Source: a bacterium
Lineage (GTDB): Bacteria; Patescibacteriota; Minisyncoccia; Phycocordibacterales; UBA9973
DNA: 64,000 nt
NCBI GenBank assembly: GCA_037200905.1
Contig: JBBCGN010000004.1
Location: 4,038 to 68,037 of the forward strand
Direction of reading: 5' to 3'
Shown: positions 1 to 64,000 of the stretch, in pieces
How positions within the stretch are numbered: position 1 is the stretch's first letter
Layout of the letters: each line of letters begins with the position of its first letter
The notes under the pieces: generated by a model
Database searches by the model: none
What the model saw: only the letters and a program-made list of their open reading frames with translations
Told to the model about the DNA's origin: nothing
Position numbers and translations under genes: made by a program

Positions 1-74
1 AGAGTGACGAGGACGATCTTGACCTTCGTCCTGTCCTTTGAGAAACGCAGGGGTAAGTCGTTGGCTTTTTTCAT
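1..74 (-). CDS. 5' end of an unassigned CDS running off the left edge
   Basis: Minus-strand ATG at 74-72, then open frame MKKANDLPLRFSKDRTKVKIVLV... to position 1. Only 24 codons are visible. Confidence 0.3.
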   Translation of the reverse strand, partial: MKKANDLPLRFSKDRTKVKIVLVT

Positions 75-313
75 CTGGGTTTATTTTATTGTGAACGAAT
101 ATTTTCTATATAATACCAGATTAAGCGAAAAAGTCAACAAACACAAAAGAGCCCCGCTTGGAAAAGCAGGGCGATTTAATCCTATGAGAAAAAGTACTCA
201 CTTCTTTCGGCTGCGACTGCCGAATTGATGAGATGCCTAGACTTTATCATGTATAGCCGGTTTGTCAACACGGCTTTTAAAAAAGCCTGAAATATGTATA
301 ATGGATGAACGAT

Positions 314-384
314 GGGTCTATAGTTCAGTGGTAGAATAGCGGTCTCCAAAACCGTTGACCGAGGTTCGAATCCTCGTGGACCCG
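314..384 (+). tRNA. tRNA-Trp (anticodon CCA)
   Basis: 71-nt cloverleaf: acceptor GGGTCTA/TGGACCC, anticodon stem GCGGT/ACCGT with loop CTCCAAA, T-arm CGAGG-TTCGAAT-CCTCG. CCA is not encoded. Confidence 0.9.
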
Positions 385-430
385 CATTAACAAATTTGTG
401 CGCAATTCATGCAATTGATATAATACTTGT

Positions 431-2500
431 ATGGAAAATTTCCCTGGTCCTAAGCAAGGTTCAGATAATGAAAGCGCATCGGATAAAAAGCAGTCAGGAA
501 ACGAAAAGCATAATTGGTTTAAAAAAGCAGCCGTTGTCGCTGGTTTTGTTGCTGGAAGCGTAGTAAGCCAGCAAGCCGGCGCTCAGAATACTGCCGAAGG
601 GAATAGCGTGGGGCACAAGGCAAAGATCGAAGCACTTTATAAGATATTTGAGGATGATAAAGGCGATTTTCTTGACAGTCTTTCTACCGTTGCGAGCGAA
701 AAAGTGAAGGATCCACAGCTTGCTGGGCTTGTTGCCGAAGCAGCAAAGGAGGCACCTTGGGCTTTCGTGAATAATATCCGTGCAGTGAGTGCTATTGAAG
801 GAATAGATATAAAAAAAGAAATCGAGAACGCTGCAGCAGCAGTTCCAGGCGTAGTATTGCGGAGAACTGCTGATATTAAAAGCCTGCGCCTCTTTTTTGA
901 CAGTGAATGGAATAATCTCGTCGAACATACTATTGATAACCATATCGATGTACTTTCGGAAGAGGACTATGCGCCGATCCTGGATAGCTTTCCTAATCCT
1001 AAGTCAGAAATCATAAAGGCTCTCAAAAAAATCAAAGAAGCGGGCGCGGAACGCACTTTGCTTTCTTCTGTCATAGAAAAGAATCTGACCGTAGAGCAGA
1101 TCAAGCAGATTGAGAGCGATAATCTCGCTCTCTTGAAAGAGTATATGTTCGTAGCTTCTAGGCCTAATGGCCATTTTGCTGATCAAGCTGTAGGAGGAAT
1201 TGAAGGCAGGGCAGTAACGTTCGTTGACCACATGAATCAGCTGCATGATAAGCCAGACATTGAGCGCTTCAAGCAATTAGAACAATGTGGAGCGGAAGAG
1301 TTATATGAAATGATCTCCTTTGGGGGAAACCAGATGTTTACGAGTACATTCAATGGGACTTTCAATAGAATGCTTGAGAAAATGAAGTCCCAGAATCTAA
1401 CAGGACAGGCATTGGTCGAACATGGCGGCAAATGGCGCTATACGACTTTCCTCAAAACTTGTACCGCATTCAGCCGTATCAATGAATTTCTCGAGACTAT
1501 GGATACTGATAACGCTCGGGAATCAGTGCTTGGACTTATAAAAAATATTGAAAATTTACATGACGATTTTGAAGGATACGCCGCTGTTTTTGCTGATATG
1601 ATCGGGATGGTAAAAGATCAGACACTCATAGATAGTATGGGAAATACTATAGTAAGCGAGTATGAGCGAGTATCGCATGACTCTACAGTGGAAGAATCGT
1701 ACAAAAATCTTTATAAAATACTTGCTGGAATCTATATCAAGGCAACTGATAAAGAGAATCCTAGTTTAAGACAACTCGCGAACGGAGTCGTGTTGGAGGA
1801 ATCTGCAAGAGCTCCCGAGAAAGCTCTCTTCAATCCGAATGGCGTCGATGTGCAACGGTATTTCTTCTATGACGACATCGATGGACAAGTCTCATTCGAC
1901 TCCTTCCTCAAAGAATACGAGAACCAGCCAGAGTGGAAGATAATTAAAGAATCATCATATGTATTGGTGAAATCTGTCCAGGGAGACAGGGCTATAGAGA
2001 TTTATGCTAATTATCCAAAGTCAGAAAATGAAGGACTAAAAAACATTGACGCGGCATTGAAAAGTAAAAAGCTTGAGATCAATGTGACAGTGCACCGAGG
2101 GCATAGTTACCATGTTGAGGGGACGCTTAGCAACCTGCCGAAATCTTCCACTATCGTGTCGCTCGGATCATGTGGGGGATACCAATACCTGCGGAGAGTC
2201 TTAGAAAAAATACCTGACGCGAACGTTTTCTTCACGAGGGGAACAGGAACTCGCGCTATCAATGACCCATTATTTAAAAAGCTTAATGAGACAATCCTCG
2301 AAAAAGGCGAAGTTGATTTCGAATCGTTCTGGCAAGAGGCACAACAAGAGCTCCGCGGAGATAAAAATTTTGAAAACTATATCCCGCCCCATAAGAACCT
2401 CAGCACCATTTTCTTTAAGACATATGAAAAGTATCTCAAGCAAGCTCCCCAAAGGACAACTGCTCATTATACGGAGGGGTTCCTGCCGAACAGCTCGTAA
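431..2500 (+). CDS. Large unassigned protein with N-terminal signal/anchor (689 aa)
   Basis: Uninterrupted ORF, AT-richer than flanks. Hydrophobic N-terminal segment AAVVAGFVAGSVVSQQAGA. ATG lies 7 nt after TGaTATAAT (416-424). No family recognised. Confidence 0.6.
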   Translation: MENFPGPKQGSDNESASDKKQSGNEKHNWFKKAAVVAGFVAGSVVSQQAGAQNTAEGNSVGHKAKIEALYKIFEDDKGDFLDSLSTVASEKVKDPQLAGLVAEAAKEAPWAFVNNIRAVSAIEGIDIKKEIENAAAAVPGVVLRRTADIKSLRLFFDSEWNNLVEHTIDNHIDVLSEEDYAPILDSFPNPKSEIIKALKKIKEAGAERTLLSSVIEKNLTVEQIKQIESDNLALLKEYMFVASRPNGHFADQAVGGIEGRAVTFVDHMNQLHDKPDIERFKQLEQCGAEELYEMISFGGNQMFTSTFNGTFNRMLEKMKSQNLTGQALVEHGGKWRYTTFLKTCTAFSRINEFLETMDTDNARESVLGLIKNIENLHDDFEGYAAVFADMIGMVKDQTLIDSMGNTIVSEYERVSHDSTVEESYKNLYKILAGIYIKATDKENPSLRQLANGVVLEESARAPEKALFNPNGVDVQRYFFYDDIDGQVSFDSFLKEYENQPEWKIIKESSYVLVKSVQGDRAIEIYANYPKSENEGLKNIDAALKSKKLEINVTVHRGHSYHVEGTLSNLPKSSTIVSLGSCGGYQYLRRVLEKIPDANVFFTRGTGTRAINDPLFKKLNETILEKGEVDFESFWQEAQQELRGDKNFENYIPPHKNLSTIFFKTYEKYLKQAPQRTTAHYTEGFLPNSS

Positions 2501-2512
2501 ATATAACTAGCG

Positions 2513-2830
2513 ATGTCATTATCTCTCTTCGCACAATTCGCCGCATCGCTCATACTCGGATTCATATTCTCGGACTATTTTTCAGGGCATTCGGAAGGCG
2601 AAAGGATAGAGCGCGGAGCACGGTTCAAGCTCGGCGCGTACCGCTTCAGCTTCCACAACTGGATCTGGTCCACGCTCATACTCATCGCCTGCATCCATTT
2701 CGGCGTCACTGACGGCATCACCCTCGGCATCGTCGCCGGGGCCATCCTCCAGGGCCTGACGTACCGCGACCGCTTCGTCATCCTCTACAAGGCCGAGGAT
2801 TTCGAGAAGATCTACTCCAAATTCTACTAG
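2513..2830 (+). CDS. Small membrane protein (105 aa), unassigned
   Basis: ORF starts 12 nt after the previous stop. It has 2-3 hydrophobic helices (LILGFIFSDYF, TLILIACIHFGV, GIVAGAILQGL). Confidence 0.45.
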   Translation: MSLSLFAQFAASLILGFIFSDYFSGHSEGERIERGARFKLGAYRFSFHNWIWSTLILIACIHFGVTDGITLGIVAGAILQGLTYRDRFVILYKAEDFEKIYSKFY

Positions 2831-2843
2831 GCTGCGGCCCCCC

Positions 2844-2871
2844 TTGCCAATAATATTTTTAGTGGTATAGT
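2844..2871 (+). promoter_or_regulatory. Sigma70-type promoter of the first sigma-factor paralog
   Basis: TTGCCA (2844-2849), 16-nt spacer, TGgTATAGT (-10 at 2866-2871). Same layout and flanking bases as 3638-3665. Confidence 0.6.
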
Positions 2872-2931
2872 TCTAAAAACGATCGAATATATCGAGAAAA
2901 CCGAATCTTTTGAACATTTAAAACTAGAGAC

Positions 2932-3549
2932 ATGCAAAAGAACCTTATTGCTTTGAAAGGGCTGAGCGACGAGGAATTGATAGCCCGGACGAAAGAAGGG
3001 GATCCCGAACCGCTCGGCGTGCTGTTCGAAAGGCATCGCAAGCGGTTGCGGAATGCCATCTATGTTATCCTCAGAGACCATCGCAAGATACTCTTGGACA
3101 TAGACGACCTGATGCAGGATACGTTCCTCAAGGCATACCATGCCATCACGAAAGGCAAGATCCAGCCCGGCAACTTTCCCGCCTGGCTCCAGAAAGTCGG
3201 CCACAACCTGACCGTCGATGTCTTGCGCAGGAGGGCCTGGAGAGACCTTTCTGTCCCTTTTCCTGAGGACGACGATGAGGAATCTATGAGCCTGCACTTC
3301 GAGCCCGGCGCGGACGAGACCATGATAAAGGCCGAGACGGTCACGCTGATGCAGAAGTTTCTCGGCGAATTGAATCCGAAGAGCCGCGAGGTCATCCTGC
3401 TGCATTTCTATGCCGATCGCCCCTTCACAGAGATAGGCAGCATCATCCGGCGCTGCACCAGGGTGGCGCTTCGCAGGAAACGCTCCGGCATCGCCGACTT
3501 AAGGAGAAAGATGGGCGTCCCCGAAATGCAACTCGGAAAAGCATCCTGA
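2932..3549 (+). CDS. RNA polymerase sigma factor, sigma-70 family, ECF-sized (205 aa)
   Basis: Region 2 DDLMQDTFLKAYHAI and region 4 HTH REVILLHFYADRPFTEIGSII. Confidence 0.8.
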   Translation: MQKNLIALKGLSDEELIARTKEGDPEPLGVLFERHRKRLRNAIYVILRDHRKILLDIDDLMQDTFLKAYHAITKGKIQPGNFPAWLQKVGHNLTVDVLRRRAWRDLSVPFPEDDDEESMSLHFEPGADETMIKAETVTLMQKFLGELNPKSREVILLHFYADRPFTEIGSIIRRCTRVALRRKRSGIADLRRKMGVPEMQLGKAS

Positions 3550-3563
3550 ATGAAAGCCGTGAA

Positions 3564-3595
3564 GCAGCCAGATATCCATATCCGGCTGCTTTTTG
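3564..3595 (+). terminator. Rho-independent terminator
   Basis: Hairpin GCAGCCAGATAT/ATATCCGGCTGC followed by TTTTT. Near-identical to 4383-4414. Confidence 0.75.
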
Positions 3596-3637
3596 CTTAT
3601 GTGCATATCGCGCATCGCGCTCCGGGAGGCGGGGCCC

Positions 3638-3665
3638 TTGCCTCTAAAGGCTTTAGTGCTATAGT
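3638..3665 (+). promoter_or_regulatory. Sigma70-type promoter of the second sigma-factor paralog
   Basis: TTGCCT (3638-3643), 16-nt spacer, TGcTATAGT (-10 at 3660-3665). Confidence 0.6.
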
Positions 3666-3732
3666 TCTAGGCAGAATAAGGAACAAGAATATCGTGAGGA
3701 AACCAAAACCTTGAACTTTTAAAACTTCACAC

Positions 3733-4371
3733 ATGAAAAGGAATCGCACTATCCTAAGCGGCATGAGCGACCGGGAACTGATCGCCCTGACCCAGGCTGA
3801 AAACCCCGATGCGTTCGGCGTATTGTTCCAAAGGCACTCTGAGCGCCTGCGCAGCACGATCTACTTCCTGATCAAGGACCGGGACAAATCCCTGGTGGAC
3901 GATCTCGTCCAAGACGCCTTCATCAAGGCCCAGGAAGCCATCATGACCAAGGGTTATTCCGAAAGGAATAGTTTCGGCGCATGGCTCGCCCGCATCGGCC
4001 ACAACCTGGCCGTCGACTGCCTGCGCAGAAAAGGCCGGGGCGACAAGAAAGTCGTCTGCATGAGCCAGCTCGACGCGCGGGGCGGAGAATATTCGTATGA
4101 CGAATGGCACCAGCTCGGCAGCGGATCAAACAGAGAGGAAGAGATCGTGAAAGATGAGACCATCCGCATGATCGAGGAACTGCTCGAAGAGCTGTCTCCC
4201 GATCTCCGGGAGACACTGATCCTGCGCTATTATGCGGAACTGCCGTATCGCGACATCGCCGACATCACCGATGTCTCCATCAACACGTCGCTCGGCAGGG
4301 TGCGCTACAGCCTCAAAAACTTGAGGAAATTCTTGAACATGCCCAAACGCGCCATGCGCAAAGCAGTTTGA
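3733..4371 (+). CDS. RNA polymerase sigma factor, sigma-70 family, ECF-sized (212 aa), paralog of 2932-3549
   Basis: Region 2 DDLVQDAFIKAQEAI and region 4 RETLILRYYAELPYRDIADIT. N-terminus is parallel to its neighbour (LSGMSDRELIALTQAENPDAFGVLFQRH vs LKGLSDEELIARTKEGDPEPLGVLFERH). Confidence 0.8.
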   Translation: MKRNRTILSGMSDRELIALTQAENPDAFGVLFQRHSERLRSTIYFLIKDRDKSLVDDLVQDAFIKAQEAIMTKGYSERNSFGAWLARIGHNLAVDCLRRKGRGDKKVVCMSQLDARGGEYSYDEWHQLGSGSNREEEIVKDETIRMIEELLEELSPDLRETLILRYYAELPYRDIADITDVSINTSLGRVRYSLKNLRKFLNMPKRAMRKAV

Positions 4372-4382
4372 TGAAAACTATT

Positions 4383-4414
4383 GCAGCCGGATATCCCTAT
4401 CCGGCTGCTTTTTA
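4383..4414 (+). terminator. Rho-independent terminator
   Basis: Hairpin GCAGCCGGATAT/ATCCGGCTGC followed by TTTTT. Confidence 0.75.
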
Positions 4415-4468
4415 TTTCTGTCCGCCCGTGTTTGATTCGGAGGCCGGCAATGCTATCATAAGAAGGCC

Positions 4469-5056
4469 ATGCACCACCTATTCGACATCCCTTATCTCGT
4501 CTCGACGTACGGCTATGTGGGCATCTTCGTCATCGTCTTCCTCGAATCGGGCATCTTCTTCGCCCTGCCGGGCGACAGCCTGCTCTTCACGGCGGGGATT
4601 CTCGCCGCCGGAGGCCTGCTCGATGTCACCATCCTCGTGCCGCTCATATTCGTGGCCACGCTCTTTGGCGGACTCTTCGGCTATTGGGTGGGCGTGAATA
4701 TCGAGAAACTGAGGCGCTATATCGTCTTCAAGAAAATTTTGAAAGACGAATATATACGGAAAGCGCACGTCTTTTTTAGCAAGCACGGACGTTCGGCCAT
4801 CATCTTCTCGCGATTCGTGCCCGTGGTGCGCACCTTCGCGCCGATCGTGGCCGGCGTGGCTCGCATGGACAAGAAGGCATTCGTGCGATACTCGGTCATC
4901 AGCTCGCTCTTGTGGTCCGTATTGGTCACGTTCCTCGGCTTCTTCCTCGGGCAGAGCTTTCCGTGGCTCACGGACTACATGCCGCTCCTGATCGGCATCG
5001 TGGTAGTGCTGTCTCTCATACCGCCGCTAGTGGAAGTTTTTCGCAAGCGAAAGTAG
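4469..5056 (+). CDS. DedA-family membrane protein (195 aa)
   Basis: DedA signature GYVGIFVIVFLESGIFFALPGDSLLFTAG and several TM helices. Confidence 0.8.
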   Translation: MHHLFDIPYLVSTYGYVGIFVIVFLESGIFFALPGDSLLFTAGILAAGGLLDVTILVPLIFVATLFGGLFGYWVGVNIEKLRRYIVFKKILKDEYIRKAHVFFSKHGRSAIIFSRFVPVVRTFAPIVAGVARMDKKAFVRYSVISSLLWSVLVTFLGFFLGQSFPWLTDYMPLLIGIVVVLSLIPPLVEVFRKRK

Positions 5057-5968
5057 GATCTTGCGCTCGTCTTTCGGGGAATACCATGTTATTTTCTTAT
5101 CCCGCTTGAACCACGTCATCTGGCGCTTGGCGTATTGCAGTATGGCCGTCTCGAGGCCAGCAATCATTTCTTGTTTCGATATCTTCTTCTGCAGGTACAA
5201 TGCCATATGCCTGTATTCCAGGCCGAGCTCTTCCATGCGTTTCCACGACAAGCCTGCGGCATGCAGTCTCGTGGCCTCCCGAAGCATGCCGGCCTTGATA
5301 CGCTTTTCTAGTCTGATTTTTATTTTTGTTTCAAGATCGGGTAAAGGCAGAGTCAGACCGATTTTTATAAACTGATAGGGAAGTTTCGCATATTTTACAG
5401 CCGGTACCTTGCCCATATACTTCGCGATCTCGATAGCGCGTACCAGGCGTACTTTGTTCTTGGCATCGATGCCATTGGCGCGGCGGGCATCAAGCTTCTT
5501 GAGCATGGCAAAAAGCACTGGAGCGGATTTCTTCTCAAGCGTTGCTCGCAATTTTTGATTCGGCGGCACTTCGGGGAATACCGCGCCGCTTGTCACCGCA
5601 TTGATATAGAATCCGGTGCCGCCGCAGAGTATTGGCAGTTTGCCGCGAGAAATGATGTCCGCGATCTTTGCATCGGCCAGAGCCTTGTATTCGGCAACGG
5701 TAAATTTCTTCTTGGCGCTCGCCACGTCGAGCAGATAATGCGGAACTCCCTGCATCTCTTTTTTGGTGATCTTGCCCGTGCCGATGTCGAGGCCTTTGTA
5801 TACCTGCCGCGAATCGGCGGAGATGACTTCGCCACCGAATTTGCGCGCGACGGCTACCGCCAAATCGCTCTTGCCAGTGGCAGTCTGTCCGAGGATGACG
5901 AGCACCTTAGTCTTCGGTGACTTTGACTTTGGCGCCGATGGAATTGAAACGCTGGGCAAGATTTTCAT
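5027..5968 (-). CDS. miaA: tRNA dimethylallyltransferase
   Basis: P-loop GQTATGKS, then ISADSRQVYKGLDIGTGK. ATG 5968 would overlap the murA 3' end; an in-frame GTG at 5905 directly after the murA stop is an alternative start. Confidence 0.85.
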   Translation of the reverse strand: MKILPSVSIPSAPKSKSPKTKVLVILGQTATGKSDLAVAVARKFGGEVISADSRQVYKGLDIGTGKITKKEMQGVPHYLLDVASAKKKFTVAEYKALADAKIADIISRGKLPILCGGTGFYINAVTSGAVFPEVPPNQKLRATLEKKSAPVLFAMLKKLDARRANGIDAKNKVRLVRAIEIAKYMGKVPAVKYAKLPYQFIKIGLTLPLPDLETKIKIRLEKRIKAGMLREATRLHAAGLSWKRMEELGLEYRHMALYLQKKISKQEMIAGLETAILQYAKRQMTWFKRDKKITWYSPKDERKILLSLAKNFH

Positions 5969-7240
5969 AGCCGCGATTGATCATATAAATATTCCGGAGG
6001 AGCGACGTCCCCGGAGCCGCGAGCATGGCGAGCATGATGACCACGGAAGGGCGCAGCGCCGGAGGGCAGACCACTTGTGCCGGTTTCCAGACTGTCGGGC
6101 CGGGTGATGAAGAGGCGGTGGGGGGTCGGCGAGCAGCGCCGAGCCTCCGAAGCGGTTGAGCTCGGTGAGGTAGATGGCGCGGTTCTCATAGACCCAGTCG
6201 TGGATGAGCGTCTGGCCCTTGGCGCAGGCGGCGATCAGCGCGAAGAACGGCAGGTTGTCGATATTGATGCCCGGATACGGACGGGATTCTATCTTGTCGG
6301 AAAGGGCTGTAAGCTTCGACGGCAATATCTCGATGTCCGCGAGATTCGTATAGGTGTTGTTCGCCTTATATATGTCGCCGACGCGGTATTTGAGACCCAT
6401 CTTCTTGAGCTTATAGAGTTCGAGCTCGAGGAATTCGATGGGGCAGCGAGTGACGGCGAGCTTGGAATTCGTGACGATGGCGGCGGTGATCCACATCATG
6501 GATTCGATAGGGTCTTCGCTGTTGTAGTACTCGACGTTCTTCTTGATCGGGCCCGCGATGCCGTGCACCGTGAGCGTGGTCGTGCCCTTGCCGTCGATCT
6601 TCACGCCGAGCTTCGAGAGGAAGAAGCAGATCTCCTGCACCATGTAGTTCGGGCTCGCGAACTTTATGACGGTCTTGCCCGGGATGAGCGCCGCGGCGAT
6701 GAGCAGATTCTCGCACGCCGTGTCGCCGGACTCGTACATGACGATAGTGGCGGGCTTGAGCTTGGCATAGCTCATCTGATAGTTCCAATTGGTGACTTTG
6801 GTCTTGACGCCCATCTCTTCGAGGCCGTACATGTGCGCGCTGATGGTGCGCTTGCCGAGATCGCAGCCGTAGGCGTGCGGCAGGCGGAACGTCTTCATGC
6901 GGTGGATGAGGGCGCCGGCGAGCATGATGACGCTGCGGGTCTTGATGGCCGCGGCCTTGTTGATCTTCGTCATCTCGAAACGGTCAGGCGGAACGATAGT
7001 GATGCTGTGCGGGGCGATCCATCTGACCTTCACGCCGATGGACTCCATGACTTCGATGATGCGGAAGACTTCCTCGATGCGGGAGATGCCGTGGAGCGTC
7101 GTGGTGCCCTGGTTCAGGAGCGAGGCGCACAAGAGGCCGACCGCGCCGTTCTTCGATGCGTTCGTCCGTATGGTGCCTGATAATTTTCTACCGCCTTCGA
7201 TCTTGAAATTCTCGATCTTGCTCTCTTTTTTTGTTTGCAT
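5907..7240 (-). CDS. murA: UDP-N-acetylglucosamine 1-carboxyvinyltransferase, interrupted by two 1-nt shifts
   Basis: N-terminus MQTKKESKIENFKIEGGRKLSGTI. The C-terminus DPHRLFIT/GPTVWKPAQVVCPPALRPSVVIMLAMLAAPGTSLLRNIYMINRGYENLAQRFNSIGAKVKVTED* is recovered only by slipping at G-runs 6120-6125 and 6097-6104 (plus-strand coordinates). Confidence 0.85.
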
Positions 7241-7257
7241 ATTTTTTATTCAAACGG

Positions 7258-7342
7258 TGCCGCGGGAGAGAATCGAACTCTCATGGGGTTGCCCCCGAAC
7301 GATTTTGAGTCGTTTGCGTCTACCCAATTCCGCCACCGCGGC
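7258..7342 (-). tRNA. tRNA-Leu (anticodon CAA)
   Basis: 85-nt class II tRNA: acceptor GCCGCGG/CCGCGGC, anticodon arm AACGA-CTCAAAA-TCGTT, long variable arm, T-arm GAGAG-TTCGATT-CTCTC. Confidence 0.9.
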
Positions 7343-7485
7343 GATTAGCAAAATACGGCTTCGTAATTTGCCCCTCACTATGCGATATCTTATTCACAGA
7401 GTGTCCCCACATAGTACTGTAAATACCCTGAAAAATCAATTATTTCTCGCTTATGTCTTTATTGGAATTGTGCTAAAATATACCG

Positions 7486-8502
7486 ATGTCGAACTTATAT
7501 TCCAATTCCATTTTCTGGATCGATACCGATAAGATCAAGCCGAATCCCTATCAGCCGCGCCGCGATTTCGACGAGGCCCGCCTCGAAGACCTGGCCCTCT
7601 CTATCAAGCAGTACGGCGTGCTCCAGCCGCTGACCGTTTCCCGCGTAGAAGTCGAGAAGGACGACGGCATGGCGACGGAATACGAGCTCATCGCCGGCGA
7701 ACGCCGCCTGCGCGCCGCGAAGCTCGCCGGAGTGTCGCAGGTGCCGGCCATCATCCGTGTCGGCGACACGAACATGATGAAGCTCGAGCTCGCCATCATC
7801 GAGAACCTCCAGCGCGAAGACCTCAACGTCGTCGACCGCGCCCGGGCATTCTTCCAATTGGCGAACGAATTCAAATTCACCCACAGCGAGATCGCCAAGA
7901 AGATGGGCCGTTCGCGCGAATACGTCTCGAACACTCTCCGCATCCTGTCACTGCCCGAAGAGATCCTGCAAGGCCTCTCCGAAGGCAAGATCAGCGAAGG
8001 CCACACCCGGCCGATACTGATGCTCGCCGACCATCCGGAAGAGCAGCTCGTGCTTTTCAAGGAAATCGTCTACAAGAAGATCACTGTGCGCGAAGCGGAG
8101 CGTCTGGCGCGCAAGATCGCCTTCGACCGCGTGCGCAAGAAGGAATTCCTGCCCGACCCGGAGATCACCGAGCTCGAAGAAGAATTCCAGGACAAGCTCG
8201 GCACTCGCGTGCACATCGAGCGCAAGGAGAACGGCGGCCAGATCAAGATCGATTATTTCTCTACGGACGACCTGCGCGAGATATTGAACCAGATCAACAA
8301 ATCAAACATGGAGAAACGGGCTACCGACATGCTCGAGAAGCATATTGCGAGCACCGCCGCGTCCGAGGAGGCCGCGGCGACAGCTACGGACGACACGGAG
8401 GCGCCAGTCACCGAAGATGGAGCGCCGGTAGACGATCGCGGAGCCGAAGAGAAGAAAGAGGACGAATCGAACCTCTACGACATCTCGAATTTCAGCCTCT
8501 AG
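7486..8502 (+). CDS. parB: Chromosome partitioning protein ParB (338 aa)
   Basis: ParB box PYQPRRDFDEARLEDLALSIKQYGVLQPLTV and ELIAGERRLRAAKLAG. ATG lies 7 nt after TGcTAAAAT (7471-7479). Confidence 0.85.
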   Translation: MSNLYSNSIFWIDTDKIKPNPYQPRRDFDEARLEDLALSIKQYGVLQPLTVSRVEVEKDDGMATEYELIAGERRLRAAKLAGVSQVPAIIRVGDTNMMKLELAIIENLQREDLNVVDRARAFFQLANEFKFTHSEIAKKMGRSREYVSNTLRILSLPEEILQGLSEGKISEGHTRPILMLADHPEEQLVLFKEIVYKKITVREAERLARKIAFDRVRKKEFLPDPEITELEEEFQDKLGTRVHIERKENGGQIKIDYFSTDDLREILNQINKSNMEKRATDMLEKHIASTAASEEAAATATDDTEAPVTEDGAPVDDRGAEEKKEDESNLYDISNFSL

Positions 8503-8536
8503 ATATTTGGAACGTCGGAATGCCTCGCCTGTAGGC

Positions 8537-10007
8537 CTAGCTACGGCCGAAGGAGCGCAGCTTAGAAAGCAGGCTGTTCTTTTCGAGGTAGGCGCGGATG
8601 TGCTTTTTCGCCACTGTGGTCTTGGTGTATTCGAGCCACTTGCTCGAAGGATTGGAATTCTTGTTGGTAGAGATCTCTACGATGTCACCGTTCTTGAGGG
8701 CGGAGAATATCTGCACCATCTTGCCGTTCACTTTCGCAGAAGATATGTGGTCGCCGATATCGGAGTGTATGGAGTAGGCGAAGTCTATCGGACTCGAGTC
8801 TTCCGCCAGGTCCACTACGTCGCCCTTGGGCGTGAATATGAAGATGCGGTCGCTGAAGAAATCCATCTTCAGGTTCTCCAAGAATTTCTTCGGCTGGTCG
8901 GGGGAATAGTTCAGCTCTTTCAATTCCTCGATCCATTTGAATTTCGACTTGTCTTCTTTTGCTTTCTTGTCGCCGCCTTCCTTGTAGGCGAAGTGCGCGG
9001 CGATGCCGTATGCCGCCTCGGCATGCATCTCTTTCGTGCGGATCTGTATCTCGGCTACGCCGCCCGTGCGGGTCAGGATGGTGGTATGTATCGAGCGGTA
9101 GCCGTTCGGCTTCGGGAAAGCGATGTAGTCCTTGATGCGGCCCGGCAATGGCTTCCAGATGGCATGTACCATGCCGAGCACGCGATAGCAGTCTTCGACA
9201 GAATCGAGCACCACCTGCAGGGCCACGATGTCGAAGACTTTCTCGATGTCCATGTCGTACTTGCGGAGCTTTCGCCACAAGCTGTAGGTGTGCTTCACTC
9301 GGTAATTGAATTCCACCACGTGAATGTTGTTTTTCACCAGCTCTTTCTCGAGCTCTTCGCGCACTTCGGCCAGGTATTTGGTATACGGCTCTTTGCGCTC
9401 GTCGATGATGGCGCGCACCTGGGCGTATTCTTTCGGATAGGCAAAAGGGAAGGCCGCATCCTCGATCTCGCCCTTGAGTTTGGCCATGCCGAGACGGTTC
9501 GCGAGCGGGGCATAGACTTCGATGGATTCGATGGCGATGCGCTTGCGCTTGTCCTCGCGGACGTGCTCGAGCGTGCGCAGATTGTGCAGGCGGTCGGCGA
9601 ACTTGATGATGACCACGCGCAGGTCGTTTGCCATAGCCACGAAGAACTTGCGCAGGAGACTCCACGTGCCTCTCGTGGCCGCGGTATTTCAAGGTGCCGA
9701 GTTTTGTCACGCCTTTGACCAGAAAGAGGATGTCGGGGCCGAATTCGCGTTCGATCTCGTCTTCGGACACGTCGGTATCTTCGAGCACGTCGTGCAAGAG
9801 CCCCGCCGCGATGGTCTTGGCGTCCATGCCGAGCTTGGCAAGGTTCTTTGCCGTCTCAACCGTATGGTTGAAATACGGCTCGCCGCTCATGCGTTTCTGG
9901 CCTTCATGCGCGCGCTCCGCATAGGCATAGGCTTTCTCGATGAGTTTCTCTTCTTCGGGCTTGAGGCCGCCTTCCGCGAGAGCCAAAATATCTGTTACCG
10001 CTGTCAT
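8537..10007 (-). CDS. rel: Bifunctional (p)ppGpp synthetase/hydrolase Rel/SpoT homolog (HD, synthetase, TGS), one frameshift
   Basis: HD domain LLHDVLEDT, synthetase region YRSIHTTI, TGS IFIFTPKGDVVDLAEDSSPIDFAYSIHSDIG. Frames join near 9657 (HVES|LRKFFVAMANDLRVV). Confidence 0.85.
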
Positions 10008-10046
10008 ATATATGAGTATAGCAGGGATGGCACTTTTGGCGAAAAG

Positions 10047-12269
10047 TTATTCTATCTTGTTGAGCTTATGAGGATTGTGATTTGCACAAGTTTTATTAGA
10101 GCACCTTTCAGGAATAGTTTTTGTGCCTTCCATCATCAATGAGCCGCATTTGTCACAGATATTGCCGGTCGGCTTGGCTTTCATGGCGAACTTGCAGTCG
10201 GGATAGTTCGAGCAGGCATAGAAGAGGCCGAAGCGTCCGCGGCGTTCCATGATCTCGCCCTTCTTGCATTCCGGGCACTTCACGCCGGTCATCTTCTTTG
10301 CTTTTTCGGCTTCGTCTTCCTTTATGAATTTGCATTTCGGATAGCGAGAACATGATATGAACGTGCCGGTGCCGTCGCGGCGTTCGCGTATGACGAGCTT
10401 GCCGCCTTTCTTCTCTCCGCAGAGCGGGCACGGCTCGCCGGTCTCTTCCGGGCCCTTGAGCTCCTGCCCGTCGAGCATGAGCGCGCCGTCGCAGTCGGGA
10501 TAGCGCGAGCAGGAATAGAACTTGCCGCCGCGGGAGAGCTTGATGATCATCTTCGAGCCGCACTTCGGGCATTTGATGTTGTCGGGAGCGTCGCCCAAGT
10601 TCGTGGCCTTTTCCAATTTTTCTTTGGACTTCACGTCTTTGAGGAACGGACCATAGAAATCTTTGAGTGTTTTCTCATATTCGCGCTCGCCACGAGAGAT
10701 CTCGTCGAGCTCGTCTTCCATCTCGGCGGTAAAGTCGTCGGAAATGTATTTCATGAAATGCGTCTCGAGGAAGTCGGACACTACTTCGCCGACATCGGTC
10801 GGGAAAAGCGTCTTGCCTTCTTTTCGCACGTATTCGCGGTCTTCGATGGTGCGCATGATGGATGCGTACGTAGAAGGCCGGCCGATGCCGCGCGATTCGA
10901 GCTCTTTGACGAGGCCAGCTTCGGTATAGCGGCCCGGCGGCTCGGTGAATTTTTCTTCGCTCGAGAGATCGAGCAGTTTCAATTTCTCTCCGGCTTTGAC
11001 TTCCGGCAGTTCCACGTCTTCGCCGCGAGCGCCCGAATCCACTTCGAGCCAGCCCGCAAAGAGCAGCGTGAGCCGTTTGCGGAGAATGCCGGCAGGTCTT
11101 CATGATCTTTGATGACGGCAGAGACTTTCGTCTTCAAGAGCTTGGCATCGGTCATCTGCGAAGACACGGCGCGCTCCCAGATGAGCTGATATAGTTTCTG
11201 CTGTTCTTCGGTGCCGGCATGCATGGCATCGATATGCGTCGGACGGATGGCTTCATGCGCTTCCTGGGCGTTCTTTGATTTTGTCTTATATATGTGCGCT
11301 TCGGCGTATTTCGCGCCGTACTTCTTAGTGACGAATGCCACGATCTGGTCCTGAGCCACTTTAGACAGGTTTGTGCTGTCGGTACGCATGTAGGTGATGT
11401 GTCCGGCTTCGTAGAGCTTCTGGGCGAGCTGCATGGTGCGCGAAGGGGAATAGCCGAGACGCGAGCTCGCTGTCTGCTGCAAAGTGGACGTGGTGAACGG
11501 CGCGCGCGGAGAACGCTTCTGTTCGGATTCCTTCACGCCTTTGACTATCCAGTCGCCCTTCTTCCCGGCTTCGAGAATCTTGTTCACGAGAGCCTCGTCG
11601 CGCGGCTCTTCGTCGCATTCGAGAGCAAGCTTGTCCTTTCGGATAGTCTCGAACTGGCCGAAGAGGCGCCAGAATTTTTCCGGCACGAAAGCCCGGATCT
11701 CGCGCTCGCGTTCCATGATGATGCGCAAAGCCGGAGACTGTACGCGGCCTGCGGATAGGCCGTAGCGCACTTTCTTCCATATCAGTCCCGAGAGGTCGTA
11801 GCCTACGAGGCGGTCGAGCACGCGGCGGGCTTCCTGGGCCCGGCGGAGAGCGGTATCGATGTCCGCGCGGATGCTTCAGGGCTTCCTGCACGGCTTCCTT
11901 GGTGATCTCGTAAAAAGCCACCCGTTTGATGGGCGCTTTTACTTTCTTGTCGGCGTTCAGGATCTCTTCGATGTGCCAGGCTATGGCTTCGCCATCGCGG
12001 TCGGGGTCCGTCGCGAGCACGATGCTCGTGGCCTTGTGCGCAAGTTCGCGCAATTCGCTGACGACTTTTTCTTTGCCCTTCGATATCTCGTAGTGAGGGA
12101 CGAAGCCCGCTTCGATATCGATGGCTGCCTTGTTGGACTTCGGCAGGTCGCGGATATGTCCGACGGATGCGCGCACGATATAGCGGTCTGCTTTGCTTAC
12201 AGAATCGTCATCTAAATATTTTTCTATTGTCTTGGCTTTTGACGGCGATTCCACTATCAATAATTTCAT
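10047..12269 (-). CDS. topA: DNA topoisomerase I with C-terminal zinc ribbons, two frameshifts
   Basis: Toprim MKLLIVESPSKAKTIEKYL...DPDRDGEAIAWH; core LDRLVGYDLSGLIWKK...SAGRVQSPALR; four CxxC..CxxC fingers. Frames join near 11845 and 11075. Confidence 0.9.
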
Positions 12270-12343
12270 CCCGTTAGAAACTTAAAAATTAACCCCTGGT
12301 AAACGATATTCCCCGTCAGTTGCGTTTCTAACGGGATTCATAC
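12270..12343 (-). promoter_or_regulatory. 74-nt conserved topA leader: two alternative helices plus mini-ORF
   Basis: mRNA sense: GUAUGAAU-CCCGUUAG-AAACGCAA-CUGACGGG-30 nt-GUUUCUAACGGG-AUG(topA). Mini-ORF 12341-12282 encodes MNPVRNATDGEYRLPGVNF*. Same element at 13997-14070. Confidence 0.55.
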
Positions 12344-12470
12344 GCCCCTAAGTATTACATGAAATATATTTATTTAGCAAATCACGACGCCGATTTTATT
12401 GACTTTTTATATTAAATATGTTATATTATATAGGTAAAACTTCTTTGCAAAAAACCTAAATAGAATAACG

Positions 12471-13093
12471 ATGAAAAAATGCTATGTACCGACCCTTGCA
12501 TTCGCACTTGCGTGCGGGTTCCTCGCCTGCAAACCGGCTCAAGAGAGTTCGTCTCTGCTGCTGGCCAATGAGCCGAAAACAGACACGGTCCGTCTTACCG
12601 GGGATCTGATAGATCACTACAAGATAACGGAAGAGATGCTCCGGAACGAGCGCGTGTATCTCTTGCTCGAAGACAGCATCGTGATAATGAAGGAGTTCGC
12701 CGAGCGCGGGTCAAGCGTCAGCAGGCGACGGCAAGATAATCCTCAAGGACAACATCCAGACGGAAACGATCGTCTTTCCGAAGGGATCCAAGGGTCACTG
12801 CTTCTACATCGATAACGATGACAAGATGTTCATCACGTTCAAAAAGAAAGGCGAGTACAACCGTGAAAGTTTCTATCTCATTTTCGGCCCCCGACAGGTA
12901 TAGGGAGGACGGCGAGTACGTCTTCCTGGCGAAAAAAGATTCTTCCGGGAAACCGGACCGCCGACACACCTTTTATAAGGTCCAGTACGGCGAAGATTTC
13001 TATCGGATCGTGTACGGCCAGACCAATCACCTGCTTATCAGTAAGCGGACGGTGCTCGGGAACGACAGGCGCATCATCGAAGGCATCAGGTAA
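12471..13093 (+). CDS. Unassigned lipoprotein (about 205 aa), two frameshifts
   Basis: Signal plus lipobox MKKCYVPTLAFALACGFLAC. Reading continues across shifts near 12705 and 12890 to ...RIIEGIR*. TTGACT-17-TATATT promoter lies upstream. Confidence 0.55.
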
Positions 13094-13135
13094 AAATCAT
13101 CATCCGAGTCTCAAAGAGCAATCTTTGAGACTTTT

Positions 13136-13996
13136 TTATTTCAGCCGTAGCTCGCCGAGCTCTTCCTTGATGAGTTCCTTGATCTCCATGACGGAGAGCA
13201 GGGCGTTCGCCGCGGCGATCGGCATCTTGAGGGCCTTGAGGACTTCGTCGCGCGGCATGGGCTCGCGGAGGAGCGCGACGACTTTCTTCTCTTCCGGCGA
13301 CAGATCTTCGAAAAGCCGGGCCTGCTTGTCCTCGCTCTCTTCCGGTTCGAAACCGAGGGCTTCGAGGACATCGGCCGCATCCTGCACGGGCGTCGCTCCT
13401 TGGCGGATGAGCTTGTTGGTGCCGCGCGAGCTCGGCGTGAATATCGAGCCGGGCACCGCCAGCACGTCCTTGTTGTATTCCACGGCCAGGCGGGCGGTGA
13501 TGAGCGTGCCGGATTTTTCTTCCGCCTCTATGACGAGCACGGCTTTCGAGATGCCGGCCATCAGGCGGTTGCGCATAGGAAAGCTCCAGTGCGTGGCTTT
13601 GAAATCGGGCTCGAACTCCGACACGAAGCAGCCGCCGGCGTCGAGCACTTCGTCCATGAGGTGCGCATTTATTTCGGAAAAATGACATCTTTGGAAAGTC
13701 CGGAGCCGGGAAAGACGAGCGTGGTCAGCCCGGCGCGCATGGGCCGCCTTGTGCGCGATGGTATCGATGCCCATGGCGAATCCCGAGACGATGACGATGG
13801 GATAGCCCTTGAGTCCGGCGATGATCTTCTCGCAGGCCTCGCGCCCGTACGAGGTGAACTTCCGCGAGCCGACGACGCACAGGTGCACGAGGTCTTGGCT
13901 CGGCAGGTCGCCGAGCACCCAGAGGGTCTCCGGCGGCTGGGGCAGCTCGAGCAGGGCTTTAGGAAAATCTGCAGCTTGCAGTTTCTCTATTTTCAT
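13136..13996 (-). CDS. dprA: DNA processing protein DprA/Smf
   Basis: VVGSRKFTSYG, SGFAMGIDTIAH, FPMRNRLMAGISKAVLVIEAEEKSGTLITARLA. A paired +1/-1 slip (about 13745 and 13685) garbles roughly 20 codons. Confidence 0.85.
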   Translation of the reverse strand: MKIEKLQAADFPKALLELPQPPETLWVLGDLPSQDLVHLCVVGSRKFTSYGREACEKIIAGLKGYPIVIVSGFAMGIDTIAHKAAHARRADHARLSRLRTFQRCHFSEINAHLMDEVLDAGGCFVSEFEPDFKATHWSFPMRNRLMAGISKAVLVIEAEEKSGTLITARLAVEYNKDVLAVPGSIFTPSSRGTNKLIRQGATPVQDAADVLEALGFEPEESEDKQARLFEDLSPEEKKVVALLREPMPRDEVLKALKMPIAAANALLSVMEIKELIKEELGELRLK

Positions 13997-14070
13997 CCGT
14001 TAGAAGAAGTCCATATGTTAATTATAAGCAATCATCTTCCCGTCAGTCGAACTTCTAACGGGATTCATAC
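13997..14070 (-). promoter_or_regulatory. 74-nt conserved dprA leader, same element as the topA leader
   Basis: mRNA sense: GUAUGAAU-CCCGUUAG-AAGUUCGA-CUGACGGG-32 nt-CUUCUAACGG-AUG(dprA). Mini-ORF 14068-14018 encodes MNPVRSSTDGKMIAYN*. Confidence 0.55.
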
Positions 14071-14124
14071 CCATAGGGTAACGCTATTTTGTAATTATGG
14101 CAATAATACTATACAATATGGATT

Positions 14125-15397
14125 ATGCTAGATATCAAGTTCATCCGGGGAAAACAAGGACGTCGTGGCCCTGGGCGCCAGGAAAAAGCTCGTAGACATA
14201 GACCTCGACAAGCTCATCTCTCTCGATGACGACCGCCTGGCCGTGCTCAAGGAAGTGGAAGAACTCCGCAGCGAGGTGAACCGCGTCTCGAACGACATCG
14301 CCCGCGACCAGGATCCGGCCCTCAAGATCCAGCTCATCGAAGAGATGCGCGCCGTCAAGGAAGATATCAAGGCCAAGGAGGAGAAGCTGAGATCCGTGAC
14401 GGAAGAATGGCAGACTCTCATGCTCCAGGTGCCGAACGTGCCGGACATCTCCGTGCCCGAAGGCGCGAGCGACGCGGACAACATGGAAATAAAGACTTGG
14501 GGGCAGAAACCGGCCTTCGATTTCGAGCCGAAAGACCATGTCGAGATCATGAACGCCCTCAAGATGAGTGGACTTCGAGCGCGGCACCAAGGTGCACGGC
14601 TTCCGCGGATATTTCCTGACAGGCGAGGCGAAGGAGCGCGATTGTGCTTTGCCATCTGGAACTACGCTATGGAATTCTTCAGCGACAAGGGCTTTACTCC
14701 CGTCATCCCGCCCGTGATCGTGCGCAAGCAGAATCTCTACGGCACGGCCCACCTGCCGGGCGACGTGGAAGACTATTATATGACACAGGACGGCGATGCT
14801 CTGGCCGGCACGGCTGAAGTGCCGCTCATGGGCATGCATGCGGGCGAGATCCTCGACAAAGCGGTCTTGCCGCTCAAATACCTCGGGTTCTCTCCGTGCT
14901 ACCGCCGCGAAGCCGGCAGCCACGGCAAGGACGTGAAAGGACTCATCCGCGTGCACGAATTTTATAAGATGGAACAAGTCATACTTTCCGAAGCCAGCCA
15001 TGAGACATCGGTAAAGCTCCATGAAGAGCTGAACCGCAACACCGAGGAGTTCATCGAGTCGCTCGGCATCCCGTATCACACCGTCATCAACTGCGGCGGC
15101 GACCTCGGCCTCGGCCAGGTGAAGAAATACGACATCGAGCTCTGGGTGCCGAAAGAAAAGACCTACCGCGAGATCAGCTCGGCTTCGTATTTCCACGATT
15201 TCCAGACCCGCCGCTTCGGCATCCGCTACAAGGATGAAGCCGGCAAGATGCAGTTCGCCCACTCGCTCAACTGCACGGCCATACCGACGCCGCGCATCCT
15301 CGTGTCGCTCGTCGAGAACAATCAGCAGGCAGACGGCTCCGTAAAGATTCCCGAAGTCCTGAAGAAATACATGGGAGGCAGAGATTTTATAAAATAG
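14125..15397 (+). CDS. serS: Seryl-tRNA synthetase, three 1-nt shifts
   Basis: N-terminus MLDIKFIRENKDVV is restored by dropping one G of run 14147-14150. Internal VDFERGTKVHGFRGYFLTGE lies out of frame between about 14560 and 14640. Class II motifs follow (GFSPCYRREAGSHGKD, EISSASYFHDFQTRR). Confidence 0.85.
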
Positions 15398-16306
15398 ATG
15401 AAGAAACGCAGCGTCTCAAACTCTCCGCGGCTCACCGAACTTCGCAGGAAGCGCCGCAGGCATTTCCATAGGAATGCCTTTTTCGTATTGACGGGCCTGT
15501 TCATCGTCGTCACCGGCATCACCCTCTTGTCGCGCCTGCCCAAGTTCAACATCAGCACCATCGCCGTGGCAGGGAACACCGTCATCGAGACGGACGACAT
15601 CAAGGCAGTGGTGCAGGCCGACCTCGCGGGGCATTATCTCTGGGTCTTCCCGAAGACGAACTTCCTGCTCTACCCGAAGCATACTATCGAGACCGACCTC
15701 GCCGAGCGCTTCAAGCGCGCCAAGGATATCTCGGTGAACACCAAGCTATTGAAGATCCTCGATGTCAAGCTCTTCGAGCGCGAGGCGCTATACACCTGGT
15801 GCGGCGACGAGCCGAGCACCACGGTGGAGCAGTGCTATTTCATGGACGACACGGGCTACATCTTCGACAAAGCGCCGTACTTCTCCGGCAACGTCTATTT
15901 CAAATTCTACGGGCATCCGAGCGGCAGCACGGACCAGCCGCTCGGCACGTACTATATGAGCGATTCGCTCGGCAGATTGCTGGCATTCCGCGACACCTTG
16001 AAGAGCCTGGGCATCAAGATCGCTTCGCTCGAAGTCGACGACGGGCAGGAAGGGGCTTTCTATCTGTCTACGGCCGCGGCCCGGCCCGACGCCCCGAAAA
16101 TACTCTTCAAGACGGACGGAGACTTCAACAAGATGGCCGAGAACCTGCAGACCGCCCTCGCTACCGAGCCGCTCAAGTCGGACTTCGCCAAGAAATATGC
16201 TTTGCTCTCGTACGTTGACCTGCGCTTCGGCAACAAGGTATATTACAAATTCTCCGCCAGCGGCAACCCGCCGCCCGGAGAACCGGCGAGCGACGCCACC
16301 AACTGA
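15398..16306 (+). CDS. FtsQ/DivIB-like cell division protein (TM plus POTRA)
   Basis: Basic N-terminus, TM FFVLTGLFIVVTGITLL, then POTRA-like FNISTIAVAGNTVIETDDIKAVV. Confidence 0.55.
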   Translation: MKKRSVSNSPRLTELRRKRRRHFHRNAFFVLTGLFIVVTGITLLSRLPKFNISTIAVAGNTVIETDDIKAVVQADLAGHYLWVFPKTNFLLYPKHTIETDLAERFKRAKDISVNTKLLKILDVKLFEREALYTWCGDEPSTTVEQCYFMDDTGYIFDKAPYFSGNVYFKFYGHPSGSTDQPLGTYYMSDSLGRLLAFRDTLKSLGIKIASLEVDDGQEGAFYLSTAAARPDAPKILFKTDGDFNKMAENLQTALATEPLKSDFAKKYALLSYVDLRFGNKVYYKFSASGNPPPGEPASDATN

Positions 16307-17312
16307 TGAGCAATTTCTGGCAAAAACTTCATAAGCCTTTTTTCGTATTGGCGCCATGGCCGACGTCACCGACTGCGCCTTCCGGCAGATGATAGCCGCG
16401 TACGGCAAGCCCGATGTCTTCTGGACGGAGTTCGTAGCCGCTGACGGCTTGGCGCATCCTGTGGCCCGAGAAAAACTTCTGATCGATTTGAAGTACGGAG
16501 AGAACGAACGGCCGATCGTGGCCCAGATATTCGGCAGCAAGCCGGACAACATCCGCGAAGCCGCAAAGCTCTGCAAAGAACTCGGCTTCGACGGCATAGA
16601 TATAAACATGGGCTGTCCGGACAAATCTGTAGAGAAGCAGTGCGCCGGTGCAGCCATGATAAAAGACCCGACGCTCGCCAAGGCAGTCATCCGCGCGGCC
16701 AAAGAGGGCGCAGGCGACCTGCCCGTCTCGGTGAAGACCCGCATCGGCTACAACAAGAACGAGATAGAGACATGGATACGCGGATTGCTTTCGGAAAATA
16801 TCGCGGCCCTGACCGTACACCTGCGCACCAGGAAAGAAATGTCGAACGTGCCCGCGCATTGGGACTATATGAAAAGAATCGTGGAGATCCGCGATGAAGT
16901 CAGTCCCGACACTCTCATCCTCGGCAATGGCGATGTCATGAATCTGGACGAAGCGAAGCAGCGCGTAGCCGAGACCGGCTGCGACGGCGTCATGCTCGGG
17001 CGAGCAATCTTTGGCAATCCATGGCTATTCGCCGAGCACAGCCCTTTAGAGTTTTTTGTTCCCGAGGGTCTCGCTTCGAGCCCGGAGCGCCCGAAGGAGG
17101 GCGCAGGGGCAAAAAATTCTGAAGGGCGGAGCGAGGCACTCAAAGAAAGGCTCGGCGCGATGATCGAACATACTAAAATTTTCGAGGAGATGCTCGGCCA
17201 GTACAAGAACTTCGCCATCATGAAGAAACACTACAAGGCTTACGTGAACGGCTTCGACGGAGCGAAAGAACTGCGCATGAAGCTCATGGAAGCGAAAATG
17301 CCGGACAGGTAG
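16306..17312 (+). CDS. dus: tRNA-dihydrouridine synthase, one frameshift near the start
   Basis: MSNFWQKLHKPFFVLAP|MADVTDCAFRQM joins after a 1-nt deletion near 16348. Also DINMGCP and the TIM-barrel pattern. The ATG overlaps the upstream TGA. Confidence 0.8.
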
Positions 17313-17359
17313 CAGAAATCACCGATGATTTTTTGGCCAATATCTGATAGAATAGCCCC

Positions 17360-18388
17360 ATGCATGATGTAGCACTCTACAGGAAATACCGGCCGAAGAA
17401 CTTCGCGGAAGTGAAGGGGCAGGAGCAGGTAGTAAGCGTCCTCGAAAGCTCGATCAAGAACGACAAAGTCTCGCACGCATACCTCTTTGTCGGCTCGCGC
17501 GGCACAGGCAAGACCTCCGTGGCCCGCATCTTCGCCGAAGCCATCGGCGTCGGCGCGAACGACCTCTACGAGATAGACGCCGCGTCGAACCGCGGCATCG
17601 AGGACATCCGCACACTGCGCGACGGCGTGCGCGTCCTGCCGTTCGACTCGAAATACAAGGTCTACATCATCGACGAGGTGCACATGCTCTCCAAAGACGC
17701 CTGGGGCGCCCTCCTAAAGACTCTGGAGGAGCCGCCGAAGCATGTCATCTTCATCCTGGCTACCACCGAACTGCACAAAGTGCCGGAGACCATCATCTCG
17801 CGCTGCCAAGTATTCAATTTCAAGAAGCCGAGCGACGTCATACTGAAAGATATCGCCACCGATATCGCCCGCGCCGAAGGCTACGAGCTTGACGGTGGTT
17901 CGGCAGAATTGATAGCGATACTCGGCGACGGATCATTCCGCGACACCGAAGGCATACTGCAGAAAGTCTTGAACTTTTCCAAGGCAAAGAAGATCAAGCG
18001 CGAAGACGTGGAGCATATTACCGGCGCGCCGAAGACCTTGCTGGTGAATGAATTCATTTCCGCTATCGCGACAAAAAATATCGAAGAGGGAATCACCGTC
18101 GTGCGCAAAGCCTCAAGCGAGAACCTTGATATGAAGCTCTACCTCAAGCTCATCATTCAGAAATTCCGCATGGCCGTCATCCTGCGCTACGCGCCAAAGC
18201 TCGAGAAGGAAATGGCAGGGGACTTGTCAGGAGAAGATCTAGCCTTTCTGAAAGACTTCAAAGAGAAAGACATGTTCAATTCTGCCTCGCTTGCCGCATT
18301 GCTCGAAGCCTATCAGAACATAGACCGGGCCTTTATTTCCGAGCTGCCGCTCGAGCTCGCATTGGTGAAGATTTTGAAACGGGAATAG
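17360..18388 (+). CDS. dnaX: DNA polymerase III gamma/tau subunit (342 aa)
   Basis: HAYLFVGSRGTGKTS, YKVYIIDEVHMLS, ATTELHKVPETIISRCQ. ATG lies 7 nt after TGaTAGAAT (17345-17353). Confidence 0.85.
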   Translation: MHDVALYRKYRPKNFAEVKGQEQVVSVLESSIKNDKVSHAYLFVGSRGTGKTSVARIFAEAIGVGANDLYEIDAASNRGIEDIRTLRDGVRVLPFDSKYKVYIIDEVHMLSKDAWGALLKTLEEPPKHVIFILATTELHKVPETIISRCQVFNFKKPSDVILKDIATDIARAEGYELDGGSAELIAILGDGSFRDTEGILQKVLNFSKAKKIKREDVEHITGAPKTLLVNEFISAIATKNIEEGITVVRKASSENLDMKLYLKLIIQKFRMAVILRYAPKLEKEMAGDLSGEDLAFLKDFKEKDMFNSASLAALLEAYQNIDRAFISELPLELALVKILKRE

Positions 18389-18448
18389 CTGAAATGAAAA
18401 AGCTACCCGTGATAAGGTAGCTTCGGCGCCATGACCAGCATGGCGTTC

Positions 18449-18802
18449 CTAAGATTTTTTCTTTCCCATACGAGCATCCTCTTTCTGGAGCAGGGCATGC
18501 CGATTGGCTTGCAGTTCCCATAGGATGGCGAGCCGGGTGCGGACTTCACGATTGTACTCTCTTCCCAAGGAATCCCCGAGCGTGCTGGGCGGAAGGTGCC
18601 TAATCTTTTCGTTCAGATACGTGCATATGCCGACCAGGGAATCAATCTTGTGAGACAGCGAGTCCCATGCGGCGATGAAACGGAAGGTCTTTTGATCTTC
18701 CTCAGACCTTTTCGTGTCGTTAAGGTCAATCACGAAATACGCGTATACTGCAACTGCAAAAATTAAAATCATAAAACCGTGAATAGGATTTACTTTTTTC
18801 AT
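18449..18802 (-). CDS. Small N-terminally anchored protein (117 aa), unassigned
   Basis: ORF with one TM helix (GFMILIFAVAVYAYFVI). AT-rich. Confidence 0.4.
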   Translation of the reverse strand: MKKVNPIHGFMILIFAVAVYAYFVIDLNDTKRSEEDQKTFRFIAAWDSLSHKIDSLVGICTYLNEKIRHLPPSTLGDSLGREYNREVRTRLAILWELQANRHALLQKEDARMGKKKS

Positions 18803-18930
18803 CGTATATATTTTAGTGAAGAACTTGATTACTTATACAGTATATCACATTTTATAAATAAAGTCAATATGTGTCTCCGTACATAGATTTTACTCATATT
18901 TTGTGGTATAGTTTCAACGTTTTTTATTAT

Positions 18931-19004
18931 TGGGAGATCGTCTAACGGTAGGACAGAGGCCTTTGAAGCCTTTAATCTAGGTTCGATTCCTAGTCTCCCA
19001 GCCA
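18931..19004 (+). tRNA. tRNA-Gln (anticodon TTG), CCA encoded
   Basis: Acceptor TGGGAGA/TCTCCCA, D-arm GTCT..GGAC, anticodon arm GAGGC-CTTTGAA-GCCTT, T-arm CTAGG-TTCGATT-CCTAG. TGgTATAGT promoter at 18904-18912. Confidence 0.9.
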
Positions 19005-19095
19005 ACAAGAGCGTCGCTCGAGACGCGTCGGTGCAATATCTGAAGGTTTTGCATAGAGCGATATTTTCAGTAGAGCTGATATAATGAGGAAACAT

Positions 19096-20218
19096 ATGGA
19101 AAAGATGGGTGAAGGGAAAATATTGACTCCAGAAGCAAGAAATTATGCCAAGCTTGAAGACATCTTTGAGCACGATCTTGAAAACCTTATATTGTCAGAA
19201 TTAAATCCTGAAACTCCATCGGAAGAGCGCATTGATTTTCTTAAAAAAGAACTTGATATTACCTCAACACTACTAAGTAATCTCTCAATTCCGTGGAGAA
19301 TTGGCGGGTCATTTGCATTAGTGCTTAATACTGAAAAATTTGCAAGAGATCTTCACGATATCGATATAGAAATAAACTTAGACGATAGGAAGATTTTCTT
19401 GCAAGAATTGCAGAAATTGGGAGGAACTTTTAAGCACGATGATGGCAAGGGCGATATTCACGAGATAACTCCTGAAAATATAGACTCGATAAACCAAGGC
19501 AAGATTACCCATTCGGAATTGGGTATCGACGTAGAAGTTTCTATTTGTTGACTTCGACACTAACACTATTGAAAGCCCAGATGGGGCTAGTATTGAAGTT
19601 GATAAAAACGAATACCAAGAAGGTGTTGGTATATACCAAACCTTTTCTGGAAATAAGATTGAATTGAGACCCCTGGAAATAAGCTTGATAAACAAAGTTA
19701 TTGACCAGCGGCCAAAAGATCTTGTTGATATTAAAACTTACTTACCACTTTTATCAGAAGAGCAGCGAGGACGCTTTGACAGATACTACGAAAGATTTAA
19801 TCTTTTTCTCAGTACGCCATCAGGAAAGGCACTTTCCACAATTGAGGACCTTGTTAACTATTTACCCTCTCCTGAAGATATTCAAAAGATTACAAACAAG
19901 GAAGTATTATTGGCGGCGCAAGCTCTTGAAAAAAGAATTGACACTGTATTAAGTGAAATTATACAGGATGCAAAAATTGATGAAATACCAAAAAAGATAT
20001 TAAGTAGTAAAGTTTTTAAAATATTGGGACAGGAAATAAGCCATCTTATTATCAGTAGTTATCAAGACGGTATGCATAGCGTTGCAGATTTAAGGAATCT
20101 CATTTTGTCGTCTCTAAAAGAAGATCAGATAGATATTCTTTTATCAGATTGGACGAAAGATGCTTTGCACAATTCTCTTAATAATATTGAAATTTGGGAG
20201 GCAAGAAAAAATTCATGA
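19096..20218 (+). CDS. Nucleotidyltransferase-fold protein (ANT(2'')/AbiEii-like), one frameshift
   Basis: NTase motif WRIGGSFALVLNTEKFARDLHDIDIEI. Frames join near 19540 (GIDVEV|LFVDFDTN). Downstream motif RPKDLVDI. The track ATG at 19084 sits inside the -10 box (19080-19085), so I use ATG 19096. Confidence 0.55.
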
Positions 20219-20344
20219 TTAAGGCGAAATTAAAAATGCGCTCGAGTTGCGTCGTTGTATCATAGGAACATATTAGAAACAAACATTACAAGGCTTAATC
20301 GATTACGGTTCCAGCTCGAGAAGGTCAGCTCGGAAAATTGGAAA

Positions 20345-20378
20345 TAAAAAAACCGGTTACTTGTGACCGGTTTTTAAA
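20345..20378. terminator. Bidirectional terminator between convergent genes
   Basis: AAAAAAA-ACCGGT-tacttgtg-ACCGGT-TTTTT. Confidence 0.7.
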
Positions 20379-20392
20379 ATTCTTCTCAAGCT

Positions 20393-20764
20393 CTAATTAG
20401 TTTCTTCTTGTTTCTCAATCAAAGTAATATATTCTTTGACCTCAGTAGCAAACTCAGTAGGAAATACAGCATCAGCAATATCTGAAATCTCTGTTCTCAA
20501 CAGAGTATATATTATTGATGGGTATCCTACGAGACTGTTTCTAATTTGCTGATTAGTATATCCATTAATTCCTCTCTCAAGATCATAAAGTGCAAGATTT
20601 GCACAAAGAACAAATCCTTCGGGGACAAGCTCGTTGTTTAAATAAGTACTGAGAAATGCGGCAAAGCTGTATACCAGCTCATTGCGTGTTTCTGGTAAGA
20701 ATTCTTTTAGATTGAGCAATTTAGTCTTTGGTTCTGCCATAGATAAAACTTTTTCGGAGTTCAT
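20393..20764 (-). CDS. Unassigned protein (about 123 aa)
   Basis: ORF track 20393-20836. TGaTATTAT lies inside the 5' part, so MNSEKVLSMAEPK (ATG 20764) is the likelier start. No family recognised. Confidence 0.4.
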   Translation of the reverse strand: MNSEKVLSMAEPKTKLLNLKEFLPETRNELVYSFAAFLSTYLNNELVPEGFVLCANLALYDLERGINGYTNQQIRNSLVGYPSIIYTLLRTEISDIADAVFPTEFATEVKEYITLIEKQEETN

Positions 20765-20870
20765 GTTGTATATATTTAATTTGGTTTTGAATAACATTAC
20801 CGAACACATAATATCACTATTTTGGTCTTTTATCAATGTTTATTTAGCCCTTATTTCCCATCAATAAAGT

Positions 20871-20956
20871 TCCAACCCTCACAGAGGACTGCATTTTCAA
20901 CAGGCCCGTGGCGCCTAAGAAAACGGGAGCGTCGTACCACAATCCCAGCTCGTAAA
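20871..20956 (+). repeat. Direct repeat copy A (86 nt), ends in the AATCCCAGCTCGTAAA core
   Basis: Aligns to 21307-21390 with 10 mismatches and one 2-nt indel. Confidence 0.9.
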
Positions 20957-21261
20957 ATAAAAAGCCCGGATATAAAAATCCAGGCTTCAATAAAAAACTA
21001 CCTTGCTTTAGGGTTACGAGAGTCGTCAGCTTTTTTCACTTTAGGTGATTATTACTAGAATCTCGCAGATTCGCCACGCGTTTTTTCTTGTGACTACTTA
21101 GGATATTTCTCAGTTATCTATCATGAGTTTAAAGCGGCATAGCCACAACAGAAACTTAATAGAAGTCCTTACAACCCTGGTCAAATAAGCACCAGTTTAC
21201 CCTTTTCCCCTTTACTATAGTTAGGGGAATCGCGATTGCTTTCTTGCAAAGTGCACTGCCT
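20955..21261 (-). ncRNA. Candidate noncoding RNA (about 307 nt), class unknown
   Basis: Minus-strand TTGACA (21296-21291), 17 nt, TAGTAT (21273-21268). Terminator hairpin AAGCCTGGA/TCCGGGCTT (20987-20962) followed by a U-tract. Longest ORF inside is under 15 codons. Confidence 0.45.
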
Positions 21262-21306
21262 GAGGTAATACTAAAAAATTAGAACAGTTTTGTCAATGAC
21301 TAAGGG

Positions 21307-21390
21307 TCCAACCCTCACAGAGGACTGCGTTTTCAACAAGCCTGCAGCCTAAGGAAATGGGAGCATCGTTCCACAATCCCAGCTGGTAAA
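21307..21390 (+). repeat. Direct repeat copy B (84 nt), ends in AATCCCAGCTGGTAAA
   Basis: About 86 percent identical to copy A. Lies just upstream of the candidate ncRNA -35 on one side and the next gene's TGcTATAAT on the other. Confidence 0.9.
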
Positions 21391-21408
21391 GTTTGCTATA
21401 ATGCTTCA

Positions 21409-21959
21409 ATGTTTGATGCACGGATATTCCCAGATAGTCTAGATAATGCAAAGAAATTCTTGAAGGACAAGGAGCTGCCTTTAAAGGTGAATACGAAATT
21501 CATGATTATATATTTTCTTCTACAGATTCAGAACAAACCTTAGATAAAGTATTTTTACGCCTACGTATGATTCCTGTGAATATTTGGAATGAGAAGAAAG
21601 TAATCGTTACAATAAAAAATACTAAACTTCAGAAAATAGGCAAGAAATCCATTATTCCTGTTAAAGAACAATTTAATACTGAAGCAGAGGCACGAGCGTT
21701 TATAGAAAAAAATTATTCTGATGCCTTCAAACCGGATTTCCATTTTGACAGAAAAGGCTGGCAATATGATTTACCTAATGGTGATCAGGTTGACCTCGAA
21801 GATATTGAGGCGCATTTCTCTATTGAGTTTAAATCTGAGACAGAAGAAGGATTGCAGAACTTGCTGGATCTATTTCAGACCTCTTCGAAGGAAGTTATCA
21901 GAGGACCTTCTGTAGTTGCGGTTAGGGACTTGCTCAAAAAGTGGAGTTGGATTAAGTAA
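21409..21959 (+). CDS. CYTH-like (class IV adenylate cyclase / triphosphatase fold) protein, one frameshift
   Basis: Joined read MFDARIFPDSLDNAKKFLKDKGAAFKGEYEIHDYIF...LRLR...VIVTIK...FHFDRKGWQYDLPNGDQVDLEDIEAHFSIEFKSE follows the CYTH strand pattern. Slip near 21470. The N-terminal ExExK motif is not conserved. Confidence 0.4.
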
Positions 21960-21963
21960 AAAT

Positions 21964-21990
21964 GTTCCAACGTCAATCCCAGCTCGTGAA
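21964..21990 (+). repeat. Collapsed repeat copy C (5' GTTCCAAC fused to 3' AATCCCAGCTCGTGAA)
   Basis: GTTCCAACGTCAATCCCAGCTCGTGAA retains both ends of the 86-nt unit without its middle. Confidence 0.7.
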
Positions 21991-22043
21991 TTTAGCCTCA
22001 TTTGATATAATCAATTCTATTATAGGTCTAAATAAATAACTTT

Positions 22044-22424
22044 ATGAAAAATCAAATAGAAAAATATGTCGATGGGTATGTACTGGTGGTTCCAAAGAAT
22101 AAAATTTCAGCTTACAAGAAAATGGCGCAGATGGGCGCCAAGATGTGGAAAAAACACGGAGCGCTTGATTATAAAGAATGCATGATTGATGATGCTACGC
22201 CGAAGCATTCAACTTTTCCATTTCCAAAAATGGTAAAACTGAAAAAGGGGGAGACAGTCTGGTTCTCTTTCATCACATATAAATCAAGAAAGCATCGTGA
22301 TGAGGTAAACAAGAAAGTCATGAGCGATCCCGCAATGAATGATCCCAAATGGAAAGACATGCCTATGCCTTTCGACATGAAACGTTTCGCGTACGGTGGA
22401 TTTGAAGTTGTTGTCTCAATATAG
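22044..22424 (+). CDS. DUF1428-family protein (126 aa)
   Basis: YVDGYVLVVPKNKISAYKKMA...MWKKHGALDYKEC...FAYGGFEVVV matches my memory of DUF1428 (YbaA-like). Confidence 0.6.
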   Translation: MKNQIEKYVDGYVLVVPKNKISAYKKMAQMGAKMWKKHGALDYKECMIDDATPKHSTFPFPKMVKLKKGETVWFSFITYKSRKHRDEVNKKVMSDPAMNDPKWKDMPMPFDMKRFAYGGFEVVVSI

Positions 22425-22440
22425 GTCCCAGCTTCGTACC
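22424..22440 (+). repeat. Core copy D (GGTCCCAGCTTCGTACC)
   Basis: Overlaps the last base of the DUF1428 stop codon (22422-22424). Has one extra T relative to the core. Confidence 0.6.
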
Positions 22441-22473
22441 AGGCATCCGGCAAATTCTGATATACTTCAAGTC

Positions 22474-22950
22474 ATGAAAAAGCGGTTATTCTTTTCATGT
22501 ATTTTCATCGTCTATATCGCCATCCTCATCAAGGTCATGGTGTTCAAGTACGTGCCGGCCGTCCATATAGGACAACTGCTGCTTGATTTTGGAGGGACGA
22601 ACGCAGGCTATCCGGCAAACTTTGTGCCGTTCAAGACCATCGTGCCGTATCTGCTCGGCTATGAGGGATGGATCATTGCGGGCACCAATCTCGTCGGAAA
22701 TATCGCTTTGCTCGTGCCGATAGGATTTCTCGCACCTTTCATCTATCGGAACATGGTATGGAAAAAATCTCTTGCACTCGGCGTCGCTTCCGGTCTTTTT
22801 ATCGAGACGATGCAGGCGATATTGCACGTGGGCATTTTCGACATTGACGACGTGATACTGAACGCACTCGGCGTCATGATCGGCTATTGGGCGTTTGTAT
22901 TTCTCGCAAAAGGGAAACGCTGGCAGTCGGCCTTGAGAGTCAATGAATAG
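22474..22950 (+). CDS. VanZ-like membrane protein (158 aa)
   Basis: NFVPFKTI, GNIALLVPIGFLAPF, IFDIDDVILNALGVMIGYW. ATG lies 8 nt after TGaTATACT (22458-22466). Confidence 0.7.
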   Translation: MKKRLFFSCIFIVYIAILIKVMVFKYVPAVHIGQLLLDFGGTNAGYPANFVPFKTIVPYLLGYEGWIIAGTNLVGNIALLVPIGFLAPFIYRNMVWKKSLALGVASGLFIETMQAILHVGIFDIDDVILNALGVMIGYWAFVFLAKGKRWQSALRVNE

Positions 22951-22969
22951 GAGATACAATTTTTAAAAT

Positions 22970-23002
22970 AAAAACACTAGGACGCATTTGTCCTAGTGTT
23001 GA
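22970..23002. terminator. Hairpin terminator between convergent genes
   Basis: ACACTAGGAC-gcattt-GTCCTAGTGT with an A-run upstream. Confidence 0.55.
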
Positions 23003-23020
23003 TAATTTCTGGGAGAGCAT

Positions 23021-23997
23021 TCAGCTCAACGGATCTCCGTCATACTGTTTTTCTTTTACCCTTTGTTTCAAAGGAAAAGATTGCTCGATAGCTTCACCGA
23101 TGCTAAAGAGCGTGAGCCTGGCATTAGCATCTTCCTCCTCGTGCAACTCGGAATGCCTGACGATTTCCGCTACGGGCAATTTCTGCTTGCGGATGAAATC
23201 GAGATGTTCTTGTTCGTGTGGTTCGTGTCGGATATTGTTCACGACGTAGCCTGCCGCACGGGCATCGAATTTCTCGATAATCTTACGGACTTCGAAGGAT
23301 TGGCTTACCGGGCTGCGCTCCGGAGTGGTGACAAGGATGTACCTCGCTCTTTGAGCAGGTCGACTACGTTGCGGATGCGATGGGTGTAATATTCAATCGT
23401 CTGCACATAGTCGCTTTCGAGATACTGATGGATATCCGGCCATCCGATGCGTACTGCCTGCTTGATGGCCCAGCTTTTGTTCTTGAGATTGTTCAGGCTC
23501 CGAATCATAGAATCGGAGAAAGAAAGCAGTCTCTCAAAGCCTGCGGTTGGTTCGACGTCGAGCACCGCATGTTCATAGCCCTTACTGTTGGCATCAAACA
23601 GTATCTCTACCAGGAGAATGAACTTCTGAACCGTCTCAATGTCAGTCGGCACGCCGAAGAATTCGTTTATCATTTCAGTGAAAGAAATGATGCCGCGATC
23701 TGCAGGGAACTGGCTGATGTAGTCGTCAAAATAATTTTTGACCTTCACGTCCTTGAAATAGCCAATACCCTTAAACTCAAAGCATTCGATAACGGCAAGC
23801 ATAAGCCTGTCGTTGACCTGATGCAACGTGTTTTTCGTAAAAAATTTCTCCCTCATACCCAGAGCCTGTCTGGTGCTGTGCCCTCCATCATAATCGGCGA
23901 TGACGGTGCGCGCGGTTTGGGAACATTTGAGCGCGTACGCTACTGCAGAAGTGGTCTTACCAACTCCTCCTTTGCCAGCGAAGATTGTTAATTGCAT
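23021..23997 (-). CDS. ArsA/Get3-family P-loop ATPase, one frameshift
   Basis: Deviant Walker A IFAGKGGVGKTT, switch II LDVEPTAGFERLL, and RYILVTTPE recovered after a slip near 23335. TTGACA-17-TAATTT promoter at about 24032-24060 (minus). Confidence 0.65.
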
Positions 23998-24302
23998 AGA
24001 ACAAAAGTTTTCCTTTAAATTACATCTTAATCAATTGTCTGTCAAGGAGTACCATCCCGGCTTCAGGCCAAAAAATCGGGCAAAGAAAAACAGCTCCATT
24101 CGTGGAGCTGTTCGATGTAAAGGCATCTTGAGCATCTATAGGGCGAACCTTTTCGATATCCAGCCCGTAAAATCTGCTATACTACCGCTCAAGTCCGGCG
24201 ATGGGGAAATGCATTTCAAGAAATAGCAGGTGTACTCTCAGGGGGCAGAATAAAAAAACCATTTCCTTGGGAATGGTTTTGATGTTTTTTCGCTTTCGGA
24301 CC

Positions 24303-24563
24303 TTACCTTACGCAGCAGATGATTGTCAGTATGACGCTGATGGTCAAGAATATGAAGAACATCCTTGCTCTGCCGCTTGCTTCTTCAGCACGTTCTTTCT
24401 TGTAGCGCTTCACGCCTTTTTTGCTGACAAGACCAGCTGTCTTTACATTTCCGTCCCTGTAATCATAGACGTCTTTGTAATAACTCGGTCTTGGCTCAAC
24501 GTATGAGGGCATAGCAAGCATGGCGATGGCGATGATCCAGCAAATAACAGTAATAACTATCAT
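24303..24563 (-). CDS. Small two-TM protein (86 aa), unassigned
   Basis: TM helices at both ends. Followed by hairpin AACCATTCC/GGAAATGGTT plus a U-tract (24258-24290). Confidence 0.4.
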   Translation of the reverse strand: MIVITVICWIIAIAMLAMPSYVEPRPSYYKDVYDYRDGNVKTAGLVSKKGVKRYKKERAEEASGRARMFFIFLTISVILTIICCVR

Positions 24564-24791
24564 GGTATGTATTTTTTTGTTTAAGAACAGACTTCTAGCA
24601 GGTCTTTTCCGTATTGGTTGGTTTTAGCAGCTAGAATGCTTATCTGGTATATAGTATACCATATTGTAGTATAAAAGTCAAATAAAGCTACTGTGCGGCC
24701 TATGAGGCTTGTATGATAAGCTTCTTCTGGCGCCTCATAAAGCCGGACGGAGAAAGAAAGCTCTCTTGCCAGATTTTGCTATACTGAGAGC

Positions 24792-25184
24792 ATGCATACC
24801 AACAAGAAATTGATCATCTGCGTCGTTATCAGCCTCCTCGTCGGCTTGAGCCTCGGTTTTTGCGTCGGGAAAAATAAAAATAGCCGGAGCGCGAACGTGC
24901 ATACGATGCCCGACGGCACGGTCATGAGCAACGAGCTCGAGACGGGCATCGACCATGCCATGGAGTCAATGAGCGCCGGACTGAGAGGCAAGACGGGAAA
25001 TGCCTTCGACAAGGAATTCCTGAGCGAAATGATAGTGCATCACCAGGGAGCGGTAGACATGGCTCAGATGGTGCTCAAGACGTCAAAGCGGCCGGAGCTG
25101 CTCGAGCTCGCCCGCGACATCATCTCGGCCCAGACAGGAGAAATCAAAATGATGCAGGAATGGCAGAAGGCCTGGTTCAAGTGA
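24792..25184 (+). CDS. DUF305-family protein (130 aa)
   Basis: N-terminal anchor, then FDKEFLSEMIVHHQGAVDMAQ and LARDIISAQTGEIKMMQEW. Confidence 0.7.
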   Translation: MHTNKKLIICVVISLLVGLSLGFCVGKNKNSRSANVHTMPDGTVMSNELETGIDHAMESMSAGLRGKTGNAFDKEFLSEMIVHHQGAVDMAQMVLKTSKRPELLELARDIISAQTGEIKMMQEWQKAWFK

Positions 25185-25218
25185 CATATCAGACCTGCCT
25201 GGCTCCGGCCGGCAAGAT

Positions 25219-25470
25219 TCAGCGGTGCATGCATCCCGCCCAGCAGCACGGCCGGCGCATGCCGCTTTTCATCTTCGAGAGAGCTTTCTCGATGCGGATA
25301 TTCCGGGTCTCGGCGCGCTTTCCGGAAATGACCCAGCAGATCCACTCGTTGCGGGCGAGCGGAGTGATGTCCTGCCACAGGGCAAGGACTTTCGGGTCGG
25401 ACATGGTGGCTTTCTTGAAATCATCCGGCAGCTTGTGCACCGTGCCGCCAGGAATTGCTTTTGTAGTCAT
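25219..25470 (-). CDS. YdeI/OmdA-like small protein (83 aa)
   Basis: WQDITPLARNEWICWVISGKRAETRNIRIEKALSKM resembles the YdeI/OmpD-associated C-terminal domain. Confidence 0.55.
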   Translation of the reverse strand: MTTKAIPGGTVHKLPDDFKKATMSDPKVLALWQDITPLARNEWICWVISGKRAETRNIRIEKALSKMKSGMRRPCCWAGCMHR

Positions 25471-25518
25471 AAGACTATCCTATCAAAAAATCTGAAATTA
25501 TGTGCTACAGTACATCAT

Positions 25519-25992
25519 ATGAAATCCCGAAGCATCGCACTCGTTATAATAACCACACTGGCAGTCATAGTGACAGGCTTTTATGTACTCTCGCCGCGGC
25601 AAATCCCGCCAGCTGAAGTTGCAGGTGACACACAGAATACTGAGCCGCCGATTTTTACCTGGAAATATGAACAAGCCGAAACACTCAACCCTGACGGCAT
25701 TCCCGAGACCAATGTTTTTCTGCAAGCCGCATATCCGGACAGGGAAACGCAGACGAAACTGATCGATACCACGCCCGGCAGCTGCAATGAGCTGCCTGAT
25801 GCTGACGCAGATACTTATGAAGGCACGAAAAACATACAATGCTACAGCGCAGGGCTCGGCTACCGCTATAAGATAATCGAAGGGAAAAAATCATACCTCG
25901 TAGAACGGCAGATGTTCGAGGAAGGCACACCCGATTACGATCCTCCCGCTCAAAAATACGAAGTACTAAAGGAATTTCTTCTCTCGAACTGA
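25519..25992 (+). CDS. N-terminally anchored exported protein (157 aa), unassigned
   Basis: MKSRSIALVIITTLAVIVTGFYVL anchor. No family recognised. Confidence 0.45.
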   Translation: MKSRSIALVIITTLAVIVTGFYVLSPRQIPPAEVAGDTQNTEPPIFTWKYEQAETLNPDGIPETNVFLQAAYPDRETQTKLIDTTPGSCNELPDADADTYEGTKNIQCYSAGLGYRYKIIEGKKSYLVERQMFEEGTPDYDPPAQKYEVLKEFLLSN

Positions 25993-26017
25993 TGCTTGGA
26001 AGTATTTGTGTTAAAAT

Positions 26018-26731
26018 ATGGGCATGAAAAAAATAACAGGCATCCTGTTCGTAGTCGGCGCCGTGATCGTGAATATCCCGTACGCGATGCTCATCGCCAA
26101 TTTCAATTATCCGGATATCCTGCGGGAGCCCGCGGAGGTCGTGCTGACTAATTTCGCCAACGGCGGCAGCGGCCTGATCTATACCTGGCTCTTCTTCGCC
26201 CTCGCAGGATTGCCGCTTCTTTTTGCCACCATACTGCTCGGCAGGGTATGGAAGAATGTTCCGAGCGTGCTCGTGAACCTCGCAGCATCGTTCGGGGTGA
26301 TCGCCCTCGTGGCCCAGCTCGTGGGCCTCTTGCGCTGGGTCTTCGTCGTGCCGATACTGGCGCAGAATTATGTCGCGGAGAGCTCCGGCGAAGCCGTGCG
26401 AACCGCCTCGACGGTAGCCTTCCAGACGGTGAACCAATTCGGCGGCGTGCTGGTGGGGGAATACGTCGGACAGCTTTTCAGCATCCTCTCCATGCTCCTT
26501 TTCAGCATCCTGATCTTCCGCAAGAAGCTCCTGCCTCCGTGGATCGCCTGGCTCGGCTTCGTAGCATCGGCTGTATACATCTTCTCGCAGACGGAACTTT
26601 TCCACACTGTCATCCCGACATTCCCGGTTATAGATATCGCCGGCTTCCTCGGCAGCGTGCTGTGGATCGTCTGGTTCATCGCGCTCGGAATATCGCTCAT
26701 CATGCAGGAACGTTCTCCGGAGAACGCATAG
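26018..26731 (+). CDS. DUF4386-like membrane protein (237 aa)
   Basis: Polytopic. ITGILFVVGAVIVNIPYAMLIANFNYPDILREPAEVVL resembles DUF4386. Confidence 0.5.
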   Translation: MGMKKITGILFVVGAVIVNIPYAMLIANFNYPDILREPAEVVLTNFANGGSGLIYTWLFFALAGLPLLFATILLGRVWKNVPSVLVNLAASFGVIALVAQLVGLLRWVFVVPILAQNYVAESSGEAVRTASTVAFQTVNQFGGVLVGEYVGQLFSILSMLLFSILIFRKKLLPPWIAWLGFVASAVYIFSQTELFHTVIPTFPVIDIAGFLGSVLWIVWFIALGISLIMQERSPENA

Positions 26732-26752
26732 CCAGTCTCCCTACAAGTAGAA

Positions 26753-26780
26753 TTGACAAATCTATAAATCCTGATATAAT
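26753..26780 (+). promoter_or_regulatory. Consensus sigma70 promoter
   Basis: TTGACA (26753-26758), 16 nt, TATAAT (26775-26780). Confidence 0.7.
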
Positions 26781-26812
26781 CTTTAGAAATTTTTCACTTA
26801 AAAATTTAATAC

Positions 26813-27151
26813 ATGGAACAAGGCAATCCTGAACAGCGGAACATCCGCGTCAAACTGCGATCAGACGAGTCCATGATGCTCCGGCTGGGCTATGCCCAGA
26901 ACATGCTGAAATCGAAAGCAGATGCGTTTCTTTTCAAGACAACGCTCATCAAGCCGTTCCTCCCGCATGCTGGCCAGGAAATCACGGTCGGGGAATTCGA
27001 CACATTGGCTGACAAAGCTATCATAGAAGGGAAAAAGCTCGTGCCTGGCAAGAATGACGCAGTCAAAGAGCTCCTCTTGAAGCAGCAACTCTTGGTGGCG
27101 CTCGTAATCACGGCAGATGTCGAGACAGCGACACTGGCATTATGGAAGTAA
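26813..27151 (+). CDS. Unassigned protein (112 aa)
   Basis: ORF behind the consensus promoter and before a strong terminator. The N-terminus RNIRVKLRSDESMMLRLGYA is faintly ribbon-helix-helix-like. Confidence 0.45.
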   Translation: MEQGNPEQRNIRVKLRSDESMMLRLGYAQNMLKSKADAFLFKTTLIKPFLPHAGQEITVGEFDTLADKAIIEGKKLVPGKNDAVKELLLKQQLLVALVITADVETATLALWK

Positions 27152-27159
27152 AAGATCAA

Positions 27160-27193
27160 ACACCGTACATGATATCTATGTACGGTGTTTTTA
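27160..27193. terminator. Bidirectional rho-independent terminator
   Basis: ACACCGTACAT-gatatct-ATGTACGGTGT followed by TTTTT. Confidence 0.8.
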
Positions 27194-27210
27194 TATGTCG
27201 GCTCGTTATG

Positions 27211-27414
27211 CTATTTCTGGTATTCGAGAATATCTCCCGGCTGGCAGTCGAGAGCTCTGCATATGGCGTCGAGCGTCGACAGGCGCACGGCTTTGGCTTT
27301 GCCGTTTTTTAAAATGGAAAGATTTGCCATGGTAATGCCGACTTTATTGGTGAGTTCTGTGAGATTCATCTTGCGCTTGGCGAGCATGACGTCGATGTTG
27401 ATGATGATAGACAT
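27211..27414 (-). CDS. XRE/YozG-type HTH transcriptional regulator (67 aa)
   Basis: INIDVMLAKRKMNLTELTNKVGITMANLSILKNGKAKAVRLSTLDAICRALDCQPGDILEY. Confidence 0.8.
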   Translation of the reverse strand: MSIIINIDVMLAKRKMNLTELTNKVGITMANLSILKNGKAKAVRLSTLDAICRALDCQPGDILEYQK

Positions 27415-27423
27415 AAGTATGTA

Positions 27424-27918
27424 TTAGACAGTTAAATCGTTCTCAGCTTTTAAATCCATGGCGCTCTGCACGAGCTTTTGCAGCAAGGCGGAGAGTACCG
27501 CTATCACGAGCGGGGCGCCGACAAGCACCAGCCCCATAAGCATGACGCCAGGAGCATCTTCCGACTCTGCGAATCTCATAAATAATGGCAAGCTCAAGAA
27601 ATATATGCCGCTGATAACATAGGCGCAGATTTTTATATTTTTCAGCGCTTTGATGGAAAATTCTGAAAAAGCTTTTTTCTGATCAATATACAGGAGAATC
27701 TTGAAAGCCTGATACAGAGCGACCATGAATGGGATAACGGTTATGTACATCGCGATGAGAAGGGGGTGCGCAAGAAGGGTGGTAGGGTGCCCTTCGTCCA
27801 GAGCATCACCAAATGTGACCGCATATGCCAAAAAGCACACGCCAAGCACGAGCAGGGCCAAGACGAATACTGCGATTTTTAAAAACAATGTTGATGATTT
27901 TTTCATATAGATAATCAT
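27424..27918 (-). CDS. DUF2975-like membrane protein (164 aa), usual partner of the YozG-type regulator
   Basis: Four TM helices. Lies directly upstream of the HTH gene on the same strand. Confidence 0.55.
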   Translation of the reverse strand: MIIYMKKSSTLFLKIAVFVLALLVLGVCFLAYAVTFGDALDEGHPTTLLAHPLLIAMYITVIPFMVALYQAFKILLYIDQKKAFSEFSIKALKNIKICAYVISGIYFLSLPLFMRFAESEDAPGVMLMGLVLVGAPLVIAVLSALLQKLVQSAMDLKAENDLTV

Positions 27919-28109
27919 AACAAGTATTTATCGTTTTGCAATATATTTTTATTGTTACACTATAAAAGTGGCAAGCTGTCAAAATAAAAGACTTTCATCG
28001 TGAAGGACCGTACTAGCGGAGAACTGTAACGGAACGCTCTATCCGCCGTCACCGTATATATGCGCTGCAGGAGCAGGGCATGCATTTTATCAGCTAACTA
28101 TTTAAAATT

Positions 28110-28514
28110 ATGAAACATATAACGGCAAAAATAGCGGGGCTGATGGTGCTCGCGGCGATCATCATCTTGGCTCCGAAAGCTCACGCGGCGGATGTGATAG
28201 TCAATAAGTATACATATCCGACCAATACGACTCCGCCGAATCCTTCGACCGCAGGAGGCGATGTCACTGTGAATCACTACGGTCCCACTACCGCTCCGCC
28301 CCCTCAGTCCGCGGGAGGCGGCACCGTCGTCGTACAATACGGTCCGATCACTCCGACAGCTCCCCAGTCTACAGGCAGTACGACTATAACTCAGTATGGT
28401 TCAAGTACAGGCTCAATTCCTCAGTCGACCGCTACTACCAACATAAATCAGTATGGCTCGACCCCCGCTCCAGTTCCTCAGTCAACCGGCAGCACAGCGG
28501 TCAACTACTACTAA
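28110..28514 (+). CDS. Secreted repeat protein (134 aa)
   Basis: Signal peptide ending KAHA-AD, then about six imperfect repeats of roughly 20 aa ending QYG(P/S)...PQS(T/A)G. Confidence 0.55.
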   Translation: MKHITAKIAGLMVLAAIIILAPKAHAADVIVNKYTYPTNTTPPNPSTAGGDVTVNHYGPTTAPPPQSAGGGTVVVQYGPITPTAPQSTGSTTITQYGSSTGSIPQSTATTNINQYGSTPAPVPQSTGSTAVNYY

Positions 28515-28643
28515 TACAGTCTCAATGCTCATAAAAAATGGCTGCCCGATGGCAGCCATTTAGGAAGTCCTATCCACAGAACTGGGTTACTCCGCGCCTC
28601 TTTTCCGATATAATGAAAACCGTATTCCCAATATATCTTTTTT

Positions 28644-30925
28644 ATGAGACTACGAAAAATTTTCCTATTCCTTCTGCTCATTGCCATCCTTGCCGTTCCT
28701 TCGGCGCGGCATGCATCGGCAAGCACGCTGGCCGGCTACTGGAAATTTGACGAAGGTTCCGGCACCGCCGCCACTGACAGCAGCAGCCAAGGCAATGACG
28801 GCACGCTCGTGGGCGGAGGCGTGAGCTATAGCAATGAGGAAACCGCACCGACGTCTGCGGACAATCCGTACAGTTTGCAGTTCAACGGCGCAAGCGGCAC
28901 AGGGGTGCATGTGCCCGATGATTCGTCTCTTGATATGACGACGGCCGCGACCGTGCTCGCCTGGGTGTACTGGGACGGCACCGGCGGCGACAACGTCGTG
29001 GTGGACAAGAGCAACACCGCCGGCGGCGATACTCCGAATTACCGCTTGATAGTCAAAGGCAACGGCAAGCTGGCGATATGGAACGGCTTCAGCGCTTCAG
29101 AGAGCAGCACTGCCATCACTGCGAATACATGGACGCTCGTGAATTTCACTATCAATAACAGCGGCGTGCAGTTCTATATCAATGGCGTGCCGTCCGGCAC
29201 CGGCGGCACCGGACTCGGCGCAGTTACGAACTATGACCTCCTGATAGGCCGCGACGCCATCGGCAGGTATTTCCACGGCTATATCGACGAGGTGCAGATA
29301 TACAACGGACAGCTCTCCGAGGAAGAAATCGGCGACCTTGCTGATGGCGGGGCTCCGCCTCCGCCTGCCCTCGGTACGGCTGGCGACGCTGACGGCATGG
29401 TAGCGCACTGGGCATTCGACGAGACGACGCTGGGAGCTACTGTGGCCGACAGTACCGGCCACGACTATGACGGTACGCCGCTCGCACCGACGGGCCGCAG
29501 CCGTCGACCGATACGCCGACCGATGCGGGCCACAGCCTGTATTTCGACGGCGTCGACGACTATGTCGATATTCCAGACGGATTGGACGATTTCACGGACG
29601 GCATCACCATCACGTTCTGGGCCAAGCCAACCGCGGTGCAGGCATGGTCGCGCGTGTTCGACTTCGGCAACGGCTTTTCCACTGATAACATATTGCTCGC
29701 CCAGGATGGCACTTCCGGGCATGTCACTTTCTTCACGTATTACGATACCAGCGGCGCCGTTTCAGTAACCGACGAATCGGGCTTCGCGCTCAACGAGTGG
29801 CATTACTACACTCTGACGGCTGATACGGAAGGCACTTTGAAAATCTACAGAGACGGCGTGCTCGATGCCGAGGAACCGGAGAGCGGGCACACGCTCGACG
29901 ATATCGTCCGTACGAACAACTTTTTGGGCAAGAGCGACTTGGACGGCGATCCCTTTTACAAGGGATATCTCGACGACATGCGCATCTATAATCGCGCGCT
30001 CGGCGCGAGCGAAGTGACGAACCTGTCGGCAGGGAGGGAGGTGGATGATGGCGGCGCTACTGTTCCCGATGCGCCGGTGCTCAGTTCGGCTACTGCTGAG
30101 GATGAGGACGTGGTGCTCGAATACACGCAACCGTCCGACGGCGGTTCGGATATCACGGGATTCCAGATAGAATACAGTGTGCATGGCGAAGACGATTGGA
30201 CGAGATTGTCGGAGCTGGCAACGGGCACGACCGCCACTGTCAAAGATCTGGACAACGGCACCAACTATGATTTCCGCGTGCGTGCCGTCAACGACATCGG
30301 AGAGAGCGACCCGTCGAACGTATTGACCGCTATGCCGGTGGCGCTCCAGCTCTCTGACCTTATCAGCTGGGGCTCCCTCAGTACGGACAATATTACGGAG
30401 ACAGGAGCGACGCTCGTCGGGCATATCGACATGAGCGCGCTGCTTGATCATTTCGACATAACTGACGAAGCCGATGTCTCGGAATTCTATGAGAGCCTGA
30501 TTTCTTATAACGGCGTGGAATTATTCCTGGGCTTCGTCTTGAGCGATAATGAGACTATCGAACTCATGGAAGACATGCCTGTCCTCGCCGATGCTTTCGA
30601 AGCCCCGAACGACTTCAGCGCCACGCTCGACGGCACCCTCACGTGCGGCACGACGTACGCGTTCGCGCCGGTCTTCGCTACCATAGGCCTGGGCTTCGCT
30701 TTCGATCCGGAAGTGAAGACGTCTTTCACCACCAGTGCATGCGGCGGCGAAGACTCTCCTGCGCCGGCATCGCATGCGCGTAAGTCCGGCCATAGCGGAA
30801 GAAACATATTTGGCCTTATCAATCCGCAACCGGGCAATCCAGAGCTTCCGCCCGTCTTCATAGCGCCGGAACAGCGCGCTCCGCAAGGAGACACCGCCCT
30901 GCCTGTCCGGGATCTCTCCATCGGC
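28644..30925 (+). CDS. Large surface protein: signal peptide, two LamG/concanavalin-like domains, FN3 domain; one frameshift, 3' end uncertain
   Basis: LAGYWKFDEGSGT...YIDEVQIYNGQLSEEEI and SLYFDGVDDYVDIP...YLDDMRIYNRALGASEV (LamG). FN3: PDAPVL...ITGFQIEY...YDFRVRAVNDIGESDPS. Slip near 29490. No in-frame stop before the obg ATG. Confidence 0.65.
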
Positions 30926-31928
30926 ATGAGCGGAGACGATGTGAAGGCATTACAGCTGCTGCTCGTGGCGACGGCGTGGTGCGCTGGCGCCAGGAGAAAT
31001 TCATCCCGAAGGCGGGCCGGCCGGCGGCGATGCCGGCCGCGGCGGAGACTTCTTCGTGCAGGCGGTGCGCGACGTGCACATCCTTTCCAAATACAAGGCT
31101 AAGAAAGATTTCAAAGCCGAGCGCGGCGAAGACGGCGGCAAGAAGAAATTGCATGGCGCCAACGGCGCGGATTTCGTGCTCGAGCTGCCCATCGGCTCCA
31201 TCATCACAAACCTCGCTACCGACGAGAAATACCAGCTCCTCGAAGAAGGCCAGAAGATCATGCTCCTTCGCGGCGGCTACGGCGGCTACGGCAACGAGCA
31301 TTTCAAGAGTTCTATCAATACTACCCCGATGGAGGCGAACGAAGGAGCCGAAGGCGAAAAAGGAGATTTTCATATCGAGCTCGAGCTCTTTGCCGATATG
31401 GGCCTGATCGGCCTGCCGAACGCGGGAAAGTCTTCGCTCTTGAACTCGCTGACCAATGCCTCGGCGAAAGTCGGGGATTATGCCTTTACCACCCTCGATC
31501 CGAATCTCGGCGATTTTTACGGCTACATCATCGCGGACATTCCCGGCATCATCGAGGGCGCCAATGAGGGCAAAGGCCTCGGCGTGAAATTCTTGCGCCA
31601 CATAAAGCGCACCAAGGAGCTCGCGCATCTCGTGTCGTTCGAGAATCTCTCGCTCGGCTCGACCGGCATGATAAAAGTCTACAAGGAGATACGCAAAGAG
31701 CTCGCGAGCTACGACAAGAATCTGGGTCTCGGCGACGAAGGCCTGGCCAGCAAGGAAGAGATCATCATCCTGACCAAGGCCGATACGGTGCCGGATCCGA
31801 AGATCGTGGCCCGCGAAGAAGCGAAATTCAAGAAGCTCGGCAAGAAAGTCTTTACCCTGTCGCTCTATGACGACAAGTCCGTAAAATATCTCTCCGACAG
31901 CCTCATCAAGATCCTCAAAAAGAAATAA
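30926..31928 (+). CDS. obg: GTPase Obg, two frameshifts in the N-terminal domain
   Basis: [50 protein letters not shown] spans three frames (slips near 30975 and 31015). G domain follows: GLIGLPNAGKSSLLN, DIPGIIEGA, TKAD. Confidence 0.8.
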
Positions 31929-31994
31929 AGCGGAATAAGCGGATGCAAAATTATCCTTGCGAAATAAGGCTTTTTATATTATCATGAGCCGTAT

Positions 31995-33419
31995 ATGACA
32001 AACATACGCGCTTTTCTCAAGAAATATAAGACATATCTCATTATCGGCCTGGTCGTGGTAGTAATCGTGGCCCTGGTGGCATTGGGCCATGGCAAGAATA
32101 GCAACCCGGGCTACGCTGTCGCAAAAACGGACGTGACGCAGTCGGTGGTGCTCTCCGGAAAGGTGCAGACTTCCGATCGGGCCGATCTCGGCTTTGCCGC
32201 TTCGGGCAGAGTGGGAAAGATTTTCGTACAGAACAATCAGGCGGTCAAGACCGGCGCAGTGCTCGCGCAGCTTGAAATCCAGGACCTCCTCGCTGATCTC
32301 AAGATCAAGCAGCTGAACTCGACGACTTCGGATGTCACGCTCAAATCCGCGAAGGACAATCTCGACAGAGTGACCTCGCAGGAAAATACCAAGGTGGACA
32401 GCGCGTATCGCAAGCTGCTCTCCGAGGATCTGATCCTCGTGCCGGACGAGGATGATTCTGCCATCGCTCCGCCGACAGTAAGCGGCCTCTATGGCGGCGG
32501 CGAGGGGCAGTATAAGATCATCGTCGACAAGGATCCGACGAATTCCAGCAAAGAGATCATTAGGGTCTTCGGACTTGAAAGAGTCATCGTAAATCTCAAC
32601 GAGAAGAGTTCCACTGAAATAGGCACCAAGGGCCTGTACATATCTTTCCCGCAGGGCGATGCCTCTCCGTACCGCGATACGACGTGGATTCTCGACATCC
32701 CGAACAAGGCCGGCGATTCGTACGTGGCAAATTCCAATGCCTATAACGAAGCCAAAGACGCCCGCGACGTGGCCATCAAGGATGCGCAGTCAAACTATGA
32801 TGAACTATTGTCCGAGCGCGGCGGCGGCGATTCCGTAGCCCAGGCGGAAGTGCAGAAGATCCAGGCGGAAATCGCGAAGAATACTATTTATGCTCCGTTC
32901 GACGGCCGCGTGACGAATATCGAGAAAGAAGTCGGCGAGAACGCTTCCGTCGGAGAGCGCGTCATCTCCATCTTGGGCGAGAGCAAGCTCGAAGTGGTGC
33001 TGCAGGTTTCGGAGCTCGACGTTTCGAAGCTCGTGCTCGGTTCATCGATTGCTCTCACGCTCGACGCCTTTCCGGGCGAGACATTCAACGGCACTCTCTC
33101 GACGGTGAATTCGCGAGACACTACGGTGGAAGGCGTGCCCGTGTATGAAGCGTTCGTAGAATTGCCTGCCGATGCTCGCATCAAGACGGGCATGAGCGCA
33201 AACGGCATCATCATATTGGCTTCAAAGGCTGGCGTGCTCGCCGTGCCTTCGTATCTCATTACTAAAGAAGGCGATACGAGTTCCGTGGAAGTCGAAACCG
33301 CTGACGGCAAGACCGCGAAGCGGGAAATCACCACCGGCCTCATGGGCACCAACAGCATGGTAGAGATAGTCTCAGGATTGAAAGAAGGCGATGTAGTGGC
33401 AGATACTTCAAAGAAATAA
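31995..33419 (+). CDS. HlyD/MacA-type periplasmic adaptor (474 aa)
   Basis: N-terminal TM, coiled-coil region, then IYAPFDGRVTNIEKEVGENAS lipoyl/beta-barrel pattern. Confidence 0.7.
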   Translation: MTNIRAFLKKYKTYLIIGLVVVVIVALVALGHGKNSNPGYAVAKTDVTQSVVLSGKVQTSDRADLGFAASGRVGKIFVQNNQAVKTGAVLAQLEIQDLLADLKIKQLNSTTSDVTLKSAKDNLDRVTSQENTKVDSAYRKLLSEDLILVPDEDDSAIAPPTVSGLYGGGEGQYKIIVDKDPTNSSKEIIRVFGLERVIVNLNEKSSTEIGTKGLYISFPQGDASPYRDTTWILDIPNKAGDSYVANSNAYNEAKDARDVAIKDAQSNYDELLSERGGGDSVAQAEVQKIQAEIAKNTIYAPFDGRVTNIEKEVGENASVGERVISILGESKLEVVLQVSELDVSKLVLGSSIALTLDAFPGETFNGTLSTVNSRDTTVEGVPVYEAFVELPADARIKTGMSANGIIILASKAGVLAVPSYLITKEGDTSSVEVETADGKTAKREITTGLMGTNSMVEIVSGLKEGDVVADTSKK

Positions 33420-33428
33420 AAAGCAGTA

Positions 33429-34713
33429 ATGAAAAAGAATAATTCTTCCAACAAGAAATCGGTAGACACATGGCGAGTGGGCTGGTTCTTGGCATACCGC
33501 CAAGTGAAGAATTCCAACAAAGCTACGACGTTCCTGATCGTCTTCATCATGATGCTGACATTCCTGAACCTCGTGGTGGTATCGGGCATCTTGATCGGCC
33601 TGATCGAAGGCGGCAACAAGGCGAACAAGGAGCAATATACCGGCGACGTCATCATCTCCACTCCGGCCGGAGAGAAAGAGATAAAGCATTCGCACGAGAT
33701 AGAGCAAACCATCGAGACTATTCCGGCGGTTTCCGATATCAGCGTGCGATACTTCGAAGGCGGACAGATCGAGGCGAACTACAAGACGCGACGAGATTTC
33801 AGCGAGCTTGCCGATGTTGCCGGCACGCAGATCACCGGCATTACCGTCGCCGACGAGGGAAAAGCTTTCGCAGCTCTCGAAATACGTCGTCGAAGGAAAT
33901 TTCTTGAATGAATCCGAGAGCGGTTATGTTTTGCTCGGAGCGAACCTCTTGCACCGGTACTCCGCCGATTTCGGCGACGAATTCGCCTCTCTCGAAGGCG
34001 TCTATCCCGGCGACGAGGTGAAGCTCTCAGTCGGGGACAAGACCAAGACGTTCGTCGTCAAAGGCATCATCGATTCGAAAGTGAACCAGGTATCGCTCCG
34101 CGCCTTCATCACCAAAGAAGACTTCTTGCGCCTGGTAGACAGGCCGAGCCTGAACGCCAACGAGATCGCCATGACGATCATGCCGGGTTCCGGCATGACT
34201 GCGGATGCTCTGAAAGAGAGCCTTGTAAAATCAGGTTTTGCCGAAGACGGCAAGATCCAGACCGCCGTGGAAGCCATTCCGGAATTCTTGAACCAGATCC
34301 GCCTGGCGTTCGGGCTGATGGGCAACGTCATCGGACTGATCGGCATCATCGTGGCATCGATCACGATATTCATCGTCATATTCATCAACGCCGTCACGCG
34401 CCGCAAATATATCGGCATCATGAAAGGCATCGGCATCAAGGAGCGGGCCATCGAGATCTCATATATTTTCCAATCCATTTTCTACGCCCTCTCGGGCGGC
34501 ATGCTGGGGCTCGTCGTCGTGTACGGCGTGCTCGTGCCGCTCTTCAACGCGCATCCGATCGATTTCCCGTTCTCCGACGGCATCCTCGTGGCATCGATAG
34601 GCAGCACCATGTTCAAATTCATCCTGCTTCTCATCGTCACTATATTGGCCGGCTATATCCCTGCGCGCAGGATCGTGAAGAAGAACACCTTGGACAGTAT
34701 TTTGGGCAGGTAA
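33429..34713 (+). CDS. ABC transporter permease, FtsX/MacB type, one frameshift
   Basis: N-terminal TM, large periplasmic domain, three C-terminal TM helices of FtsX type. Frames join near 33865 (ITGITVADEGK|LSQLSKYVVEG). Confidence 0.7.
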
Positions 34714-34762
34714 GAGGCTCCGCGCCAAATTGACTTGCGCGGAGTGATTTGCAAAATCATAT

Positions 34763-35449
34763 ATGAAAAGAAATATCATTACAATCAAAAATTTATACAA
34801 GACCTATTTCACCAAGCACAACGAGACGCCGGTGCTGAAAGATATCAGTCTCGAAGTAGTGGAAGGGGAATTCCTCGGCATCATGGGAAAGTCAGGTGCC
34901 GGCAAGTCCACTCTGATGTACCAGATAGGTTTGCTTGACCGTCCGACCAAGGGCGAGATCATCATCGACGGCGTGAACACCGAAAAGCTAACCGTTGCCG
35001 AGCAGACGGACATGCGCCTCGACTCGCTCGGCTACGTGTTTCAGGATTATGCCCTCCTGCCGGAACTGACTGCTCTCGAGAACGTCATGATCCCGCTCCT
35101 CATGAAAGGCGACTCGAAAGCCGAAGCCAGAAAAATTTCAAAAAATATTCTCGACAGAGTAGGGCTATTGCACCGTATCGACAACAGGCCGAGCCAGCTC
35201 TCCGGCGGCGAGCAGCAGCGCGTCTCCATCGCCCGTGCCATGGCCCATGATCCGAAGATATTGTTCGCCGACGAGCCGACGGCGAACCTCGACACGGCTT
35301 CGGGCCGCTCCATCATCGATCTCTTCCAGGAGATCCATGCCAAGGGCCAGACCATCGTCATGGTCACTCACGAAGAAGAATACGCAAAGTACTGCGACCG
35401 CGTGGTCTATCTCGAAGACGGAAAGATCGTCAAAGAGCACAAGAAATAA
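34763..35449 (+). CDS. ABC transporter ATP-binding protein (MacB/LolD type)
   Basis: Walker A GKSGAGKST, signature LSGGEQQRVSIARA, Walker B ILFADEPT. Confidence 0.9.
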   Translation: MKRNIITIKNLYKTYFTKHNETPVLKDISLEVVEGEFLGIMGKSGAGKSTLMYQIGLLDRPTKGEIIIDGVNTEKLTVAEQTDMRLDSLGYVFQDYALLPELTALENVMIPLLMKGDSKAEARKISKNILDRVGLLHRIDNRPSQLSGGEQQRVSIARAMAHDPKILFADEPTANLDTASGRSIIDLFQEIHAKGQTIVMVTHEEEYAKYCDRVVYLEDGKIVKEHKK

Positions 35450-35453
35450 TCTT

Positions 35454-36435
35454 TTATTTCGCGAAGAGGGCGTTGAGGTCGAGGATGCGGCCGATGCTCT
35501 CGATAGAACCTGCCTGGATGAACGTCGGAATGCCGAGGATGCAGCCGGAGTTCTTGATGGCCACGCCGCCGGAATTGCCGTGCTCGATCTTGGCCGAGGT
35601 CTTGATGAAGCGCACATCATCATCGAGCTCGTAGCCGGAGATGATGCCGTCGGTAGCCGTGAGCGACGACCCTCCGATCGAAGGATAGCCGAGGATAGAG
35701 ATGTGGTCGCCGATGCTCGTGTTCGAGCAGTACAGGCTCGTGGTGAAGTTCTTGGCGTATTTGGCGAGCTGGGCCATGGTGCCAGGCGTCTCCGTCTCTG
35801 TGGTGAGCTGGGGGATGATATAGGCGAAATCCGTGCCTTCTTTATAGGTGATATAGCCGTTGGTCTGGTACACGAGGTAGTTCGCCGAGTTGCTGTAGTT
35901 CGGATAGACGGCGAGCAGGCATTTCGAAGGGATGCCGTCGGAAGTCTTTACCACATGCAGGCTGGTCTCGACGAAATAGGTAAAGGGAGTGCCCGAAGCG
36001 GAATGATAGAGCACGCCCGAACCCTGGACTTTGTCGCCCTCCGCATCGGCATAACAGACTATCTTTACTACGGAAGGGGCGAGCGTGGAGAGCACGTCGC
36101 TCGAGACGTTGCTCGAGGTGACGTTCGCCGTCTGCGCCTTTGACAGATCACCTTCGAGCTTGGCGATCTGGTCGGTCTTCTCGGCGAGCTTCGTGTCCTG
36201 GTCGGAGAATTTCTGCGCGACAGAGGTGGCGGGTATCGTTCAATTTCGCTTCTGTCTCGGCGAGCTGCTGCGAGAGGTTGTCGATGCGTACTATGTTTGC
36301 TTTGTATGATTGATAGAAGAGATAGACTTGGTAGCCTCCGTAAAAGATAGACACGATGACGAGCGCCAGTACGAGATGCACGTATTTGTTGTTGTAGATG
36401 GTGTGCCGAGTCACAAAGTTTGTACTGTTAATCAT
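35454..36435 (-). CDS. Membrane-anchored trypsin-like serine protease, one frameshift
   Basis: N-terminal TM and coiled coil. Slip near 36237. Protease core includes the catalytic-Ser motif GNSGGVAI. Confidence 0.65.
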
Positions 36436-36509
36436 ACTATATGCGCGCAGGCGAGTAAAACCGGGGCTTTAGACAATGAAGCCTTTAATTGCTATACTTT
36501 TGGATATTT

Positions 36510-37985
36510 ATGGAAGACGAAAGCCCAAAGACTGCGCAGAAATACTATTTTACCGTAGGACTCGAGGTGCATGCCGAACTGAAAACCGCATCGAAGATGT
36601 TCTGCGCCTGCAAGAACGATCCTGACGAGGAGCAGCCGAACACCAACATCTGTCCGGTATGCATGGCGCATCCGGGCGCTCTGCCGGTGCCGAACAAGCG
36701 TGCTATCGAGAACGTCATCAAGGTCGGCCTGGCTATCGGCGGCACTATCGCCGACTTTTCGGAGTTCGACCGCAAGAACTATTTCTATCCCGACATTCCG
36801 AAGGGCTATCAGATTTCCCAGTACAAATACCCGATCGTTTCCGGCGGACACATCGCGGACTTCGACATCACTCGCGTGCACCTCGAAGAAGATACGGCGA
36901 ATAACAAGCATTTCGATGGCGACCCCGCCAAGGACGGGGCAGGTTTCTCATTGATCGATTTCAACCGCGCCGGCGTGCCGCTGTCCGAGCTCGTCACCGA
37001 AGCCCATACGTTTGATTCTCCGGAAGAGACTGCCAAAGCTGCCAGCAGCTTCGCCAAGGAATACCAGCTCCTGCTCCAATACCTCGGCGTGTCGGCCGCG
37101 AACATGGAAAAGGGCGAGATGCGCGTGGAAGCGAACATCAGCGCCTCGACCGACCCGAAGAAATTCGGCACCAAGGTAGAAGTGAAGAATTTGAACTCTT
37201 TCAAGAGCGTCGAGCGGGCCATAAAATTCGAGCTCGATCGCATGGTAGGTTTGCTCGATGAGGGCAAAGGCGCTGATATTGTGCAGGAAACCCGCGGCTG
37301 GGACGAAGGCAAGATGCAGACATTCTCGCAGCGCAAGAAGGAATCGAGCGAGGATTACCGCTATTTCCCGGATCCTGATCTGCCGAAGCTCAAATTGCAC
37401 GAGGCTTTCGACCTGGAAAAGATGAAGAGCGAATTGCCGGAATTGCCGATGATGAAGCGTGCCCGCTTCAAGAAGGATTTCGGCCTGAAGGATGAGGATA
37501 TAGAAGTATTTATCAATGATCCGGCTCTCGCGACTTGGTTCGAAGAAGTGGCGAAGATACTCAATGATCAGGAAAAGGCCAAGATCGCCTCGAACTACAT
37601 CACTACCGACTTCATGGGCCTGCGCAAATCCAATGCGGAAGCCAAGCTGCCTTCCTCGGGGCACTTTGCCGAACTTATCATGCTTATTTTTGAGAACAAG
37701 ATTTCTTCCCGCGGCGCGAAAGATATCCTGGCCATGATCGTAGTCAGTGACGAGTCGCCGCAGAAGATCGCTACTGAAAAGAATATGCTCCAGTCGAACG
37801 ACGAGGGAGCCATCAAGCCTATCGTGGAAAAAATAATCGTCGAGAATCCGGAAGTCATCGCTACGTACAAGGCCGGCAAGGAGAACGCCATCATGTCGCT
37901 CGTGGGCAAAGTCATAAAAGAATCGGGCGGCAGCGCCAATCCGCAAATGGTTATCGAAATGCTCAAGTCTTTGCTTTCCAATTAG
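36510..37985 (+). CDS. gatB: Asp/Glu-tRNA(Asn/Gln) amidotransferase subunit B
   Basis: GLEVHAELKTASKMFCAC...ICPVCMAHPGALPV...DRKNYFYPDIPKGYQISQ, with a YqeY-like tail. Confidence 0.9.
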   Translation: MEDESPKTAQKYYFTVGLEVHAELKTASKMFCACKNDPDEEQPNTNICPVCMAHPGALPVPNKRAIENVIKVGLAIGGTIADFSEFDRKNYFYPDIPKGYQISQYKYPIVSGGHIADFDITRVHLEEDTANNKHFDGDPAKDGAGFSLIDFNRAGVPLSELVTEAHTFDSPEETAKAASSFAKEYQLLLQYLGVSAANMEKGEMRVEANISASTDPKKFGTKVEVKNLNSFKSVERAIKFELDRMVGLLDEGKGADIVQETRGWDEGKMQTFSQRKKESSEDYRYFPDPDLPKLKLHEAFDLEKMKSELPELPMMKRARFKKDFGLKDEDIEVFINDPALATWFEEVAKILNDQEKAKIASNYITTDFMGLRKSNAEAKLPSSGHFAELIMLIFENKISSRGAKDILAMIVVSDESPQKIATEKNMLQSNDEGAIKPIVEKIIVENPEVIATYKAGKENAIMSLVGKVIKESGGSANPQMVIEMLKSLLSN

Positions 37986-38017
37986 CTTTTTAAGCTAATC
38001 AAGGCTAAAATAGACCC

Positions 38018-38881
38018 ATGAAAACTCTGCGCGAATGCATCAAGGAAGCTGGGGACAAGCATGTAGCTATAGGACATTTTAATATCTCGAATCTCGAAGC
38101 CTTGCATGGCATTTATAACGCCGCACGGGCTCTCGACGTGCCGGTCATCATCGGCCTCTCCGAAGGCGAAGAGAAATTCATGGGTCGCGACGAAGCGGCA
38201 GCGCTCATCAAGATGTATCGCGAGCGCGATATGTACCCGATATTCTTGAATGCTGACCATCATGCCAGTTTCGAATCCGCAAAGGCTTGCATCGACGCCG
38301 GCTTCGACATGGTGATTATTGATGGGGCAAAATTGCCGATGGATGAGAATATCACCATGACCAAGCAAGTGGTGGACTATGCCCACGAAATCACCAAGAA
38401 TACCGGCCGCGATATCATCGTCGAAGCGGAGCTTGGCTATATCGGCTCAGGCTCGGATATCAAAGACAGTATTCCGGAAGGCGCAGGCGTGCTCACAAAG
38501 CCTGAGGATGCCAAGGCGTTTGTCGATGCCACCGGCATCGACATGTTCGCGCCATCAGTCGGTTCGATTCATGGCCTGATCAAGACCGGCAAGCCGCATA
38601 TCGATGCGGAACTCGTGAAAAAGATAAAGGAAACCGTCGGCATCCCGCTCGTCTTGCACGGCGGCTCGGGCCTGCGCGACGAGGATTTCATCAATGCCGT
38701 GAAGGCTGGCATTTCCGTCATCCATATCAATTCCGAGCTCCGTCTGGCATACGAGGAAGCCGTGAAGAAATTCGTAAACGAGAACCCTGAAGAGATAAAT
38801 CCGTCGAAAATCCTGAAGCCTGCCGTCGATGCTATCGAGGCAATCGTTTCTGCACGCTTGAGGGCTTTTCAATCCAATCGC
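38018..38881 (+). CDS. fba: Class II fructose-bisphosphate aldolase (288 codons), no stop before the next domain
   Basis: HVAIGHFNISNLE, LNADHH, LVLHGGSG. ATG lies 7 nt after TAAAAT (38006-38011). Reading runs directly into 38882. Confidence 0.8.
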
Positions 38882-40637
38882 ATGAAAGAAGAAATACTGA
38901 AATTCTGGAAAGGGGATGCGGATGACAGCGAGGAGACGCTCAGGAAATATTCGCATGACGCGAGCATTTTCGACGTGCGGCCGAAGCTCGTACTTTTCCC
39001 GAAAGACGCTGACGATGTGAAGGCCTTGGTTAAATGGGTTTCTGAAAATTGCGCTAGGCAAGACCTAACGCAAAAATATGGAAAACTTTCCATCACCGCC
39101 CGCTGCGCCGGCACCGACATGTCCGGCGGCTCGATCAATGAGTCCATCATCTTAGATTTTTCCAAGTACATGAATCAGCTGGTGAAATTCGAGGGGGAGA
39201 ATATCACCGTCCAGCCGGGCATGTTCTACCGCGATTTCGAGAAGATCACTTTGGAGAGGAATCTGGTCCTGCCGTGCTATACGGCTTCGAAGAATATCAA
39301 TGCCATGGGCGGCATGTACGGGAATAATAGCGCCGGCGAGCGCACGCTGCGCTACGGCAAGACTGAGGACTATGTCATGGAAGCCAAAGTGGTCTTTGCC
39401 GACGGCAATCTCTATACCGTGAAGCCTTTGAACGAGAGCGAACTGCAGGCCAAGATTGCCCAGGGAGATTTCGAGGGAAACGCATACAAGAATATCTACG
39501 AGCTGATACAGAAGAACAAGGGAGATATCGACAAGGCCAAGCCGAACGTGCACAAGAATTCTGCCGGGTATTATATCTGGAACGTCCTTCATACGGACTC
39601 GGAAAATTCTTCCGGCTTAACCCTTCCCGGGAGTACCGGGCGGGACCCACACCAGTCAGAATTTTCCGAGTCCGTATTTCGATTTGAATAAATTGCTCGT
39701 CGGCTCGCAGGGCACGCTCGGCATCGCCACGGAGATCACCTTCCGCTTGGTCAAGCAGCCGGCATTCACAAAGCTCATGGTGGTGTTCCTGCGCGATCTT
39801 ACCATCCTGCCCGGGCTCGTGAACAAGATCTTGAAATACAATCCCCAGACGCTCGAATCCTACGACGACAAGACTTTTTTCCTCGTGCTCAAGTATATCG
39901 TCAGCTTCGCCAAGCTCCTCGGCATCAAGAATCTCTTCAAGCTGATATTCTCTTTCGGTCCGGAAACAGTCATGACGCTCAAGCACGGCTTTCCAAAAAT
40001 AATTCTGCTTGTTGAATTCACCGGCGATACAGAAGAAGAAGCGGAAAAAGGCGCCCGTGACGCCATGGAAGACTTGAAAGCCATCAAGAAGATCGGCGTG
40101 CATATGGCCAAGGACGATTTCGAGGCCACGAAGTATTGGACTATCCGCCGCGAGGCCTTCAATCTCATCCGCTACCACCTGAAGAAGATGAAGTCCGAGC
40201 CGTTCGTGGACGACGTCATCGTCCGCCCGGAGAAACTGCCCGAGTTCTATCCCGAGCTCTACAAGATCCTCAACGAATACGGCAAGGAGATGACTTTCGC
40301 CGTCGGCGGCCACTCTGGCGAGGGGAACATGCATATCTATACGCTGCTCTCGCCGGCGGACCCCGAGCTCGGGCATATCGTGGCGCATGTCTCCGAACAA
40401 GTATATGACCTCGTCATCCGCCTCGGCGGCTCGATCACCGCGGAGCACAACGACGGCATCATCCGCACGCCGTTCCTCGAGAAGATGTACGGGGAAAAGA
40501 TCACCGGCATGTTCGCGCAGGTCAAAAACATCTTCGATCCGAAAAATATCCTCAATCCCGGCAAAAAAGTGCCCGTCCCGGGCGGCATCGGCACTCGGGA
40601 ATACATCGCGACGCATATCACCAAGCCGGAAAAATAA
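38882..40637 (+). CDS. FAD-linked oxidase (PCMH-type FAD-binding domain plus C-terminal oxidase domain), interrupted by an 85-nt insertion
   Basis: FPKDADDVKALVKWV, RCAGTDMSGGSI, LLVGSQGTLGIATEITFRL, GGSITAEHNDG. In frame with fba upstream. The frame is restored by removing 39593-39677. Confidence 0.7.
39591..39677. mobile_element. MITE-like palindromic insertion inside the oxidase gene
   Basis: Perfect inverted termini ATACGGACTCGGAAAATTCT (39591-39610) and AGAATTTTCCGAGTCCGTAT (39658-39677), with an inner CCCGG/CCGGG hairpin. Deleting 85 nt gives NVLHFDLNKLLVGSQGTLG. Confidence 0.6.
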
Positions 40638-40670
40638 AAAACCGTCTCATGTCGAGACGGTTTGATTTTG
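40636..40670. terminator. Bidirectional terminator
   Basis: AAAAAA-CCGTCTC-atgtc-GAGACGG-TTT between convergent genes. Confidence 0.75.
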
Positions 40671-40684
40671 TTCGAAGAACGGTG

Positions 40685-42328
40685 TCATTTCGCATACGGC
40701 CTGCACACTTTGGATTTCGCGCTCCAGAAGCTCACTTTGAATTTCTGGATGATCTGCTCCTTCTTGGTCGGAGCAACAACAGCTTTCAGGTCTACTTTGT
40801 CAGGCATGTTGTGGATATTCATGTTTTCTTTCAACCATTCAGAATGTGTCAGTTTTTTCTTCTCGACTAGAACATCAGCAACCATGTCGCCATGTTGTCC
40901 TTGTAAGGCGGCTTTGCGTACTGGCATGTAGGATGCCAGCTTGTCTGCGCTCCAACTGACCGCGTCTATAAAAGCAGCAACTGGCTTGCGGAAACTTCTC
41001 CTGAACATGTACAAAAGGATGAGCACAATTGGTACGACGAGTATCATCCAAGTAGTTCTTGGCAATTCTACAGTTCGATACGATATCTCTGAAAAGAGGT
41101 TTCGTATCTCCTGAAATAATTTCCTCCACGGAGTCTGCACGATAGTGAAGTATGTCAGTACTATGCTGGAAAACACCATGATGTTTTTCCATGCAAATTT
41201 TACATGCAGCTCTTTCAATTTTTTAGCTCTGCTGCTTTTCAGGTGCGGCAGGGTGATTATCACAAAAACTAAATGAAATACTATCAGCGCAAATATCGAC
41301 AGCGTCGCGAACAGATTTAACACTGGAGTAAAAGAACTTTTTGCCGTTGCAAAAGTCACTTTCTCTATCGATATGATGTAATGCACCAAGCGATACCACA
41401 GGAATAACTGCAATGCTATTCCAGCCGGCGAGATAACCACATTCAGTACTTTGCTGCCGAATACAAACCTCTTGTACTTCTGCGCCCTGCCGAACCAGAA
41501 TGTTCCTGAACATACTTCTTTCCAGTTGCAGGTACAATGCTTGTAGTACAGGAATAAGAAATTCCAGTACAGCGCTTTCAGCTTTGTCAGGAAATACCGC
41601 GATGACTGCTGTCCTACCAGCGGACTGATAAAATACCATGCAGTCATGACAGCACCGAGTGGAACGCTTACAACGAACCGTACAAAGAATCCCAAGAACC
41701 AGGCGATGGGCTGAATAGTCAGCGCTAATATCGCACGCTTGCGAAAATCGCATTGGTCGACGGGATCGGTCAGGAACCATCTATTTACCCAGCCATACCA
41801 TTTTCTTTTCAGGCCGGAAGTCGGACGTATTGCAAAGAAATGTTCCGGTATTTCTACTAGTGCTTCGCAATAGCCGACCTGATCAGAATTGTACCCGACT
41901 TCGATGTATGAAAAATCGATATCTTTTTCATACGTGCTGCGCAAACTGGTCTTCTGCAAGACTGCTTTCTTTGTGTCATTATCCATTCTTGAAAACAAGA
42001 TGAATATGAGGTTGTGCTTGCCGGGTCTGTTGAACTGGATGAAATCAATCTTGTTTAACTCATAGATTTTTCTTTCGCCGGTGTTTTCCGCCAAATCAAC
42101 TTTTCTGTGCAGAGCGATATCTGTTTCCAAGTCAGGGTTTACAGACAGGTTTTTGTACATGCTATGCGAGATATCAATCACCAGCACGTGAGTCGGTTTG
42201 CGGTCGGCTGTGTAGTCATCCATGCCGATAGTAAAGGGGATAGTGGCATCATTGAGCTCCTGTGAGCCGCCATTCAGGACAACCTTCACCGAAGATTGTT
42301 CATTGAGAAGTTTCTGGAATTCGATCAT
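40685..42328 (-). CDS. Polytopic membrane protein with soluble N- and C-terminal domains (about 547 aa), unassigned
   Basis: Track ORF runs to 42427, but its first 33 codons cover a terminator and a TTGACA-17-TATTAT promoter, so start MIEFQKLL (42328) is used. At least 8 TM helices. Lower GC. Confidence 0.5.
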   Translation of the reverse strand: MIEFQKLLNEQSSVKVVLNGGSQELNDATIPFTIGMDDYTADRKPTHVLVIDISHSMYKNLSVNPDLETDIALHRKVDLAENTGERKIYELNKIDFIQFNRPGKHNLIFILFSRMDNDTKKAVLQKTSLRSTYEKDIDFSYIEVGYNSDQVGYCEALVEIPEHFFAIRPTSGLKRKWYGWVNRWFLTDPVDQCDFRKRAILALTIQPIAWFLGFFVRFVVSVPLGAVMTAWYFISPLVGQQSSRYFLTKLKALYWNFLFLYYKHCTCNWKEVCSGTFWFGRAQKYKRFVFGSKVLNVVISPAGIALQLFLWYRLVHYIISIEKVTFATAKSSFTPVLNLFATLSIFALIVFHLVFVIITLPHLKSSRAKKLKELHVKFAWKNIMVFSSIVLTYFTIVQTPWRKLFQEIRNLFSEISYRTVELPRTTWMILVVPIVLILLYMFRRSFRKPVAAFIDAVSWSADKLASYMPVRKAALQGQHGDMVADVLVEKKKLTHSEWLKENMNIHNMPDKVDLKAVVAPTKKEQIIQKFKVSFWSAKSKVCRPYAK

Positions 42329-42417
42329 ATGTTTCAGTTTTAAGTTTACAAAATACGATATATCGCTTGCATAATAAAACTTTATGCGCGATATGTCAAT
42401 ATGTACGTCGGTCAAAT

Positions 42418-42446
42418 AAAAAAGCATCGGACGTTTGGTCCGATGC
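42418..42446 (-). terminator. Rho-independent terminator of the 42458-42991 gene
   Basis: GCATCGGAC-caaac-GTCCGATGC then TTTTTT (minus-strand sense). Confidence 0.7.
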
Positions 42447-42457
42447 CTTGATGCGCA

Positions 42458-42991
42458 TCAGTGATTCGCTAATTTCGTGAAGAGATACCAGATGGCGAAT
42501 GCCGCGACGAGGAAGCCCAGAGCGATGAGCCAGCTGCGGCCGTTCCGTGCCGGTTTCGCCTCGGGAAACGGATTGCTTTTCTTGGAAAAGGTGCCGTCGC
42601 CCTTCTTGAGAACAGCATCGTTCGCATAGTTGAAGCAGTTGACCAGGGTATGGTCGTTGAAGGATTCTTCGCCTCGCAGGAACTGGGCCGCCTTCAGGAA
42701 CATGGGATAATACTCAGATCGTTCTCCGAGGTCCTGGTCGTCCAGGGACCAGATGGTTATAACTCCGCTCTCCGGGTTCTTGAAGGCTATGCCCAGGCCG
42801 ATCTCCGTCAATTTCCTTTCAGAGACCGAATTGTGGAATTCCCGCCGGGCGATGAAGGGCTTCACTTCTTCTGCTGCGCCGCTTATCCAGAGCTTCAGCG
42901 GCTTGAACCAGTTATGAACTTCATAGGTTTCATTATCGAGGACAAATTCTCCCGGCTCCTCGTCGAAAAGGTTAATGGTTTCGGCTTCCAT
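42458..42991 (-). CDS. C-terminally anchored protein (about 177 aa), unassigned
   Basis: Track start 43129 would overlap the rplY ATG and its promoter, so MEAETINLFDEE (42991) is used. Single C-terminal TM WLIALGFLVAAFAIWYLF. Confidence 0.45.
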   Translation of the reverse strand: MEAETINLFDEEPGEFVLDNETYEVHNWFKPLKLWISGAAEEVKPFIARREFHNSVSERKLTEIGLGIAFKNPESGVITIWSLDDQDLGERSEYYPMFLKAAQFLRGEESFNDHTLVNCFNYANDAVLKKGDGTFSKKSNPFPEAKPARNGRSWLIALGFLVAAFAIWYLFTKLANH

Positions 42992-43092
42992 ATGCTTTGA
43001 TTTTATATTGTGAAAACAACTGTTATCGGGGTAAATGATACTACTAAAATCAAATTTGTCAATATCCTGTACGGATCCGCGCGATCGGGGAT

Positions 43093-43120
43093 TTGCATTT
43101 TCTAGATTTTCATATATACT
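43093..43120 (+). promoter_or_regulatory. rplY promoter placing +1 at the ATG
   Basis: TTGCAT (43093-43098), 16 nt, TATACT (43115-43120). ATG at 43128. Confidence 0.55.
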
Positions 43121-43127
43121 GTGAGCC

Positions 43128-43769
43128 ATGTTGTCTTTGCAGGCAGAAAAACGGAATAGCGACGGAGCGACAAAGGCGGGAACTATCCCGGCCGTTTTTT
43201 ACGGCGCAGGCAAGCCCACCACTTCTATCTCGATCCCTCTCGTCGAGTTCAAGAAGATCTGGCACCAAGCCGGAGAATCTTCTACGGTGAAGATCACCAT
43301 GGCTGACGGCGCGGTGGATACTCTCATACACGAAGTACAGACCCATCCTGTCACCGATGAGCCGATACACGTAGACTTTCTCGCAGTCGACATGAACAAG
43401 ACCATCAAGGTCGGCGTGGCAGTCGAGTTCGAAGGCGTTTCCGAAGCGGTCAAAGGCGGTCTCGGAACCCTTGTCAAGGTCCTCCACGAAGTGGAAGTCG
43501 AAGCATTGCCGAAAGACCTGCCTCATAACCTCGTCGTGGATATTTCCAAGCTCGCAACTATCGACAGCCAGATCCTCGTTTCCGACATCAAGATCCCGGC
43601 CGGCGTTACCATGATTACCGGCCCCGAAGAAGTGGTCGCCTCCATCGCCGTCCAGAAAGAAGAAGTCGAGGAAGCCGCTCCTGTCGACCTCTCCGCTATC
43701 GAAGTCGAGAAGAAAGGCAAGAAAGAGGAAGAGGGTGCCGGCGAAGCCGCTCCTGAAGCCAAAGAATAG
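43128..43769 (+). CDS. rplY: Ribosomal protein L25/Ctc (213 aa)
   Basis: RNSDGATKAGTIPAVFYGAG...HEVQTHPVTDEPIHVDF, with an acidic C-terminal extension. Confidence 0.8.
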   Translation: MLSLQAEKRNSDGATKAGTIPAVFYGAGKPTTSISIPLVEFKKIWHQAGESSTVKITMADGAVDTLIHEVQTHPVTDEPIHVDFLAVDMNKTIKVGVAVEFEGVSEAVKGGLGTLVKVLHEVEVEALPKDLPHNLVVDISKLATIDSQILVSDIKIPAGVTMITGPEEVVASIAVQKEEVEEAAPVDLSAIEVEKKGKKEEEGAGEAAPEAKE

Positions 43770-43803
43770 CCTCGACATTAAAAAAGTATGTTACAATAAA
43801 ACT

Positions 43804-45161
43804 ATGACGAGAAAATCGGTCATAGTTTTTGTTTTGTTAGCCCTCATATGGCTTTTTCCCGCATCAAAGATAGATGCGGCTGTTGACTGTCTCACCATCA
43901 CTCCGGGTTCGTCAGAGGCTGACAAGAATTATTGCAAGAAAGAGCTCGCCAACATCGAGGCTCAGCTTGCGGAGCTCCTGGAACAGCAGAAAGCCCAGCA
44001 GAAGAACACCGGCACTCTCACCGGCGACGTGAACTATCTCACAGCCAGATCAACGCCCTGAAGGCCAAGATCAAGGCTCGCTCGCTCGCCATCGCCCAGC
44101 TCAAGGTTTCCATCAACGAGAAGAGCAACAAGATCACCAGCCTCCTGCAGGACATCGATGCCCAGCACCAGTCTCTGGCGCAGCTCCTGCGCAATGCCAA
44201 TGACTTCGACAATCAGAATTTCGTGCATCTGGTCCTCGCCGACGAGGATGTTTCTGATTTCTACAGCGACGTAGAATCTTACGCTTCCATCAAGAAAGCC
44301 GTGCAGGTATCGGTGGACAACATCCGCGGCATCAAGAGCCAGACGGAGGAAGAAAAGACCAATCTCCAGAAGCAGCAGAACGCCGAGACTGACGCGAAAT
44401 CCGAGCTCGAAGGGGCCCAGCAGAAAGTAGCCCAGAGCGAGGCGGAAAAGAAACAATTGCTCGCTATCAGCAAGCAGAAAGAATCGGAATATCAGAAGCT
44501 CGCCGCCCAAAAGAAGGCCCAGGCGGACAAGATCCGTGCAGCCCTCTTCTCGCTCGCCGGCACCCCGCAGAAGATCGATTTCGGCACGGCGCTCAACTAC
44601 GCCAACGAGGCGAAGAGCAAGACCGGCATCGACCCGGCCTTCCTGCTCGCCATATTGACGCAGGAATCGAATTTGGGCGCGAACGTCGGCCAGTGCTACC
44701 TGACTGATGTCACCACCGGCGCGGGCAAAGGCAAGAATACCGGTACGCCATTTGTCAATGTCATGAAGCCGACCCGCGACGTGCAGCCGTTCCTCGACAT
44801 CACCAAAGCCCTCGGCTACAACGCCTTCGCCACCGCCGTGTCGTGCCCGATCGCCGGCGTAGCGGGCTACGGCGGGGCCATGGGTCCGGCGCAGTTCATC
44901 CCTTCTACCTGGCAGCTCTTCGCGGGCAGGCTGCAGGCCGCCCTCGGCCATTTTGCGAACCCGTGGTCTGCCGAAGACGCCTTCATGGCTTCGAGCATGT
45001 ACCTGACCGACCTCGGGGCCATCGGCACGAGCGCCAGCGCCCAGAATATCGCCGCCTGCAAGTATTACGGCTCGGGCGGGGGAACCTGCTATTACGGCTC
45101 AAGCGTGCAGAAACTGCGCGCGACCATACAGGCCAACATCGATTTGCTTAATAATCAGTAA
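43804..45161 (+). CDS. Secreted coiled-coil protein with C-terminal lytic-transglycosylase-like domain, one frameshift
   Basis: Signal peptide and long coiled coil. Slip near 44043. Then AFLLAILTQESNLG and GAMGPAQFIPSTW. Confidence 0.65.
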
Positions 45162-45181
45162 TGTGTTAATATCTGCCCTAT

Positions 45182-45399
45182 ATGAAGAAAGACATACATC
45201 CCAAATATGATTTGAAAACGAAAGCTACGTGCGCCTGCGGAGCCGTCTATGAAGTCGGTTCTACTTTGGCCGAAATACACGTAGAAATCTGCTCGAACTG
45301 CCATCCATTCTATACCGGTAACGAAAAGATCATGGACACTGCCGCCGCGTCGAGCGCTTCAAACAAGCGCCGCGCCATGGTGGCCAAGGCAAGAAGTAG
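45182..45399 (+). CDS. rpmE: Ribosomal protein L31, one frameshift near the 3' end
   Basis: MKKDIHPKY...[24 protein letters not shown] is restored by adding one base near 45345. Stop at 45397-45399. Confidence 0.8.
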
Positions 45400-45494
45400 A
45401 GAGCTCAGCTCCCTGTGATTTTCTGTTCCTGCGCCCTTCCTGGAGTACCAGTTGGGACCCTCGGAATCAAAAAATACAGGGAGCTTTAAGCTAT

Positions 45495-46463
45495 ATGCTA
45501 GACCCAGAAGAACTCAAGAAGAACCACCAGACGAGCTATCTCGGCGATATGCTTGCGACTCTGTTGCGCGAGGAAGCCGAAGTGCGCGAGATGCTCTCGG
45601 GCGACGACCAGCTCGTGGAGATGGCGAACAAGGAATTGGCATCCATCGAAGAGCGCAAGAAAGATATCGAGAAGCAGGTTCAGGATATTCTCGACAAAGA
45701 CGTAGAGGAAGAAGAGATGGCCAATGAAGTGGTGCTCGAAGTGCGGGCCGGAGCCGGCGGAGACGAGGCTTCGCTTTTCGCCTGGGAACTCGCGCACATG
45801 TATGAAAGATATTGCGAAATGCAGAAATGGCAGTGGTTCGTGAATTACGAGTCAAAAAGCTCGGCAGACGGCTACAAGGAAGCGAGCTTCGAGATCAAGG
45901 GCAAAGATGTCTACTCGAAACTGCGCTATGAGACCGGCGTGCACCGCGTGCAGCGCATCCCGGCTACGGAAAAGAACGGCCGCGTGCATACTTCGACCGC
46001 TTCGGTAGCCGTGCTGCCTATCAAGAAAAAAGTAAACTTTGTCGTAAACCCTGCTGAATTTGATATGGAATACTCCCGCTCCGGCGGCAAGGGCGGCCAG
46101 AACGTCAACAAGGTTGAGACTGCGGTGCGCATCATCCACAAGCCCACCGGCCTCGACGTGCGCTCGACCAACGAGCGCAGCCAGCTCGCCAACCGCGAGA
46201 AGGCCATGAGCATCCTGGTGGCAAAGCTCGCCCAGCTCAAAGAAGAAGAAGAAGCCAAGAAATACGCCGGCGAGCGCAAGAACCAGATCGGCACCGGGGA
46301 CAGGAGCGAAAAAATTCGTACCTATAACTTTCCCCAAGACCGCCTCACAGATCACCGCATCAAGAAATCTTGGCACAACCTTCCGAAGATAATGGAAGGC
46401 GATATCGAGCCTATCATCTCCGCACTCCAATCCGGCGAGACAGGAGACGACGAGGAGGAATAA
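45495..46463 (+). CDS. prfA: Peptide chain release factor 1 (322 aa)
   Basis: PAT tripeptide (QRIPATE) and GGQ motif SGGKGGQNVNKVETAVRI. Confidence 0.85.
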   Translation: MLDPEELKKNHQTSYLGDMLATLLREEAEVREMLSGDDQLVEMANKELASIEERKKDIEKQVQDILDKDVEEEEMANEVVLEVRAGAGGDEASLFAWELAHMYERYCEMQKWQWFVNYESKSSADGYKEASFEIKGKDVYSKLRYETGVHRVQRIPATEKNGRVHTSTASVAVLPIKKKVNFVVNPAEFDMEYSRSGGKGGQNVNKVETAVRIIHKPTGLDVRSTNERSQLANREKAMSILVAKLAQLKEEEEAKKYAGERKNQIGTGDRSEKIRTYNFPQDRLTDHRIKKSWHNLPKIMEGDIEPIISALQSGETGDDEEE

Positions 46464-46475
46464 AAAAGCTGATGA

Positions 46476-47207
46476 TCATGCGATCATCAGCTTTTTGGCT
46501 CTTTTCTTCTTCCGTACGAATTTCCAAGCCTCTACCCCTCCTTTCTCCTTGAGCATTTCCGTCAGGATCATCACCTCGCCCCGATACTGCTCATCGGTAT
46601 CCATGAGGTCGAGGACATTCTGGCACGCATAGATCGCGGTCGTGTGATCCCGTCCCGAATACTCCCTGGCGATGCACTCGAACGAATCGTTGGTGAACAA
46701 TTTTGTCAGATACATGATGATATGCCTCACTTTCGCGTGGCCGCGCTCTCTGCTCCTGGCGATGATATCCTCTTTGGAAACCATGAAGTAATCGCAGGCG
46801 ATCCTTTGGATTTCGGGCTTTTCGAGGCGCTTCATGGCCTTGGCTCCGTAATCGAATGTCGTGAGGCTGGCGTATTCCTTGTGCGTCACATTCACGCCGA
46901 GCCGCCCCAGCAATGCATGCTGGTTCCTGTGTCCGGTCACGCCGATGAAGATCATATGCCATTCCTGGGAGTCCTTGATTTCTCTCGCGAAGGTTTCCAG
47001 TTCGTGGTCGGGCATGTCCCAGAAATAGAACATCTGGAAATTGACCACGATCATGTTCCAGGCGCTTTCGGCAATCTTGCCTCGGAACGATTCGATCTCC
47101 GTGGCGACGGCTATCTCGGCCAAAGGATCCTTGAAGAGGTACTTTACTTTTTGCAGGAGGCTTTCTGCGCTGAATTTCTCGTTATCGAAGATCAATGCTT
47201 TTTTCAT
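46476..47207 (-). CDS. Receiver-like N-terminal domain fused to a DnaA domain IV HTH (about 243 aa)
   Basis: C-terminus VRHIIMYLTKLFTNDSFECIAREYSGRDHTTAIYACQNV matches the DnaA C-terminal DNA-binding domain. N-terminus has a CheY-like strand pattern (KKALIFDNE, NMIVVNFQMF). No AAA+ motifs. Confidence 0.55.
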   Translation of the reverse strand: MKKALIFDNEKFSAESLLQKVKYLFKDPLAEIAVATEIESFRGKIAESAWNMIVVNFQMFYFWDMPDHELETFAREIKDSQEWHMIFIGVTGHRNQHALLGRLGVNVTHKEYASLTTFDYGAKAMKRLEKPEIQRIACDYFMVSKEDIIARSRERGHAKVRHIIMYLTKLFTNDSFECIAREYSGRDHTTAIYACQNVLDLMDTDEQYRGEVMILTEMLKEKGGVEAWKFVRKKKRAKKLMIA

Positions 47208-47323
47208 ACGTAACTGTTTTTCAGATAGTAACATTTTAAGTTAAATGTCAAATATACATAGCGGGGATGTGGTTGTAAAAAAGTGCTATAATAATAAGAT
47301 TATTATTCACAATTATATTTTGT

Positions 47324-47695
47324 ATGGAATACTATAAAATGTTTTGGCAGAAGTATTCAGATTTCCGCAGCCGGTCCACTCGCACGGAATACTGGATGTT
47401 TATTCTCTGCAACTTCATCGTCGGGATTGCAATAGGCATTATTGAAGGAATGCTGCGGTTAAAAGGCCCATATGGCATTGGTATTATCACCATACTGTAT
47501 ACGATTGCGTCTATTGTGCCATCTATCGCACTCACGGTACGCCGTTTGCACGACACGAGTCACAGCGGATGGTGGGCATTGATCTGTTTGGTGCCGATCG
47601 TAGGCTGGCTCGTGTTGCTCGTCTTTGCGCTTACAGACTCTACTCCAGGAGACAATATGTACGGTCCTAATCCGAAGGGGCCACTGTCGTCGTAA
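47324..47695 (+). CDS. DUF805-family membrane protein (123 aa)
   Basis: YSDFRSRSTRTEYWMF...RRLHDTSHSGWWALI. Confidence 0.75.
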   Translation: MEYYKMFWQKYSDFRSRSTRTEYWMFILCNFIVGIAIGIIEGMLRLKGPYGIGIITILYTIASIVPSIALTVRRLHDTSHSGWWALICLVPIVGWLVLLVFALTDSTPGDNMYGPNPKGPLSS

Positions 47696-47767
47696 CAACG
47701 AGTCCGGCTGCGCCCGTGGCGGAAATTCCCGAGAAGCCGGCCGAGTAGCTTGTGCACAGCTCGTCCA

Positions 47768-47796
47768 TTGCTTTTTCAGCTCGACTGTGCTATAGT
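47768..47796 (+). promoter_or_regulatory. Promoter of the RRM protein gene (long leader)
   Basis: TTGCTT (47768-47773), 17 nt, TGcTATAGT (-10 at 47791-47796). Predicted leader is about 150 nt. Confidence 0.55.
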
Positions 47797-47953
47797 GAGC
47801 ATCGTAGTTTCTCGACGAGCCATTGTTTTGAAAGACCATTGAGCGATCAGAGCACCTACGCTTCGGCGCGACCTGCCTGCGATAGGCAGGAGTCCGGAGC
47901 ATTATAATTAGTTTTTGCCCGAGTTTTTCTAAAAACGGGAGAAGTAAAGCAGT

Positions 47954-48295
47954 ATGGCTACAAAGCTATATGTAGGGGGACTCCCTTACGCAACTCAAGA
48001 GGACGCGCTTCGCGATCTCTTCGCACAGGCTGGAAGCGTCGCTTCCGCTGTGATTATCATGGACAAGATGTCCGGTCGCTCAAAAGGTTTCGGCTTCGTA
48101 GAGATGTCGAGCGAAGAGGATGCCCAGAAGGCAATCTCTATGTTCAACGATCAGGAATTCGAAGGCCGCAAGCTCACGGTCAATGAGGCTCGCCCTATGG
48201 AAGCCCGACCTCCGCGAACCGGTGGTTCAGGCGGATACGGCGGCGGAAATGGCGGTTATGGTGGCGGTTCACGAGGTGGACGCCGAGAATACTAA
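47954..48295 (+). CDS. RRM-type RNA-binding protein with glycine-rich tail (113 aa)
   Basis: RNP2 KLYVGGL, RNP1 KGFGFVEM, C-terminal GGSGGYGGGNGGYGGGSRGG. Confidence 0.85.
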   Translation: MATKLYVGGLPYATQEDALRDLFAQAGSVASAVIIMDKMSGRSKGFGFVEMSSEEDAQKAISMFNDQEFEGRKLTVNEARPMEARPPRTGGSGGYGGGNGGYGGGSRGGRREY

Positions 48296-48343
48296 CTCGT
48301 CCCGCCCAGGCGGTGATTCAAATTAAATTCTCAAAAACAGAAG

Positions 48344-48367
48344 CCCTTGCGCAAGCAGGGGTTTTTG
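48344..48367 (+). terminator. Rho-independent terminator
   Basis: CCCTTGC-gcaa-GCAGGGG followed by TTTTT. Confidence 0.75.
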
Positions 48368-48445
48368 TTTGCCTAAAAGCCTTTATTTTGATATATTCTC
48401 TAGGCAAAGGCTTTGCAGCCTGGCTTTTGACTTAGTCGCTTTTTT

Positions 48446-48501
48446 GAGTGTGTAGTTCCCTCGGCCGTAGCCTAATGGGCGAGGCAGTGGTAGAACGCTG
48501 T
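48446..48501 (+). pseudogene. Duplicated 5' fragment of tRNA-Ile carrying a 27-nt insertion
   Basis: GAGTGTGTAGTTC + 27 nt (CCTCGGCCGTAGCCTAATGGGCGAGGC) + AGTGGTAGAACGCTGT reproduces the first 29 nt of the tRNA that starts 9 nt downstream. Confidence 0.6.
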
Positions 48502-48509
48502 TAGAAAAT

Positions 48510-48581
48510 GAGTGTGTAGTTCAGTGGTAGAACGCTGTCCTGATAAGACAGAGGTCGATGGTCCGATTCCATCCACACTCA
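48510..48581 (+). tRNA. tRNA-Ile (anticodon GAT)
   Basis: Acceptor GAGTGTG/CACACTC, D-arm GTTC..GAAC, anticodon arm CTGTC-CTGATAA-GACAG, T-arm GATGG-TCCGATT-CCATC. CCA is not encoded. Confidence 0.85.
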
Positions 48582-48584
48582 CCC

Positions 48585-48836
48585 ATGGATAGTCAAGAAA
48601 ATAAGGCGAAGAACGGCAAGATGGACTGGACTCCGATGATTCTTTTTTACGCCAAGACGACTTCCTGGATAGTATTGCCGCTCGTCATCGCAATTCTGCT
48701 CGGCAAAAAAGTGGCTCCCGCGTATTATTTCCTGTTCGTCATCGCCGGCTTCGGCGTGACCTGCTACGGCATCTATAAGGAGATCAAGGCGTACAAGAAA
48801 CAATTGGACAAAGAAGATACAAAAAATGGAAAATAA
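48585..48836 (+). CDS. Small two-TM protein heading the atp operon (AtpI/AtpZ-like position)
   Basis: Track start 48558 lies inside the tRNA, so MDSQENKAKNGK (48585) is used. Two TM helices. The call rests on operon position only. Confidence 0.4.
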   Translation: MDSQENKAKNGKMDWTPMILFYAKTTSWIVLPLVIAILLGKKVAPAYYFLFVIAGFGVTCYGIYKEIKAYKKQLDKEDTKNGK

Positions 48837-49744
48837 TGAAATCCACAATACGAATACCGAGGTGTCACATGAAGTGACCATCTACGCCGAGCCGATCTTC
48901 CATATCGGCACGTTCGAAGTCACGAACTCGCTCATCACCTCATGGTTCGCAGTGCTCGTCATCTTCGCGCTCGCCCTCGCGGTGCGCCTGAAGATGAAAA
49001 AGATCCCGGGCAAGGGCCAGCATGTCTTCGAGGTCATTCTTGAAGGTGCCCCTGTCGCTCCTCGACCAGGTCACGAACAATCGCAAGATCACCAACAAAA
49101 TCTTCCCGGTCATCTTCACGCTTTTCTTTTTCATACTGGTCAATAACTGGCTCGGCCTCCTGCCGTTCGTCTCGGCCATCGGCTTCACCTCGTTCGAGGG
49201 CGGCCATGCGGCCTTCGTGCCGCTTTTCCGCGCCGGCACGGCGGACATCAATACCACGCTCGCCCTGGCGCTCCTGGCTGTCGTAGGCTCAAATGCCTTC
49301 GGCGTCATCATCCTGGGAATCTGGAAAACGTTCAATAAATATGTTAATCTGAAGGCGTTAGGGTCAATCGTTACCAAGGTGCGCAAAGACCCTAGCGTGC
49401 TGATCGTAGCGCCTATTACGGTCTTTGTCGGGCTTCTCGAGCTGATCGGAGAATTCGCCAAAATCGCTTCGCTTTCGTTCCGACTTTTCGGAAACGTGTT
49501 CGCGGGGGAAGTGCTGCTCGCTTCGATGGCGGCTATTTTCGTTTACATCCTGCCCGGACCGTTCCTTTTCCTCGAAGTCTTCATCGGACTCATCCAAGCG
49601 CTCATCTTCTCCTTGCTCGCGGCGGTATACTTTACCATCGCGTCGCAGGATCATGAGAGGTCGCAGGATCATGAGAGCCATGATGAGCACGAACACCAAG
49701 AGCACATCGAGGAAGAAGAAATAGCCGAAGTGGCGCGTGCATAA
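48826..49744 (+). CDS. atpB: F-type ATP synthase subunit a, one frameshift; His/acidic C-terminal tail
   Basis: Slip in a C-run near 49048. Also NWLGLLPF and SLSFRLFGNVFAGEVLL (conserved Arg). Confidence 0.85.
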
Positions 49745-49842
49745 ACACCGCCAGAGGCGAATAAAATTATCAGAATTATAAGTTAGTCGAAAAATTATTA
49801 GTTTAGGAAGAGCGTCGCGCCGAAAGGACTTACGCGACGTGA

Positions 49843-50097
<255 letters not shown>

Positions 50098-50116
50098 TAA
50101 TCGCACGGATTAACGT

Positions 50117-50596
50117 ATGGATGAATTCATCTCGACATTTCACATAGATTGGAAGCTCATGCTCGCGCAGGCCGTAAACTTCGGCCTGGTCTTCGTGGCG
50201 CTCTATCTGATAGCGGCAAAGCCGCTCAGGAAGCTCATACAGGACCGCGGGCAGGAGATCACTACCGGCCTCGAGAATGCCAAGCAAAACGCCGAGATGC
50301 TCGCCAATACCAAGAAAGAATACGATGCCGCGCTCCAGAAAGCCGTGCGGAAGCGAACACTATCTACGAAGCCGGCAAAAAAGATGCCGAGGAGAACAAG
50401 CAGAGTATGATCGAAAAGACCAAGGCCGAAGTGGCAGCCATGATCGAGTCCGGCAAGAAAGCTTGGAAGCGGAAAAGACCAAGATGGTAGACGATGCAAA
50501 GAAAGAAATCATCTCGCTCGTCATCGCTTCGACGAAAAGATAGCCGGCGGCAAAGTAGACGAGCAGGCAGTCAAAAAAGAGCTCGGTACACTATAA
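50117..50596 (+). CDS. atpF: F-type ATP synthase subunit b, about three frameshifts
   Basis: N-terminal TM LMLAQAVNFGLVFVALYLI, then a charged helix. The read spans the frames of 50117, 50149, 50277 and back (slips near 50350, 50465, 50538). Confidence 0.7.
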
Positions 50597-50598
50597 TC

Positions 50599-50997
50599 AT
50601 GACTAATACCGAAGTAGCACAAGCCATTTATTTGGCGACAAAGGACAAAAAGGGAGCAGAGCTCGAGAGCGCGCTCGAGAGCGCTACCAAGTTTCTGTCC
50701 CGCAAGCGACTACTCTCCAAAACTTCTGAAATATTGAACACTTTGGAGGAAATCGTAAATAAAGCTGAAGGCAGGATAGCAGTAAATTTGAAAAGCGCCC
50801 AGAAACTGAAAGAGGAGACGAAGAAAGAAATAGCACAGATGCTGAAGAAGCATTACGACGCCAAAGAGTTTGCTTTTGTCGAGACGATCGAACCGAAAGT
50901 CCTTGGCGGCGTGCGCATCGAAGTAGGGAACGACGTCATCGACCTGTCGGTGAAGAACAAGATCGGCCAATTAAAAAATTATTTACAAAGAGTCTAA
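50599..50997 (+). CDS. atpH: F-type ATP synthase subunit delta (short, 132 aa)
   Basis: Position between b and alpha. C-terminal [24 protein letters not shown] pattern. Confidence 0.7.
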
Positions 50998-51007
50998 TTA
51001 TAAACAT

Positions 51008-52509
51008 ATGAGCACGAACAATATCGTAGAAAATTTAAGAAAGGAGATAGAGAATTTCAAGCTGGAAACCCAAGTCGAGAAAGTGGGCAAAGTGCTCGAA
51101 GTTTTCGACGGTATTGCGAAAGTGTCAGGGCTCTCTGACATCAAATCATCCGAGATGGTCACATTCGCGGGAGGCGAGACGGGCGTGGCCCTCAACCTCG
51201 AAGAAGACGCGGTAGGTGTCATCATCCTGGGCGATTTCTCTCATATCAAGGAAGGCGACGAGGTGAAAGCGATCGGCAGAATCCTCGAGATTCCTGTTTC
51301 CGACGCCATCGTCGGCCGCGTGGTAAATGCGAACGGCATAGCCATCGACGGAAAGGGCACTATCAAGGCCGACAAGACCTACCCGATCGAGAAAGTGGCT
51401 CCGGGCGTCATCACCCGCCAATCCGTCGATCAGCCGGTCTACACCGGCATCAAGGCTATCGACGCCATCATCCCGGTCGGCCGCGGCCAGCGCGAGCTCA
51501 TCATCGGCGACCGCCAAACTGGTAAGACCGCTATCGCCATCGACGCCATTTTGAACCAGAAAGGCCAGAACATGATCTGCGTCTACGTATCTATCGGTCA
51601 AAAAGATTCAAAGCTCCGCAAAATCCAGACCCGTCTCGAAGAAGGCGGCGCTATGGAGTACACCGTCATCGTCTCCGCCGGCGCATCGGAAGCGGCAGCG
51701 CTCTCATATATCGCTCCGTACACTGGGGTCTCCATTGCTGAATATTTCATGGATCAGGGCAAAGATGTTTTGATAATCTACGATGATCTTTCCAAGCACG
51801 CCGTGGCATACCGAGAAATCTCGCTCTTGCTCCGCCGTCCGCCGGGCCGCGAGGCATTCCCGGGAGATGTCTTCTACTTGCATTCTCGCTTGCTCGAGCG
51901 CGCATGCCGTCGAAACAAAGAATACGGTGGTGGTTCTATCACAGCATTTCCAATTATCGAAACTCAGGCAGGTGACATCTCTGCATATATTCCGACGAAC
52001 GTCATCTCTATTACCGACGGACAGATTTCTTGGAGACTGATCTTTTCTATAAAGGCATCCGTCCGGCTGTGAACGTGGGCTCATCCGTGTCTCGCGTGGG
52101 CTCTTCCGCGCAGATCAAGGCCATGAAGAAAGTGGCAGGAACTTTGAAGCTCGACCTCGCTCAATTCCGCGAGCTCGAAGCCTTCTCGCAGTTCGGTTCC
52201 GATCTCGACGAAGCTACCAAGCGCCAGCTCGAACGCGGCAAGCGCTCCGTAGAGCTCTTAAAACAGCTCCAATACGCTCCGGTAAAAGCAGAGCACCAGA
52301 TCGTCACTATGTACGCTCTCGTAAAAGGCTTTATGGATGATGTTGCTATTGAACGCATCAAAGAATTCGAAAGCGGTTGGGTAGAATACAGTGAAAGAAA
52401 TGCTAAGACTTTCTACAAAGAAGTGGCTGAATCGAAAATGTGGACAGAAAAAGGGGAAGCTGAGCTTGTGAAAGCACTTAATGATTTCAAAGCATCATTT
52501 GCAAAATAA
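51008..52509 (+). CDS. atpA: F-type ATP synthase subunit alpha, one frameshift
   Basis: Walker A GDRQTGKT, then ITDGQI|[25 protein letters not shown] across a slip near 52035. Confidence 0.9.
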
Positions 52510-52515
52510 AATTTT

Positions 52516-53429
52516 ATGGCAGGAACAAAAGAAATTAAAAGAAGAATAAAGAGCGTCAAGAACACGAAGAAAATCACGAAAGCGATGGAACTCGTGGCTG
52601 CTTCAAAGATGAAGCGTGCTGTTTCTTCGACTCTGGCTTCACGCTTATACGCTGAATACTCTTGGGAGGTTTTAACTTCTATTGCAAATTCTGCTGAAGA
52701 AATCACTCATCCGCTTTTTGTGCAGAAAAATGGAGATGTTAAGAACAAAAATGTCTTGCTTGTATTAATTACTTCAAATCGAGGACTCTGCGGTGCATAT
52801 AATGCGCAAGTGGTAAAGAAAACTATTTCTTTGCTCAAAGAAAACGAGAATTTAGATTTGATTACTATTGGTAAGAAAGGTGATGCAACTATGCGCAGAT
52901 TGAATAGAAACATCTTGGCAAGTTTCTAGAACTTCCAGACAACATAAATCTTGCGAATGTTCTGCCTATTTCAAAACTAGCTATCGATGAATACATTGCT
53001 GGACGCTATGACCAAGTCCTCGTCGCATATACAGACTTTATTTCTGCCCTAACACAAAAACCAAATATCAAACAAATCTTGCCAGTGTCTAAATCAGATC
53101 TGAAAGATTTGATTGAAGAATTAAAGATCCCGACCGAAGGTCGAGAATCCACGACAGCTAAAGCTGTCGGGACAAATTATGTTTTCGAAGGAGATATCGC
53201 GACATTGATAGGTAGTTTGGCAGAAAAATTAGTCCGCATGCAGATATATCAGATGTTGCTCGAATCAAATGCCTCTGAGCAATCGAGTAGAATGGTAGCC
53301 ATGAAGAACGCATCTGAAGCTTCCGGAGAAATGATAGATGACCTGACGCTGGTATTCAACAAAGCCCGACAAGCCAACATTACCAGAGAAATATCAGAGA
53401 TTAGTGCCGGTATGGCAAGTGTAAGTTAA
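52516..53429 (+). CDS. atpG: F-type ATP synthase subunit gamma, one frameshift
   Basis: KEIKRRIKSVKNTKKITKAMELVAASKMKRA and C-terminal ARQANITREISEISAG. Slip near 52925. Confidence 0.85.
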
Positions 53430-53435
53430 AGATTT

Positions 53436-54139
53436 ATGTTTAATCCCGATCAAGCACCAAAAATTAATACTAACATTCAGGAATATAACACAAAGCGTAC
53501 GGAAGAACTTCGTAAACACATTTTGGATACGTATGTAAAACCAGAGGAGTATTATAAAAAAGGAGAGGAAGCAAGAAGGATAAGTGCAAAAGGATTTGGC
53601 CGAGGAGTTTATTTAAAAGGAGAATTGATTGGCTATAACCCGCAGCAAAAGCCCATGACGCATTGCTTAATCTGAGTGATAGCACTCGAGAAAAAGTAAT
53701 GGCACATGGAATAGCTAGTAATATTCCTCTTGACTTAACAGAAGAGCAAAAGAAAAAGTTTCCTCTTTTTGCCTTATTGCAAATAATGGCAACGGGAGAA
53801 GTTAAAGGTGATTGGGGGACATTAAAGGTGGCAGACGATTCTCCAGGGGGACGTGTTTTTGATACTGCACCTTTTATCTTACTTTCAAATAAAGGAGAAC
53901 CTCTCGCAGAGAATAATAAGGAAGGAATTAGCATGCTGAAAAATTTAAGAACAGTCTTAGTAAATGGGCAATATGAAAGCATGGTTGATGATTTAAGAAA
54001 AAGATTTCCGGGAGTTAGTTTTAGAACAACTGAAGAAATAGATGATACTGTGTTTGAAAAGAAAAGTGAGCCATTTAAATCATTTGAAGATCAGATTCAG
54101 GAAAAAATTAAGGAAGAATTAAAAAGAAAAAAATATTAA
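53436..54139 (+). CDS. Unassigned protein (about 234 aa) encoded between atpG and atpD, one frameshift
   Basis: Starts 6 nt after the atpG stop and ends 18 nt before the atpD ATG, same strand. Frames join near 53650. Lys/Glu-rich; no family recognised. Confidence 0.5.
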
Positions 54140-54142
54140 TAA

Positions 54143-55508
<1,366 letters not shown>

Positions 55509-55513
55509 TTAAA

Positions 55514-55539
55514 AAAGGTTTGTAAAAATACAAACCTTT
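55514..55539. terminator. Hairpin in the atpD-atpC spacer, U-tract on the minus strand
   Basis: AAAGGTTTGTA-aaaa-TACAAACCTTT (11 bp). The plus strand continues GAGG; the minus strand continues TTTTTAATT. Confidence 0.6.
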
Positions 55540-55553
55540 GAGGTAGAGTGGAG

Positions 55554-55658
55554 TTAGCGCTGAAAATTATCTTTATTGAGTATAAAGCCACCGAATAAAG
55601 ACATCATAGCACCTATTAATGTATCATCAGATCTTTCCGGACTTCCTAGAAAAACCAT
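55554..55658 (-). CDS. Candidate hydrophobic micro-protein (34 aa; 40 aa from GTG 55676)
   Basis: GGGAGG lies 10 nt upstream of ATG 55658. Encodes MVFLGSPERSDDTLIGAMMSLFGGFILNKDNFQR*. Followed by the hairpin above. Confidence 0.3.
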   Translation of the reverse strand: MVFLGSPERSDDTLIGAMMSLFGGFILNKDNFQR

Positions 55659-55751
55659 AATGAGGATTCCTCCCACAATACAAACGATAGAAAGAAAAAG
55701 TTTCTAAATTCAAATTGAATATTTTTCTAAAGAATATCTTAACCATTCAAA

Positions 55752-56228
55752 ATGTCAACTAAAAAAATACAACTGAAAATAGTCACACCAGAACGATTAG
55801 TTCTCGAAGAACTTGTTGATCAAGTCACGTTGCCGACAACTGAAGGTGAGATTACGATTCTACCTGAACACATTCCGCTTGTCGCTGGACTCAAGTCTGG
55901 TGATATTGTGGCGATGACCAATGGCGAATACGTACCGATGGCAGTCGCTGGTGGATTCATCGAAGTGAAGCAAGATGAAAACAAAGACACTGTAGTAGCC
56001 ATACTTGCTGATTATGCTGAGCATGTCACTGAGATTTCTGATGAAGCTATCGCTAAAGCAAAAACTCGCAGTGAAGAATTGAAACAACAAATGCAGAACA
56101 AGGAAACTGTTGACTTCGAGCATTTCGAGAGCGAACTGGAGAAGTCTTTGACCCGTATCAAGATCGCCGATAAATGGCGTTCACGAAAATATCGAAATAA
56201 CTGTAGAATAATTTTAGTGCTACAATAA
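55752..56228 (+). CDS. atpC: F-type ATP synthase subunit epsilon (158 aa)
   Basis: LKIVTPERLVLEELVDQVTLPTTEGEITILPEHIPLVAGLKSG. Confidence 0.85.
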   Translation: MSTKKIQLKIVTPERLVLEELVDQVTLPTTEGEITILPEHIPLVAGLKSGDIVAMTNGEYVPMAVAGGFIEVKQDENKDTVVAILADYAEHVTEISDEAIAKAKTRSEELKQQMQNKETVDFEHFESELEKSLTRIKIADKWRSRKYRNNCRIILVLQ

Positions 56229-56232
56229 TCTC

Positions 56233-56704
56233 ATGAAAGAAATCAACACAAAGCTCGAAAACTGCGATTATAAGGCGATCATGTGGGCTCGAAGGATTTT
56301 GCCGGGCTTCGCCCGTTTCGCCATATTCCTGGTCTATTTCTGGTTCGGCATCCTGAAAGTAATCGGTCTCTCCCCGGCGAGCCCGCTCGTCGCCGCCCTG
56401 CTCGCCAAGACCATGCCGTTCATCTCTCCCGACGCGTTCGTGGTGGCCTTCGGCGCCATCGAGGTGGTCATCGGCCTCTTGTTCGTTATCCCCAAGCTCG
56501 AGCGTCTGGCCATATTCGCCCTCATCCTCCACCTGATTACCACCATCCCTGCCGCTCTTCTTCCTGCCGCACCTGGCCTGGACCGGCTTCATGGTGCCGA
56601 CGCTCGAGGGCCAGTACATCATAAAGAACGTCCTCCTCATGACCGCGGGCATCGCCGTGCTCGCAAGTCTCATTCCTTTGCAAAAGACTAAAGCAAATGT
56701 CTAA
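56233..56704 (+). CDS. DoxX/DUF417-like membrane protein, one frameshift
   Basis: FAIFLVYFWFGILKVIGLSPASPLV. Slip near 56545 restores ...LPLFFLPHLAWTGFMVPTLEGQYIIKNVLLMTAGIAVL...*. Confidence 0.45.
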
Positions 56705-57369
56705 ATTTTATATAGTAGCAACACCGATCGGCAATATGGGAGACATCACTCTGCGGGCTCTTGAAACGCTTAAAGAAGTTGATTTGATATTATGCGAAGA
56801 TACTCGCGAAACGGGCAAGATACTGGCAAAGTTCGGCATCAAAAAACCAACGATGTCATATCATGCACAAAGCAAGCTGTCGAAGACTGACAAAATATTT
56901 GAATTATTAGAAGAAGGGAAGAATCTCGCGCTCGTGTCGGATGCCGGCACACCAGGCATTTCTGATCCGGGCGCTTTGCTCGTGTCAAAGATAAAAGCAC
57001 ATCTCAGCCATGGCGTAGATGTTATTCCTATCCCTGGCCCAAGCGCAGTCATCGCCGCCCTTTCCGCTTCGGGCTTTCCACGCATGAATTCACTTTTCTC
57101 GGCTTCCTGCCGCACAAGAAGGGCAGGAGACGCTCTTCAAAGAGATCGCCGCATCAGAGCGCACGATGGTGTTCTACGAATCTCCGCACCGCATATTGAA
57201 GACGCTCGAATCGCTGTCGAAATTCTGTCCGGACAAACGTGTCTGCCTGGCTCGCGAACTGACAAAAATATACGAGGAATTCAAGACCGGCTCCGCTGCC
57301 GAGCTTTCAGCGTATCTCACAGAAAATCCTGTAAAACAAAAAGGCGAGTTTACTGTACTCGTCGCATAA
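56697..57369 (+). CDS. rsmI: 16S rRNA 2'-O-methyltransferase RsmI, one frameshift
   Basis: YIVATPIGNMGDITLRALETLKEVDLILCEDTR and VSDAGTPGISDPG. Slip near 57095. Then MVFYESPHRI. Confidence 0.85.
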
Positions 57370-57392
57370 AATTGTCTCCTGCCGCAAACAAA

Positions 57393-57436
57393 AATGTTAC
57401 CTTTTCACACGGCCGTGGAAATTGGTAACATTTTTC
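57393..57436. terminator. Bidirectional terminator between convergent genes
   Basis: AATGTTACC...GGTAACATT followed by TTTT. The loop holds a nested CACGGCCGTG palindrome. Confidence 0.6.
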
Positions 57437-57464
57437 AGTGTACAGTTTTGATTTTCCGTCTCTT

Positions 57465-59006
57465 TTACGCGTAACCGGGGAAGAAATCCGTCTTGATCTG
57501 CGAACGAGGAATGCCCATCTGCGAAAGAGTCTTTTTCAAGGCGTCTACCATTGATGGCGGGCCAGAGACGTAGTACGTGCGCTCGCGCCAGTCAGGCATG
57601 TATTTCTTCATCATGTCGGCGCTGACGAAGCCGCGCTCGCCCTGCCAGCTCTTGGACACATCCTTTCCGGCGAGGGCATAGATGATATTGATGCCGAGCT
57701 CGTTGTGAGCCTTGTCGAACACGTCCTTGTAAGCGATATCTTTTTCAGTATTGGCGGAATAGAACATGGTTATGCCTCTCTTTTCTTGTTTGGCGAGCAG
57801 GTATCCGATCATGCTGCGGAACGGCGTTACGCCGATGCCTCCGGCGATGAAGCAGAGCTTTTTCTTCGTATCATCAGGCATAGTGAAGTCTCCTGCGAGC
57901 TGTCCTGCCATGAGCGTATCGCCGACAGCCATCGACGTGAGCTTCTGCTTGAAGGTCGAAGGCTCCGGGTAGAATTTGATGCCGAAATAGATGTCTTCGT
58001 CGGTAGGCGCGGAGGCTATGGTGAAATAACGCCGATTGCCTCTCGTATCCGGCTTTTCATGAGCCAGCGTGAGCTCGAGATACTGTCCGGCCCGGAACGG
58101 CAGCTTCTTGTCGGAACTGAAGCCGAAGTCGAAGGTATTCTCGGCCACGTTCCGTTTCTCTTTCAAAGTCAGGAGCAATTTCTGTTTCGGGCTGACGATA
58201 TATGAAAAGACATTGCCCGCGAGGAGAGCCAGTTCCGGCGTGGAATACACCGAACCGATATGCACCATCGGGTCGAACAGGACTGCGGTAAAGACGCCGT
58301 AGACGGAGCGCAGGTCTTTGGTGGGCGGCGTGGTGAGCGGCTCGGTGAGCATGACGAAGGCGAAAAAGAGGAGCGGGGATGTCACGAGGGCATGCTCGAT
58401 GATGCCCGGAATCTCGGACAGGCTGCTGGCATGGGCGACGACGGTGAAGAGGAGCGATGCCGCGACGAACGACAGCACCAGGTCGAAGCGCCTGAGCTTG
58501 CGGACGACCAGCAGGCCGCCGACGAGCACGAAGGGCAGCATCCAGGCCGTGCCGACCCACCAAGTGGCCGACTGGCCGATGGTGAGGGCTGTCAGCGCGA
58601 CGGCGAACGCCGCAGGGTTGAAGATGTGCTTCTTGCCGATGGCAAAGATGTATTTCGAGGCCATGGCCCAGAGCGCGGCCCAGGCGATGAATATCAGGTA
58701 ATGCGCGTCGGCGAACGACGTCGGCGGCTTGACGATGAGGGCCAGGATGAAGGCGGTGATGTAAAGCGACTCGACATTGGTCTGCGCATTGAAGACTTTG
58801 GCGAAGAGCGCGTTCGCGAGGTCGCATACCAGCAAGGAGAGGCCGAGCGACGCCAGGAGCATGAGCGGATCGATCGCCAGGAGACCGAAGGCGCCGAGGA
58901 CGGCCGCGATGATGACGAGGGCCGTCAGGAAATACAGTACCAGGCGGTACATGGTGATCTTGTTCAGGAAATTGTCTATGGCTTTCAGCATATAATCATT
59001 TCGCAT
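57465..59006 (-). CDS. Fusion: RnfD/NqrB-like polytopic membrane domain plus FNR-type FAD/NAD(P)-binding reductase domain (513 aa)
   Basis: N-terminal part: HIFNPAAFAVAL and FVMLTEPLTTPPT (RnfD/NqrB pattern). C-terminal part: RRYFTIAS (RxYS-type FAD site), IAGGIGVTPF (NAD(P) site), YVSGPPSMV. Confidence 0.65.
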   Translation of the reverse strand: MRNDYMLKAIDNFLNKITMYRLVLYFLTALVIIAAVLGAFGLLAIDPLMLLASLGLSLLVCDLANALFAKVFNAQTNVESLYITAFILALIVKPPTSFADAHYLIFIAWAALWAMASKYIFAIGKKHIFNPAAFAVALTALTIGQSATWWVGTAWMLPFVLVGGLLVVRKLRRFDLVLSFVAASLLFTVVAHASSLSEIPGIIEHALVTSPLLFFAFVMLTEPLTTPPTKDLRSVYGVFTAVLFDPMVHIGSVYSTPELALLAGNVFSYIVSPKQKLLLTLKEKRNVAENTFDFGFSSDKKLPFRAGQYLELTLAHEKPDTRGNRRYFTIASAPTDEDIYFGIKFYPEPSTFKQKLTSMAVGDTLMAGQLAGDFTMPDDTKKKLCFIAGGIGVTPFRSMIGYLLAKQEKRGITMFYSANTEKDIAYKDVFDKAHNELGINIIYALAGKDVSKSWQGERGFVSADMMKKYMPDWRERTYYVSGPPSMVDALKKTLSQMGIPRSQIKTDFFPGYA

Positions 59007-59742
59007 ACCGCTCGAAGCCGCTGGTCATGGTGGCCATGCCCGTGCAGTCTATCATGTAACCTTCGAAGCCCGGCAGGCTCTCGATGAATACTATGCCGCT
59101 CTTGCCCATGGCGAATGCCGCTGTGGCAAAGCGGTCCGCTTCGTAGATGTCGGGGCCGATGACGGTCAGGCTGGAAACTTCTTCGAGCTTCTCTTCTTTC
59201 TCCTTCGGATTGTAGATATGATTGCCACGGAGATAATTGCCGGATGTGGCGATGCCGCCGTTCCCGATCTCCAGCACCTTCACGATTTCTCCCGTATTGA
59301 AAGGATTTTTAATGCCCACCGTCCAAGGCGCGCCGTGTTCCGCCGAGCCGGAAGTCTCGATGTCGCCGCCGGCATTGATATAGAAATTCCTGAAGCCCTC
59401 GGCGCGGAGCAGGCGGGCGGCGTTGCGGATGGCCCAGCCTTTCACCAGGCCCGAAGGGTCGTACTGGCCGTCGGGCTTTCGGATGTCGAAATAGTTTTCT
59501 GTTTGTAGTTTCGTCTTTTCCGCCAGCCGGAAAACTTCGCGCATATCGGCGCTCCAGTCCTGTTCTGGGAGTGCATGCCGATTTATTTTCGATATCTCGC
59601 TGTCGCTCTTGTACGTGCTGAATTTCTCGTCGACGTACCTGAAATACTCGAACACGGATCCGAGCGCCGCGCTGTCGGCATGCGCATCGGCTATCTCCAC
59701 TATGACGGGCATGCCCATGACGAGTTCGGTCCGTTTCATCAT
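58996..59742 (-). CDS. apbE: FAD:protein FMN transferase (ApbE family)
   Basis: MGMPVIVEI, YFDIRKPDGQYDPSGLVKGWA, GGIATSGNY, ADRFATAAFAMG. Confidence 0.8.
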   Translation of the reverse strand: MMKRTELVMGMPVIVEIADAHADSAALGSVFEYFRYVDEKFSTYKSDSEISKINRHALPEQDWSADMREVFRLAEKTKLQTENYFDIRKPDGQYDPSGLVKGWAIRNAARLLRAEGFRNFYINAGGDIETSGSAEHGAPWTVGIKNPFNTGEIVKVLEIGNGGIATSGNYLRGNHIYNPKEKEEKLEEVSSLTVIGPDIYEADRFATAAFAMGKSGIVFIESLPGFEGYMIDCTGMATMTSGFERYAK

Positions 59743-60191
59743 ATTTTTGCCTGATCCATGGCCGATTCCAGTGAATCCATGAAGCCGGAACTCGTCTCGG
59801 TGGCGCCGGAAACGATGTGCACGTCGGCGGACTGGTTGGCGATGGCTTCTTGCTTGAGCAGGGGCATGGCGCCGTTGCTCTTGCCGAGCGAGGTCGGGTT
59901 GTCGTTCGGATACTCGAGGAAAACGATATCGGTGATCCTGTCACTTTTCAGCGTAGCCGATACCCGGACGTTGCCGTAAAACACGTCGATGCTCTTGCCG
60001 GTGAAAGTGCCGTCCTTATACGTATTCGGTGATGGGGATATGCCGCCATCCGCTGCCGTATTGCCGGCAGATTCGGCGGGCGCAGGCTCCGTGGCCGCGG
60101 TGGATGACGCATCCTGTTCGCCTGTCTTTAAAAAAAATGCGTATATTCCGAATGAGAATATAACCGCCAATGATAATGCTATTTTCTTCAT
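59739..60191 (-). CDS. Exported FMN-binding domain protein (NqrC/RnfG/PplA-like)
   Basis: Signal/anchor MKKIALSLAVIFSFGIYAF, then YKDGTFTGKS and the flavinylation-type motif VSGATETS near the C-terminus. Confidence 0.7.
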   Translation of the reverse strand: MKKIALSLAVIFSFGIYAFFLKTGEQDASSTAATEPAPAESAGNTAADGGISPSPNTYKDGTFTGKSIDVFYGNVRVSATLKSDRITDIVFLEYPNDNPTSLGKSNGAMPLLKQEAIANQSADVHIVSGATETSSGFMDSLESAMDQAKI

Positions 60192-60244
60192 ATGCGTATC
60201 TATTATATACGATCCAGCCCTGATTCTGGTGCCCGCAATCATAT

Positions 60245-62190
60245 CTACAACAAATCTTCCGGATCGACATGCACGGAAAAGGCCCGCGGCAGGGACAAGA
60301 GCTTTCCGAGGAGCGGTCCGTCGAGCGCCGCTCCGCCGTGACGGCGGGGAGCGACCAGCGCTTGGGGTCGAGCTTGATGAGGGCGTTGGTCACGTAGACG
60401 CCTTTCTGCCGGGCGACGAATCCGGAAAATATTTCCGGGGGCGTATTCCTCGAACAGCCGGGCCAGAGCTTCGCGCGCGGCCTTGGTCTCTTCCTTGTCG
60501 CCCTCGTGCGTTATCTTGATGAAGCGCTTGAAGGGCGGGTAGCCGAGGCGTTCCTTGTCCTCGATCTCTTCCCGGACAAAGGAGAGCAGGTTGCCGCTCG
60601 CGAGCGCCGCGAGCGCCGCGTCGTCCTCGTTCTTGGTCTGGATGGCGAGCTTGCGGTCGGTTTCGAGAGTATGGACAGGGCGATCTGGAACGACCTTCTC
60701 GCTCATGCGGAAGTTCGGTATGCTCCAGAGCGAGTCGAATGACGCGATGACCGAGAGGCTGACTTTCTCGCGAGATAGATGAGGGCCATCTCCGTGCCGA
60801 CGAGGATGGCTCCGCCGGAGGCTTCGAACTCCTTCACTATCTTTTCCGCTCCCGTCTTGGTGCCGGCCGTCTCGCGGTCGAGCTGGAAGACGGGTACGGC
60901 CGCCCCGTCCTTGTCCGGAGGGAACATCTTCCTGACGGCTTCGGCCACCGTATCGGTGCCGATGCCGAGCGGCATGAGGTTCCAGCTGCCGCATTTCGGG
61001 CAGATGGTGTCCGATTCCATCTCGGTCTTGCACCGGTTGCAGATGAATATCTTTTTCGTGCCGTCGCGGGTGAGATAGAGCACCACCGGGGCGCCGCAGT
61101 TCTTGCACATGAGCGGCTCGTTGCAGTCGCGGCAGACGGTCATGGTGGCGAGGCCCTTGCGCAGGGAAAAGATGAAGACGTTCTTTCCTCTTGCGATCGT
61201 TTCCTCGATATCGGCGGCATTCTTTTCCGTCAGCACGGCGAATTTCTTCTCGCGTTCCGAGATCTCGATGCCGCCCTCGAAGGACAGGCGGTAGGAGAGC
61301 GGGCGCATCTCCGAAAGGCCGTCGGTCTCCTTTCTCGCGACGGTGTCGAAGCGGAGCATGGTGTCGGCAAGGACGAACCTCGCGCCGATGCTTCCCGCAA
61401 AGGCTTCGGCGAAGAAGCGCAGGTCGAAATGCGGCCGCGAGAGCATGCGGTAGCCGCTCGAGCTCTCGTTCTCGAGTATTATGGTGCCGATATCGTAGCG
61501 CGATACGGCGAGGAACTGCGCCGTGCCGACGATGAGGACGGGATGCGCGTCCGCCATGATCTTGCCGTATTGCTCCAGCAGCTTCTTTGCCGGGAGCCCG
61601 GGGTGGAGCGCGAAGGCGAAATTCTCGATGCCGCGGGAGAGCTGTCCGAAGAACAGCTTCACCTCGCGGTCGTTCGGCAGGACGATGAATATGGATTTCT
61701 TCACGGCGAAGGATTCGCGTATGAGAGTCTTGTACATCGAGATGCGCTCTTCGAGCGGCAGCTGGAGCAGGAGCTTCTCGGCACGGATCTCCTTGAAGCC
61801 TTCGCGCAGATTGCGCGTGATGAGCGACTGGTTCTTGTTCGCGGCAACCTTGTCGTAGTTTTCCCGCAGGACTTGGGGCAGGAGGGCCGTGATGGCGTCG
61901 TTCTTCTTGGACGCGAAATATTCCGCGCAGTCCATGGCCGACTGGAGGTATTCGGGGCGGAAGGCCGACGAGCCGAGGGTGTCATCTACTTTCTTAAGGT
62001 CGAACGACATGGTCTTGATATCGCCCTTGGTGTCGGATACTTCGTCGGAAGAGACCACCAGGCCGAGGATTTTTTTCGCCCGCAAAGGGACGCTCACGAT
62101 CTCGCCGGGGCCTATGTCTTTGGCCGTAAAATAGGTCAGATCCTCTATGAAAGCCCCTTTTTGGAGCGGAATTATGGTCACGATTCTCAT
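60245..62190 (-). CDS. priA: Primosomal protein N' (PriA helicase), at least three frameshifts in the C-terminal third
   Basis: MRIVTIIPLQKG...VPLRAKKILGLVV, zinc ribbon CRDCNEPLMCKNCGAPVVLY...CNRCKTEMESDTICPKCGS, tail GYPPFKRFIKIT. The read spans the ORFs 60703-62214 and 60245-61108 and other frames. Confidence 0.8.
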
Positions 62191-62250
62191 AGGTATTCGC
62201 CCGAAATCAGGCAATTTTTATTCTACCATGACATGTGCTATATTGGCCTT

Positions 62251-63264
62251 ATGGGATTTTTTTCTAGGAAATTGGGCATCGATCTGGGTACTGCAAATAC
62301 CCTTGTTTTTTTGCCTGGCAAAGGCATCGTGCTCAACGAGCCGTCGGTGGTGGCGGTCTCCGAGCAGGACAACAAGATTCTCGCCATCGGCCTCGAGGCC
62401 AAGGCCATGATCGGCAAGACGCCGGAGTCCATCATCACCTATCTGCCGATGAAGGACGGCGTCATCGCCGACTATCGCGTCACCGAAGCCATGCTCCGCT
62501 ATTTCATAAACAAGGCTATGGGAAAATTCAATCTCTTCAAGCCCGATGTCATGGTCTCCGTGCCGGCGGGCGTGACTTCGACGGAGCGCCGCGCGGTGGT
62601 AGAGGCGGCTATCCGCGCCGGGGCGCGCAACGCCTACGTGGTCAAGGAGCCGATTCTCGCGGCCATCGGCGCAGGCATACCGATATATGAATCGAAAGGC
62701 TACATGGTCGTCGACATCGGCGGCGGCACCACCGACGTGGCGGTGATATCGCTCGGCGGCATCGTGGCATCGACGTCGGTGAAATGCGCCGGCAACAAGA
62801 TCGACGCGGCCATCGCCGACTACATCAAGAAGACCTTCAACCTCGCCATCGGCGACCGGACTGCGGAAGAAGTGAAGATCAAGATCGGCGCCGCCGTCCT
62901 GCTCGAAGAGGAATTGCGCGTCACCATCAAGGGCCGCGACTTCATCCAAGGCCTGCCTCGCTCGGCCCAGGTCGGCACCAACGAGATCGTCAAGGCTATC
63001 GACAGCGAACTGCGCCAAGTCATCAAGGCTATCAAGGACGTCCTGGCGGAGACGCCGCCAGAGCTCGCCTCCGACATCATCGATCACGGCATCATCATGA
63101 CCGGCGGTTCCTCCCAGCTCCGCAATTTTCCCGATCTCGTCTACCGCAAGACCGGCGTCAAGGCCATCCTCGCCGAGGACGCGCTCTACTGCGTGGTCAA
63201 GGGCACCGGCTTGGCTCTCGAGCATCTCGACATGTACAAGAAAGCCGTCTTGAGCAAGAAATGA
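62251..63264 (+). CDS. mreB: Rod shape-determining protein MreB
   Basis: LGIDLGTANTLV, MVVDIGGGTTDVAV, IIMTGGSSQLRNF. ATG lies 7 nt after TGcTATATT (62236-62244). Confidence 0.9.
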   Translation: MGFFSRKLGIDLGTANTLVFLPGKGIVLNEPSVVAVSEQDNKILAIGLEAKAMIGKTPESIITYLPMKDGVIADYRVTEAMLRYFINKAMGKFNLFKPDVMVSVPAGVTSTERRAVVEAAIRAGARNAYVVKEPILAAIGAGIPIYESKGYMVVDIGGGTTDVAVISLGGIVASTSVKCAGNKIDAAIADYIKKTFNLAIGDRTAEEVKIKIGAAVLLEEELRVTIKGRDFIQGLPRSAQVGTNEIVKAIDSELRQVIKAIKDVLAETPPELASDIIDHGIIMTGGSSQLRNFPDLVYRKTGVKAILAEDALYCVVKGTGLALEHLDMYKKAVLSKK

Positions 63265-63998
63265 ACATGGCAGGGCATATCGCGAAACATTTCAACAAGG
63301 ATGCCCTGCACCACGCCTATCTCATCGAGGCGAGCGGCGCTCGCGCCATGCCGGAAATCCTCGAGTTCCTCGAAAGCATCGGCGTGGCAGTGGTCGGCAA
63401 TCCCGACGTGACGAGCATCGCCGTCGATTCCTTCAAGATCGAAGACGCCCGCAGCCTGAACGCTTCGGCCACGCTCAAGGGCTTCGGCGGGAAGAAAGTC
63501 TTCATCGTCACGGCCAACAGCTTCCTCTCCGAGGCCCAGAACGCCATGCTGAAAGTCTTCGAGGAGCCGATCGCCGACACGCACTTTTTCGTCATTACCG
63601 CCAGCATCCAGGGGCTCCTGCCGACATTCGTCTCGCGATTCTTCGTCATCCGCGAAGAGCGCGGCGAAGGCGACGAGGCCGCCGCGCTCGCTTTCCTGAA
63701 GGCGCCGTACGCGAAGCGCGTCGACTTCCTGAAAGAGCTCTTGGCGGAAGGCGATGAGGACGAGGACGACCGGGCCGCGGAGTCCGCGCGCTCCAAGGCC
63801 TTGCGATTCCTGAACGCCCTCGAAGCCCTGCTCCACAAAAAATATCCGCTCCGCGAAGGATCCGAGGCAGGATTTTTCGACCAGATGTTCGCCGTGCGGG
63901 AATTCCTGCGCCAGCCGGGCTCTTCGGCCAAGATGCTCATGGAGTCCGTGGCGCTGGCTGTTCCGCTGAATATTCCCTTGGCTGTACCAAATCTGTAA
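63261..63998 (+). CDS. holB: DNA polymerase III delta-prime-like subunit (245 aa)
   Basis: HAYLIEA, KKVFIVTANSFLSEAQNAMLKVFEEPIADTHFFVI, LLPTFVSRFFVI. ATG overlaps the mreB TGA (ATGA). Confidence 0.6.
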   Translation: MNMAGHIAKHFNKDALHHAYLIEASGARAMPEILEFLESIGVAVVGNPDVTSIAVDSFKIEDARSLNASATLKGFGGKKVFIVTANSFLSEAQNAMLKVFEEPIADTHFFVITASIQGLLPTFVSRFFVIREERGEGDEAAALAFLKAPYAKRVDFLKELLAEGDEDEDDRAAESARSKALRFLNALEALLHKKYPLREGSEAGFFDQMFAVREFLRQPGSSAKMLMESVALAVPLNIPLAVPNL

Positions 63999-64000
63999 TT

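Follow-up and report, generated by a model that had tools for sequence, protein, structure and literature searches.

The topA and dprA genes lie on the minus strand of the 64,000-nt stretch of DNA analysed here (the window), with two small ORFs between them; searches of those two ORFs against NCBIfam and Pfam gave no hit. Directly upstream of each gene is a leader sharing conserved blocks with the other, and the features of both loci are collected in Table 1. The sequence is as the earlier note described it. The shared 18-mer at the 5′ side, GTATGAATCCCGTTAGAA, occurs exactly twice in the 64 kb, at 12326-12343(-) and 14053-14070(-), against a chance expectation of 0.02, and the proximal helix, CCCGTTAG-N8-CTGACGGG, occurs only at these two places. 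The distal helix of the topA leader is 14 perfect bp (ATCCCGTTAGAAAC / GTTTCTAACGGGAT), longer than the 12 bp previously noted, whilst that of dprA is CCGTTAGAAG / CTTCTAACGG plus one bulged C. Both mini-ORFs translate as had been stated. The observation itself is real.

Table 1. Features of the topA and dprA loci in the window.
Feature	Position	Strand	Description and evidence
topA (host gene of copy 1)	10047..12269	-	Intact over 735 aa except for two compensating frameshifts
Right direct repeat, copy 1	12265..12269	-	ATGAA; true start of topA (MKLLIVESPSKAK...); N-terminus identical to TopA of 72 relatives
Element copy 1	12270..12336	-	Short form, 67 nt, TCCCGTTAGAAAC...GTTTCTAACGGG; 14-bp perfect inverted arms; family covariance model R1, 27 bits, E=0.002
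Internal box, copy 1	12312..12319	-	CTGACGGG; can pair with the left terminal CCCGTTAG (12328-12335) to form the proximal helix; recurs in the family with strand polarity
Left direct repeat, copy 1	12337..12341	-	ATGAA; duplicate of the first 5 nt of topA; start of the 19-codon upstream ORF (12341-12282), MNPVRNATDGEYRLPGVNF then stop; lies 10 nt after the -10 box, matching the position of the topA ATG in relatives without the insert
topA promoter (inferred from conservation, not mapped)	12352..12380	-	TTGCTA (12375-12380), 17-nt spacer, TAATAC (12352-12357) with TG upstream; the same promoter, TTTGCAAAAAAA..TTTCGTGTAATACT, is conserved upstream of topA in relatives
dprA (host gene of copy 2)	13136..13996	-	286 aa; Pfam domains DNA_processg_A and DprA_WH
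Right direct repeat, copy 2	13992..13996	-	ATGAA; true start of dprA; N-terminus aligns with 32 homologues
Element copy 2	13997..14063	-	Short form, 67 nt, TCCCGTTAGAAGT...CTTCTTCTAACGG; right end lacks one G; weak R1 match (20.3 bits, E=0.14)
Internal box, copy 2	14039..14046	-	CTGACGGG; partner of CCCGTTAG at 14055-14062
Left direct repeat, copy 2	14064..14068	-	ATGAA; start of the 16-codon upstream ORF (14068-14018), MNPVRSSTDGKMIAYN then stop

One feature had been missed: each 67-nt body is flanked by the direct repeat ATGAA, the second copy of which is the start of the gene. The “mini-ORF” is the duplicated start codon reading into the conserved left arm of the insert. The earlier note placed the upstream ATG at the predicted +1, but for dprA this is probably not so; the ancestral leaderless start, which reads TATAAT-TACAAA-ATG in relatives, reads CATAAT-TACAAA-ATA here and lies 19 nt further upstream. 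When folded, the topA leader pairs end to end at -26.5 kcal/mol (z = -3.5), whereas the dprA leader prefers the proximal hairpin at -16.2 kcal/mol and is not better than shuffled sequences (z = -1.2).

The orthologous genes of relatives were then examined, since the lack of such blocks in their leaders had been put forward in advance as an outcome that would count against a regulatory reading. That is largely what was found. In 52 of 72 relatives the topA ATG lies 7-13 nt after the -10 box, with no leader at all, and 79 of 80 orthologous dprA genes lack the element; family members sit at the topA ATG in 8 relatives and at the dprA ATG in 1. Furthermore, one near-identical pair of genomes, L048 (filled site) and L067 (empty site), have near-identical flanks and differ by exactly 124 bp, made up of the element plus one ATGAA. 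Such presence/absence polymorphism with a precise empty site shows an insertion rather than an evolved regulatory leader. The window's own lineage has no close relative (the next DprA is 74% identical), and so no empty site exists for these two copies themselves.

A metagenome scan with a pattern that did not include the flanks returned at least 120 loci, holding at least 136 elements. In 129 of the 136 (95%) ATG follows directly after a right end reading CGGG, and 120 of the 129 are followed by an ORF of at least 50 aa. The 110 host proteins match 113 Pfam families. The orientation relative to the gene is always the same (106:0). The direct repeat, in which the first nucleotides of the gene (ATGNN) are duplicated on the left, is 5 nt in 78 of the 129 copies, 4 nt in 6 and 6 nt in 6 (70% in total), but 1 nt or less in the other 39; whether a target duplication of fixed length is a property of the family is not settled by these counts. 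At murG, one locus without the repeat (L126) lacks exactly the 19 nt, including ATGAA, that abut the left end in another (L089), and so a secondary deletion explains this repeat-less copy. Nested copies lie inside the right arm of another copy and carry 5-nt repeats, ACCTG or ATCTG, which is a true target duplication at a non-ATG site. One tandem copy was also found. Elements are 64-124 nt long, and the consensus hairpin has 17 paired positions, 7 of them with compensatory changes, and a 4-nt bulge. A scan of viral contigs gave no hit, and a generic scan for palindromes with flanking repeats was swamped by AT-rich noise. No match to Rfam was obtained, with nothing relevant at the gathering score or at E up to 10, and no description of the element or of its placement was found in the literature.

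The interpretation in the earlier note, a translational attenuator or riboregulator of topA and dprA with two exclusive helices and a leader peptide, is only partly supported by these data. A hairpin does abut and partly sequester the start codon, and the two loci do differ by compensatory changes. The competing proximal helix is also not a chance feature: a YGGG box able to pair with the left terminal UCCCGU lies 27-35 nt inside the element in 46 of 98 long family members, compared with 0 of 98 in the mirror-image control and about 6 with shuffled loops. A second box is complementary to the right arm in 51 of 98, against 0 of 98. A leader peptide, however, is not supported. Across the family the upstream ORF runs from 4 to 39 codons, its stop lies 4-110 nt from the ATG of the gene with no conserved position, 3 copies read through, and about 30% of copies have no upstream ATG; it is conserved only where it overlaps the conserved left arm. 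Nor is a leader specific to topA and dprA supported, given the empty orthologous sites and the many other host genes.

The best reading, to which a probability of about 0.8 is given, is that the two leaders are short-form members of a large family of non-autonomous, MITE-like palindromic insertion elements found in Paceibacteria/“Nomurabacteria” (ultra-small CPR bacteria), and not a dedicated regulator of topA and dprA. The analysis shows that each copy was inserted at the first codons of its host gene with duplication of ATGAA; that the old start codon now sits upstream of the hairpin, next to the promoter, with an intact copy of the gene and its own ATG directly after the right end (CGG or CGGG, then ATG); and that the family is mobile or excisable and occupies the same kind of site at more than 100 different genes in a single orientation. 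The rest is inference. Insertion would make a 5-bp staggered cut at ATGRR, and copies without the repeat would have arisen later by deletions starting at the left end of the element. The element would be transcribed as the 5′ end of the mRNA, forming a hairpin whose base pairs with the A and U of the real AUG. How translation survives the insertion was not established here, but three routes are envisaged. Ribosomes could start at the duplicated upstream AUG, melt the hairpin, stop 12 nt (topA) or 21 nt (dprA) before the real AUG and reinitiate; the internal box could pair with the left arm and free the AUG; or the hairpin could be cut off between CGGG and AUG, regenerating a leaderless mRNA.

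Several properties fit this reading less well. No long element bounded by the same termini, and no transposase or autonomous partner, was found in 1.9 Mb of fetched loci; whole genomes were not searched, and so a parent insertion sequence is neither identified nor excluded. Insertion in either orientation, as expected of MITEs, is not observed. About 30% of copies have no repeat, and the dprA copy matches the family model only weakly. The exactness of placement at start codons is also unlike known MITEs: in 939 kb there are 369 ATGRR sites at start codons and 624 in intergenic non-start positions, and yet the copies split 129 to at most 7, an enrichment of at least 30-fold. Further, orthologous copies keep 95% identical arms while their loops fall to 45%, diverging to background, with loop identity tracking synonymous divergence (Spearman 0.67). 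Concerted evolution does not explain the conserved arms, as copies within one contig are not homogenised (arms 0.77 and loops 0.51 identical). The left arm was ascertained by the search pattern, and its conservation is partly due to this, but the result suggests a constraint acting on the arms in place, which a purely selfish element does not predict. An attempt to separate selection on RNA from selection on DNA using wobble pairs and strand stability was too weak to decide, the sense strand being more stable in 75 cases against 46.

Comparison with known systems shows both likenesses and differences. Correia elements (CREE/nemis) of Neisseria and other bacterial MITEs (ERIC, RUP, MITEAba12) are likewise small (about 100-150 bp), non-coding, multi-copy and AT-rich inside, with terminal inverted repeats, a short target duplication and presence/absence polymorphism, and are co-transcribed with neighbouring genes as a long hairpin, which for Correia is cut by RNase III. 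Known MITEs, however, insert in either orientation, at short sequence targets (TA for Correia) and at variable distances from genes, whereas this family abuts the start codon to the nucleotide in 95% of copies, duplicates ATGNN, has one orientation and polar internal boxes, and has no known parent IS. Rickettsia palindromic elements are also palindromic mobile inserts tolerated inside or at the edge of essential genes in reduced genomes, but they are inserted in frame and translated as part of the protein; here the insert precedes an intact ORF and usually contains stop codons. IS200/IS605-derived palindrome-associated elements and REP/RAYT repeats share strand polarity, hairpin-forming ends and a short asymmetric target next to one end, but make no target duplication and are not tied to start codons, and REPs usually lie at the 3′ ends of genes. 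Integron attC sites are similarly imperfect palindromes of 60-140 nt with conserved ends, a variable centre, an extrahelical bulge on one arm and a fixed orientation relative to genes. An attC site was rejected, however, because the core-site order is the reverse on both strands (GTTAGAA...TTCTAAC here, RYYYAAC...GTTRRRY in attC); the hosts are core housekeeping genes scattered in the genome rather than cassette arrays, and the ATGNN duplication is absent from attC. Finally, translational bypass inserts (phage T4 gene 60; the “byps” of Magnusiomyces mitochondria, which derive from mobile palindromic GC clusters) are short structured inserts in an mRNA flanked by identical take-off and landing triplets, and a matched ATG...ATG occurs in about 70% of copies here. 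Bypass occurs during elongation and needs a stop or hungry codon after take-off, while here the repeat is the initiation codon, 30% of copies lack the upstream one, and no stop follows the upstream ATG except in the 6-nt-repeat class (M-x-S-R-stop); ribosome hopping was not assayed and nothing shows it.

Alternatively, the family may be a domesticated RNA module rather than selfish DNA, although this is considered doubtful. In these bacteria, which appear to translate without Shine-Dalgarno pairing and mostly from leaderless mRNAs, the hairpin would be a recognition site for a sequence-specific factor that cuts between CGGG and AUG, a “hairpin punctuation” comparable to tRNA punctuation in mitochondria, or that delivers ribosomes to the AUG. 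Consistent with this are the exact right junction and fixed orientation, the polar internal boxes, the lack of homogenisation within a genome, and the arms, including the ACCU bulge, staying 95% identical in orthologous copies whose loops and third codon positions are near saturation. Many copies also lie between genes of an operon, directly after the upstream stop codon, and an element-bearing contig has a 16S 3′ end reading GGATTAATTCAATT, with no CCUCC; a Shine-Dalgarno mimic in the arms was rejected, as this one available 16S end has no CCUCC to pair with. On the other hand, most genes, and most orthologues of host genes, do without the element, the ATGNN duplications and nested copies are insertion scars, part of the left-arm conservation is due to ascertainment, and no nuclease is known or identified; RNA data were lacking.

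A less likely possibility is that the element moves as single-stranded DNA by a strand-specific HUH-type (IS200/IS605-like or REP/RAYT-like) mechanism, inserting 3′ of YYCAT on the bottom strand, which is 5′ of ATGRR on the coding strand, and is not a DDE-type MITE. The strict polarity, one exact and one variable junction, the roughly 30% of copies inserted between -1 and +1 with no duplication, and the distinct left and right internal hairpin-forming boxes would fit, and the 5-nt asymmetric target consensus ATGRR resembles the penta- and tetranucleotide targets of that family. However, HUH transposition makes no target duplication, and yet 70% of copies have a 4-6-nt duplication matching the host's own second codon and nested copies also have 5-nt repeats; no TnpA or RAYT gene was seen.

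A dedicated attenuator or riboswitch-like leader co-regulating topA and dprA is very unlikely and already largely refuted by the comparative data. Both genes do carry the element in this genome, both alternative helices exist and the upstream ORFs stop shortly before the real AUG, but the element is absent from most orthologous leaders, present at more than 100 unrelated genes and polymorphic between near-identical genomes, the peptide is not conserved, and the dprA fold is not better than shuffles. Least likely is action at the DNA level, as an operator for a shared repressor (competence or SOS control) or a supercoiling-sensitive cruciform at the topA promoter, for although the inverted repeat overlaps the predicted transcription start and topA is supercoiling-regulated in model bacteria, the family occurs at every kind of gene, including operon-internal genes with no promoter, and its strict orientation to the coding strand argues for a strand-specific role. 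A promoter inside the loop reading into the gene was also rejected: -10-like hexamers are equally common on both strands (84 against 82 of 98), reflecting AT-richness rather than a conserved feature, and one chance-level match lies inside the dprA copy.

What is new relative to known MITEs is the start-codon position and the strand polarity. A more far-reaching possibility, tentative at best but not excluded, is that these mobile hairpins are specifically placed at start codons and, once in place, are maintained by selection, either because the element targets the translation start itself, or because its RNA hairpin is recognised by a dedicated factor that regenerates a 5′-terminal AUG or otherwise delivers ribosomes in organisms lacking Shine-Dalgarno pairing; this would be a new link between a selfish element and translation initiation. 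Mobile elements landing on the start codon of essential genes such as topA, ssb, murG, ftsW, mreB, ribosomal protein genes and aminoacyl-tRNA synthetase genes should be lethal, and yet this family does so routinely in genomes of under 1 Mb. An explanation of how expression survives would say something concrete about translation initiation in Paceibacteria, a process that is unstudied, where many genes appear leaderless and at least one element-bearing organism lacks the anti-Shine-Dalgarno sequence. The exact junction and fixed polarity also pose a targeting problem that known transposition mechanisms do not solve. In practice, gene callers will mis-start or split genes at these sites, and the elements also break assemblies, since several copies lie at contig ends.

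When read on the minus strand, the two regions in front of topA and dprA are as the earlier note described them, and its sequence observation is confirmed. The 18-mer GTATGAATCCCGTTAGAA occurs exactly twice in the window, against 0.02 occurrences expected, and the motif CCCGTTAG-N8-CTGACGGG is found only at these two places. The distal helix of the topA copy consists of 14 perfect base pairs and, as RNA, the topA leader folds end to end at -26.5 kcal/mol (z = -3.5); the dprA leader, in contrast, prefers the proximal hairpin and is no better than shuffled sequence (z = -1.2). What had not been seen is that each 67-nt body is bracketed by ATGAA...ATGAA, where the second ATGAA is the beginning of the gene. 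At dprA the ancestral leaderless start seems to be mutated, since it reads CATAATTACAAAATA here against TATAATTACAAAATG in relatives, and a promoter-like match (TCGACT-18 nt-TATAAT) lies inside the loop of the dprA element, 24 nt upstream of the dprA ATG.

DprA identifies the organism as a CPR bacterium of the Paceibacteria/'Nomurabacteria' group, whose nearest relatives are only about 70-74% identical. The dprA loci of 80 species representatives were fetched (these and the metagenome loci below are given L numbers). In most of them topA follows dprA directly, behind a strongly conserved promoter (TTTGCAAAAAAA..TTTCGTGTAATACT). Whether orthologous genes share the leader had been named in the earlier note as a test of its own reading; in 52 of 72 loci the topA ATG lies 7-13 nt after the -10 box, so that there is essentially no leader. 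The window has the same promoter, then ATGAA, then the 67-nt palindrome, then ATGAAATTATTG..., which is the normal topA start; this is the signature of an insertion with a 5-bp duplication. Eight relatives (L007, L017, L028, L041, L046, L048, L051 and L058) carry a member of the same family at exactly this position, and one (L074) carries a member at the dprA start, flanked by ATGGA...ATGGA. Furthermore, L048 and L067 have virtually identical flanks and differ by a clean 124-bp presence or absence, made up of the element plus one ATGAA.

About 20 of 72 relatives have some palindromic insert between the topA -10 box and the ATG (the topA leaders of L002, L014, L016, L036, L045, L047, L052, L056, L079 and L038, with L027 and L051, were recorded in this connection); these include CTAG-rich palindromes and a second element type (CCCATTAGATACT...AGTATCTAACGGGACAAGT) inserted right after TGTAAT, and the topA start region is a general hot spot for small palindromes in this clade. 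Two further repeated, structured elements of about 70-100 nt occur around dprA and elsewhere in relatives, among them upstream of dprA in L010, L012, L015, L061 and L072; one is ..AAGAGTCGTGGGTTCCCTGYCCTCACGGTCTCCGAGGGCGAAGGCTCAGAAAT.. and the other is ..GCATTGCGCAGGCTGRCGAGCCGAGCATARCAAATTTTCAGCAGAAAATTATGTGCGG.., both are flanked by inverted repeats, and neither is in Rfam at the gathering score. In the window topA itself carries two compensating frameshifts, with all segments about 80% identical to a relative's TopA. The deposited gene calls are split in the same way, and this is either an assembly error or a disabled gene. Two small ORFs lie between dprA and topA in the window, in a region of lower G+C content (0.47); the first (114 aa) has a lipoprotein-like signal peptide, the second is 91 aa, and neither has a Pfam or NCBIfam hit.

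The metagenome collection was then scanned with a pattern for the left arm only (TCCCGTTAGAAG plus degenerate positions) and no flank, which gave at least 120 loci; those retrieved hold 136 elements. In 129 of these (95%) an ATG immediately follows ...CGGG, and in 120 of the 129 an ORF of at least 50 codons follows. The 110 non-redundant host proteins hit 113 Pfam families and include FtsW, MurG, MreB, SSB, TopA, RecR, aminoacyl-tRNA synthetases, PGK, RRF, elongation factors, ribosomal proteins and ATP synthase b. The left flank repeats the first 5 nt of the gene in 78 copies, 4 nt in 6, 6 nt in 6, and 1 nt or less in 39; the repeats are ATGAA, ATGGA, ATGAG, ATGTA and others, and in reconstructed empty sites only ATG is invariant, followed by two purines. 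The arm that carries a 4-nt ACCT bulge is next to the gene in 106 elements and away from it in none. The elements measure 115-124 nt in 97 copies, 80-84 nt in 13 and 60-65 nt in 4; the copies in the window belong to the short forms, and short forms with the same internal CTGACGGG-type box occur in front of other genes too. A covariance search of related genomes had also been proposed beforehand, and a model built from 29 long forms was run on the window plus the 80 unbiased relatives' loci (939 kb); it found the family only at topA and dprA starts, plus two small atypical copies, of which that in L042 is intergenic with a TCGA repeat and that in L066 lies near a gene start.

Four nested copies lie inside the right arm of another copy, between ACCTG and CTTC, and carry the 5-nt repeats ACCTG or ATCTG. 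Therefore, a 5-bp target duplication is a property of the mechanism and not of start codons. A tandem pair is present in locus L152. The copies without a repeat are mostly operon-internal; a -10-like box sits upstream of the left ATG in 53 of 89 repeat-bearing copies, but in only 7 of 39 repeat-less copies, and in several of the latter the stop codon of the upstream gene abuts or lies inside the left arm. At murG, locus L089 has ...CAGCAAAAGCAGAAAGAATGAA directly followed by the element, while locus L126 has ...CAG followed by the element and uses the TAG inside its left arm (TCC CGT TAG) as the ftsW stop, so that the element supplies the stop codon of the preceding gene; this is a 19-nt deletion that begins exactly at the left end.

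These data fit a DDE-type insertion followed by end-adjacent deletions, although no autonomous partner was found in the fetched DNA. They do not explain the polarity or the start-codon specificity. In 939 kb there are 369 ATGRR sites at predicted starts, 624 at other intergenic positions and 8086 in coding sequence; loss of intragenic insertions alone would therefore leave most copies at non-start sites, and yet 129 copies are observed at starts against at most 7 elsewhere. Three explanations remain, namely direct targeting of starts, fast loss of neutral intergenic copies in these streamlined genomes, or retention by selection; the present data do not decide between them.

Across 98 distinct long copies the arms are 90-99% conserved and the central 70 nt only about 40-50%. 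For copies at the same gene in different genomes (ssb, murG, ftsW, mreB and others), loop identity follows third-codon-position identity (Spearman 0.67, p = 6e-5), which indicates vertical inheritance. The arms do not follow it; in the 19 pairs with near-saturated synonymous sites, arms are 95% and loops 45% identical. The left arm was ascertained by the search pattern, which inflates this result, but the right arm was not, and copies young enough to keep a pristine left arm by chance should not have scrambled loops. Copies at different genes of one contig are not homogenised, so gene conversion is not the cause.

The interior of the element is also polar. A YGGG box able to pair with the left terminal UCCCGU occurs in 46 of 98 copies, against 0 of 98 in the mirror control, and this is the proximal helix which the earlier note had proposed. 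An AAGCAGG-like box complementary to CCUGCUU of the right arm, including the 'bulge', occurs in 51 of 98 against 0 of 98. The element can therefore fold either as one long hairpin that pairs the A and U of the start codon, or as two local hairpins that leave ...CUAACGGG-AUG single-stranded. The interpretation placed on the two leaders thus holds only in part: the reading as a gene-specific attenuator is not supported, whereas part of the 'switch-like' description is correct at the family level, and what is actually there is more general, and of more interest, than was proposed.

The mini-ORF exists because the duplicated ATG reads into the conserved left arm (M-x-P-V-R-S-R-G...), and beyond the arm nothing is conserved. 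Its length is 4-39 codons; 22 of 101 stop at the UAA 4 nt before the AUG of the gene, most stop 40-110 nt upstream, and 3 read through. In the window the stops lie 12 nt (topA) and 21 nt (dprA) before the real AUG. Termination-reinitiation is therefore plausible for these two copies, but it cannot be the general solution.

How expression survives the insertion is a matter of inference only. The organisms appear to rely on leaderless or Shine-Dalgarno-independent initiation, since promoter-to-ATG distances are short and the 16S rRNA 3' end of an element-bearing CPR organism (L122, metagenome contig Ga0224524_1000059) reads GGATTAATTCAATT instead of GGATCACCUCCUUA (...GTGGATTAATTCAATT where bacteria normally have GGATCACCTCCTTA), with no anti-Shine-Dalgarno CCUCC. 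Expression could be coupled through the upstream ORF, or the alternative fold could free the AUG. Alternatively, the hairpin could be removed endonucleolytically between CGGG and AUG, which would recreate a 5'-terminal AUG; this last route would also explain the exact junction, the polarity and the conserved arms. None of these candidate routes can be tested with sequence alone.

The element satisfies most of the criteria of a bacterial MITE, with terminal inverted repeats, many copies, no coding capacity and polymorphism; a short target duplication is present in most copies, but its length varies between them and about 30% of copies lack it. It departs from what is expected of a MITE in two respects, random orientation and sequence-defined, gene-independent placement, and it is in these that it appears to be new; there is a real, though less likely, chance that it is something more unusual. 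It is not in Rfam, a search of which returned nothing at the two leaders, and full-text literature searches for the arm sequences, for MITEs in CPR/Patescibacteria and for start-codon-associated inverted repeats gave no description of it.

Positions of additional features in the window and in the fetched loci
Sequence	Position	Strand	Feature
Window	10047-12269	-	topA, with two compensating frameshifts
Window	11865-12269	-	topA residues 1-128
Window	near 11866	-	First topA frameshift, in CCGCGCGGAC
Window	11066-11860	-	topA residues 130-394, in another frame
Window	10050-11066	-	topA residues 395-735, back in the first frame
Window	12471-13093	+	Two small ORFs between dprA and topA
Window	14021-14090	-	Apparently mutated ancestral dprA start and promoter-like match
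Window	39591-39677		Perfect palindrome, 20-bp arms ATACGGACTCGGAAAATTCT, 47-nt spacer
Window	38018-39691		ORF separated by the palindrome from the next
Window	39684-40637		ORF separated by the palindrome from the preceding one
L122	1-96		16S rRNA 3' end
L002	4826-4913		Further repeated, structured element
L004	3557-3622		Further repeated, structured element
L004	5910-5978		Further repeated, structured element
L018	3682-3748		Further repeated, structured element
L069	2532-2600		Further repeated, structured element
L089	4064		Recorded with the murG locus of L126/L160

The perfect palindrome listed in the table is unrelated to the family and lies inside the FAD-oxidase reading frame, where it separates two ORFs and changes the frame; it looks like another small insertion element, this time inside a gene.

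Follow-up and report, generated by a model that had tools for sequence, protein, structure and literature searches.

A tRNA-anchored array of single-gene cassettes in a Parcubacteria genome points to an integron-like mode of gene collection

Integrons, including sedentary chromosomal integrons and CALINs (attC clusters without an integrase), hold rows of cassettes that mostly consist of one gene each and serve unrelated accessory functions, and a conserved repeat follows every cassette. In the Xer-dependent pdif modules of Acinetobacter plasmids, the recombinase is the host XerC/XerD, and the plasmid-borne pdif sites are 28-nt, dyad-symmetric XerC/XerD sites of alternating orientation. Prochlorococcus tycheposons show tandem integrations with partial tRNAs between them (bioRxiv 10.1101/2020.12.28.424599). 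The locus described here resembles all of these in part, and no description of such arrays was found in the literature searched.

The locus belongs to a Parcubacteria (CPR) genome akin to Ca. Nomurabacteria and lies in the 64-kb stretch of DNA that was analysed as a whole (64,000 nt, hereafter the window). It begins at a tRNA-Gln gene with the 3' end ...GGTTCGATTCCTAGTCTCCCAGCCA, which anchors the array and which we propose to be its primary attachment site; its adjacency to dnaX is conserved in eight relatives. The conserved region upstream of the tRNA also encodes the transformation protein DprA. The block after the tRNA is AT-rich, as an earlier sequence-only reading had noticed (GC 0.35-0.38 at 19-22 kb versus ~0.55 in the surroundings). 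GC per kb from 19 kb onwards is 0.37, 0.35, 0.38, 0.43, 0.48, 0.45 and 0.52, and this climb away from the tRNA is consistent with the youngest cassettes lying closest to it. The following features were observed.

18931-19004, + strand: tRNA-Gln(UUG) (ARAGORN, Rfam).
19005-20306, + strand: cassette 1, nucleotidyltransferase-like gene (weak Pfam match PF10706; ORFs), split by a frameshift into 19084-19551 and 19664-20218; own TGATATAAT promoter at 19077-19085.
20307-20338, + strand: element A, degenerate short form, GGTTCCAGC TCGAGAAG GTCAGC TCGGAAAAT (sequence; MAFFT alignment with the other copies).
20342-20861, - strand: cassette 2, reversed, orphan 123-aa gene at 20393-20764; own - strand promoter and bidirectional terminator at 20348-20375 (promoter and terminator scan).
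20862-20958, + strand: element B (c1), long form, with 5' box GTTCCAAC (20869-20876), 54-nt insert (20877-20930) and 3' half GTCGTACCACAATCCCAGC TCGTAAAAT (20931-20958) (repeat pair; the external HMM matches each half separately).
20959-21297, - strand: cassette 3, reversed, without an ORF; a predicted transcript of ~300 nt runs from a - strand promoter (-35 TTGACA, 21296-21291) to a terminator of that strand at 20988-20961 (promoter/terminator, folding).
21298-21392, + strand: element C (c2), long form, with 5' box GGTCCAAC (21305-21312) and 3' half CATCGTTCCACAATCCCAGCTGGTAAAGT (21364-21392) (repeat pair; external HMM).
21393-21959, + strand: cassette 4, gene of unknown family split into 21411-21548 and 21567-21959 (ORFs); TGCTATAAT promoter at 21394-21402.
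21957-21990, + strand: element D, short form whose middle part is reduced, TAA AAAT GTTCCAAC GTCAAT CCCAGC TCGTGAA (sequence; external HMM).
21991-22424, + strand: cassette 5, DUF1428 gene at 22044-22424 (Pfam PF07237, E = 1e-35); TGATATAAT promoter at 22003-22011.
22419-22456, + strand: element E, complete short form, ATATAG GTCCCAGC TTCGTACCAGGC ATCCGGC AAATT (external HMM).
22457-24151, mixed strands: cassette 6, VanZ at 22474-22950 (+) and a split ArsA/ParA-like ATPase at 23021-23997 (-) (Pfam), possibly two cassettes; TGATATACT promoter at 22458-22466.
24152-24173, + strand: element F, partial, only the 3' half, TTCGATATCCAGC CCGTAAAAT (sequence; alignment); TGCTATACT follows at 24175-24183.

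Core genes of this genome are also split, so the split genes of the block may be assembly indel errors, and the frameshift in cassette 1 may be one of these. Among 5.8 billion proteins, the only homologue of the cassette 2 protein was itself, and a search with cassette 3, whose - strand has a folding z-score of -3.2, gave no homologue. The gene in cassette 4 has no Pfam match, which leaves its previous description as "CYTH-like" without Pfam support. The DUF1428 protein is 80-86% identical to other Parcubacteria proteins, and the VanZ block matches positions 7599-8050 of contig L092.

The recurring unit is a conserved element of ~30-45 nt with the consensus TTAAAAAG-GTTCCAAC-ATCGTCCCAGAC-nnCCAGC-AAGTAAAAT, which starts with an A-rich stretch. 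The sequence-only reading had described its core as the 7-mer TCCCAGC shared with the tRNA end; the 7-mer is real, but it is the 3' box of this larger site, and in element E, where a complete short element does exist, TCCCAGC is instead the 5' box (GTTCCAAC-like). In the long forms (B and C) a 54-nt insert lies 3' of GTTCCAAC, and the two make up the previously noticed repeat, which measures ~95 nt (20860-20956 versus 21296-21390; 85% identity, with a 2-nt indel). The 3' half of B is nearly identical to a short element at L231:2206, and the split form was also recovered by pattern search. With an external HMM built solely from 173 element copies of other genomes, the five best hits on both strands of the entire window all fall in this block on the + strand, element E being the top match (E = 2e-5), and no copies were found by this HMM in the remaining ~60 kb. 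All six strings quoted as boundary copies are present where they had been placed, and B to E are matched by the HMM; however, A and F are degenerate or partial and are missed by it, so that A is only a probable member and F, which shares 12 of 15 positions with the 3' part of the consensus, a probable remnant. The extended -10 boxes are likewise present (19077-19085, 21394-21402, 22003-22011, 22458-22466 and 24175-24183). Closeness to a stop codon (within 5 nt), claimed for C and D, holds with the full element for D (stop at 21957-21959, GTTCCAAC at 21964) but not for C, and E shows it too, overlapping the stop codon of DUF1428 (TAG, 22422-22424).

That a short oligomer merely recurs by chance in AT-rich DNA can be dismissed as already refuted. 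Only a 7-mer is shared with the tRNA within the window, and A and F, two of the six copies, are weak. Even so, five of the eight TCCCAGC occurrences in 64 kb lie on one strand inside 3.4 kb (18996, 20943, 21377, 21977 and 22426, plus 63112 on the + strand; only two on the - strand), TCCCAGCT has five occurrences on the + strand, four at 20943-22433, and none on the - strand, an independent external model finds the copies again, and the same anatomy is present at at least 100 other loci.

In sequence, the element imitates the terminal ~22 nt of its anchor tRNA gene. The imitation covers the T-loop through the discriminator base and has ~5 additional nt in its T-loop portion. Over the final 16 nt, element and tRNA-Gln are equal at 13 of 16 positions without gaps, a score reached or exceeded in only 11-30 of 5000 shuffles. 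In L163, the Ser-type element agrees with the 22-nt end of tRNA-Ser at 20 of 22 positions and carries a 5-nt insert (aligned by eye). Co-variation with the identity of the tRNA is observed as well. Among the matches listed, Gln-anchored elements carry 50 CAGY-type and no CCG-type 3' boxes, and Ser-anchored elements no CAGY-type and four CCG-type; in tRNA-Ser-anchored arrays the CTCTCCGC 3' box matches the tRNA-Ser end. In L203 and L220 tRNA and elements alike end in ...CCCCCAGT, and in L148 the tRNA ends in ...GGCAAC and the element in ...GCCAAC.

We scanned metagenomes with a 20-nt pattern of the element and found at least 120 matching loci, at least 101 of which, among the matches listed, are HMM-confirmed (GC 0.28 to 0.64). 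The search bears out the same anatomy, an array adjoining tRNA-Gln (or tRNA-Ser), in at least 100 contigs of ultra-small bacteria; same-strand arrays directly 3' of tRNA-Gln occur in dozens of independent contigs. For a tally of tRNAs, loci were picked by the element alone, and those among the matches listed carry 34 tRNA-Gln, five tRNA-Ser and one or two each of five other types. Polarity is equally consistent among the matches listed: 64 of 65 elements at tRNA-Gln loci and four of five at tRNA-Ser loci are on the tRNA strand, 3' of the tRNA end, and all copies lie on one strand in 38 of 38 multi-copy loci (109 copies). The main ORF is opposite to the element strand in 18 of 71 cassettes (matches listed), and element orientation thus tracks the tRNA, not the adjacent genes. 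At one locus, L009, the tRNA is inverted relative to the element.

Entire cassettes are observed to be present or absent between genomes, with the end points inside elements. DUF1428 and VanZ are separated by one element in the window and by two extra cassettes, each with its own element, in L092; one gene family occupies the first position behind the tRNA in L243 and an internal one in L092. One junction, CAGC|TCGTAAGTTTGGTATAAT, is shared: it is seen after the tRNA itself in L233 and L253, after elements of L166 and L254, and after copies B and D of the window. An assembly break is also found at the core, since contig L230 starts exactly at CCAGC within an element and L226 has this element intact. 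No circular junction was observed, and neither was an empty/occupied pair of otherwise identical genomes.

The block is a single-gene cassette array at the tRNA-Gln 3' end, and we consider it probable that serial site-specific insertion by a remotely encoded recombinase produced it, although the recombination is inferred. A site-specific recombinase whose gene lies elsewhere in the genome, probably one of the tyrosine type, would insert circular cassettes with one site each successively at the tRNA 3' end. Strand exchange would take place in or beside the shared CCAGC core, each insertion would displace older cassettes downstream, as in integron attI x attC recombination, and recombination between two sites would delete or reshuffle cassettes. 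The anatomy of the array, the conserved site, its polarity and co-variation with the tRNA and the differing cassette content of genomes are all observed; the circular intermediate, the exact crossover point and the identity of the enzyme are inferences. Serial integration at a tRNA gene and cassette capture with a remote recombinase had both been suggested, and the comparative data strongly support this; of the two, cassette capture by a recombinase acting in trans is the better fit, ahead of tandem islets that bring their own integrase. As had been reported, no integrase or recombinase gene is found among the window ORFs tested, and no recombinase or integrase genes or fragments are recurrent in or beside ~100 arrays (matches listed). 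Counter-points to the proposed mechanism are the missing linked recombinase, the absence of a dyad or hairpin, the lack of an observed circular junction or empty/occupied pair, the weakness of A and F and the inverted tRNA in L009.

This absence of a linked recombinase would also be expected if the elements and the tRNA end were merely short homology anchors, with genes between them being swapped, inserted and deleted through natural transformation and subsequent homologous or microhomology-mediated recombination. Such exchange agrees with DprA in the neighbourhood and also predicts cassette indels ending in elements. It is nevertheless unlikely: repeats of ~30 nt with 75-90% identity just meet or fall short of the minimum that RecA-dependent exchange usually requires, and such a model accounts neither for the strict polarity with which elements follow the tRNA 3' end, nor for the conservation of the site's non-tRNA parts in genomes of GC 0.28 to 0.64, nor for contigs that branch exactly at the CCAGC core.

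Integrase-carrying islands or prophages could instead have entered tRNA-Gln repeatedly and decayed to single genes, leaving att scars, in the form of partial tRNA 3' ends that had been displaced, among the remnants, as in tycheposon islands with their documented tandem integrations. The location, the direct repeats resembling the tRNA end and the AT-rich foreign composition would all suit such accretion. We find it quite improbable, since the repeats are a conserved family rather than decayed copies of the local tRNA and share non-tRNA features, namely a GTTCCAAC box and a 5-nt insert, across at least 100 contigs, the units are of single-gene size (cassette size, or copy spacing: median 611 nt, interquartile range 461-956 nt; matches listed), integrase genes or fragments do not recur in or around ~100 arrays, and no true element was found on the IMG/VR viral contigs.

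The element could also serve gene expression, as a conserved terminator, insulator, operator or tRNA-like RNA-processing signal that separates accessory genes with transcription of their own. Such a role is suggested by the 45% of elements starting within 30 nt 3' of a same-strand stop codon (matches listed), by a TGnTATAAT box at a fixed distance 3' of several copies (TATAAT starts at element position 40; by-eye count) and by the ~10-11-nt period of its three boxes, similar to direct-repeat binding sites. Yet this is very unlikely to be the explanation: orientation follows the tRNA even beside reversed genes, the element does not occur in the remaining ~60 kb of the window, the 3' box changes with the anchor tRNA, and the element has no hairpin, no U-tract, folding no better than shuffles (z-scores ~0) and no Rfam match.

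Compared with known systems, the cassette array shares with REP/BIME, ERIC, Correia and BOX repeats the position of short conserved intergenic sequences just past stop codons and the occurrence of full-length and internally altered forms, some with promoters; those repeats, however, are scattered genome-wide in both orientations without a tie to tRNA, whereas the element forms one polar array per locus. By analogy with pdif modules, the array combines small gene modules, short conserved sites proposed to recombine and a presumed remote recombinase, but its sites are non-palindromic, lacking the dyad symmetry typical of tyrosine-recombinase core sites, and are all direct, chromosomal and tRNA-anchored. 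Tycheposons and other tRNA-targeting integrative islands likewise integrate at the 3' end of specific tRNA genes (bioRxiv 10.1101/2020.12.28.424599). Such islands and the array also agree in that later insertions push older material deeper (in the array, by inference), in partial tRNA-like repeats between units and in streamlined genomes without other obvious mobile elements. Tycheposons differ in their size of several kb, in encoding a tyrosine or large serine recombinase themselves, often along with a replication module, and in att sites that are true partial tRNA copies, whereas the array has single-gene units (median ~0.6 kb) without a recombinase and a repeat family merely imitating the tRNA end. 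With integrons the array has in common, besides the single-gene cassettes and the repeat after each, one shared repeat orientation, a single fixed primary site at one end, content that varies between relatives, and some reversed and some non-coding cassettes. Its cassette sizes appear to be within the range typical of integron cassettes. In contrast to integrons, no intI lies beside the primary site, which is a tRNA gene 3' end rather than attI; the element, without RYYYAAC...GTTRRRY inverted cores or an attC-like hairpin, is not attC but a ~30-nt double-strand-type sequence, and most cassettes have their own promoter. On the reading preferred here, the array works in an integron-like manner without being an integron by its defining features, which points to a hitherto undescribed, integron-like mode of gene collection.

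The features of the block that follows the tRNA-Gln gene are listed here, where an element is a conserved site of about 30-45 nt that follows each cassette.

18931-19004, plus strand: tRNA-Gln(UUG), called by ARAGORN and Rfam
20307-20338, plus strand: probable element copy A, gapped
20862-20958, plus strand: element copy B, long form
21298-21392, plus strand: element copy C, long form
21957-21990, plus strand: element copy D, short form with a shortened middle
22419-22456, plus strand: element copy E, short form, complete
24152-24173, plus strand: probable element copy F, 3' half only

The array begins at 19005, immediately 3' of tRNA-Gln. GC content drops from about 0.55 to 0.35-0.38 across 19-22 kb and recovers stepwise beyond, which bears out the AT-rich block described in the sequence-only reading. 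The six core-bearing strings that this reading had listed are all present and correctly placed, and its long repeat is real, a pair of about 95 nt (20860-20956 and 21296-21390, 85% identical) without a third copy elsewhere in the window. The core TCCCAGC has eight occurrences in the 64 kb, both strands summed, five of them on the plus strand at 18996-22432, and TCCCAGCT occurs in the window five times on the plus strand (four of them within 20943-22433) and never on the minus strand. DnaX is 72-73% identical to proteins of Ca. Nomurabacteria/Paceibacterota MAGs, and the source organism is thus a Parcubacteria (CPR) bacterium.

Two properties of the assembly limit what can be read from the window. 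The NCBI contig JBBCBH010014826.1 (GCA_037975565.1) matches the window at 100% identity but stops at window 30966, so that the window seems to consist of two joined pieces, the part beyond 30966 being a separate one, and synteny is not readable across 30966/30967. A reading of 19-31.9 kb as a single insertion relative to the comparison locus L016 was dropped for the same reason. A 506-aa ORF (29582-31102) and a truncated obg-like gene (31056-31928) straddle or abut this joint. Downstream of the array, 28110-31102 holds a secreted-protein cluster with a low-complexity repeat protein and at least one Laminin_G_3 (concanavalin-like) protein; the products are probably cell-surface proteins and lie outside the array finding. 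Moreover, atpA and atpD (ATP synthase alpha and beta) and topA (topoisomerase I) are frameshift-split, each into two overlapping ORFs:

50975-52509: split core gene
54143-55494: split core gene
10-11.9 kb: split topoisomerase gene

This suggests that indel errors are frequent in the assembly, so that no gene of the window that looks like a pseudogene can be taken as one at face value, and the broken genes of the block may be assembly errors rather than decay.

The DUF1428 gene of the block has relatives of 80-86% identity in other Parcubacteria, and in two of the loci used for comparison, L089 and L092, it stands within a row of small unrelated genes beside tRNA-Gln. Most intergenic gaps in these two loci open, directly after the stop codon, with a sequence of about 33 nt, GGTTCCAAC-TTCGYACCAGAC-RGYCAGC. 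With an HMM built from 173 copies in other genomes, the window left out, the best five window hits are all in the block and all on the plus strand, and no element copies are found in the 64-kb window outside 20.3-24.2 kb. The element consensus reads TTAAAAAG GTTCCAAC ATCGTCCCAGAC GGCCAGC AAGTAAAATAA. In B and C an insert of 54 nt separates the 5' box from the 3' half, and this 3' half is nearly identical to a short element at L231:2206. An exact 21-mer of the insert (CCAACCCTCACAGAGGACTGC) is absent from IMG/VR and JGI metagenomes, and the insert appears to be specific to the window's genome.

Several other readings of these repeats were rejected. B can be read in a frame ending in PTLTEDCIFNRPVAPKKTGASYHNPSS and a stop, C in the same frame with a frameshift, and D as NPSS and a stop; because the substitutions between B and C show no third-position bias and no other copy of the peptide occurs in the window, the repeat is taken as non-coding. 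A structured RNA was rejected for the element itself, which has no Rfam match and in which B and C fold no better than shuffles on either strand (z -0.1 to 0.4); over 18800-24400 only tRNAs reach the Rfam gathering score and nothing credible is found at E <= 10. Sigma-54, ECF and LexA-type motifs were dropped by eye, their spacing and symmetry being unfit. IMG/VR matches to the 19-mer core and the 20-mer element pattern are unrelated, all inside phage protein-coding genes, those to the 20-mer being coincidental and mostly in one high-GC phage gene family. The whole block has no blastn match in phage and plasmid collections, and no homologue was found for the orphan gene at 20393-20764.

A metagenome scan with a degenerate 20-nt element pattern gave at least 120 loci, and the HMM confirms 101 of the matches listed, with GC content from 0.28 to 0.64; the loci L147, L194 and L212 stem from Hainich groundwater metagenomes. 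Among the matches listed, 38 loci hold more than one copy, and in each of them all copies are on a single strand (109 copies, chance about 4e-22). Successive copies in the same set are spaced by a median of 611 nt (interquartile range 461-956 nt), and about three quarters of the segment between them is typically filled by one ORF. Genes recurring near about 100 arrays are DnaX, Dus, SerRS, DprA, a 304-aa protein and cassette genes, the recurrent cassette genes being RibD_C, His_Phos_1, HAD, Exo_endo_phos, MliC, YibE_F and DUF1428. The array of the window is a somewhat degenerate member of this widespread, tRNA-anchored and apparently undescribed family, so far seen only in Parcubacteria-like (CPR) contigs. 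Neither the element sequence nor such arrays in Patescibacteria/CPR were found in the literature searched, of which coverage is incomplete, and a prior description is not excluded.

The tRNAs in element-selected loci are, among the matches listed, 34 tRNA-Gln, 5 tRNA-Ser and one or two each of five other types, and the elements lie on the same strand as the tRNA and 3' of it in 64 of 65 cases in tRNA-Gln loci and in four of five in tRNA-Ser loci. In the conserved dnaX-tRNA-Gln neighbourhood the stretch 5' of the tRNA is free of elements. The last 16 nt of the element (GTCCCAGACTGCCAGC) and of tRNA-Gln (GTCCAAGTCTCCCAGC) are identical at 13 of 16 positions without gaps, a match equalled by only 11-30 of 5000 shuffles. 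In tRNA-Ser-anchored arrays the 3' box is CTCTCCGC, agreeing with the tRNA-Ser end; among the matches listed, Gln-anchored boxes are CAGY in 50 cases and CCG in none, and Ser-anchored boxes CAGY in none and CCG in four. The tRNA and the elements alike end in ...CCCCCAGT in L203 and L220, and in L148 the tRNA ends in ...GGCAAC and the element in ...GCCAAC. A Ser-type element in L163, aligned by eye, agrees at 20 of 22 positions with the 22-nt tRNA-Ser end, plus a 5-nt T-loop insert; the tRNA-Ser of this locus lies about 9 kb downstream and is therefore not the anchor of that element. The window has no stretch of 10 nt or longer copied from the tRNA-Gln 3' end, yet these likenesses to both tRNAs and the co-variation of the element with tRNA identity point to a mimic rather than a copy. 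Judged by its sequence, the entire conserved site imitates the end of the tRNA, and the core shared with the tRNA 3' end, as the sequence-only reading had it, was right but understated.

Some neighbouring observations also concern tRNAs. About 15 nt past an odd tRNA-Gln on the minus strand of L161 (1834-1907) lies a true 24-nt partial 3' end of canonical tRNA-Gln (GGTTCGATCCCTAGTCTCCCAGCC), and L144 bears, upstream of 916-1257, a hybrid GGTTCGAGTCC-CAGACTGCCA, like a tRNA T-loop fused to the 3' part of the element; both look like products of recombination between tRNA and element. At L092 2194-2578 a tRNA-Gln(CUG) with a perfect 17-nt inverted repeat on either side stands within an apparent second, split tRNA (TGCCAGATCG...//...TCTGGCAGCCA), which might represent an intron-containing tRNA such as has been reported for Patescibacteria (PMC13011429).

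Comparison of related tRNA-Gln loci, a check proposed from the sequence alone, finds cassettes present or absent between the window and L092. The DUF1428 block at 22035-22428 is homologous to L092 5992-6385 and the VanZ block at 22458-22910 to L092 7599-8050, and the joint between the two consists of one element in the window and of two additional cassettes, each with its own element, in L092. A 3-dmu-9_3-mt-like gene is the first post-tRNA cassette in L243 and an internal one in L092, and L015 and L231 share a hydrolase-like gene as first cassette. The junction of CAGC with TCGTAAGTTTGGTATAAT occurs behind the tRNA itself in two loci (L233, L253) and behind elements in L166 and L254 and at copies B and D of the window, as expected if a cassette starting with TCGTAA... 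can follow either site. The first bases of the L230 contig are the CCAGC of an element that L226 carries intact, and 24 elements lie within 160 nt of a locus end (12 expected, among the matches listed); this excess suggests that populations vary in what lies ahead of a given cassette. The increase of GC in the window away from the tRNA agrees with new cassettes entering at the tRNA and older ones lying farther out. Among the fetched loci no otherwise identical contigs differ by one cassette, there being only end overlaps, and no circular cassette junction was found. The at least 120 pattern-matching loci, the tRNA polarity and the cassette differences from L092 support the interpretation as a cassette array formed by site-specific integration.

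The best-supported model is one in which circular cassettes of a single gene each are inserted serially, by site-specific recombination, at the 3' end of the tRNA. They would enter one by one, strand exchange would take place within the CCAGC (or CTCCGC) core or next to it and be catalysed by a recombinase encoded elsewhere, and cassettes would be lost or change their order when two sites recombine. No Phage_integrase or other recombinase family is found among the window ORFs, in agreement with the integrase-free window first described, and none is among the genes recurring near about 100 arrays. In phmmer searches with approximate XerD and Hin queries, array loci gave no hits, which carries no weight since control loci gave nearly none either (one weak Hin hit, E 0.003). 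Exchange through short homology without any recombinase is considered unlikely, and it leaves unexplained the strict polarity that the elements show relative to the tRNA. Slightly less likely still is that the arrays are classical islands in decay. Integration at the tRNA 3' end in tRNA orientation, as in tRNA islands and tycheposons, is met; an integrase for each element, often with a replication module, is not, the units being single genes in about 100 arrays. Among these rivals we consider an expression signal the least probable. In its favour, 80 of 177 elements among the matches listed begin no more than 30 nt past a same-strand stop codon. The ORF has the sense of the element in 51 of 71 cassettes and the opposite sense in 18 of 71 (also among the matches listed), the element keeping its orientation where the gene is opposite, also in window cassettes 2 (20342-20861) and 3 (20959-21297), so that it goes with the array and not with the neighbouring gene, which argues against a terminator, promoter or operator.

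Elements of reversed cassettes are often preceded by a common conserved stretch, T[AG]GACAGAAC.TA.CAT..TTGCA or AGTTTTGTCAATGAC, found at the following places:

21280-21297: window
4825-4852: L150
about 30 nt upstream of the element: L212, L194, L197, L214

On the opposite strand this stretch can be read as a promoter (TTGACA) for the reversed gene, and the conserved site may be longer for this class. The gene-free unit between B and C (20957-21265, minus strand) has its own promoter (TTGACA 21296-21291) and terminator (20988-20961), and its minus strand folds at -85 kcal/mol (z = -3.2 vs shuffles); with no Rfam match and no homologue among the fetched loci, it could be a non-coding RNA of about 300 nt or a badly broken small gene. 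About 70 nt past the TGCTATACT box that follows F there is a terminator-like hairpin (24255-24280), without an ORF in the interval, and 24175-24290 (plus strand) may give rise to a small RNA about 90 nt long. The nucleotidyltransferase gene of cassette 1 is flanked by a GC-rich 30-nt direct repeat, CGCTCGAG..GCGTCG.. (19015-19044 and 20239-20268, 73% identical), the first copy of which is a small hairpin directly past the tRNA.

The tiny genomes of CPR/Patescibacteria, in which few mobile elements have been recognised, nonetheless show strain-level gene turnover of unclear mechanism. The arrays may be an undescribed gene-capture platform of these bacteria, in which the tRNA 3' end (Gln, sometimes Ser) serves as attI, a non-palindromic mimic of about 30 nt serves as attC, and single-gene cassettes, each with a promoter of its own, are added serially by a recombinase not encoded beside the array; such a platform would form a new class of cassette system that arose independently of integrons, and a main source of accessory-gene turnover in these reduced genomes, a proposal to which we give an even chance. 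A tRNA-anchored array in more than 100 independent contigs would supply a testable mechanism for this turnover, and a second, independently evolved answer to the problem that integrons solve, with a recombination site made by imitating a tRNA end and not by a folded attC. The findings provide a sequence model for finding arrays, a predicted crossover (the CCAGC or CTCCGC core) and a search image for the missing recombinase, and so short and simple a site could be of practical use for site-specific insertion at a tRNA gene.

Compared with known classes, the arrays meet the integron criterion of single-ORF cassettes each followed by a repeat in uniform orientation, and neither the window nor about 100 arrays meet that of an intI adjoining the primary site (attI). 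An attC site is a pair of imperfect inverted repeats with R''/L'' and L'/R' cores (RYYYAAC ... GTTRRRY) that folds as a hairpin. The 5' box of the element, TTCCAAC, resembles RYYYAAC and has no complementary GTTGGAA downstream, the short form is only about 30 nt long, and the site has neither dyad symmetry nor a hairpin; by folding and sequence the element is not an attC. The CALIN criterion (at least two bona fide attC sites without a nearby intI) fails with it, by folding and sequence inspection. Inspection of B and C finds no terminal inverted repeats, and the MITE/REP-type criteria (an inverted or palindromic unit dispersed in both orientations) are not met, the orientation being uniform in the multi-copy loci and no copies lying outside 20.3-24.2 kb of the 64-kb window. 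Nor does the element meet the criterion of an intrinsic terminator (a GC-rich hairpin with a U-tract); terminator-like sites lie beside elements and outside them:

20348-20375: terminator-like site
20961-20988: terminator-like site
22973-23000: terminator-like site
24255-24280: terminator-like site

Under the favoured model the array would work like an integron, but it is not one by definition, lacking an adjacent intI and attC sites. With tycheposon islands it shares the tRNA anchoring and the logic of pushing earlier units downstream, whereas its units are single genes free of integrase, and its repeats are a conserved mimic where tycheposons have true partial tRNAs.

Follow-up and report, generated by a model that had tools for sequence, protein, structure and literature searches.

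An ORF-less promoter-to-terminator unit between direct repeats in a tRNA-Gln-linked accessory mosaic of a Paceibacteria-type genome

Several described systems offer parallels for the 520-bp feature considered here. Phage morons are reportedly autonomous promoter-gene-terminator modules that reside in mosaic regions. CIMEs are said to be att-flanked elements devoid of an integrase, and the islands linked to tRNA genes reportedly grow by accretion. In T4-like phages, the genes of the hyperplastic region are reported to be flanked by PeSL (promoter-early stem-loop) repeats. Finally, the cassette arrays of integrons share with the present locus a succession of single-gene modules of unrelated accessory function. 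The feature comes from a 64-kb window (the whole stretch of DNA that was analyzed) and comprises two direct repeats, A and B, which enclose a unit oriented on the minus strand that runs from a promoter-like site to an intrinsic terminator with no coding potential between them. We propose, with a confidence that stops a little short of even, that it is one module of a cassette-like accessory mosaic at tRNA-Gln in a Paceibacteria (CPR)-type genome and that it would have entered by recombination at a short junction element, whose copies recur at module borders both in the window and in related genomes. A literature search on integrons of CPR bacteria and on hypervariable islands linked to tRNA genes found no relevant work.

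A low-GC mosaic 3' of tRNA-Gln

The GC content of the window is mostly 52-60%, dropping to 33-40% between ~18.6 and ~22.4 kb. Within this tract, downstream of dnaX (17360-18388) and a tRNA-Gln(UUG) gene, lies a mosaic region of 3.4 kb (~19.0-22.5 kb) with 36% GC in a genome of 55% GC. The modules that follow the tRNA are, in order, a nucleotidyltransferase gene, the reverse-oriented orf123, the likewise reversed ORF-less unit, a CYTH-like gene, a DUF1428 gene, and a VanZ gene (Table 1). The sequence corresponds to NCBI contig JBBCBH010014826.1, which belongs to a MAG, and the closest relatives of the window genes are labeled Candidatus Paceibacterota.

Table 1. Coordinates of features in and around the mosaic, as positions in the 64-kb window
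Feature	Position	Strand	Remarks
tRNA-Gln(UUG)	18931..19004	+	ARAGORN and Rfam; low-GC mosaic begins directly 3'
Module 1, nucleotidyltransferase-like gene	19084..20218	+	Two ORFs (19084-19551, 19664-20218) in different frames; weak Pfam PF10706
Copy E of junction element, weak	20307..20338	+	GGTTCCAGCTCGAGAAGGTCAGCTCGGAAAAT; between nucleotidyltransferase gene and orf123 terminator
Intrinsic terminator of orf123	20348..20375	-	10 pairs plus T-run
Module 2, orf123	20393..20764	-	123 aa, uncharacterized family; identical to NCBI protein WDN09_02995
Promoter-like site of orf123	20808..20836	-	TTGATA-17-TATTAT with TG extension
Repeat A, long form of junction element	20869..20956	+	GTTCCAAC plus ~50-55-nt insert plus GTCGTACCACAATCCCAGCTCGTAAA
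Predicted ~300-nt transcript without ORF	20955..21261	-	Inferred from promoter and terminator positions
Intrinsic terminator of ORF-less unit	20961..20988	-	11 pairs (5 GC); U-tract to about 20951
Promoter-like site of ORF-less unit	21268..21296	-	TTGACA (21296-21291)-17-TAGTAT (21273-21268); 10/12 matches
Repeat B, long form of junction element	21305..21390	+	3' ~30 nt homologous to region upstream of orthologous gene in L005
Module 4, gene of ~178-aa Paceibacterota family	21409..21959	+	CYTH-like by eye; frameshifted (21409-21543 plus 21567-21959)
Copy C of junction element, short form with internal deletion	21964..21987	+	4 nt past module 4 stop
Module 5, DUF1428 gene	22044..22424	+	Pfam 1.1e-35
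Copy D of junction element	22425..22451	+	GTCCCAGCTTCGTACCAGGCATCCGGC; first base after DUF1428 stop
Module 6, VanZ-like gene	22474..22950	+	Pfam 3.4e-24; gene call

The most informative of these modules with respect to mobility is the CYTH-like gene. Its family counts 70 homologs of about 175-185 aa, and its neighbors differ in every genome examined, which indicates gene-by-gene shuffling and recalls the way in which the same integron cassette is found next to different partners. In those genomes, the gene is always embedded in extended series of small accessory genes that mostly point the same way and include NUDIX, His_Phos, GrpB, GDSL lipase, DUF1428, and HEPN genes. Typically, a TGnTATAAT sequence precedes the ATG of these genes by 6-9 nt, implying leaderless transcripts and a separate promoter for each gene; in the window, an extended -10 box of this kind (TGCTATAAT, 21394-21402) stands 6 nt ahead of the ATG of module 4. 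The same property sets the array apart from the mostly promoterless, one-way cassettes of integrons, as the plus-strand modules carry TGnTATAAT 6-9 nt before the ATG and the two reversed modules possess their own -35/-10 promoters and terminators.

The reversed gene orf123 appeared to be an orphan in a word-indexed search, whereas an exhaustive HMMER search recovered 366 relatives at E<=1e-3. Neither it nor its family contains a Pfam domain, even in the members of 320-520 aa, and its predicted structure has a pLDDT of 55, too low to be of use. We considered a retron on account of a weak PADLOC RT_I-B match (E 0.003, C-terminal 55 positions) and rejected it: the protein has only 123 aa, its family is without RVT, and a terminator and a separate promoter intervene between the predicted RNA and orf123. 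Upstream of the closest orf123 homolog (in the related locus L020), no RNA partner was found, this region being occupied by a tRNA-like sequence and a terminator.

The arrangement of dnaX, tRNA-Gln, and array recurs in two other genomes (L010 and L019), in both of which the locus is variable. In L010, 18 nt of the tRNA 3' end are repeated exactly 146 nt downstream of the tRNA itself, from which it follows that insertion at tRNA-Gln does occur in the lineage. Such a true tRNA 3'-end duplication, along with the position of the low-GC island directly 3' of the tRNA, the direct repeats in tRNA orientation between submodules, and the repeat-flanked A-B module with no recombinase of its own, brings the locus close to the tRNA-linked islands and CIMEs. 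It differs from them in that the repeats cannot be demonstrably derived from the tRNA and that the modules measure only 0.35-1.3 kb; further, no cognate integrase was detected in the window or in the loci examined.

The promoter-to-terminator unit

Between A and B lie the minus-strand promoter TTGACA-17-TAGTAT (10 of 12 matches) and the terminator of hairpin and U-tract (20988-20961, 11 pairs), both as claimed in an earlier note on this DNA, which interpreted the feature as a candidate noncoding RNA cassette. These motifs differ in how far they exceed chance, with six promoter-like sites found in the region against 5.6 expected from shuffled sequences but six terminator-like sites against 1.4. 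The interior was said to hold no ORF of 15 codons or more; in fact, there are ORFs of 24, 22, and 21 codons (with TTG/ATG starts), none of which has a Shine-Dalgarno sequence or a homolog, and stop codons are dense in all interior frames. The 24-codon ORF was also examined as a small peptide or type I toxin and rejected, given that it starts with TTG, is not preceded by a Shine-Dalgarno sequence, and has a hydrophobic segment that covers just ~11 residues. At the level of motif matches, the unit displays what would be expected of an independent sRNA gene: its promoter and its terminator share a strand, are suitably spaced, and enclose no ORF.

In this organization, the ORF-less unit and orf123 resemble morons: each is self-contained, with its own sigma-70-type promoter and intrinsic terminator, and each is reversed between genes of an otherwise co-oriented array. 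The resemblance ends with the content and context, since the present unit is without an ORF, resides in a bacterial chromosome with no match to a phage or plasmid, and is flanked by 86-nt direct repeats, which are not normal for morons.

The transcript predicted from these signals folds on the minus strand with an MFE of -84.5 kcal/mol (z -2.8 to -3.0, or -2.1 without the terminator), and there is an asymmetry between the strands, the minus strand reaching z -2.1 to -3.0 versus -0.4 to -1.3 for the plus strand. This fold is not evidence by itself: of five coding controls of equal length taken from this island, two attain z -2.2 to -2.4. At the gathering thresholds of Rfam, four tRNAs are the sole matches in the window, so that the statement that the RNA matches none of RNase P, tmRNA, SRP, and 6S RNA can be widened to every family; permissive scans of Rfam 15 gave at best 21.6 bits against a gathering threshold of 58.7, with all the weak matches falling on the terminator hairpin. 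Searches of the GTDB species genomes, the JGI metagenomes, and IMG/VR, of phages and plasmids, and of 12 related loci yielded no homolog of the unit; the collections were scanned with exact words taken from the repeats and two interior segments, an approach that could miss divergent homologs. With the repeats as queries, a 19-mer gave one match in the GTDB species genomes, in a Flavobacteriaceae MAG, which we regard as chance because it showed no extension; in the JGI metagenomes, a two-block repeat pattern gave nothing, and two matches to a pattern of the ends lay inside coding regions and are likewise chance. Scans of IMG/VR for the repeats and blastn of a 581-bp region against phage and plasmid collections gave nothing.

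Other RNA-based roles found no backing in the locus. A type III toxin-antitoxin system of the ToxIN kind was rejected, as 20957-21304 contains no tandem repeat and PADLOC reported no toxin. Antisense pairing of the predicted RNA with the 5' regions of five neighboring genes was at background (z -0.8 to +1.0). Hence, of the proposed noncoding RNA cassette, the promoter-to-terminator architecture stands, but the cassette as such is unproven, as conservation and an Rfam family are lacking and the fold is matched by coding controls. Comparison with related genomes came out similarly divided: the ends of the repeats recur there, while the RNA is without a homolog.

Taken together, these signals suggest about even chances for an active orphan sRNA gene and for an eroded gene of which a shell of promoter and terminator is left; that the unit is transcribed is a prediction from the motifs, and any function of its RNA is putative. 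In its full form, the second view holds that a reverse-oriented moron gene decayed or was deleted while its promoter and terminator survived, with A and B being a duplication of spacer DNA without a role. We consider this rather unlikely as an account of the entire feature, though it has several points in its favor. CPR genomes are reductive; the neighboring nucleotidyltransferase and CYTH-like genes appear damaged by frameshifts; the predicted RNA has neither a homologue nor a family match, and its fold z is no better than that of coding controls; and the interior has 38% GC, the level of the island, whereas structured RNAs in AT-rich DNA are usually GC richer. Against it, no trace of a protein could be recovered: a concatenate of the six interior frames matched nothing at E<=10 among 5.8 billion protein clusters, nor did Pfam on the six frames or tblastn with all the array ORFs. 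A decayed paralog of the orf123 module was rejected too, since local alignment of the interior to that module scored 19 versus a shuffle mean of 20.5. Moreover, the stop codons are dense in every frame, and neither the promoter (10/12) nor the terminator (10-11 bp) is damaged. Even the damage to the neighbors is ambiguous, because essential genes elsewhere in the window (topA, atpD, and atpG) are split, and with so many split essential genes in the assembly the frameshifts and small indels of the mosaic may be assembly errors rather than decay.

The direct repeats and the junction element

The repeat pair, formerly put at ~86% identity, is real: A (20871-20956) and B (21307-21390) are identical in 75 of 86 columns (87.2%; blastn-short E 2.5e-18), the remainder being nine mismatches and one gap of 2 nt, and their similarity begins two bases further to the left (20869/21305, GT/GG). 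They are GC rich (A 55%, B 51%) in comparison with the interior and the flanks (35-37%). By nhmmer and by a pattern search with 0 matches expected by chance, A and B are the only full copies in 64 kb, and no other long form was encountered in any collection or locus searched; the A/B profile additionally retrieved a partial third copy at 21966-21996. Folded as single-stranded DNA, A, B, and C on both strands reach z values of only +0.85 to -1.13 relative to shuffles and are hence not attC-like, and no inverted repeats or arm pairing were reported for them. Integron attC sites were accordingly rejected: there is no R''-L'' ... L'-R' inverted-repeat or hairpin arrangement and no Phage_integrase/IntI match within +/-10 kb. 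As RNA, the minus strands of the two repeats have three hairpins in common (-19.2 kcal/mol), and all five substitutions in paired columns preserve pairing through wobble. This is suggestive only, as compensatory double changes are absent and the very sequences compared, A and B, had served to select the structure. A template/variable repeat pair of a DGR was set aside because the mismatches, judged by eye, are not adenine specific, and an origin from a MITE or IS was set aside because the ends are 86-nt direct rather than inverted repeats and the interior holds no transposase remnant.

The key to these repeats appears to lie in their ends (GTTCCAAC ... TCGTACCACAATCCCAGCT), which at other module borders are directly joined and form an element of ~30 nt. 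Short copies of this element are present in the window at 21964 (C), 22425 (D), and 20307 (E) and in the related loci L016, L005 (twice), and L017. Copy C, described previously as a third, collapsed repeat, reads GTTCCAAC+GTC+AATCCCAGCTCGT and is genuine, with an exact 14-mer match (CAATCCCAGCTCGT, E 0.001-0.002) that has GTTCCAAC two bases upstream; what requires revision is the direction of the comparison, in that the contiguity of the A/B ends at other borders, here and in relatives, makes the short copy the usual form and A/B an expanded variant. Copy C is, in addition, the positional ortholog of the element at 2116-2152 of L016, and the two share a downstream TGAATTT. In the latter locus, the ortholog's stop codon is followed by a 40-nt spacer that reads GTCCCAACTTCGTCCCACAAGGCCAGC, i.e., the 5' end of A/B fused to the 3' end. 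Copy D, at which the GC content climbs from ~37% to ~47%, has an E-value of 5.9e-6 with a model that included D itself and 0.29 with a model made from the other genomes only. Copy E is not significant alone (CAGCTCGGAAAAT, E 2; nhmmer E 17; half-site at 20308) and, like copies F (24141-24173) and Z, was recognized by eye.

Among the related loci, the element at 5952-5985 of L005 lies upstream of the ortholog of the ~178-aa gene and reads ..AACTTCGTACCAGACGGTCAGCTTGTA.., and here homology with the window extends from the gene through the -10 box to the last ~30 nt of repeat B. A second L005 copy (462-489, GTTCCAACTTCGTCCCAGACAATCAG) follows a NUDIX gene (E 5e-4), and the L017 copy (10531-10557) overlaps the stop codon of the ortholog (E 0.02); both were absent from the model that found them. 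Conversely, with a model built from the window only (A and B minus the insert, plus D), the top four matches in 84 kb of related DNA were precisely those in L016 (E 0.008), L005 at 462 (0.04), L005 at 5955 (0.3), and L017 (0.4), all on the gene strand. The statistical support for the family of short elements is thus modest, the best independent E-values being 5e-4 to 0.04. In form, the element resembles a row of three loose GTNCCANC half-sites, approximately GTTCCAAC-TTCGTACCAC-AATCCCAGC. A half-site pattern of this type occurs eight times on the plus strand versus once on the minus strand in 18.9-24.3 kb, as against 18 versus 8 in the whole window. Of the approximately 20 gene borders in L005, only 2 bear the element, and none was detected in L007, L010, L014, or L019.

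This distribution invites two other interpretations of the element. In the first, which we deem improbable, the repeats are regulatory DNA upstream of promoters: direct GTNCCANC half-sites would bind a transcription factor that controls the plus-strand genes following them, with A as an orphaned duplicate and the unit between the repeats as incidental. In fact, six copies (B, C, D, F, and the L005 copies at 462 and 5952) are succeeded within 9-31 nt by TGnTATAAT, with an ATG 6-9 nt beyond; these promoters have no -35 hexamer; and the element is made up of two or three direct half-sites at a spacing of 8-11 nt. The association is reminiscent of the PeSL repeats, which are also short, conserved, promoter-associated intergenic sequences flanking small variable genes and possible substrates of recombination, but those comprise a stem-loop and a defined early promoter, whereas the present element has no stem-loop and a variable spacing to the -10 box. 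A spread of 9-31 nt is itself unusual for an activator site that replaces a -35 hexamer. Further, A and E precede the terminators of reversed modules rather than a promoter. In L017, the gene that follows the copy is reversed, and the copy itself runs into a stop codon; in L016, just ~8 nt separate the copy from the next ATG, and a -10 box is absent.

The second interpretation, that the elements are decayed 3' ends of tRNA-Gln (from T-loop to discriminator) left as att scars by serial integrase-mediated insertions at this tRNA gene, with A and B as attL and attR of the last, small one, is suggested by the start of the array at tRNA-Gln, the tRNA orientation of every copy, the tRNA 3'-end repeat of L010, and sequence likenesses (TTCG..CC..CCAGC in the element versus TTCGAnTCC...CCCAGC in the tRNA; TAGGTCCCAGC at the beginning of D versus TAGTCTCCCAGC in the tRNA; CAAC..GAGCGTCG common to A and the tRNA 3' flank), but we assign it a very low probability, as an HMM of three tRNA-Gln 3' ends recovers no copy at E<200, the 22-mer of the tRNA 3' end with up to three mismatches matches the tRNA alone, the resemblances span just 7-11 nt (TCCCAGC; TAGGTCCCAGC) with the copies closer to each other than to the tRNA, and no integrase was found.

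Module capture and its implications

We return to the reading that we prefer, in which the 520-bp feature is a module of the tRNA-Gln-linked mosaic. The repeats A and B are two copies of the junction element with a common extra GC-rich insert of ~50-55 nt, and the reverse-oriented unit between them consists of a sigma-70-type -35/-10 promoter and an intrinsic terminator, with ~300 ORF-free nt in between. We postulate that this unit entered, or was duplicated, via recombination within the junction element. One possibility is a Campbell-type insertion of a circle carrying a single copy of the element; another is unequal exchange between element copies. Either route would leave one copy on each side of the unit. 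The original idea of an inserted module with a duplicated attachment sequence is retained here to the extent that the ends of the repeats are conserved at the borders C, D, and E and in relatives; it does not extend to any known attachment or recombination system, as the element has no hairpin, no integrase was found within +/-10 kb or among 20 further ORFs, and there is no significant match to the tRNA-Gln 3' end.

The parallel with integrons goes some way beyond the single-gene modules. There, as here, a boundary element recurs in fixed orientation at the 3' side of the modules, and its ends are conserved while its middle varies in length (~30 nt in the short form and 86 nt in the long form). 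The differences are that this array is anchored at a tRNA gene instead of attI and that most borders in the related arrays are without the element. It is tempting to carry the parallel further and imagine an undescribed integron-like cassette platform at the tRNA-Gln downstream of dnaX in Paceibacteria-type CPR, on which single-gene and RNA-only modules would be taken up and shuffled at the ~30-nt nonpalindromic element (three GTNCCANC half-sites and a variable middle) by a recombinase acting in trans. We regard this as a long shot, for which a handful of modestly significant matches currently speaks; near none of the arrays did Pfam reveal a recombinase (in window genes within +/-10 kb, 20 further window ORFs, and the related arrays). 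Judging from the sequence as a whole, the most economical account is probably that of a moron-like module in a tRNA-Gln-linked mosaic, placed by recombination at the junction element.

As it stands, this island of mosaic structure contains a unit that is well formed but not conserved, for which module capture and an sRNA role are both candidates. To our knowledge, few recognizable mobile elements occur in CPR genomes. If the junction element does mediate the capture of modules, it would give these reduced genomes a route by which to swap accessory genes singly at a fixed tRNA-linked site, and it would also furnish a sequence tag for locating such regions. If, on the other hand, the 300-nt unit does give rise to an active sRNA, a regulatory RNA without known relatives would be added to a lineage for which we know of almost no sRNAs.

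The dnaX-tRNA-Gln locus and its accessory genes

In three Paceibacteria-like genomes the same order is conserved: dnaX, then tRNA-Gln(UUG), then many small accessory genes in a long run. The gene content of this run is wholly different in each of them. In the same locus of a related 600-kb contig (L010), the 3' end of tRNA-Gln is found as an exact 18-nt direct repeat (GAGTCCCTGACCCGCAGC), which has the look of a classic att duplication; the 146 nt between its copies are free of ORFs and include a terminator hairpin. In the window, another partial copy of the 3' end of the junction element that recurs at module borders (TCCAGCCCGTAAAAT) is followed by TGCTATACT, an arrangement similar to that at repeat B, one of the element's long forms. 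This copy sits beyond the low-GC mosaic of accessory modules, and no clear gene was identified downstream of it.

As a separate observation, an intergenic gap in the accessory region of the third locus (L019, 13018-13166), distant from any rRNA operon of that locus, holds a fragment that aligns with positions 107-310 of the bacterial 16S rRNA model at 66.6 bits.

The orf123 family and interrupted genes

The 123-aa protein encoded by orf123 retrieved only itself from 5.8 billion clusters in a word-indexed search; an exhaustive HMMER search recovered 366 relatives, some of which are domains within proteins of 300-520 aa. Neither orf123 nor any of these relatives has a Pfam domain, so the family is an uncharacterised one.

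Across the window and the contig record, several genes, including essential ones, are split or truncated. The splitting of atpD, topA, the nucleotidyltransferase gene and the CYTH-like gene, together with the shortness of atpG and atpA, points to assembly errors of the indel type or else to unusual pseudogenisation.

Separately, an ORF spans window position ~30966, at which the matching NCBI contig (68,697 bp) ends; the window extends for another 33 kb and therefore derives from another or a longer record than that contig.

Coordinates of features (window unless stated otherwise)
Feature	Position	Remark
dnaX-tRNA-Gln-run locus	17360-19004; L010 1-3189; L019 1-504
18-nt tRNA-Gln repeats	L010 3172-3189, 3336-3353
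Partial element copy with the sequence following it	24141-24184
orf123	20393-20764	minus strand
atpD	54158-54784, 54766-55494	two overlapping ORFs
atpG	52516-52929	only profile positions 1-134 of 285 covered
atpA	51008-52072	354 aa
topA	contig record	two ORFs
Nucleotidyltransferase gene	19084-20218	split
CYTH-like gene	21409-21959	split
Extended -10 boxes	21394-21411, 22003-22046, 22457-22476, 24176-24184, 24779-24794
Extended -10 boxes	L005 5989-6003, 6570-6586, 490-509
ECF-type sigma-factor genes	2932-3549, 3733-4371	neighbours; Sigma70_r2/r4

Promoters of the array genes

Many genes of the small accessory arrays, both in the window and in a related locus (L005), carry an extended -10 box (TGnTATAAT/TGnTATACT) just 6-9 nt 5' of the start codon and are devoid of a Shine-Dalgarno sequence. 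This spacing, with the missing Shine-Dalgarno sequence, implies that these genes would be expressed as leaderless mRNAs, each from its own promoter. Two neighbouring genes for ECF-type sigma factors are possibly relevant to this unusual promoter architecture.
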